Below the pieces are notes generated by a model. That model was given only the letters and a program-made list of their open reading frames with translations, did not search any database and had not been told where the DNA came from. A program made the translations under genes and the position numbers. From a virus (Duplodnaviria; Caudoviricetes), in the IMG/VR virus record IMGVR_UViG_3300027813_000065, positions 1 through 27,589 of that record: a stretch of 27,589 nucleotides of DNA. One strand, written 5' to 3'. Positions 1 through 27,589 of the stretch are shown here, one piece after another. Each line of letters opens with the position of its first letter. The first letter of the stretch is position 1.

Positions 1-111
1 GTAGATGATGACCAACAAAGAGCAGTCACAGAAAATGAAAAGGGAAAAACAATAGGAGAGATAGAGGGCAATATTATATTTTATTATAAGGAGGAACAAG
101 ACAATGAGTAG
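1..111 (+). CDS. 3' end of a hypothetical phage protein (truncated by window edge)
   Basis: Frame +1 is open from base 1 (VDDDQQRAVTENEKGKTIGEIEGNIIFYYKEEQDNE) to TAG at 109-111 and overlaps the next ATG at 104, as other genes in this operon do. Confidence 0.55.
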   Translation, partial: VDDDQQRAVTENEKGKTIGEIEGNIIFYYKEEQDNE

Positions 112-331
112 TGTAACAGGAGAGTGGTGTTGTACTGAGTGTGGCTCATACAATGCTCACCAAGAAGACTTTAATGATGATGAGACAGGGCATGTTATGG
201 GTTGCCAAGATTGTCATTACTATGATGTGTATAGAGAAGACGCAGAAACAGGAGAAGTAATCGAGAACTATCAAGGTTATGACCACCAGTATGCACAAGA
301 TGATAAAGATAATAAGGAGGAAGACAAATGA
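104..331 (+). CDS. Small acidic zinc-ribbon protein
   Basis: Two CxxC pairs (CTEC, CQDC); strong SD AAGGAGG at 88-94; ATGA overlap with the next gene. Confidence 0.75.
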   Translation: MSSVTGEWCCTECGSYNAHQEDFNDDETGHVMGCQDCHYYDVYREDAETGEVIENYQGYDHQYAQDDKDNKEEDK

Positions 332-807
332 CAGTAGTAGTATGGGATGGCGAAACCTTAGCCACAGACAGACAGGCTAGTGATGGCTCACTTAAATGGG
401 AGACAGACAAAGCATGGTATGTAATGAGAGATGACAAACCTTACATAGTATCAGGGGTAGGATACCTTAAATACATTATAACTTTAAGAGAGTGGTTTAC
501 TAATGGTGCTGACCCTGAGAAGTATCCATACGGATTACGCACAGGGACAAGTAGGATTACCACACAGCAACTTGTTGTCATAGACAGAGACAAAGGTCTG
601 ATAGTTTATGATGACTCACCATTCCCAGTAGAGCAGGGGTTTACACCATGTGCATTCGGAGATGGTAAAGAGTTTGCTTATGGTGCATTAAGTATGGGTG
701 CAACTGCAAGTGAGGCAGTAGGAGTTACTAACGAACATTCTTTACATTGTGGGAAAGGAGTGTCATTATATAGTTTACACGATAGTAAGGTAGAGTATTT
801 ATCATGA
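328..807 (+). CDS. HslV/proteasome-beta-like Ntn-hydrolase (putative threonine peptidase)
   Basis: N-terminus M-T-VVVWDGETLATDRQ with Thr2 as candidate nucleophile; C-terminal AFGDGKEFAYGALSMGATASEAV resembles the GSG..A.GA....A.EAV motif of phage HslV-like proteins; SD AAGGAGG upstream. Confidence 0.72.
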   Translation: MTVVVWDGETLATDRQASDGSLKWETDKAWYVMRDDKPYIVSGVGYLKYIITLREWFTNGADPEKYPYGLRTGTSRITTQQLVVIDRDKGLIVYDDSPFPVEQGFTPCAFGDGKEFAYGALSMGATASEAVGVTNEHSLHCGKGVSLYSLHDSKVEYLS

Positions 808-1013
808 AGAAAAAAGATATGGTCAATCACCCTGACCACTATACAAAAGGCATTGAAACAATAGAGTACATAAACTCATGGGGCATGGGGTATGTGGTTG
901 GTAATATTATTAAGTACATCACAAGGTATCCATACAAAGGCACACCCTTAAAAGATTTAGAGAAAGCAAGGTGGTACTTAGACTACCTAATCAAGCAAGA
1001 GAAGAACAAGTAA
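804..1013 (+). CDS. DUF3310 family protein (SaV-like / T7 gp1.7-like putative nucleotide kinase)
   Basis: Signature VNHPDHY...IETIEYI...GNIIKYITR..YKG...DLEKARWYL. Confidence 0.88.
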   Translation: MKKKDMVNHPDHYTKGIETIEYINSWGMGYVVGNIIKYITRYPYKGTPLKDLEKARWYLDYLIKQEKNK

Positions 1014-2878
1014 TGGATATAGTAACCATAGATTTTGAAACCTATTACGATAGGGAGTACTCATTGTCCAAGATGACAACTGAGGCTTACATTCGTGATG
1101 ATAGGTTTGAGGTGATAGGTGTAGCTATTAAAGTTAATGACATGCCAACAGATTGGTATGGGGGTGATGATGTTGGTAAGTTTTTAAACTCATTAGACTA
1201 TTCAGATAAGGTTATACTTGCACACAACACAGCTTTTGATGGGTCTATACTTCAGTGGAAGTATGGCATAGACCCTAAGTTTTGGTTTGATACTATGTCT
1301 ATGGCTAGACCCAAGCATAGTATGACAACAGGTTGTTCCTTAAGTGCATTGTCAAAGTACTATAAGATAGGAACTAAAGGTACTGAAGTTATCAATGCAT
1401 TAGGTAAAACAAAAGCAGACTTTACACCCCAAGAATTTGATGACTATGCTAACTACTGTATCAATGATGTTGAGCTTACCTATAAACTGTGGAAGAAACT
1501 ATCAAAAGGATTTCCCACATCAGAACTTATGGTCATTGACCAAACCTTACGTATGTATACCAACCCTACTATTGAACTAGATAAAGAACTGCTAGTCACT
1601 CACCTGGCAAGAGTAAAGCTTAACAAACAGCAACTACTTGACACGTTATCTACCAAAGGGCTGTCAAACATTCAAGTAAAGAAAGCTCTTATGTCTAACC
1701 CAATGTTTGCTAAGTTACTTATACATGTAGGTGTAACACCACCCATGAAGACTTCAGTTAGGACAGGCAAGGAAACATTTGCCTTTGCTAAGACAGATAA
1801 AGAATTTATAAAGTTACAACAACATCCTAATTCTGTGGTGCAACAACTTGTATCAGCAAGGCTAGGTGTAAAGTCTACTATAGAGGAGACACGAACTGAG
1901 AATCTAATAGCAGTAGCAGACAGAGGTAGTCTACCTATAATGCTCAACTATTATGGTGCACACACAGGCAGGTTTTCAGGTGGTGATAAATTAAATTTAC
2001 AGAACTTACCTCGTAGTGGTGCTCTAAGGAAATCTTTAGTAGCACCCAAAGGTAACGTACTGATAGCATGTGACTCATCACAGATTGAGGCACGAATGGT
2101 TGCATATATAAGTAAGCAAGAAGATTTAGTACAAGCATTCAGAGAGGGTAGAGATGTGTACAGTGAGTTTGCTAGTGATGTATATGGTAGAAAGATTACA
2201 AAGAAAGACAAGCTAGAGAGGTTTGTAGGTAAGACTTGCATACTAGGTTTAGGCTATGGTATGGGGGCAGTAAAGTTTAAGGACACGTTGGCTATGGGTC
2301 AAGGTGGGTTGTCAGTAGACATAGATTTAAACGAGGCTAAAAGAATTGTTACTTTATATAGACAGAAAAACCACAACATAGTTTCTTTTTGGAGGCTATG
2401 TGGTCATGCATTAGAGACCATGATTGGTGGAGGAGTAGGGTCTATAGGGAGTGGCATGTGTAAGTATGATTCGAAAGGAATTATATTACCAAACAATCTT
2501 AGGGTCAGATACCCTGAGCTAAGAAGAACATCAGATGGATTCGAGTACATATCTAATGCTAGGACTTACAGGAAGTTAAACACTACTGGAAGTGTAGAGG
2601 ATAAGGATTGGACTAGGATTTATGGTGGTAAAGTAACAGAGAATGTTGTTCAAGCACTGGCTAGGATAGTAGTATCAGAACAAATGGTTGAGATAGGTAA
2701 GCATTACCAAGTCTTATTCCAAGTACATGATGAGATAATCGTGTGCGTGATGCAAGAAAACAAGTCGGACACACAACAACATGTTGAGACAATCATGTCT
2801 ACTTCACCCAGCTGGGCACAGGACTTACCCGTGGCTTGTGAAAGTGGAGTAGGATTTAACTATGGAGAGGCAAAATGA
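1013..2878 (+). CDS. polA: Phage DNA polymerase, family A, with 3'-5' exonuclease domain
   Basis: ExoI IDFET, ExoII AHNTAFD, ExoIII YCINDV; pol motif A CDSSQIEAR, motif B RFVGKTCILGLGYG, motif C VHDE. Start placed at ATG 1013 (TAATG coupling to the upstream stop) rather than GTG 971. Confidence 0.95.
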   Translation: MDIVTIDFETYYDREYSLSKMTTEAYIRDDRFEVIGVAIKVNDMPTDWYGGDDVGKFLNSLDYSDKVILAHNTAFDGSILQWKYGIDPKFWFDTMSMARPKHSMTTGCSLSALSKYYKIGTKGTEVINALGKTKADFTPQEFDDYANYCINDVELTYKLWKKLSKGFPTSELMVIDQTLRMYTNPTIELDKELLVTHLARVKLNKQQLLDTLSTKGLSNIQVKKALMSNPMFAKLLIHVGVTPPMKTSVRTGKETFAFAKTDKEFIKLQQHPNSVVQQLVSARLGVKSTIEETRTENLIAVADRGSLPIMLNYYGAHTGRFSGGDKLNLQNLPRSGALRKSLVAPKGNVLIACDSSQIEARMVAYISKQEDLVQAFREGRDVYSEFASDVYGRKITKKDKLERFVGKTCILGLGYGMGAVKFKDTLAMGQGGLSVDIDLNEAKRIVTLYRQKNHNIVSFWRLCGHALETMIGGGVGSIGSGMCKYDSKGIILPNNLRVRYPELRRTSDGFEYISNARTYRKLNTTGSVEDKDWTRIYGGKVTENVVQALARIVVSEQMVEIGKHYQVLFQVHDEIIVCVMQENKSDTQQHVETIMSTSPSWAQDLPVACESGVGFNYGEAK

Positions 2879-3132
2879 CAGACATAATAGGTGTAGATGG
2901 GAAAGAAATAAAATCAGAAAGAAAAGGAATCCAAGAGGAGGGACTACTACTACTAGAAAAAGTGCACGAAGATATTAAAAATGTAGAGCCTAAAGAATTT
3001 GATTCTCTTACTGTATTGGTAAAGATAAAAGGTAAGTACCTTAAATATTCGATAGGGATTGTTGACGCACTATTAGATGTGGGACAGCTTGAGGCTATCA
3101 AGCATGACATACTAAAGAAAATGCATTCATGA
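2875..3132 (+). CDS. Hypothetical protein (85 aa)
   Basis: ATGA overlaps at both ends; GGAGAGG upstream; no motif recognised. Confidence 0.7.
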   Translation: MTDIIGVDGKEIKSERKGIQEEGLLLLEKVHEDIKNVEPKEFDSLTVLVKIKGKYLKYSIGIVDALLDVGQLEAIKHDILKKMHS

Positions 3133-3788
3133 AACTAACTCATAGTTATTCTTCTATAAAGATGTATGAGAATTGTCCGAAACGATACATGCACCAACGT
3201 GTTAACAAGGAAGTTACAGACACAGGTAGTGAGGCTACTAAGTTTGGAGAGCGAGTGCATTCTGATTTAGAAAACAGGTTACTGCATGGGACGGCCCTGC
3301 CTCAAGAGTCAAGCAAACACGAACAAGTCTGCACAACTTTACAAGAACTGACTAAGGACGCTACCCTTCTTGCAGAGCAACAGCTATGTCTTAATGAAAA
3401 CCTTACACCAACAGGTTGGTGGGATGAGGACGCATGGTTACGTAGCATACTTGACGTACTTATTATAAAAGATTCGACAGCTATAGTAATAGATTGGAAG
3501 ACAGGTAAACGTAGACCTGACTTCATGCAACTACAACTCTTTGCTTTACAGGTATTCAAACACTACCCTGAAGTAGAAAAGGTTAAGTCATCTTTGGTAT
3601 GGTTGAAAGAGGGGAAGACTGACACCGAGACCTACACTTCTAATCATACAAGTTTAATGTGGGCAGACTTGTTGGCTCGTATAGAAAGAATCAATCAGTC
3701 TTATAAGACAGGGAACTTTCCAGCAAGACCTAGTGGACTATGCCCATGGTGCCCTGCTAAAAATATATGTGAGTATGCAAAGTTATAA
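3129..3788 (+). CDS. PD-(D/E)XK Cas4/RecB-like exonuclease
   Basis: SYSSIKMYENCP, G..VH, LDVL...IDWKTGK, QLQLFA, and C-terminal CPWCPAKNIC (four Cys for an Fe-S cluster). Confidence 0.9.
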   Translation: MKLTHSYSSIKMYENCPKRYMHQRVNKEVTDTGSEATKFGERVHSDLENRLLHGTALPQESSKHEQVCTTLQELTKDATLLAEQQLCLNENLTPTGWWDEDAWLRSILDVLIIKDSTAIVIDWKTGKRRPDFMQLQLFALQVFKHYPEVEKVKSSLVWLKEGKTDTETYTSNHTSLMWADLLARIERINQSYKTGNFPARPSGLCPWCPAKNICEYAKL

Positions 3789-3791
3789 TAC

Positions 3792-3819
3792 TTGACACTA
3801 GTGTATGCTTAGGTATACT
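3792..3819 (+). promoter_or_regulatory. Sigma70-type promoter
   Basis: TTGACA (3792-3797), 16 bp spacer, TATACT (3814-3819), in one of the few intergenic gaps of the arm. Confidence 0.7.
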
Positions 3820-3825
3820 TACTAT

Positions 3826-4131
3826 ATGGCTACAACACCCGAGGGAAAAATAAAACTTAAACTTGACAAGATGTTAAAGTCTTACCATAGAGAGGTATGG
3901 TTTTATAACCCCCAAGCAGGAGCATTTGGTAGAGCAGGAATACCTGACAAGATACTCTGTGTAAATGGATTTTTTATTGGAGTAGAGTGTAAGGCAGACA
4001 GGACTAAGAAACCCACTGCCTTACAACTTCAGTGTATGAAACATATAGAACTAGCAGGAGGTATTTGTTTTGTTGTATATGATGACCAAACGATTGACCA
4101 AGTTAGACTATATATAGAGAGAATTAAATGA
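3826..4131 (+). CDS. VRR-NUC domain nuclease (putative Holliday junction resolvase)
   Basis: TPEGKIK...GRAGIPDKILCVNGFFIGVECKA...KPTALQ...I..AGG. Start at ATG 3826 preferred over 3805, which lies inside the promoter. Confidence 0.88.
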   Translation: MATTPEGKIKLKLDKMLKSYHREVWFYNPQAGAFGRAGIPDKILCVNGFFIGVECKADRTKKPTALQLQCMKHIELAGGICFVVYDDQTIDQVRLYIERIK

Positions 4132-5681
4132 TAGTAGTAGAGAAATCAAAAGCGATAGCATTAAACTTAAAGAATCCTAACAGGGTATTAGACGTTATAC
4201 CTGACGCTAGACAACTTATGTTTAACAACCAGCAACTTGTTGTCACACCACATACAATACCTGCTTCCAGAGCATTACGTACGCTAGGATTTAAAGTACC
4301 CTCACCCATACTACATTATTACGATTGGTGTGGAGACTTTATCCCATATGAACATCAGAAAATGACATCAGCTTTTCTAACTATGAACGACAAAGCATTA
4401 GTACTTAACGAGATAGGTACAGGTAAAACACAATCAGCTTTATGGGCATGTGATTATCTAATGCAGACAAAAGTTATTAAGAAAGTATTAATTATATCAC
4501 CACTATCCACACTCGAGAGAGTATGGGGTGATGGTATCTTCATGGGATTTCCACATAGACAGGCTGTTACACTACATGGAACTAGTGCTAGGAGAAAACA
4601 ATTACTTAAAACCAATGCAGATTTTTTTATTATTAACCATGATGGATTTGGAATTATATCTGAGGAGGCTAAGAATATGTTTGACCTCATCATAGTAGAT
4701 GAGGCGGCTGTGTTACGTAACCCATCCACCAACAAGTTTAAGATACTTAGGAAATATTTATCCCTGCACCCTGATATAAAGTTATGGTTGATGACAGGTA
4801 CACCTACACCTAATGACCCAACAGACGCATGGGCATTGGCTAAGTTAGTAGGTAGTCCCTATGTTAGTAAAACTTATACAGCATTTAGAGAGTCAGTCAT
4901 GTTAAAGATAGGGCAATGGAAATGGATACCAAGACCTGAGTCTATAAATATTGTTAAGCATGTACTGTATCCTGCTGTACGATATAGCAGAGATGAGTGT
5001 CTTGACCTACCTGATACTGTATTTCAGACTAGGAAAGTACCCCTTACTGTAGAACAAAAAGACCACCACGATAAAATGTTAAAGCATTATGTAACAGAAC
5101 TGGCACAAGAAGGCACGATAACAGCTGTCAATGAGGCAGTTAAACTACAGAAACTTGTGCAGATAAGTTGTGGTGTTGTGTACGGAGATGATGGTCAGCA
5201 TATAGAATTAGATTGTGCACCTAGAGTTAACTTAGTTAAAGAAGTTATAGAAGAAGTAGGTGGCAAGGTAATAGTATTTGTTCCACTAACAGGAACACTA
5301 AAGATGTTAGAGAGAATACTCTCAAAGCAATGGAGTGTTGGTGTAGTCAATGGTGCAGTTTCGGCTAATAAAAGAAACAAAATATTCTATGACTTCCAAC
5401 ATACAAAAGACCCTCATGTCTTAGTAGCACATCCTGCAACTATGGCTCATGGTCTGACACTAACTTCTGCTAGCACTATCATATGGTATGGACCAGTGAC
5501 AAGCAACGAGCAATACGTTCAGGCTAACGGCAGGATAGAAAGGATAGGCAAAAAACACGTATCAAACATAGTACATATAGAGGCAACTGACCTCGAACAT
5601 AAAATGTTTGAGCGACTAAAGAACAAACAGAAACTACAAGGTCTATTACTAGACCTAATTAAGGAGGGAACAATCGAATGA
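4128..5681 (+). CDS. SNF2-family (SF2) DNA helicase
   Basis: Walker A NEIGTGKT, motif II IIVDEAA, motif III MTGTP, motif V AHGLTL, motif VI QANGRIERIG. Confidence 0.92.
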   Translation: MIVVEKSKAIALNLKNPNRVLDVIPDARQLMFNNQQLVVTPHTIPASRALRTLGFKVPSPILHYYDWCGDFIPYEHQKMTSAFLTMNDKALVLNEIGTGKTQSALWACDYLMQTKVIKKVLIISPLSTLERVWGDGIFMGFPHRQAVTLHGTSARRKQLLKTNADFFIINHDGFGIISEEAKNMFDLIIVDEAAVLRNPSTNKFKILRKYLSLHPDIKLWLMTGTPTPNDPTDAWALAKLVGSPYVSKTYTAFRESVMLKIGQWKWIPRPESINIVKHVLYPAVRYSRDECLDLPDTVFQTRKVPLTVEQKDHHDKMLKHYVTELAQEGTITAVNEAVKLQKLVQISCGVVYGDDGQHIELDCAPRVNLVKEVIEEVGGKVIVFVPLTGTLKMLERILSKQWSVGVVNGAVSANKRNKIFYDFQHTKDPHVLVAHPATMAHGLTLTSASTIIWYGPVTSNEQYVQANGRIERIGKKHVSNIVHIEATDLEHKMFERLKNKQKLQGLLLDLIKEGTIE

Positions 5682-6091
5682 CTATAAGAATAGTAACTGT
5701 AGATAAAGTTATATCTACATATATAAATTTTAGAAATCAGAAAGAGGCTATTGAATCTGAGTCTAAGGCAAAGGTTAAAGAACTTAAAGAACAGATGGCT
5801 AAACTAGAGGCATGGCTAAAGGAAAGAGCAGACCAAGATGGTGTGGATTCTTTTAAGACAGCCAATGGTACAGCATTTCTAACGACCACTGACTTTGCAC
5901 AGGTAGCAGATTGGGACGCAGTATTATCTTTTATAAAAGACAATGAGGCATTTGATTTGCTTGAGAAACGAGTTAGTAAAACAGCAGTGCGTGGATATAT
6001 TGAGGCTAATAAAGCTGTACCATCAGGTGTGAACTATGGTACACGTATTGATATCAACGTTAGAAAACCAGCTGTTAAGGTGAGTGACTAA
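5678..6091 (+). CDS. Phage coiled-coil protein (possibly Gp157/Gam-like)
   Basis: SD AAGGAGG; N-terminal coiled coil followed by KTANGTAF...DWDAV..FI...LLEKRVSKTAV...VPSGV; function uncertain. Confidence 0.6.
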   Translation: MTIRIVTVDKVISTYINFRNQKEAIESESKAKVKELKEQMAKLEAWLKERADQDGVDSFKTANGTAFLTTTDFAQVADWDAVLSFIKDNEAFDLLEKRVSKTAVRGYIEANKAVPSGVNYGTRIDINVRKPAVKVSD

Positions 6092-6768
6092 TGATTAGCT
6101 CAAGACTATCTATTAAAGATTCTCGCTTTCATATTGTGTCTCAGGATAAAACTGAAACACTTGAGCAAACAAGTCTAGACGTGGTAATCGTAGGTGCGAA
6201 CCCTGGACTAGCTAAGCAATATTATGAAGGAGAATTTTCTGCTGATAGAGAGTCATATACACCTGACTGTTATTCACTTGATGGTATAACACCCAATAAA
6301 AATAGTGCCCTAATTCAAAGTGATGTATGTGCACTGTGCTCTCAAAATTCATGGGGGTCTAGAGTTACACCACAAGGATTCAAAGTTAAAGCATGTTCCG
6401 ATATTAAAAGACTTGCTATTACCTTTGCAGACAAACCTAAAGAAATTTATCTACTGCAAGTAACCCCTTCATCTTTGAAGAGTTTGAACGCATATCAAAA
6501 GACATTGTCTATGAGAGGTATTGCACCTGAGATTAGTAAGACAACACTGTCGTTTGATACTGAAGTTACATTCCCTAAACTTAAGTTTAAGTTTGGTGGT
6601 CTTGTTTCTAAAGACGCTCAATCATACGTCGATTCGATTATCGATGCGGACGTTGTAAAGATGGTGACAGGTGAACTTGCTGTGACAAATAAACCAACTA
6701 CTCCCGCAGAAGAATATGGATTCACTGATGAAGTAGGATACACAATCAACAATAAGTCGGAGGACTAA
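6091..6768 (+). CDS. Cys-motif phage replication-module protein (putative ssDNA-binding/annealing protein)
   Basis: PDCYSLDG..P, CALCSQNSWGS and KACSDIKRLA give four Cys (possible Zn site); TAATG coupling. Function inferred from context and recalled family. Confidence 0.55.
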   Translation: MISSRLSIKDSRFHIVSQDKTETLEQTSLDVVIVGANPGLAKQYYEGEFSADRESYTPDCYSLDGITPNKNSALIQSDVCALCSQNSWGSRVTPQGFKVKACSDIKRLAITFADKPKEIYLLQVTPSSLKSLNAYQKTLSMRGIAPEISKTTLSFDTEVTFPKLKFKFGGLVSKDAQSYVDSIIDADVVKMVTGELAVTNKPTTPAEEYGFTDEVGYTINNKSED

Positions 6769-6770
6769 AC

Positions 6771-7487
6771 ATGACAACAAAAATATTAACACCAAAAGGT
6801 ATAGCTCACTATCCGTATATCAGTAAGCCTGATGAAGGCAGAGAGTATTCTGATGGTAAGTACAAAGTTAATTTATCTATACCTGCTGAAGAAGCTCAGC
6901 CTATAATCGAGCAAATCAATGCTGTATTACTTGCTGGTATCAAAGCTGAGAAAGATAAAAACCCTAACAAGAAAATAAAATCAGCTCCAATACCTTATAG
7001 TAATGAAGTGGATGAAGACGGAAATGAAACAGGCAATGTTATTATTAAGTTTAAATCTAAATACAAACCATCTGTAGTGGACGCAAAGAATAACCTAATG
7101 GTAGACCATAATATATATGGTGGCTCAGTGCTCAGAGTGGGTGGTGTGGTATCATTTTACAACTCAGCTATTGGTTGTGGTGTAACTATAAGACTCGGAG
7201 CTGTTCAGATTATTGAATACGTTGAGGGTAGTGCAGGTGGAAACTTTGGATTCGGTGAAGAAGAAGGCTTTACTTTCTCTTCCGATGAGTCGACAGACAC
7301 ACCTGAAGAAGTTGACATAAGTGTTAACGTTTCCGCTGCCGCTGCAGAAGTTGCACCAACAAAACCTAAAGCTAAACCTAAAGCTAAACCCGTACCTGTT
7401 GAAGAGCCTGCACCTGTTGCAGTAACTAAAGAAGGTACTAGCCTAGCAGATGAGATAGCTAACTTGATAGGGGAAACTGATGACTAA
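6771..7487 (+). CDS. T7 gp2.5-like single-stranded DNA-binding protein with extended C-terminal tail
   Basis: TPKGIAHYPYISKPD...GKYKVNL...IIKFKSK..P.VVDAK...IYGGS...GVTIRLGAVQIIEYVE followed by an acidic tail; SD GGAGG. Confidence 0.85.
   Translation: MTTKILTPKGIAHYPYISKPDEGREYSDGKYKVNLSIPAEEAQPIIEQINAVLLAGIKAEKDKNPNKKIKSAPIPYSNEVDEDGNETGNVIIKFKSKYKPSVVDAKNNLMVDHNIYGGSVLRVGGVVSFYNSAIGCGVTIRLGAVQIIEYVEGSAGGNFGFGEEEGFTFSSDESTDTPEEVDISVNVSAAAAEVAPTKPKAKPKAKPVPVEEPAPVAVTKEGTSLADEIANLIGETDD
7362..7390 (+). repeat. 12-bp tandem repeat (AAACCTAAAGCT, about 2.4 copies) encoding KPKAKPKAKP
   Basis: Read directly from the sequence. Confidence 0.85.
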
Positions 7488-7761
7488 CAAAGCTCCATTA
7501 GACTTCAAGAAAATAGAAGCTCTAAGGAAGCATATGCTACTTACTACAAGTAACATGGCTGAGTTACTAGAAATATCTCGCATGACTTATTACGGATGGG
7601 TAAAGGGAAAGCCTGTCCGTAGGAATAACGAAGATAGAGTAAGAAGAACTCTAAGAATCTTATTGAAAGCTATGGAAGGTGGATGGCCTCAGCCTGAAAT
7701 CATTTCGATTGAGCAGAAAAATAGATTCAAAAGGCTTCTTGAGCTTTTAGATAAAAAATAA
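7480..7761 (+). CDS. Cro/CI (XRE)-type helix-turn-helix protein
   Basis: IEALRKHMLLTTSNMAELLEISRMTYYGWVKG fits the XRE HTH pattern. Confidence 0.8.
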   Translation: MTNKAPLDFKKIEALRKHMLLTTSNMAELLEISRMTYYGWVKGKPVRRNNEDRVRRTLRILLKAMEGGWPQPEIISIEQKNRFKRLLELLDKK

Positions 7762-7808
7762 TAGTATAAATAATACGGGTGGTTATTAGTTGTTTACTCC
7801 TAGCCACC
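7739..7808 (+). promoter_or_regulatory. Possible weak sigma70 promoter plus leader hairpin upstream of the primase
   Basis: TTGAGC (7739-7744), 17 bp, TAGTAT (7762-7767); inverted repeat GGTGGTTA (7778-7785) / TAGCCACC (7801-7808) with one G-U pair. Confidence 0.3.
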
Positions 7809-7837
7809 TTAATGAGTAATCGAGGGGAGAGTATATC

Positions 7838-10693
7838 ATGAATATGTTGGAATTTTTCCAGCAAGTCTTACCGACAGAGGGATTCTATGTTACTACAGTT
7901 ATTAATACTGACGGCAGAAAACAAGGATTCTTTAAGACAGTAGACGAGCTGGCACAAGTATGCGAAAGATTAGATAAGACTAAGAACAATACTTACTTTG
8001 CTATATCCGCATTCAAACAGAAGGGTAACAGGAAGCAAGACAACGTACGAGCTACTAAAGTTATAGCTATAGACGTAGACTGTGGACCTACCAAACCCTA
8101 TCCATCTTGGAAAGAAGGACTATCAGCACTGGGTAAATTTGTAGATGAGATGGGCTTACCTAAGCCTATGATTATACACTCAGGTAATGGACTGCATGTG
8201 TACTGGTTACTAGAAAAAGAACTACCTCCTGAAGATTGGAGACCCCTAGCTGAAGCTATGAAGCAAGCAGCTATAGATAAAGAATTTAAAATTGACGCAG
8301 GACTTACAGCAAACAGTGCACTAGTACTAAGACCTATAGGTACACACAATCCAAAGAACGGGAATGAAGTTAAACTATTAGTACCATCTAAACCTGTTGA
8401 CAACATGGTGGTACAAGAATGTCTATCGTATTACTATCGTCGAGATGTACGGTCAGACAGTAGTTCATCACAGGACAACTCGTTGCTGTCTAATTTAGTT
8501 AGTAATCAAGAGTATCAACCAGCTATAGGCTCTATTGTTGCTACTAAGTGTAAGCAAATAGAGTGGGCTATGGCTAATCAGGACAAGGTAGATGAACCAT
8601 TATGGTACAGCATGATAGGAGTAGCCGCATTTTGTACTGACCCTGAGAAGACAGCTATAGAATGGTCTAAAGGACACAGCAGATATAATGAAAGAGCAAC
8701 CATAGACAAACTTGTTCAGTGGAGAGAGTCGGCTTCGGGCCCGGCAACCTGTTCGAAGTTTGAAACAGACAGACCCACTGGATGTAAGGGCTGTAAATAC
8801 AAGGGTAAGATAGGCTCACCAGCTAGGCTGGGAGTACAATACCAAGAAGCTCCTGTAATTAAGGAAGCTCCTGACACGATAGCTAACTCAGTACCCATGC
8901 CTAAACCATTTAAAAGAACTAAAGAGGGTATAAAGCTAACCCTAGATGACACAGATATAGATGTATGTAAGTTTGATATATACCCTGTAGCTTATGGGTA
9001 TGATGAATCATTAGGATACGAGACAGTAAGGTATCATTGGAACAGACCTCACATGGGGTGGCAAGAACTTGTGTTAAGACAAGCATATCTCACTGATGGA
9101 AACCGTGAGTTTCCTAGTGCTATAGCAGACCAAGGTATTGTATTGTACAATAAGAAACAAACGGAGTACTTCCAGCTTATGTTAAGAACTTACATGGATG
9201 AACTAAGACAGATTCGTACAATGACTAACCTGTATTCAACTATGGGTTGGAAAGAACATAACAAATCATTTATCTTAGGTAACACTATACTAAGGCGTAA
9301 GGATGATGGGTCAGTTACAGAGGAGAAGATTAACCTAGCTTCAGTTGTATCCAAAAGCAGTACAGATATGTTTAGTACTAAGGGCTCACTACAACAGTGG
9401 GTTAACCTGACTTCTGTATTAGAGAAAGCTAATCTTAAATCACATATGTTTGTATTAGGTGTAGGATTTTCAGCACCTCTATATAACTTTACTGGACTTA
9501 AAGGATTGACGGTATCACTGTATGGACCAACTGGTGGTGGTAAAACACTGGCTCAGTACTGGGCACAGTCTATATATGGTAATCCTGATAAGCTACATTT
9601 TGCTGCCAAGTACACACAGAACAGTTTGTTCTCACGTCTTGGTACATACGCTAACCTACCGCTTACTATAGATGAAGTAACTATGATGAATGATAAAGAG
9701 GTCGGAGACTTCTGTTACTGGGTGTCTCAAGGTAGAGATAAAGCTAGACTTAATCGTAACTCGGAAGAACGAGAAGCAAAGTCTTGGGCTACACCTGTCA
9801 TAGTATCTACCAACAAGTCTCTACAAAGTAAGCTAATTGCTTCTGGTTTAGATACAGATGCACAGATGGCTAGACTATTAGAAGTAACAGTCCCTTCATC
9901 AGCTGTGTTTACTAGAGATACTAATGTAGGTAAAAAGATTTACGACGCAATCCATACTAACTATGGTGAAGCTGGTAAGGTATTCATTAAGAAGTTACTT
10001 GAGATGGGAGAAGAAGGAATCCAGTCTGCTATAGCAGAAGCCACAGCTAACTTTGCTAAAAAATACAAGGCTAAGTTTAGTGGTGAAGAAAGATACTGGG
10101 AGCAAGCAATCATACTATCTGATTTATCTATGAGCCTTGCTAAAGATTGGGGTCTAATAAACTTTGAGTATGAGCAGTCTACCGAGTGGGTACTATCACA
10201 GATAGGAGCTATCCGTAGGTCAGTACAAGAGAACCAAGTAGACGCATTTGATTTAGTTGCAGAGTACATGGCTGACTCAGCTGATACATCTGTTACTGTC
10301 ATGCATACCATAGGTCAGAAATCACAGCCTGATTTCTCTAGGATACCAAGAGGAGACATAAGAATAAGATTAGATGTGTATCGTAAGTCTGCATTAGAAC
10401 AGTTTGATAAAGGCACAATGATGGTAGACCGAACTCACTTTAGGAAGTGGTTGTCTGTGCGTGGTGCTGACTACAAGACATTCAAACAGGAACTTGTTGA
10501 TGAGAACGTGGTCGCTACTCCTAGGTCGGAGAAAGCGTCACTAGGTAAAGACACCCCAGTTAAATTAGCACAGCAGTATGTGATTGGATTTAATCTAACT
10601 CATCCTAGATTTCAAAGCCTGCTAGAAAATGCTGATGTAGAAGCAGATGACCTATCATACGGACAATTACAGGTGATTGACAAAAAACCATAG
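7838..10693 (+). CDS. DNA primase(-polymerase)/helicase: N-terminal AEP/RepB-like primase plus DUF927 P-loop helicase
   Basis: AEP motifs AIDVD and HSGNGLHVYW; C...CKGC Cys cluster; Walker A GPTGGGKT, Walker B LTIDE, SQGRDKARL; SD GAGGGGAG. Confidence 0.88.
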   Translation: MNMLEFFQQVLPTEGFYVTTVINTDGRKQGFFKTVDELAQVCERLDKTKNNTYFAISAFKQKGNRKQDNVRATKVIAIDVDCGPTKPYPSWKEGLSALGKFVDEMGLPKPMIIHSGNGLHVYWLLEKELPPEDWRPLAEAMKQAAIDKEFKIDAGLTANSALVLRPIGTHNPKNGNEVKLLVPSKPVDNMVVQECLSYYYRRDVRSDSSSSQDNSLLSNLVSNQEYQPAIGSIVATKCKQIEWAMANQDKVDEPLWYSMIGVAAFCTDPEKTAIEWSKGHSRYNERATIDKLVQWRESASGPATCSKFETDRPTGCKGCKYKGKIGSPARLGVQYQEAPVIKEAPDTIANSVPMPKPFKRTKEGIKLTLDDTDIDVCKFDIYPVAYGYDESLGYETVRYHWNRPHMGWQELVLRQAYLTDGNREFPSAIADQGIVLYNKKQTEYFQLMLRTYMDELRQIRTMTNLYSTMGWKEHNKSFILGNTILRRKDDGSVTEEKINLASVVSKSSTDMFSTKGSLQQWVNLTSVLEKANLKSHMFVLGVGFSAPLYNFTGLKGLTVSLYGPTGGGKTLAQYWAQSIYGNPDKLHFAAKYTQNSLFSRLGTYANLPLTIDEVTMMNDKEVGDFCYWVSQGRDKARLNRNSEEREAKSWATPVIVSTNKSLQSKLIASGLDTDAQMARLLEVTVPSSAVFTRDTNVGKKIYDAIHTNYGEAGKVFIKKLLEMGEEGIQSAIAEATANFAKKYKAKFSGEERYWEQAIILSDLSMSLAKDWGLINFEYEQSTEWVLSQIGAIRRSVQENQVDAFDLVAEYMADSADTSVTVMHTIGQKSQPDFSRIPRGDIRIRLDVYRKSALEQFDKGTMMVDRTHFRKWLSVRGADYKTFKQELVDENVVATPRSEKASLGKDTPVKLAQQYVIGFNLTHPRFQSLLENADVEADDLSYGQLQVIDKKP

Positions 10694-10700
10694 GCCTAAC

Positions 10701-10744
10701 AGCCTCGAGAAGGCCAGCAATTAAAGGTTGGTGTACTCTAGGCT
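10701..10744. terminator. Imperfect hairpin between the convergent operons (possible bidirectional terminator)
   Basis: AGCCTCGAG (10701-10709) pairs 8/9 with CTCTAGGCT (10736-10744); inner GCCAGC/GTTGGT stem; no U-tract. Confidence 0.3.
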
Positions 10745-13700
10745 ACTGAATATCGTACGCTTCCATTAGTTTTTCTATATCTGGACGAGACCTTTTTGTT
10801 GCAAACTTTTTAAATCTTTCAGCAGCTGGTAACTTCCAAGCGTCATACATTCTATTAGCTGAGGTTTTCCAATCATCTAAATAAAACTCGGTGTTTCTAC
10901 TAGTTCTGTTGTAATTTTTAACAGCTCTTTCAACCCTCCTCATCTCGCCTCTGTCTCCTGAGATTCTTGCTTTAACATATGCCTCAGAAAATTTTGCTTT
11001 AATTGATTTAACATAGTCACCTGTTTGTTTAGTCATACGTATAATATCATTTTGATAGGACGCACTTGCTGGGTAGAAGTTTAAAGCTCTAAGAAATATT
11101 TCATGGAAGGCAACATTTTTATCTAATACTTTGCCTTGCTTGTTAGTAATAACACCATCATCATAATAACTATATGCGTCTGCTATAGCTCTTATACCAC
11201 CAAAAGGTTGTGACCTTAGAACATCTTTAAAGTTTGTTGTGTCATCTTTTATACCAACAACTTCTGCACTCCAGTTTGTAAGTAAAGTTAGAGCAGATAC
11301 TGTTTGGTCTCCCGCTGCCCATACAGGACCTAAGAAGTTTTGAGTTTCTCTCCAAGGGTCTGAACCTGCTTTAGCAATACCAGTTAGTGGTATTAAATCA
11401 CCGAAGCCTAACCTTGTGGATATAGTACCTCCACTAAATTTATCTATGACTCCCCTCATTACCAATGGTGACATTCCAGGGGCAACCTCTTCAATAAACA
11501 TATTTAATTCTTTCTCTACTGTGCCCATTTTAATGCCAAACATTTGAGTTAATGTGTCAATTAAATCTGTAATATCTTCTGCAAAAGGTAATCCTTTCAT
11601 ACCTGATAGTAAGAACAGTAATGCTAAGAAATATATTCTTTCGTTCCTACCTAAGTTTTTCATAAGCTCAACACTAATAAAAACAAACTGCTTATACATC
11701 ATTATAGAATTAAGTAGCGGACCTCTAGATATCTTAGGTCTGTTGAACATAGAGTACTCACCTTGAGATGTATTTACTGCTACCTCAGCAAACTGTGCAG
11801 CTAAACCTTGAATCTCTATATCTAGTTCTGCTTTTCTTTCTTCAGTTATACCTTCTACATTATACTTAGCATCGTTTCCTGCTCTAAGTTTTTCTTTTTG
11901 TAATCTGTAAGCTGCTAAGAATGTAGCTCTTCTGTTAAGTTGTTCTGTGTAAGAAAACAATGTCATCCATTTTTTAAGGAAACCAGATGTGGTGTTTGTC
12001 ATACCACCTCTTGCTGAACCTACTAGTGCATTGTACTGAGCGGCTTGAAGCACCCCATCAGATGTTGCTCTATGTAAAGCTTGAGCTTCATCTTCACTTA
12101 TATTATATTCATCTTGTAATAGTTTAGCTTCGGCGTATCTTGTTTTATCTATCTCGCTAACATCTGTCTTAAGAGCATACCTACCTGTCTCACGGTCATA
12201 GCCAGTTACTTTATGCATAAAATCTAAGTTAGCTAAACTTTTTGATAGTCCATCTTCCGTTAAACCTAATCTTGTTTTTATACCATCACTCATTTCACTA
12301 ACAGCTCTTAGCATTGCTGCAGATGAAGCAGATATACCAAACCCACCGCCGTAACCAGTCTTAGGATTATAGGTTGCAAGGAACGGTATACTATGAGTAA
12401 CCATGGACATTGAATTAATTATAGCAGTTGCAACAGAACCACCTAGTTGAGAAGACACTGCTAATATTTTAAGGTTCTGTCCTAGTTTACTAGTTTCAAG
12501 AACATCTTCTGTTGAATCTACTATGTTGTCACCGCTACCATAGTAAGCTAATAAATCGTTGGCAGTCTTTCTATACTCTTCACCCCTACCTTCAGGCTTA
12601 ACTTGTTTAGGTGTTCTTACATTAGCAAGTACACCTGTCATTTCGTATATAGTAATGTCACCTTTAGAACTTTCTAAAGTAGGTGCACTATATCTATACA
12701 TGTTAGCGTACTCATCATAATTTGCTCTGGCTAATTGTTTTTCGGCTTCGTTAGTATTATCTACAGTGTCTACTCTATCCAAAGTTTCTTTTAATTCATC
12801 TAGTAATTCTCTATCACCTAACCATTTTTTTTCATCAGATATAACATTATTAAGTTTGTGTTCAAAATAAGTTTTACCTGCTAGATGAGACTGTGCTCGT
12901 AAGTACATGGCTTGAGTTCGTACTACATCTGGGTCCCAACCTGCTTTACCAACACGAGGTAGTTTGTTTCTAGCTGCTGACCCTGTTTCTGTAAGCCCTT
13001 TAATAACTTTATCTTTATCTTTAGCAGAAAGATTTATACCTAAGGCATCAGCAATTCTTAAGAAACCAGTTAGGTTTTGGTCAAGCGACATTAAAGATGC
13101 TGTTCTAGCTTCACTAATTCCTGGTTCTAATGTAACTTCAACCTCTTGGTCCGATGAATCTTTAACTACAAATAGGTTTTTACCAAAATTTTCTCCAACT
13201 TTTATTTGTATATCTCTAGCATCATCTCCGGATTCAACTTGAAAGTATGGCATAGCATTTTTATATTGGTCGGCAAGTTTTATTATTTTTCTATCTTTGT
13301 CAAAGGCTATAGTCTCCACTTGATACTTACCACGTCTAGCAAATTGTACATAGCCTGTCATTAAAGTACGCTTAGAATTAAATTCTATCTGCCTATTACC
13401 TTCTTCTAGAGCAAATAAAGTTTTAATAGTATTAGTTATTTTATTAGCTTCGGGATTCCCTTGTTTACTTACTTTAAACATAGCGTTTAATTCGTCTAAC
13501 CCCTCTATAATTCTTGCGTATTTTTCTATAGGAAAAGCAAATATAGGTTGAGCATCTGTGTTTGGTTTGCTAGTATTCTTATCCCAATCCGTTGGCTTAT
13601 AATTTTGTTCTACACCTACACCTGCGTTACCATCTCTCCAGTCTTTAAGTTTTAATGGTTCAAACAAAGCACGGTTAACTTCCCTTATAAACAAGTCAGA

Positions 13701-16700
13701 CTTAGCTTTAGCTTTAGTTGTATAATCTGTTTTCCTACTACCAATCGCCTCTTCTTGGCGTAGCTCTTTATACTTATCCATAATTAGTATGAATGTTTCT
13801 CTAGCCCCAGTTAAGTTTGAGTCTTGGCCAACACTTTTTAAGAAGTTATTTATTGAATCTTGCCTCTCAAATTTACCTGCATCAAGACTTGATTCAAACA
13901 CATCTATAGCTGACTTACTAATAGCTTTACGCATCTCTAAATATATTTTATAAATTCTAGGGGTAATTTTAAATCCATCCTCGTTAGTTTCGCCGTGAGA
14001 CTTACCATCTTCGGGTATAAATTTTCTTGATTCAAGATTACCTGTGTCATCTTCTATAGATATATCGTATGGTATACCCTCTATAAATTCTTCTATAGTT
14101 ACTAGACCCATGTCTTCTAATTCTCTTGCAGCCTTACGATTAATAATCTCTTCAGTTGAACCGTCTTTTATTTCTCTTAAGCTAGATGCTTTTTCAATAG
14201 TTGAATCTTCACCGTTTTGTTTAGCTCTGTATAAAGCTGCAAAAGAAAGTAGCTTCCCTGCATTTTTTGTTTCTAAATCAGTAGGCCCTACATTTCCTGC
14301 TTCGGTACCACTTTTATCAGTGTCTATAAGTTTTTTGTACTGTTCGTTGGTTGTAACAGTTTCTTCCCCTTTATATTTTGTATCGAACACATTTGGTTTG
14401 GTAGAGAACTGAGTTAATGTTTCATAAGTTCTTTCTAAACTTTTTATTTTTTTAGATTGCATACCAAAGATGTTAAATAGATTTCTTAGTCCTTCGTTAC
14501 GAACAGATATATTACCTAATGTCTGCATGTATTCTAATGCCGACCCTATAGCTCTTGGTAAATCTAATCCTATTTTATTTTTTATCAGCTGACTAAATCC
14601 ACCGAAGGAACCGAAGGAACTGAATGCACCATTTGAAGTTATACCATTCATCGCAAAGACAGACGCTGGTAAATCAGTGTTGTGTTGTTCTGTATTAAAT
14701 CTAGTTTGCGTAGCCCTGTCATACTCATCTTCTATATTACTTACAAGTTGATTTAAGTTAAAGTAACTACCACCACCTGTGCGTAAGTTCCTACGTGATT
14801 GACTTAGTATGTATCTCGACAAGTCATCATCAAATTTAATACCAATTTTATTTAGGAAGTTTTTTATTGCAAACCATATTCTTTGTATAGCTGATACATC
14901 TAAGGTAGCCGCTGCGTTAGCCATGGCTTCTTCAATAGCTATGTATTTATCCATACCATTTTTTATATGCATGTCTGCAACAGCTTTGATATGACCTTCG
15001 CTGTTATATAAATCTTCTAGTACTGCATTTAGTTTACCGTCGGGGACGAACGCTCGTAGTCCAAAGTGACCTAACGTTTCGTGAGCTACTATAAATTTTA
15101 ATTGCTCTTCAGTTTTAATGTTGTCAGCAAGCACAACAATCTCATCACCCAATGCAAAAGCTGCAAAGTTTGTTGTATCAAAGTCTCCTTGTTGCCTACC
15201 TGCAACTGCTCTTTCGTATAGCTCAGGGAATTTAGATTCTAGTTCTGCTTTATCTTTAACTACTGTAGCTTTAGGTTTTAGTTGGAGTTTGCTTAGAGCT
15301 TTATTTACAATAGCTCTGACTCTAAGTATAGGTACTGGATTTTTAATAATAGAACCATCAAGTCTAAAGAAGGTTGTATCATCTGGGTCATCATCTACAT
15401 CTGCTAACAAATCGTCTATATCTTTTTCGTCTAAAACTTTTTTAGTTAAGAACGCTTGACCTTGTGGTGTATCTTTTGTTTTTTTCTTAGCTTCTTTGTC
15501 AGCTGCTTTATTTTCTGCTTCTGTTTTAATACGAGTTTTTCTCTTTAGGTTAGCTGCTTTAACTTTTTTTTCTTCCTTTAAGTCGGCTGCTTTATTTTCT
15601 GCTTCTGTTTTAATACGAGCGTCTCTTAGTTTTAAACCTTGTTTTGTTATAGGTTTAAATATAGGACTATTTTCAACTGATGTAGTTCTATAAGTTATTA
15701 ACTTACCTTTGTCAGTAAAGTAATCGCTAAGTAATGTGCCTTCTTTATCTAATCCATAGTTCTTATCTTCATCTGATAATTCTGCAAATTTTTCTTCTAT
15801 TCTTTTTTTAGGTTTACTTCTTGCTAACTGTTTTATTGGTACTGTGCCAGGTGCTTCTTTTATTTGGTTTCTAATCAGGTCATGAATTTGAATAGCTGTG
15901 TAATCTGGCTCAGTGTCAGTAACACCAGTTTTTTTAACATCTTTTGGTTGGTTTTTTGCTATTATTTCAGCCGCACCAGTAAGAGTAGATTTTCTACCCA
16001 GTTTTTTTAGTCTCTGGTCTATTACTGCTTGATACGTGCCTCTTCTTTTAGTCCATGCAATAGTTTCTTTTATTGTAAGCTCTGATTTTTTTACTGTACC
16101 AGCTAAACCTGTAGCTCCTTCTTCATATATTTTAGTTGTAAGCCTATCAAATATTATATCGTCTAATACAGCGGCTTCGTTTTCAGTGTATAGTCCTGTG
16201 TTTGCAAAATAAGTATCTAAAAAATTACGAGCTAGTGTGTTTGCTTCATCATTAAATGTAGTATCCCCATAAATTTTATTTCGTTTATCTAACCAACCTA
16301 TATCTACTATCTCTGCTAATAAACTTTCTTTAGTAGCATTATTTGAAAGAGCTGCTTTATACTGTGCTCTACGCATTTTGGTGTATGCTGTTGGTTCTAC
16401 ACCTACATCTATAAAGTCTTGCTCAGTCAAGCCAAGGAACATATCTCTAATTTCTTTCGTATCTATTACTGTACTTTCTTTTACAGCTGTACTTATAAAA
16501 TCACTTATTGGTCCAGGTATTTTTCCTATAAACTCAGCCCCAGGTATTAACGATTTAATATTATCCCAAGCTTCTTGTGTGTCTTTGTATTCTGCCTTAA
16601 AGTCTTTTGGTTTTTTTCTAGCCCTTCTTATTTCATCTATTTCTTCTTGGCGTAAAAGTTCCTCTATTACTTTATTTTTCCTCGTGCTATCGCTTGATTC

Positions 16701-19700
16701 CGTAACAGGTTTTTTGTCAGTTTGCCCAGTGGTGTCTTCTTCTTTCTCAACTTGTAGTTTTTTCTTTCTTTTCTCCGTTTTTCCGACAGGCTTTTTAGTC
16801 CCAGCCTCGTTGGTAGTGTTAGAGTTTTCGGCGTTTCCTGTAGTAACTGTTTTGCTACTTCCGGTTTGTTTGCCTGTAACCACTTCAGTTGTTCCTTGCT
16901 TCGTATTGGCATTGTTTTCACCTCTTTTTAAATTGTTTTGTTTTATTCGTGGATTGTAAGGAGCATAGTTTCCATCAAAATTTTTGTCTGCTTTAACTAC
17001 TGACCCAAAAATAGAGCCACTAGGAAAAACTTTTCTCTTTTTTATTAAGTCAGGTTGTTTTTGTGCAGCCTCTAGTGTTTGGTAAATTATGGGTGCTAAG
17101 GGTTGTGTCTCAGCTGGGTTGAGTATTCTGTTAACATTAAATTCTGCAATTAATTCTTCAGGGCTAAGTAGGTAATTAAAAAATGTTGCGTCTATGTTCT
17201 TACCTTTTTTCTCTGCAGCTAATATTTTCTCTCTAAGACCAGGATACATATAGTTTTCTATAGCTTTTAGTTCGTCTTTTATAGTTGATTGGTTATTTAT
17301 ACCTGCACCATAATACGCATGTGAAGCATGGCCTAGTTCATGAGCTAAAAGATTTGGTACAACATTTCTTATACTTGGCCATCTACCATTAATTACAATA
17401 CCCCCTCTATAAAAAGCACCTTGATAGAAAACTACTTTACTCGTATCTACTGTATTAGGATTTTTTGCTATCACCATTATATTAAATAGTATATCCCCAT
17501 AGAGTTCTTTTAAGCCTTCAGGTGTTATGTTGCCTCTATTCTTTTGGACATAATCTATACTTTCAAATAGGTTTTTTCTACGGTCTGGGTCAGTAATATT
17601 ACTTTCTTCTGTACCACCTGATATTTCATCTGGAGCATTATTTTTAGACATTCTCTTTTGTCTTTTTACAGTTAGCTCAGGTGCGTTACTTTCATCTACT
17701 AAACTTGGTTCTTCACGAGGGTCAAATTTAGTCTTAGCTCTATCTACTGCATTTATTTCTTCAGTAGTTTCAGGTAAGACATCTGTTGTTCCTTGCTCTT
17801 TATTGGCATTTGCTTTTCTTTCTTCAGTTATACCCTCAAATTCTTCTTCTAATGCAGCTAGCTCAGCTTTTTTTTCTCCTTTTTTATAAAGGTCTCCATA
17901 TCGGTTTTGTATTTTATCATCCATGCTGTTTTTCGCATCATCTTCTGCTAAAATTGCTTCCACAACTTTTGCTTTTTCTTCTTCTTCGCCTGCTGTTGAA
18001 TCTTTTTTATCTGTTGCTATTGTTAGTGGTACTGATAATAACTGTAAGTACCTCTGTATTGCTTCGATATCAGCTACTGTGTTTCTATGCTCTAAATTAC
18101 CTGTTTTACCTTCTCTCTCTAAAGTAACTTTCCTACTTAATTTTCTTGTTAGTAAGTTAGATAGTTCTTCTGTATTTGCTACTTCTTCTCCTCTAGTTAA
18201 GTAATCACTTATTGTTTTACTTCTACCTTTAACTTTTGGAACAGATTTAAATTTGTATACTGATAAAGCTGTTTTATCAAGAGTTTTTATTTCAGCTAAT
18301 GTTTGATTAAATTTATCTTGAACAGTTAATTTTGTTTTACCTGATGTTGTAGTTGTTTTTTTACCTGATGTTTTTTTACCTGATGTTGTAGTTGCAGCTT
18401 CTGCAATTTTTAAAATTTCTTCAGCGTCTTTTATTCCTTGGTTAGTATCTGTATCTTTTGTTTCAGTAGTTGTTTCAGATGTTTCAACATTAAGTTCTAA
18501 TTGGTCTCCTTCCTTTTTGTTTTTGTTTTCGTTTTTGCTTATTATTTTTTCTAACGCATTTATTTCTTTTTTAGTTGTAAGGTCAGGTATATTTGTTTGA
18601 CTAGATACAGTAGCAACTTCTGGTGTATCAGGCACTGGCTCAAGTTTATTTAATTCTCTAGCATCAGTATTAAGTCTATCCTTAACAGTTCCTTCAGTCC
18701 CAGGTAAAGGTAGTTGTTGACCTATACCTGGGACTCCAGTTGTTCCTGATAAAGTTGCAGTACCTGTTGTAAGTTTTTCTTTACCTGATAAAGGTGCATT
18801 AGATATGGGTGGCTCTGTATTTGTATTACTTGGGTCTAATATATTTGCACTAGGTTTAGAAAGTAAGTTAGCTGCACCACCGATTGGACCACCAACAAAG
18901 AATCCTGCTGCAAACGCATTGATTAATCTAGTTCCAACTTCAGGGCTATTAATATCAAACTGTCCTGTGTTAGCTAGTATTAAACTTTCTTGTGCTACCT
19001 CTGTTGTACCTTCTAATGCACCACCAACTCCAAATCCTTTTAATGCTCTTGATGTTCTTCCACCTTGGTCAGTTCCTTCTAGTAATGTTTTGTTTATTCT
19101 TTTTGGGCTAACTTTAAATATTCTTGCAGCCAAAAGAAACTCAGGGAGCATCTCCATTGCAGCATAAGGTATTGCAGTAAGAGCCGCAGACACCCTATTA
19201 TCTTGACCCATCTCTCTTTGCTCGCCGTATACGTCTCCAAGACCTATACCATAACTACTAGTTCCAACTCCTAATGCAGCACCACCTGATATAGCTTGTC
19301 CTTTACCTACGTCACGTATTCTTTGGGCAGCTCCTGGTACTCCATCATCTATAACTACATCAAGTTTAGCTTTATTCTTTTTAAGGATTGCTTGTTTATA
19401 ACCTGGATATACTGCTATACCCATAAGCTTATTAGGATTTTGTCGTTCAGCAACAGCCGTTAAGCTTGATACCTCACGAAGTAATTTTTTATCCCCATCA
19501 CTAAGAGAGCCTTTGCCCTTTTTATAGTTCTTAGCTGCTTTTATTACAGCACTTTTATAAGATGCTTTGCCCATAACAGCAGCTATTGCACTACCTACAG
19601 CAGTAAATGGATTACCGCCTGCTACACCGCCAGCTAAACCACCTAATAATGCAGCTGCTACGGATTCTATTAAGTTAGGACCTTGTTGAGCAAGGTTAGC

Positions 19701-20330
19701 TATGAACCAATCTATAGCATCATGAGACTCATTTGCATCTCCGTCTGATATGTAGCCTGATTTAATATTAGTAAACTCTCTTTGAAAAGGCTCATTCTTT
19801 TCTAGCTCTCTAACAGCTGAATCAACCCATCCTTGTCCTGTCTCTTCAGCTCCAAAAAATTGTGCTGCTCTTCCACCCAATAGCTTTAGGTTGCTACCAC
19901 CTATATCAAAGTTTTCTGCAGCTAGTCTGCCTGCTTGTGGGTTTTTAATTCCTCTAATGTATGAGCCGTAGTCTTTAGGGTTAACTCTTGACCAGTCTGT
20001 TGCTACATTTCTAGAGGGTTTTAATGGTCTGTCTTTAAGTTTTTCTACAGACTCTAATGCTGTCTTAGCGTCGTCATCATCAAACATCAAGCCGTTGACA
20101 AACATCTTTCTAGTGCTTGGGCTATAAAAAACTTGAGGGGTTTCATCAGGTGGCTCATAGCCAATAGCATCAGTTGTTGCTTGCATATTAGCAAGTAGTG
20201 CTTGATTACCTAATTCTAACTCACTAAGAGAAGGTACATTATCTATTCTTTGGGCAACGCTTTCGGCACTAGGTATACTTTCAGCAACGCTTTCAGCAGT
20301 GGGAGTATACAAACCTGCACGTATTGCCAT
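10743..20330 (-). CDS. Giant (3195 aa) internal virion/ejection protein of polyvalent type, with two zincin-like metallopeptidase motifs and a PLxRFG-like C-terminal region
   Basis: Last gene of the structural arm; SD GAGGT; Gly/Ala hydrophobic N-terminal helices; AHELGH...EELIAE; AHETLGHFGL...EEAMA; GYVQFARRGKY; FSYTEQLNRRATFLAAYRL...SQGEYSMFNRP. Confidence 0.75.
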   Translation of the reverse strand: MAIRAGLYTPTAESVAESIPSAESVAQRIDNVPSLSELELGNQALLANMQATTDAIGYEPPDETPQVFYSPSTRKMFVNGLMFDDDDAKTALESVEKLKDRPLKPSRNVATDWSRVNPKDYGSYIRGIKNPQAGRLAAENFDIGGSNLKLLGGRAAQFFGAEETGQGWVDSAVRELEKNEPFQREFTNIKSGYISDGDANESHDAIDWFIANLAQQGPNLIESVAAALLGGLAGGVAGGNPFTAVGSAIAAVMGKASYKSAVIKAAKNYKKGKGSLSDGDKKLLREVSSLTAVAERQNPNKLMGIAVYPGYKQAILKKNKAKLDVVIDDGVPGAAQRIRDVGKGQAISGGAALGVGTSSYGIGLGDVYGEQREMGQDNRVSAALTAIPYAAMEMLPEFLLAARIFKVSPKRINKTLLEGTDQGGRTSRALKGFGVGGALEGTTEVAQESLILANTGQFDINSPEVGTRLINAFAAGFFVGGPIGGAANLLSKPSANILDPSNTNTEPPISNAPLSGKEKLTTGTATLSGTTGVPGIGQQLPLPGTEGTVKDRLNTDARELNKLEPVPDTPEVATVSSQTNIPDLTTKKEINALEKIISKNENKNKKEGDQLELNVETSETTTETKDTDTNQGIKDAEEILKIAEAATTTSGKKTSGKKTTTTSGKTKLTVQDKFNQTLAEIKTLDKTALSVYKFKSVPKVKGRSKTISDYLTRGEEVANTEELSNLLTRKLSRKVTLEREGKTGNLEHRNTVADIEAIQRYLQLLSVPLTIATDKKDSTAGEEEEKAKVVEAILAEDDAKNSMDDKIQNRYGDLYKKGEKKAELAALEEEFEGITEERKANANKEQGTTDVLPETTEEINAVDRAKTKFDPREEPSLVDESNAPELTVKRQKRMSKNNAPDEISGGTEESNITDPDRRKNLFESIDYVQKNRGNITPEGLKELYGDILFNIMVIAKNPNTVDTSKVVFYQGAFYRGGIVINGRWPSIRNVVPNLLAHELGHASHAYYGAGINNQSTIKDELKAIENYMYPGLREKILAAEKKGKNIDATFFNYLLSPEELIAEFNVNRILNPAETQPLAPIIYQTLEAAQKQPDLIKKRKVFPSGSIFGSVVKADKNFDGNYAPYNPRIKQNNLKRGENNANTKQGTTEVVTGKQTGSSKTVTTGNAENSNTTNEAGTKKPVGKTEKRKKKLQVEKEEDTTGQTDKKPVTESSDSTRKNKVIEELLRQEEIDEIRRARKKPKDFKAEYKDTQEAWDNIKSLIPGAEFIGKIPGPISDFISTAVKESTVIDTKEIRDMFLGLTEQDFIDVGVEPTAYTKMRRAQYKAALSNNATKESLLAEIVDIGWLDKRNKIYGDTTFNDEANTLARNFLDTYFANTGLYTENEAAVLDDIIFDRLTTKIYEEGATGLAGTVKKSELTIKETIAWTKRRGTYQAVIDQRLKKLGRKSTLTGAAEIIAKNQPKDVKKTGVTDTEPDYTAIQIHDLIRNQIKEAPGTVPIKQLARSKPKKRIEEKFAELSDEDKNYGLDKEGTLLSDYFTDKGKLITYRTTSVENSPIFKPITKQGLKLRDARIKTEAENKAADLKEEKKVKAANLKRKTRIKTEAENKAADKEAKKKTKDTPQGQAFLTKKVLDEKDIDDLLADVDDDPDDTTFFRLDGSIIKNPVPILRVRAIVNKALSKLQLKPKATVVKDKAELESKFPELYERAVAGRQQGDFDTTNFAAFALGDEIVVLADNIKTEEQLKFIVAHETLGHFGLRAFVPDGKLNAVLEDLYNSEGHIKAVADMHIKNGMDKYIAIEEAMANAAATLDVSAIQRIWFAIKNFLNKIGIKFDDDLSRYILSQSRRNLRTGGGSYFNLNQLVSNIEDEYDRATQTRFNTEQHNTDLPASVFAMNGITSNGAFSSFGSFGGFSQLIKNKIGLDLPRAIGSALEYMQTLGNISVRNEGLRNLFNIFGMQSKKIKSLERTYETLTQFSTKPNVFDTKYKGEETVTTNEQYKKLIDTDKSGTEAGNVGPTDLETKNAGKLLSFAALYRAKQNGEDSTIEKASSLREIKDGSTEEIINRKAARELEDMGLVTIEEFIEGIPYDISIEDDTGNLESRKFIPEDGKSHGETNEDGFKITPRIYKIYLEMRKAISKSAIDVFESSLDAGKFERQDSINNFLKSVGQDSNLTGARETFILIMDKYKELRQEEAIGSRKTDYTTKAKAKSDLFIREVNRALFEPLKLKDWRDGNAGVGVEQNYKPTDWDKNTSKPNTDAQPIFAFPIEKYARIIEGLDELNAMFKVSKQGNPEANKITNTIKTLFALEEGNRQIEFNSKRTLMTGYVQFARRGKYQVETIAFDKDRKIIKLADQYKNAMPYFQVESGDDARDIQIKVGENFGKNLFVVKDSSDQEVEVTLEPGISEARTASLMSLDQNLTGFLRIADALGINLSAKDKDKVIKGLTETGSAARNKLPRVGKAGWDPDVVRTQAMYLRAQSHLAGKTYFEHKLNNVISDEKKWLGDRELLDELKETLDRVDTVDNTNEAEKQLARANYDEYANMYRYSAPTLESSKGDITIYEMTGVLANVRTPKQVKPEGRGEEYRKTANDLLAYYGSGDNIVDSTEDVLETSKLGQNLKILAVSSQLGGSVATAIINSMSMVTHSIPFLATYNPKTGYGGGFGISASSAAMLRAVSEMSDGIKTRLGLTEDGLSKSLANLDFMHKVTGYDRETGRYALKTDVSEIDKTRYAEAKLLQDEYNISEDEAQALHRATSDGVLQAAQYNALVGSARGGMTNTTSGFLKKWMTLFSYTEQLNRRATFLAAYRLQKEKLRAGNDAKYNVEGITEERKAELDIEIQGLAAQFAEVAVNTSQGEYSMFNRPKISRGPLLNSIMMYKQFVFISVELMKNLGRNERIYFLALLFLLSGMKGLPFAEDITDLIDTLTQMFGIKMGTVEKELNMFIEEVAPGMSPLVMRGVIDKFSGGTISTRLGFGDLIPLTGIAKAGSDPWRETQNFLGPVWAAGDQTVSALTLLTNWSAEVVGIKDDTTNFKDVLRSQPFGGIRAIADAYSYYDDGVITNKQGKVLDKNVAFHEIFLRALNFYPASASYQNDIIRMTKQTGDYVKSIKAKFSEAYVKARISGDRGEMRRVERAVKNYNRTSRNTEFYLDDWKTSANRMYDAWKLPAAERFKKFATKRSRPDIEKLMEAYDIQ
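15498..15619. repeat. Direct repeat, 34 bp exact (15502-15535 and 15586-15619), 84-bp period, encoding RIKTEAENKAAD twice
   Basis: GCTGCTTTATTTTCTGCTTCTGTTTTAATACGAG occurs twice. Confidence 0.9.
16667..16912 (-). CDS. Nested out-of-frame small basic protein (81 aa, MPIRSKEQLKWLQANKPEVAK...) inside the giant gene
   Basis: +1 frame on the same strand; AGAGGTGA SD just upstream of ATG 16912; N-terminus resembles recalled small basic phage proteins of the MP(F/I)KSxxQxxW(L/M)xANxPE type; locally raised CpG. Confidence 0.6.
   Translation of the reverse strand: MPIRSKEQLKWLQANKPEVAKQLLQETPKTLTLPTRLGLKSLSEKRRKERKNYKLRKKKTPLGKLTKNLLRNQAIARGKIK
16888..17810. repeat. 26-bp imperfect direct repeats (16888-16913 and 17785-17810, 23/26 identical), 897 bp apart
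   Basis: GTTGTTCCTTGCT-TCG-TATTGGCATT versus GTTGTTCCTTGCT-CTT-TATTGGCATT; in the giant protein these read NANTKQGTT and NANKEQGTT. Confidence 0.8.
18335..18394. repeat. Short tandem duplications encoding TTTSGKKTSGKKTTTTSGK
   Basis: TTTTACCTGATGTT three times; 21-bp TTTTACCTGATGTTGTAGTTG at 18335-18355 and 18374-18394. Confidence 0.88.
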
Positions 20331-20342
20331 TATAAACCTCTA

Positions 20343-22103
20343 TTATTGTGTTTCACTAATGTAATCTGAAACAGATAACCCAAGAGGAGCACCTAGCTCC
20401 ATTGTATTTATATCTTTTATGTAAAGAAATTCTGCGTCTTCACCTAATGCGTCTTCGCCCATTCTTACATCGAGCATACCTATAGCTCCGTCTTTCTCAA
20501 TAACAGTTCCATCATCTGTTTTAGTGATTGTGTATCCTTTTTTCTTTAGCTCAGTTATTCGTTTTTCTCTTTCTACTGCTATAGCTTGATTATATTCTAT
20601 TGTGCCTTTTATTAATTCTTTTTTGATTTCTAATTTGTTTTTAAGTTCTAGTTTTGCTGTCTCCATAGCTATATCATTCATTTGTTTCTTATATGCTTGG
20701 TCAAATATAAGTCGTCCTTTACGCTTTATATCAACAGCAGACATTTTTCGTGGCTGGTCGCCTAAACCTACAACATCAAAAAAATCATCATCTCTTGGTG
20801 TAATTTGTACACTACGTCCTAAAGAATTTGACAGAGCAGCACTTAATCTTCTTGTATCACCTACGTCTATATCATTTAATCCTTGCATACCTTGTGCTAG
20901 AACTATACCGTTATCGAGTGCAAACAATTGATTTTTAAGTTGCTTAAATTCTTTTTCATTACCTCTAGACTTAGCTATGTTAGCTTGTCTTACAATCTCA
21001 TCTCTTTTTTGTATAGACATTCTTACAGTATCATTAGCAGAGTTAAGGGTAACATTTTGAAAAGTACTAGTTATCTCACTTGGGTCAGTAGTATTTTGTA
21101 TACCTTGTATTTCTGCTAATATTTTAGGAACTCCTACAGTTTCAAAACTACCATCTCCTTTTGCTCTATATACTATTTCATCTTCAATAATAGATGCTCG
21201 CAAGTTACTTTTAAATTCTTCAAGATTAGCTCTTTTGACTGGGCCTTCAGGCATATCTTTAATTTTATTTAATATTTCTCTTTGCCTTCTTACATCTATT
21301 TTTTTAGCTATTGTTATTCTAGCTTCATCTTTTTCGGTTGGGTCTGTAAGTTTACTAACTCTATCTAATTCTTTTCGCTCATCTTTAGTAAAATCTAATG
21401 TTGTAGAAAGCCTGTCCATTCTCTTTTTATTTATTCTAGATTGTAATTCATCTGCTGCAGGACCAGGTTTCATATTAGGTTGTCCATATTCTAAATAGGT
21501 ATCAACATCTTTTATACCTTCTACAAAACCTCCAGGATTTATTTTTGCAGCTATAGCTTTTTTTGTTTGGTATTCGTCAATTTCATTTACACCCGTACTA
21601 CCAAAAATAGCACGACCTATGGCTCCAGTCCCACTTATCGGCTCACCATCTGCATTAAGTAAATAATCTTTGTCCCCAGCTAATGAATCTATAGCTCTTC
21701 CGAATGATGAACCAAATATATTAGGTGTAAGACCAGTAACACTTGCGTTTTTAAATCTATCGTCAACTGTATTTTGGTATTGATTATAATTAATTTTCAT
21801 AGCAGCTTCACTTGGAGGCGGAGCTTTATTCGGGTCTATTAAACCAACTTTATTCCCTGTAATTTTTCCTGTTTTATTAAGCTCATCAAGTCCTGTGTCT
21901 GTGCCGTAACTACCGTCAACATTCTTTCTAATCATAGAACGTGTTTCAGGTTGAGCTCCTAGTTTTAAACCTGCAGATTTTCTTTTTATGTCTGGAGTAA
22001 ACTCTTGGAAATCACTTCTTGCTTGGTTAGTACGCTGTAAATCTCTTAGCCCACTAGCGTCTTTTACAGCTTGCATATATTCAGAAGGTTTTAATATTGC
22101 CAT
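20343..22103 (-). CDS. Putative internal virion (ejection) protein, 586 aa
   Basis: Long charged helical ORF between the 414-aa Gly/Ala protein and the giant protein; role assigned by synteny with podovirus ejection genes only. Confidence 0.55.
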   Translation of the reverse strand: MAILKPSEYMQAVKDASGLRDLQRTNQARSDFQEFTPDIKRKSAGLKLGAQPETRSMIRKNVDGSYGTDTGLDELNKTGKITGNKVGLIDPNKAPPPSEAAMKINYNQYQNTVDDRFKNASVTGLTPNIFGSSFGRAIDSLAGDKDYLLNADGEPISGTGAIGRAIFGSTGVNEIDEYQTKKAIAAKINPGGFVEGIKDVDTYLEYGQPNMKPGPAADELQSRINKKRMDRLSTTLDFTKDERKELDRVSKLTDPTEKDEARITIAKKIDVRRQREILNKIKDMPEGPVKRANLEEFKSNLRASIIEDEIVYRAKGDGSFETVGVPKILAEIQGIQNTTDPSEITSTFQNVTLNSANDTVRMSIQKRDEIVRQANIAKSRGNEKEFKQLKNQLFALDNGIVLAQGMQGLNDIDVGDTRRLSAALSNSLGRSVQITPRDDDFFDVVGLGDQPRKMSAVDIKRKGRLIFDQAYKKQMNDIAMETAKLELKNKLEIKKELIKGTIEYNQAIAVEREKRITELKKKGYTITKTDDGTVIEKDGAIGMLDVRMGEDALGEDAEFLYIKDINTMELGAPLGLSVSDYISETQ

Positions 22104-22111
22104 AATTTATC

Positions 22112-23356
22112 CTATGTAGTAATTGTTGCTTTTACTTTATTAGTCTGTTGTTCTAAGTCATACAATTTAGCTTTTTTTGCTGCCTCTTCATTAGTGTTGC
22201 CTTCTGTAGTATTCATACCAGCGAACAACGTTTGATAGCTGTCTCTTTCCTCATTAGCTTCTTCTCTTTGGCCTTTATATACATCTTGTAATCCTGCTAA
22301 ACCTTTACTGTAATTAGTTGGAGCACTTTTAGGCATTGTAGACATAGCTTGATTCATATAAGCATTTTTAGTGTTCAACCCAGTTGTAAATCCTTCATCA
22401 TATTTTGAAGCGGATAATCTAGCTGCATCTAGACCAAATCTGTTTGCTTCGTTATCTGTAAAAGTTTTATCACTAAGGGCTGCTTGTTCTTTTATTTTAT
22501 TTATAGTCCGACCAGACTCAACTTTAGATTTATTTGCTTCTTGATTAGCAAAGTAAGTAGGGTCAATTTGTCCTGCTTGAACCATATATTTTTTTGATAA
22601 ATCAATTTGTGTAAGATATGCTTCGTTGTCTCTATCCCTTAAAATTTTTAATTCCGCTGTACGCTCTTCAACTAATGCTTGTTCTTCTGGTGATAGTAGA
22701 GCTAGTGAGCCTTCAGGAACTGCTGCTTCTCCCAGTAAATTACCAACTGCTTGCATAGTAATATTAGCAAGAGCATCAGTGTTTTTTAGTTTACTTGCTA
22801 CCGCACTACCTGTTTGTTTAGCTAACTGTGTAAGTGATAATGGGGTTGCTGCAAGGTTGCTTCCAAAAGCAGCTGTCTGTTCTGCTAACATTGTTCCTTG
22901 TTCTGCTCCTATTCCAGCAGTAGCACTACCAAATCCACCTGTGTATGTATTTGGACCTTGTAATCCTGCCGCACCTTCTGCTGCTCCTAGTCCTTCTTTT
23001 CCTGAGAAATCATTTGCTCCTGTGTAAGAAGCAATTCCTGTGGTTGCTCCACCCATGAGTGCTCCTTTTAATACATTTTGACCCTGTACTGCTGCACTAA
23101 CTGCTCCTAGTGCTGCACCTACCATCATTTTACCACCTACTGTGGTCATAAAAGTTGTCATAGTAGCAGATAAATATCCCGAAGCTGCTATTGAACCTGC
23201 AATAGCTGGGGCTGCAAAAGGTATTGCTACGGCAGCGGCTATAGATAGTAGTTTTCCTAGTCCGCCTTTATGCATTGTAGGTTGAATTGGTGATATTAAA
23301 GTATGGTCAGTAGGACTTACCGAAACTATTAATGGGTTTATTCTTACAGTATCCAT
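22112..23356 (-). CDS. Putative internal virion/DNA ejection (pilot) protein, 414 aa
   Basis: SD GGAGGT; HKGG followed by Gly/Ala-rich hydrophobic helices, then an N/Q/A-rich helical C-terminus; follows the GNAT-like gene as in podovirus virion modules. Confidence 0.62.
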   Translation of the reverse strand: MDTVRINPLIVSVSPTDHTLISPIQPTMHKGGLGKLLSIAAAVAIPFAAPAIAGSIAASGYLSATMTTFMTTVGGKMMVGAALGAVSAAVQGQNVLKGALMGGATTGIASYTGANDFSGKEGLGAAEGAAGLQGPNTYTGGFGSATAGIGAEQGTMLAEQTAAFGSNLAATPLSLTQLAKQTGSAVASKLKNTDALANITMQAVGNLLGEAAVPEGSLALLSPEEQALVEERTAELKILRDRDNEAYLTQIDLSKKYMVQAGQIDPTYFANQEANKSKVESGRTINKIKEQAALSDKTFTDNEANRFGLDAARLSASKYDEGFTTGLNTKNAYMNQAMSTMPKSAPTNYSKGLAGLQDVYKGQREEANEERDSYQTLFAGMNTTEGNTNEEAAKKAKLYDLEQQTNKVKATITT

Positions 23357-23830
23357 CTAGACCTCCGTTAAGTCTTGTCGCATTTGAGTATAGGTTGGTT
23401 TAAATCCTACATCGGTTAAAATTCTTTCCATAGCAGGAGGTACTGAGCATTCCATTTTAGTTACTCCGCATATACGAGCCCACCCACAAACGTGTTGCCA
23501 AAACATTTTTATCATATTCTTTAAATCTTTTCCACCTAATGCTACAACATTCATAGCTGTAAACCTTGGGTAGTATATAAGTTCTAATACTAGAACTAAC
23601 TTTACATCAGGTATTTCTGGTGTATCATTTTTAACTGCGATTATATACATCTCTCCTTTTAAGGCACGAGTGTATATATCTTCTACTTCCATCTCACCAT
23701 GCATCTGTCTGTCGATACATTTTTCTAATAGTGGAATGCATTGACCCCAGTATTTATCTATAAGTTCTTTCGTGGAGAGAAGTTGTGGTGTGTATGTCGA
23801 ACTAGTTGTATTTTTTATTTCATGAAGCAT
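23357..23830 (-). CDS. GNAT-fold-like virion-module protein
   Basis: W....PLLEK...LVLELIYYPR...VVALGGKDL...WARICGVTKMEC...MERIL...GF pattern; start at ATG 23830 (GAGGA 8 nt upstream) preferred over 23845. Confidence 0.6.
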   Translation of the reverse strand: MLHEIKNTTSSTYTPQLLSTKELIDKYWGQCIPLLEKCIDRQMHGEMEVEDIYTRALKGEMYIIAVKNDTPEIPDVKLVLVLELIYYPRFTAMNVVALGGKDLKNMIKMFWQHVCGWARICGVTKMECSVPPAMERILTDVGFKPTYTQMRQDLTEV

Positions 23831-24563
23831 CCGGTTTATCCTCATAGCTAGCTAACATCTTATCAAAAAAATCTGTGCCTTTAGCCATAACAACACTTTT
23901 AGGTATGACGTATTCTCCGCCTTCCATTTCAGCTCTTCCACTTCCAGCTACTTTAACTGGTATGCCTCCGTCATCATGAGACGGTCCTTCTAAAACCCCC
24001 CCTGCTTGCATTTCTTGTACTTCTTGTGCTGACTGTTGACCTTCAAATTCTATATCGGTTGCCATTGATTTGGCTGCCATAAGCAAAGCAACTACTATAC
24101 CCTCATCATACTCTACTGATAAATCTCCTTCTCCAGCTAGTCCTTTTTGTATAGCAAATTGTCTAACCTGTGGGTACATCTCGGGATTTTGTAAAACTGT
24201 CTTAGCAAGTTCTATAGCCATGTTTAGCTCTTCCATACTTAACTCACCTGCTTGTAGTCCAGCTTCAATAGCCGCTCTAATTCTTGCTACAACTTCAGGG
24301 TTTTGTGCTGCCATTTGATTTATTTGCATCTCCATCATCTGTCCATTCATAGGCCCAGATTGAGCACCCATAGGTTGAGCACCCATAGGTTGAACACCAG
24401 CAGGTTGCACCATGCCACCTACTTCATAAGATGGAACTGAATTAGTCATAGGTTGTTGTGGTCCACCCATATTTAGTAGGGCTTCAATTTGTGGTGGTAA
24501 GTCTAAAGATGTATCGGCATTTGTACCTACAGCACCCAACTTTACATTTATATCTTTATCCAT
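23820..24563 (-). CDS. Met/Gln-rich acidic virion-module protein with C-terminal GG..GP...GEYVI motif
   Basis: AGGVLEGPSHDDGGIPV...EGGEYVIPKSVV..KG..FFD; TAATG coupling to the upstream gene. Confidence 0.65.
   Translation of the reverse strand: MDKDINVKLGAVGTNADTSLDLPPQIEALLNMGGPQQPMTNSVPSYEVGGMVQPAGVQPMGAQPMGAQSGPMNGQMMEMQINQMAAQNPEVVARIRAAIEAGLQAGELSMEELNMAIELAKTVLQNPEMYPQVRQFAIQKGLAGEGDLSVEYDEGIVVALLMAAKSMATDIEFEGQQSAQEVQEMQAGGVLEGPSHDDGGIPVKVAGSGRAEMEGGEYVIPKSVVMAKGTDFFDKMLASYEDKPDAS
24360..24398. repeat. 15-bp tandem repeat encoding QPMGAQPMGAQ
   Basis: TTGAGCACCCATAGG twice plus a partial third copy. Confidence 0.88.
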
Positions 24564-24922
24564 TACGCTGACCCCTTTAATTGCCTTATTAAAATATTTA
24601 ACACATCTCTAGTAACTTTAACATCATTAGCTAGTGTTTGTACATCTACGATTAGTTTACCATAGTCATCAAGGCTAGCAACTTTTTCCCCACTTATTGT
24701 AAAGCCTACTCCTTTAGCAGCTACTTGCCGCATATTTTGAATAGACATATTTAAAAGTGTTACTTGTCCTTGTGTAATTGATTTACTAATAGCATCTGCT
24801 TCATCTCTAAGACCTGTAAGCAACTCAACATTTTCTTTTATGTTTTCTATTAGCACAGTTATTTGCTGGCTTAAGTTAGTATTAGTAGGTACGGCTGGTA
24901 CGGATATAAATCTGTTACTCAT
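24563..24922 (-). CDS. Hypothetical structural-module protein (119 aa)
   Basis: ATGA and TAATG overlaps with its neighbours; helical termini; no motif recognised. Confidence 0.7.
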   Translation of the reverse strand: MSNRFISVPAVPTNTNLSQQITVLIENIKENVELLTGLRDEADAISKSITQGQVTLLNMSIQNMRQVAAKGVGFTISGEKVASLDDYGKLIVDVQTLANDVKVTRDVLNILIRQLKGSA

Positions 24923-27294
24923 ATAGCTTTTAATCCTATTGGCGTTTCCCCAATGTGTATGGCTCTAACTCTTGCTGAACCTGATACAGCTACTTCAAAT
25001 GTATCAGACCTATACCCAGATGGTAATCTAAATATATTACTAGACGATACAGTACCTTGGAATATAAGAACTTTATCAGCAAACAGTTTAAATGTTATAG
25101 GTAAAGTTCCTGTAACTTCTACTAAATCTTTAGTTTGTCCATCTCCATTTATAGGGAATGCATTTAATGTACCGCTGTTCTCTTGTCTTATACCAGAAAC
25201 TGCATAGTCAGTAGGTCCATTTAAACAACCAAGTTGTTGTGACGCAGTCCATACACTAGCATTAGACACAGCTACAGAGTTATTGTAGTTAGTATTAATA
25301 AGAGTTTCTGCACTAGTTACAGTGTAGTCAGCTACAACTCTAGCAGCTCCCATATTTGAATATGATGGAATAGTAATAGTTTTTGATTTCCATTCCATAG
25401 GTGCCAGTATCTGAGTTTTATTATCCCACTCTATAATATCCCCTGAAGTATCTGAGGTATAATACATAGTCCCTGAAATAGGGTCAGTGTAAGCTGCGGT
25501 AAACTTATAGTTAATTAAAACAAAAGTTCCACCATCTTCAGCAACTTCAAAAGTAAATGACCCTGATTCATGAGAGCCAAAATATTTATCATTATAATAA
25601 TGCCCAATTAAAGTAGTGGGGTCTAAATAATCCCCCCATGTATCCCAGTCATGTAGTAGAACTGTAGAGATACCTATTCCTCCTCCTCCTTTCCATGCTG
25701 CCATGCCTCCATGTGTTGCCCACATTACACCTTGTATTCCAACATTTACCACAGATTGTTTTGATAGACATGGGTAGTTAGCATCAATTCGAGTTACACT
25801 CATAGATGCTGGACTATTTCCCGATATAATATATGGATACGATTCTGTTAAAACTAATATATACCCACCATTTACAGCTATAGAAACTATGTTAGAGTTT
25901 AAAGTTAGCCTAAATTTTTCAGGCCATGCGTGTGGTTTATTAGGGAATGATATACATAACTGATTATCAAAAAATCCTACCAACATATTTCTATGGTAGT
26001 TTGTTATGCCTTTCATAGTAGACTTTGGTTTGTCATAAAACTCAGAGGCTATAACAGTAGAAAGACCTGAGATTGAAAAATCATCTGTAAAATTGTAGTT
26101 ACTATCTCCCCAATATCTAGCTGTATCTGCTACAACTTCAGCAACATCGTGGCATAGAACACCATCTGTATCTCCTGTGATACTAACGTTGCTGCCAGAA
26201 TCTGCATAGGTAAATGAGTACTTATCAATAACACTAACAACAATGCCCCCCGTAACATTAAATCCTCCGCTGTCTATAGTGGTGCTTTTTATTTTAAACC
26301 TGTTGCCCACAATCATATTATGTGGAAGAGCAAGTATTACGGTAGCTACATTGCTAGCCCTAGAAAAACTTACTGTAGAAGTAGTAAACCATAGAGTATC
26401 TAATAAAAAATAATCAGTAGCTGCTGCTGATGTAATACTACGATATAACCTTACACCTCGTACAAAATTATCTCCAGAAGGTTTTGCACTAGGTAAATTC
26501 CCTACAGTAACTGTTTGTCCTTCTTTTATGTAGACTTCGTTTGAAACTGAAGAAGGTACTGATTCTTCACCCCATGGTGTAATCCATGTATATATATAAG
26601 TTCTAACTTGTGTGCTACCTGCCATGTCAATCCTACCAGTTGTATTAGATGTTTTAGACACCGCAGCACCTGGATTATAGTATTGAAAATCTGTAGCATT
26701 AAGAACCGTTATTTCTACATTTGTAGTATTAAAAGCTTTAGCTTCATCTGTGCTTGCAAAGTCACGTATAGATACTACATTACCTGTACGTAAGTTGTGC
26801 GTTCCTCCGTATACTGTAGCTGTATTGCCAGAATCTCTTTCGTAATGAGTTGAACTAACTACAGAAAAAGATGTAGCCGTAGCTGTAGACACAGTTGTAG
26901 GTAATGGTAATCCCAATTCATAATACCCGCTTGTCGATGGATGTGGCTCAGAACCTGTTGTGGATAAAGAATAATTAGAAACTTTTGGTACTCCATCTCC
27001 TGTAAAATAAAATCGTTGCTCATTATCAGACGAGTCTGAGGCTGTAACAATATCAACATCTGTAGTCCAACTAAGCCATGCTAAAGCGTTTGTATCAGGA
27101 TTTTTTAAAGCATATATCGTACTTACATTTACTGTACGTTGTGTATTATCTATAACAACTGGAGCTCTATAAGGAACTAAATCACCTGACGACAACTTCA
27201 GATTAAGAGCTTCTTGTGCAAAACCAGGCTTTAGTAACTCTGAAGCTACTCTAGGAGATGAGCCTCTAAATTTATTTATTTTAAATGCAGCCAT
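24919..27294 (-). CDS. Tail nozzle / head-stabilisation protein (tail tubular protein B / P22 gp10-like) with two inserted beta-rich repeats
   Basis: 791 aa, beta-rich; F.G.SPR....L....AQ.A.N N-terminus; YIYTWITPWGEESVPS; LCIS.P..PHAWP; PCLSKQSVV; MEWKSK; FRLPSGY; lies upstream of the ejection genes. Confidence 0.68.
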   Translation of the reverse strand: MAAFKINKFRGSSPRVASELLKPGFAQEALNLKLSSGDLVPYRAPVVIDNTQRTVNVSTIYALKNPDTNALAWLSWTTDVDIVTASDSSDNEQRFYFTGDGVPKVSNYSLSTTGSEPHPSTSGYYELGLPLPTTVSTATATSFSVVSSTHYERDSGNTATVYGGTHNLRTGNVVSIRDFASTDEAKAFNTTNVEITVLNATDFQYYNPGAAVSKTSNTTGRIDMAGSTQVRTYIYTWITPWGEESVPSSVSNEVYIKEGQTVTVGNLPSAKPSGDNFVRGVRLYRSITSAAATDYFLLDTLWFTTSTVSFSRASNVATVILALPHNMIVGNRFKIKSTTIDSGGFNVTGGIVVSVIDKYSFTYADSGSNVSITGDTDGVLCHDVAEVVADTARYWGDSNYNFTDDFSISGLSTVIASEFYDKPKSTMKGITNYHRNMLVGFFDNQLCISFPNKPHAWPEKFRLTLNSNIVSIAVNGGYILVLTESYPYIISGNSPASMSVTRIDANYPCLSKQSVVNVGIQGVMWATHGGMAAWKGGGGIGISTVLLHDWDTWGDYLDPTTLIGHYYNDKYFGSHESGSFTFEVAEDGGTFVLINYKFTAAYTDPISGTMYYTSDTSGDIIEWDNKTQILAPMEWKSKTITIPSYSNMGAARVVADYTVTSAETLINTNYNNSVAVSNASVWTASQQLGCLNGPTDYAVSGIRQENSGTLNAFPINGDGQTKDLVEVTGTLPITFKLFADKVLIFQGTVSSSNIFRLPSGYRSDTFEVAVSGSARVRAIHIGETPIGLKAI

Positions 27295-27587
27295 TACCGC
27301 CTTACTAGGCTACCTCCAAAGTAGAGACCAATGATTGAGCTAACTACATGCGTGTCGAGGGGCGTGATAACTAATCCAGTCATTGGCTTCCATTCTGTTA
27401 CATCTACTGAATATGAAAATATCCAAAATCCTTCCATGACTGCTTCGGTATAACCTACATAAATAGGAGTTTCAGGAGCTATAAGAAATACAAGTTTAGG
27501 TAATACTAAAATTGCAAACACACACATTAACGCAATGTATCTTCTTGTTGATTTAGTAAAAGAATCCGTAACATCCCTTGCTTTGTC
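27294..27587 (-). CDS. Membrane protein, possible holin (5' end outside window)
   Basis: Frame stays open to the window edge (DKARDVTDSFTKSTRRYIALMCVFAILVLPKLVFLIA...VVSSIIGLYFGGSLVRR); hydrophobic segments and a YFG..RR C-terminus. Confidence 0.55.
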   Translation of the reverse strand, partial: DKARDVTDSFTKSTRRYIALMCVFAILVLPKLVFLIAPETPIYVGYTEAVMEGFWIFSYSVDVTEWKPMTGLVITPLDTHVVSSIIGLYFGGSLVRR

Positions 27588-27589
27588 TG

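Follow-up and report, generated by a model that had tools for sequence, protein, structure and literature searches.

Does a giant phage gene conceal a second functional gene in another reading frame, what would its product do, and how could it have come to lie there? These questions are raised by a locus in IMG/VR virus record IMGVR_UViG_3300027813_000065, of which positions 1 to 27,589 were analysed (27,589 nucleotides, here referred to as the window). An original prediction, made from the sequence alone, had proposed that a formerly independent gene for a small basic protein, perhaps DNA-binding, was engulfed by read-through fusion and is still translated from within the gene of a 3195-aa protein. 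Based on comparison with homologous loci, we lean towards an overall account in which a conserved second frame with an internal start encodes a basic protein of 81 residues, a probable DNA binder in or at the assembling head. The features concerned are the following:

10743..20330, minus strand: host giant gene, 3195 aa, class A; probable internal-virion or ejection-type protein
10848..12512, minus strand: conserved C-terminal domain in the giant (phrog_11358, E 5e-45; NCBIfam NF032893 PLxRFG, 160.7 bits, cutoff 100)
16667..16912, minus strand: nested +1-frame gene P0001, 81 aa, net charge +20; ATG at 16912, TAA at 16669-16667
16919..16926, minus strand: Shine-Dalgarno-like site AAGAGGTG, 6-nt spacer to the nested ATG
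16808..16912, minus strand: family core, P0001 residues 1-35, with two predicted short helices (6-15, 17-26)
16670..16807, minus strand: subfamily extension, P0001 residues 36-81, with a predicted basic helix (42-59) and tail
16378..16959, plus strand: antisense 193-aa ORF over the nested site, interpreted as a shadow ORF opposite the A-rich coding strand

Results

The nested frame in the window

P0001 occupies the +1 frame of the giant ORF at host codons 1140-1222, where the host frame encodes, as originally described, a low-complexity T/K/E/N linker. The Shine-Dalgarno (SD) site and the ATG are present as predicted; the span first given, 16667..16921, holds with respect to the ATG at 16912, while its end at 16921 is an in-frame GTG within the SD site, corresponding to an 84-aa version. 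The peptide is rich in Lys and Arg (17 K and 8 R, with 5 D/E; pI 11.4), and at a length of at least 60 aa its ORF is indeed the sole same-strand nested one in the giant gene. The stop-free stretch that contains it (86 codons) is the longest in both alternative frames of the giant, followed by stretches of 49 and 42 codons. An excess of CpG was likewise borne out, with 10 in 246 nt compared to 3.8 expected from the gene as a whole and a mean of 4.06 under a synonymous-codon null (P=0.003). Local mRNA folding at the nested start is weak, though not unusually so, 15% of the sampled windows being equally open; a promoter scan remained at chance level (4 found, 3.2 expected), and a terminator scan yielded terminators on the other strand only. 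The open stretch antisense to the nested site ranges from 0 to 285 codons across homologous loci.

Judged by the window's own sequence, the openness of the frame exceeds chance expectation only modestly (P=0.023 for the stretch itself, 0.037 for any in the +1 frame with at least 84 codons); it is the homologues that are decisive. With P values of this size, a frame left open by accident in an A-rich, low-complexity linker might still be considered; this reading is, however, refuted by the homologues, the stand-alone copies, the conservation of the SD site and the codon-phase selection described below, and its probability is negligible.

Conservation and selection of the nested frame

Conservation of the +1 frame, SD and ATG among homologous giants, together with suppressed synonymous variation, had been named as the means of checking the prediction. 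Homologues were retrieved independently of the peptide, using the C-terminal part of the giant (the phrog_11358/PLxRFG region) as query. The +1 peptide is kept in 33 of 39 5'-complete giants, a set that includes some near-duplicates, and in four of the 39 no small basic ORF was detected. An SD of at least 5 nt precedes all 32 unique class A nested starts, whereas of the remaining +1 ATGs in these genes 113 of 2603 have one. Between the window and locus L001, the differences at host codon positions 1/2/3 amount to 0.46/0.17/0.09 inside P0001 and to 0.17/0.12/0.26 in the distal giant gene; synonymous variation at host position 3 is, as expected, suppressed within the nested ORF, where the variable codon position is the wobble position of the peptide and not that of the host. 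Similarly, peptide identity exceeds host-frame identity in six of six nested or overlap groups. In all 29 long class A peptides, residues M1, S5, Q8, W11, N15, P17, A20, T27, L33 and P34 are invariant; the subfamily extension is likewise selected in the peptide frame, with G63 conserved in 27 and N68 in 28 of the 29. P0001 is a selected coding frame, confirmed by these comparisons, through which the giant reads as a tolerant linker.

Selection on the host protein might by itself have preserved a once-active gene, frozen within the giant as a relic. The loss of the gene in several lineages would agree with this, as would the one metatranscriptome run found, in which a small share of the region is present and the nested ORF is not covered. 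However, in the window's clade the conservation of the host-frame residues is lower than that of the peptide (0.48 and 0.77, respectively), neither the SD nor the ten peptide columns vary among 29 divergent peptides, and the substitution phase is shifted towards the peptide frame, so that a relic appears very unlikely.

Initiation

As judged from these sequence patterns, ribosomes very probably translate the nested gene from the late message by internal initiation, starting at the nested ATG from its own SD. Alternatively, ribosomes translating the giant ORF might undergo a programmed +1 frameshift, stimulated by the SD, and so yield a shortened giant whose C-terminal tail is basic. The nested frame is +1 in every case, and SD-stimulated +1 shifting has a precedent in prfB; yet the start codon is invariant and aligned with the start of the stand-alone genes, the +1 frame in the window is stopped five codons before the ATG, the open length upstream ranges between 2 and 79 codons in 38 class A loci, and no common slippery sequence was seen upstream by eye. 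We therefore regard frameshifting as scarcely plausible and retain internal initiation.

In Bacteroidota-type phages the starts lack an SD (0 of 60 and 0 of 13), as is to be expected from PMC6847099. These SD-less starts are A-rich at positions -3, -6, -12 and -13, fitting the Bacteroidetes pattern; this was not counted as evidence, because the host's Lys/Glu codons are a confounding factor.

Distribution of the family

Relatives of P0001 were found both nested and stand-alone. A word-index protein search returned the query only, while a full HMMER search gave six relatives. The resemblance to stand-alone small basic phage proteins, noted originally, holds in that the family has free members starting with MPFKS. 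Stand-alone copies account for 39 of 93 family loci, and nested copies occur in two further unrelated hosts, class B giants and a scaffold-like gene, always in the +1 frame; profiles of class A giants, class B giants and the scaffold-like gene gave no cross-match under E 0.1. The class B giants include cultured Elemovirus, where the nested gene, located within gp21 in the case of elemoA_7-9A, is unannotated, in line with the expectation that it would be overlooked. The would-be host frame of stand-alone copies contains one to eight stops (33 of 33 unique copies) and that of nested copies none, and the Phe codon before Lys is TTC in all 34 nested and TTT in 17 of 25 stand-alone copies. The net charge lies between +6 and +20 in all 72 unique members counted. 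Since the peptide is conserved in most related phages and is found nested elsewhere or stand-alone, P0001 is very likely a real protein.

Some lineages can do without the gene. Among the scaffold-like genes, 62 of 80 carry a nested copy and 18 do not, related phages carry their single copy in different host genes, and the slot of some giants is filled by a different small basic family, phrog_2423; the peptides at L140 and L142 gave no match to Pfam DUF6496. Whole records without a nested copy revealed no copy elsewhere (0 of 5 and 0 of 5) in a weak search, in which the second five records were 59-77% complete and a known divergent copy in G015 was missed.

P0001 itself had no match in Pfam, NCBIfam or PHROGs, and a scan of GTDB genomes confirmed no relative. 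The ESM Atlas returned viral clusters without names only, below 0.9, a PDB sequence search gave 0 matches and Foldseek against the PDB a single row (E 7.6), and the best VIA-align hit (Z 3.1), in a comparison that barely covered residues 1-37, consisted of generic helices; neither by sequence nor by fold was there an informative match to a solved core or capsid-accessory protein. Eight family members match phrog_1375 weakly (E 1.5e-4 to 5e-3). Mycobacterium phage Barnyard gp9 matches phrog_1375 at E 3e-24 and aligns to the family profile with an hhalign probability of 94.8, and mycobacteriophage Patience gp10 is related more distantly (hhalign probability 53, E 1.4e-4). The phrog_1375 family, to which no function is assigned, shares with ours the core FKSxxQxxW...A..W...T...K.LP and a strong basicity; Barnyard gp9 and Patience gp10 differ in being stand-alone, in their basic N-terminal extension, and in lacking the Met-Pro start and the class A Pro17. 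Both are encoded directly downstream of portal genes.

Discussion

Function of the nested protein

The giant is probably an internal-virion or ejection-type protein, judging from its position after phrog_511 and from homologues annotated as 'structural protein'. For P0001, we somewhat favour a role in the head or on the packaged DNA, where the helical core of the peptide would dock on a partner and the Lys/Arg tail would neutralise DNA. By family, annotation or position, all three nested host classes count as structural or morphogenesis genes, and several stand-alone copies (L021, L063, L077, L084) adjoin portal, scaffold or head-morphogenesis genes; the portal-gene neighbours of Barnyard gp9 and Patience gp10 and the positive net charge of the members counted speak for this role as well. 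It is less probable, albeit far from implausible, that the translated protein acts in the infected cell, whether by regulating through nucleic-acid binding, by inhibiting a host enzyme or by assisting lysis. Pointing in this direction, gp48, the copy in Streptomyces phage FlowerPower, is flanked by a peptidase and a holin, cyanopodovirus-like copies lie upstream of lysis and terminase genes, and outside the head module there are five copies that overlap a CxxC gene, a RusA-type gene being confirmed near L027; against it stand, besides the host classes and head-gene neighbours, the lack of a hydrophobic segment or lipoprotein signal in the peptide upon inspection. Proteins rich in Lys and Arg yield few usable tryptic peptides, and the low spectral counts of Patience gp10 therefore say little. 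In PMC4324244, gp10 is listed as a virion protein (Table 1), with one stringent spectrum in particles compared to four (30 min) and two (2.5 h) in infected cells (Table S1), the latter agreeing with a role in the cell. An identification of the family with the Patience gp4-type capsid accessory protein was abandoned, as Barnyard gp3, which is so annotated, is unlike it by eye.

Comparison with other overlapping genes

In classical overprinting, such as E in D and B in A of phiX174, the same strand of DNA encodes two proteins. There the nested frame arose de novo, whereas in P0001 the nested protein is widespread and the host linker is the derived by-product; a strict de novo overprinted gene is ruled out by the stand-alone members and by the nesting in unrelated hosts. 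A further comparison is offered by the embedded spanins, exemplified by lambda Rz1, which lies +1 relative to Rz; there, too, a small gene is wholly contained in the +1 frame of a larger late gene of the phage, where the host linker is tolerant (PMC6139136). According to the same study, spanins are also embedded, overlapped or separated and often unannotated, 196 o-spanins having been unidentified in that survey; spanin pairs are, however, functional partners, and no spanin family there mixes the embedded with the overlapped or separated state. In contrast, the MPFK-type family is embedded, overlapped and free, resides in three non-homologous hosts, and its slot accepts a second, unrelated family. 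P0001 was also considered as an embedded o-spanin of the Rz1 type and rejected, as it has neither Cys/lipobox nor hydrophobic signal and its host is a PLxRFG protein. For Patience, same-strand out-of-frame ORFs within annotated genes were found by mass spectrometry to be translated, one of them having a strong ribosome-binding site; the authors of that study regard such ORFs as generally not conserved (PMC4324244), whereas P0001 is conserved in divergent phages and has free homologues. No account of the family or its nesting was found in the literature searched, which takes in few of the subscription journals.

Origin of the nesting

The proposed engulfment by read-through fusion did not hold up well. 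Giants without the peptide remain single, unbroken ORFs, scaffold-like genes with and without a nested copy share the same N-terminus, related phages differ in the host gene, and the slot also holds a second family, all of which favours insertion, loss and exchange; as far as these sequence comparisons go, such in-frame events within the linker fit better than read-through fusion. Two separate flank genes around a free copy were not encountered among 80 giant and 80 scaffold loci, and in F116 p59 and p60 are separate genes, the peptide being absent. An ancient fusion as the origin is possible; the class A tree, a quick, unfinished run with long-branch warnings, is unrooted as to the direction of gain and loss. 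We consider it rather probable that the gene is mobile, entering disordered linkers of late genes as an in-frame cassette free of stops, and that it is repeatedly lost or exchanged.

Nested phage genes have so far been known as fixed pairs, such as Rz/Rz1. It might tentatively be speculated, at somewhat less than even confidence, that in tailed phages portable, stop-free small basic genes are hidden in, and move between, the disordered linkers of unrelated late genes, namely two giant classes and a scaffold-like gene, and that at least two families unrelated to each other, the MPFK-type (phrog_1375-like) and phrog_2423, are interchangeable within a single slot since they do the same job as head peptides neutralising packaged DNA. 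If true, low-complexity linkers in phage structural proteins would in large part have arisen as by-products of unannotated genes. A gene that is free, overlapped or embedded in three hosts provides a natural series for studying the origin of overlaps and the preference for the +1 frame. A widespread, uncharacterised phage protein escapes gene callers in many genomes, cultured Elemovirus phages among them, and it is in the latter that the nested gene is experimentally accessible.

Results

The 3195-aa ORF of the window (10743-20330) encloses a second reading frame, in +1 relative to the host frame and spanning host codons 1140-1222, with the following features:

16926-16919, minus strand: SD-like site AAGAGGTG, followed by six bases and then the ATG
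16912 (ATG) to 16669-16667 (TAA), minus strand: nested gene, 81 codons

The product, P0001, contains 25 K/R and 5 D/E residues (pI 11.4), and the host frame over the same segment is a T/K/E/N-rich linker. At 86 codons, the nested stretch is the longest stop-free run in both alternative frames of the giant gene (next 49 and 42), and it contains 10 CpG as opposed to 4.06 under a synonymous-codon null (P=0.003). As the same null leaves the stretch open 2.3% of the time, the window alone, taken without homologues, is suggestive of a nested gene but not conclusive.

A scan with P0001 yielded six loci, and one with a six-row alignment as query confirmed 296 stretches, 80 of which were kept. In total 93 loci were classified, the window and six loci of annotated phages among them: 48 copies are fully nested, 39 stand alone and six begin within the 3' end of the ORF upstream; L056, in this last group, is a giant cut by the contig end. 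All nested copies are read in +1. The would-be host frame of the stand-alone copies is interrupted by 1-8 stops in 33/33 unique cases, which shows that it is the peptide frame that matters. Because the nested frame is the one found widely, strict de novo overprinting is ruled out as the source of the peptide. The Phe codon preceding Lys is TTC in 34/34 nested copies, as is needed to avoid a stop in the host frame, and TTT in 17 of 25 stand-alone copies. Stand-alone copies at L090:5001, L091:5001 and L092:5001 are unannotated and belong, in the order listed, to Synechococcus phage S-CBS2, phage C75C1 and Prochlorococcus phage P-RSP2. Cluster 5 of the protein collection groups a 531-aa fish protein with a 53-aa phage peptide, probably a clustering artefact.

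Giant genes homologous to that of the window (class A) were also retrieved by their C-terminal domain only, independently of the peptide. These 80 loci include some near-duplicates; the nested peptide is present in 33 of the 39 with a 5' end, a count leaving out 41 5'-truncated loci, five of which show the peptide nested, with one more at a contig edge. A profile built from stand-alone copies only scores the nested peptides of giants at 29-71 bits. An SD match of at least 5 nt precedes 32/32 unique nested starts of class A, compared to 113/2603 other +1 ATGs and 17/29 of the giants' own starts in the same genes. Between the window and locus L001, differences at host codon positions 1/2/3 are 0.46/0.17/0.09 in the nested segment and 0.17/0.12/0.26 in the distal gene; within the segment, the variable position is the wobble of the peptide, shifted from that of the host. 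Peptide identity exceeds host-frame identity in 6/6 nested or overlap groups (0.77 vs 0.48 in the clade of the window), ten columns are invariant among 29 unique long peptides, and conservation of the C-terminal extension is 0.45 in the peptide frame vs 0.27 in the host frame. An AlphaFold2 model from 58 sequences has a mean pLDDT of 86, with helices at 6-15, 17-26 and 42-59. The nested gene is real.

The hosts of the 48 nested copies are class A giants (24), giants of a second class, B (14), and a gene of about 390 aa (10); profiles of the class A N-terminus, the class A C-terminus and the 390-aa protein gave no cross-class match under E 0.1. In the cultured Flavobacterium phage elemoA_7-9A (class B), the copy lies unannotated within the structural gene gp21. 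The 390-aa gene, flanked by a portal gene and a capsid-size 'virion structural protein' gene, is termed scaffold-like from this position only. Among 80 scaffold-like genes retrieved by the C-terminus, the peptide occurs in 47 by profile and 62 by motif, and in none of the +2 control frames. No SD was found at the nested starts of scaffold-like (0/60) and class B (0/13) genes, a trait shared with Bacteroidetes mRNAs (PMC6847099). In four complete class B records the scaffold family has no nested copy, and it is the giant that contains the peptide. Among these, the 105-kb record G014 (L259, L263, L265, L269) has two genes of the scaffold family and two peptides nested in giants, and may represent two joined related genomes or a duplication. 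In records G012 and G013 (L267, L268, L270, L271) the scaffold-family match is spread over different frames and includes stops, from a frameshift or an assembly error. Strongly diverged nested variants keeping only the first family residues were seen in the scaffold-like genes at L191:2274-2381, L250:2268-2396 and L193:1806-1931; one type starts with MPFKH, others have two Cys.

The virus record of the window is 51% complete; its plus strand encodes a replication module and its minus strand the virion proteins. The giant C-terminus matches phrog_11358 and, above cutoff, the NCBIfam PLxRFG-domain model, and also structural proteins of F116-like phages (about 27% identity). The giant is probably an internal-virion or ejection protein. 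Elsewhere in the window, 5678-6091 (+) matches the 'minor head protein' phrog_13900 (E 4e-28) inside the replication module, between helicase and a gp2.5-like gene, and 328-807 (+), directly upstream of DNA polymerase, resembles an HslV-family peptidase (phrog_1040).

Discussion

Searching predicted viral structures by fold pointed to a protein of Mycobacterium phage Barnyard, 60 aa long, which from its length and motif we take to be gp9, a phrog_1375 member matching the family profile at a probability of 94.8. Its relatives in 486 phage records include Patience gp10, encoded directly downstream of the portal gene and listed as a virion protein in Table 1 of PMC4324244. This distant relative is expressed; however, its spectra are thin support for packaging, as Table S1 of that study gives only one stringent spectrum in particles (4 and 2 in infected cells) and its match to the family profile is weaker (probability 53). 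Since family members carry net charges of +6 to +20 and several copies adjoin portal, scaffold and head genes, the peptide is best read as a DNA-associated head peptide, a role we regard as somewhat probable. Other copies adjoin lysis or RusA-region genes, in line with an intracellular role, the main rival, which we consider possible but less probable. In Barnyard (L272:6119-8337, genes 8-15) and Patience (L273:2226-4376, genes 111-14) the portal gene is immediately followed by a series of small genes; several are very K/R-rich in Barnyard, and mass spectrometry of Patience particles detected several of the products well.

The occupant of the slot changes. Peptide-less giants fall within peptide-bearing clades, indicating at least three changes on a quick tree, and scaffold-like genes require at least five. 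L134 has lost the linker block, and in two other giants (L140:6030-6206, L142:5943-6119) the slot holds a different 59-aa basic ORF, also in +1 with a purine-rich upstream region, matching phrog_2423 (E 2e-8 and 1e-7). With the 59-aa type as scan query, nine of 80 loci were nested in +1, and class A giants account for seven; two of these giants are about 60% identical to ones carrying the MPFK type. Nesting of this second family in +1 of giant genes was observed at L140, L142, L274-L280, L283 and L284, the last two in a giant that lacks a match to the host set used here and may form a further host class.

The original prediction had a formerly independent gene engulfed by read-through fusion. 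Where the peptide is missing, the host ORF is unbroken, and scaffold-like genes with and without it have a common N-terminus; together with the changing slot occupant, this leads us to prefer in-frame insertion, in which a stop-free cassette would enter a disordered linker and later be lost or exchanged. The nesting may also stem from an ancient fusion, as upstream ORFs do extend over the peptide gene (five 3' overlaps) and split giants occur (F116 p59 and p60). At L027, L034, L068, L070 and L071 a CxxC gene of about 100-120 aa, in a non-structural region, shares its 3' end with the peptide gene, with a RusA-like gene confirmed nearby for L027; these overlaps might be an intermediate of engulfment.

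No published account of the peptide family or its nesting was found in the literature covered, which included few subscription journals. In architecture, Rz1 embedded in Rz comes closest. In the spanin survey PMC6139136 no family had both embedded and overlapped or separated members; unlike these spanins, the peptide family occurs in all three arrangements and in more than one host.
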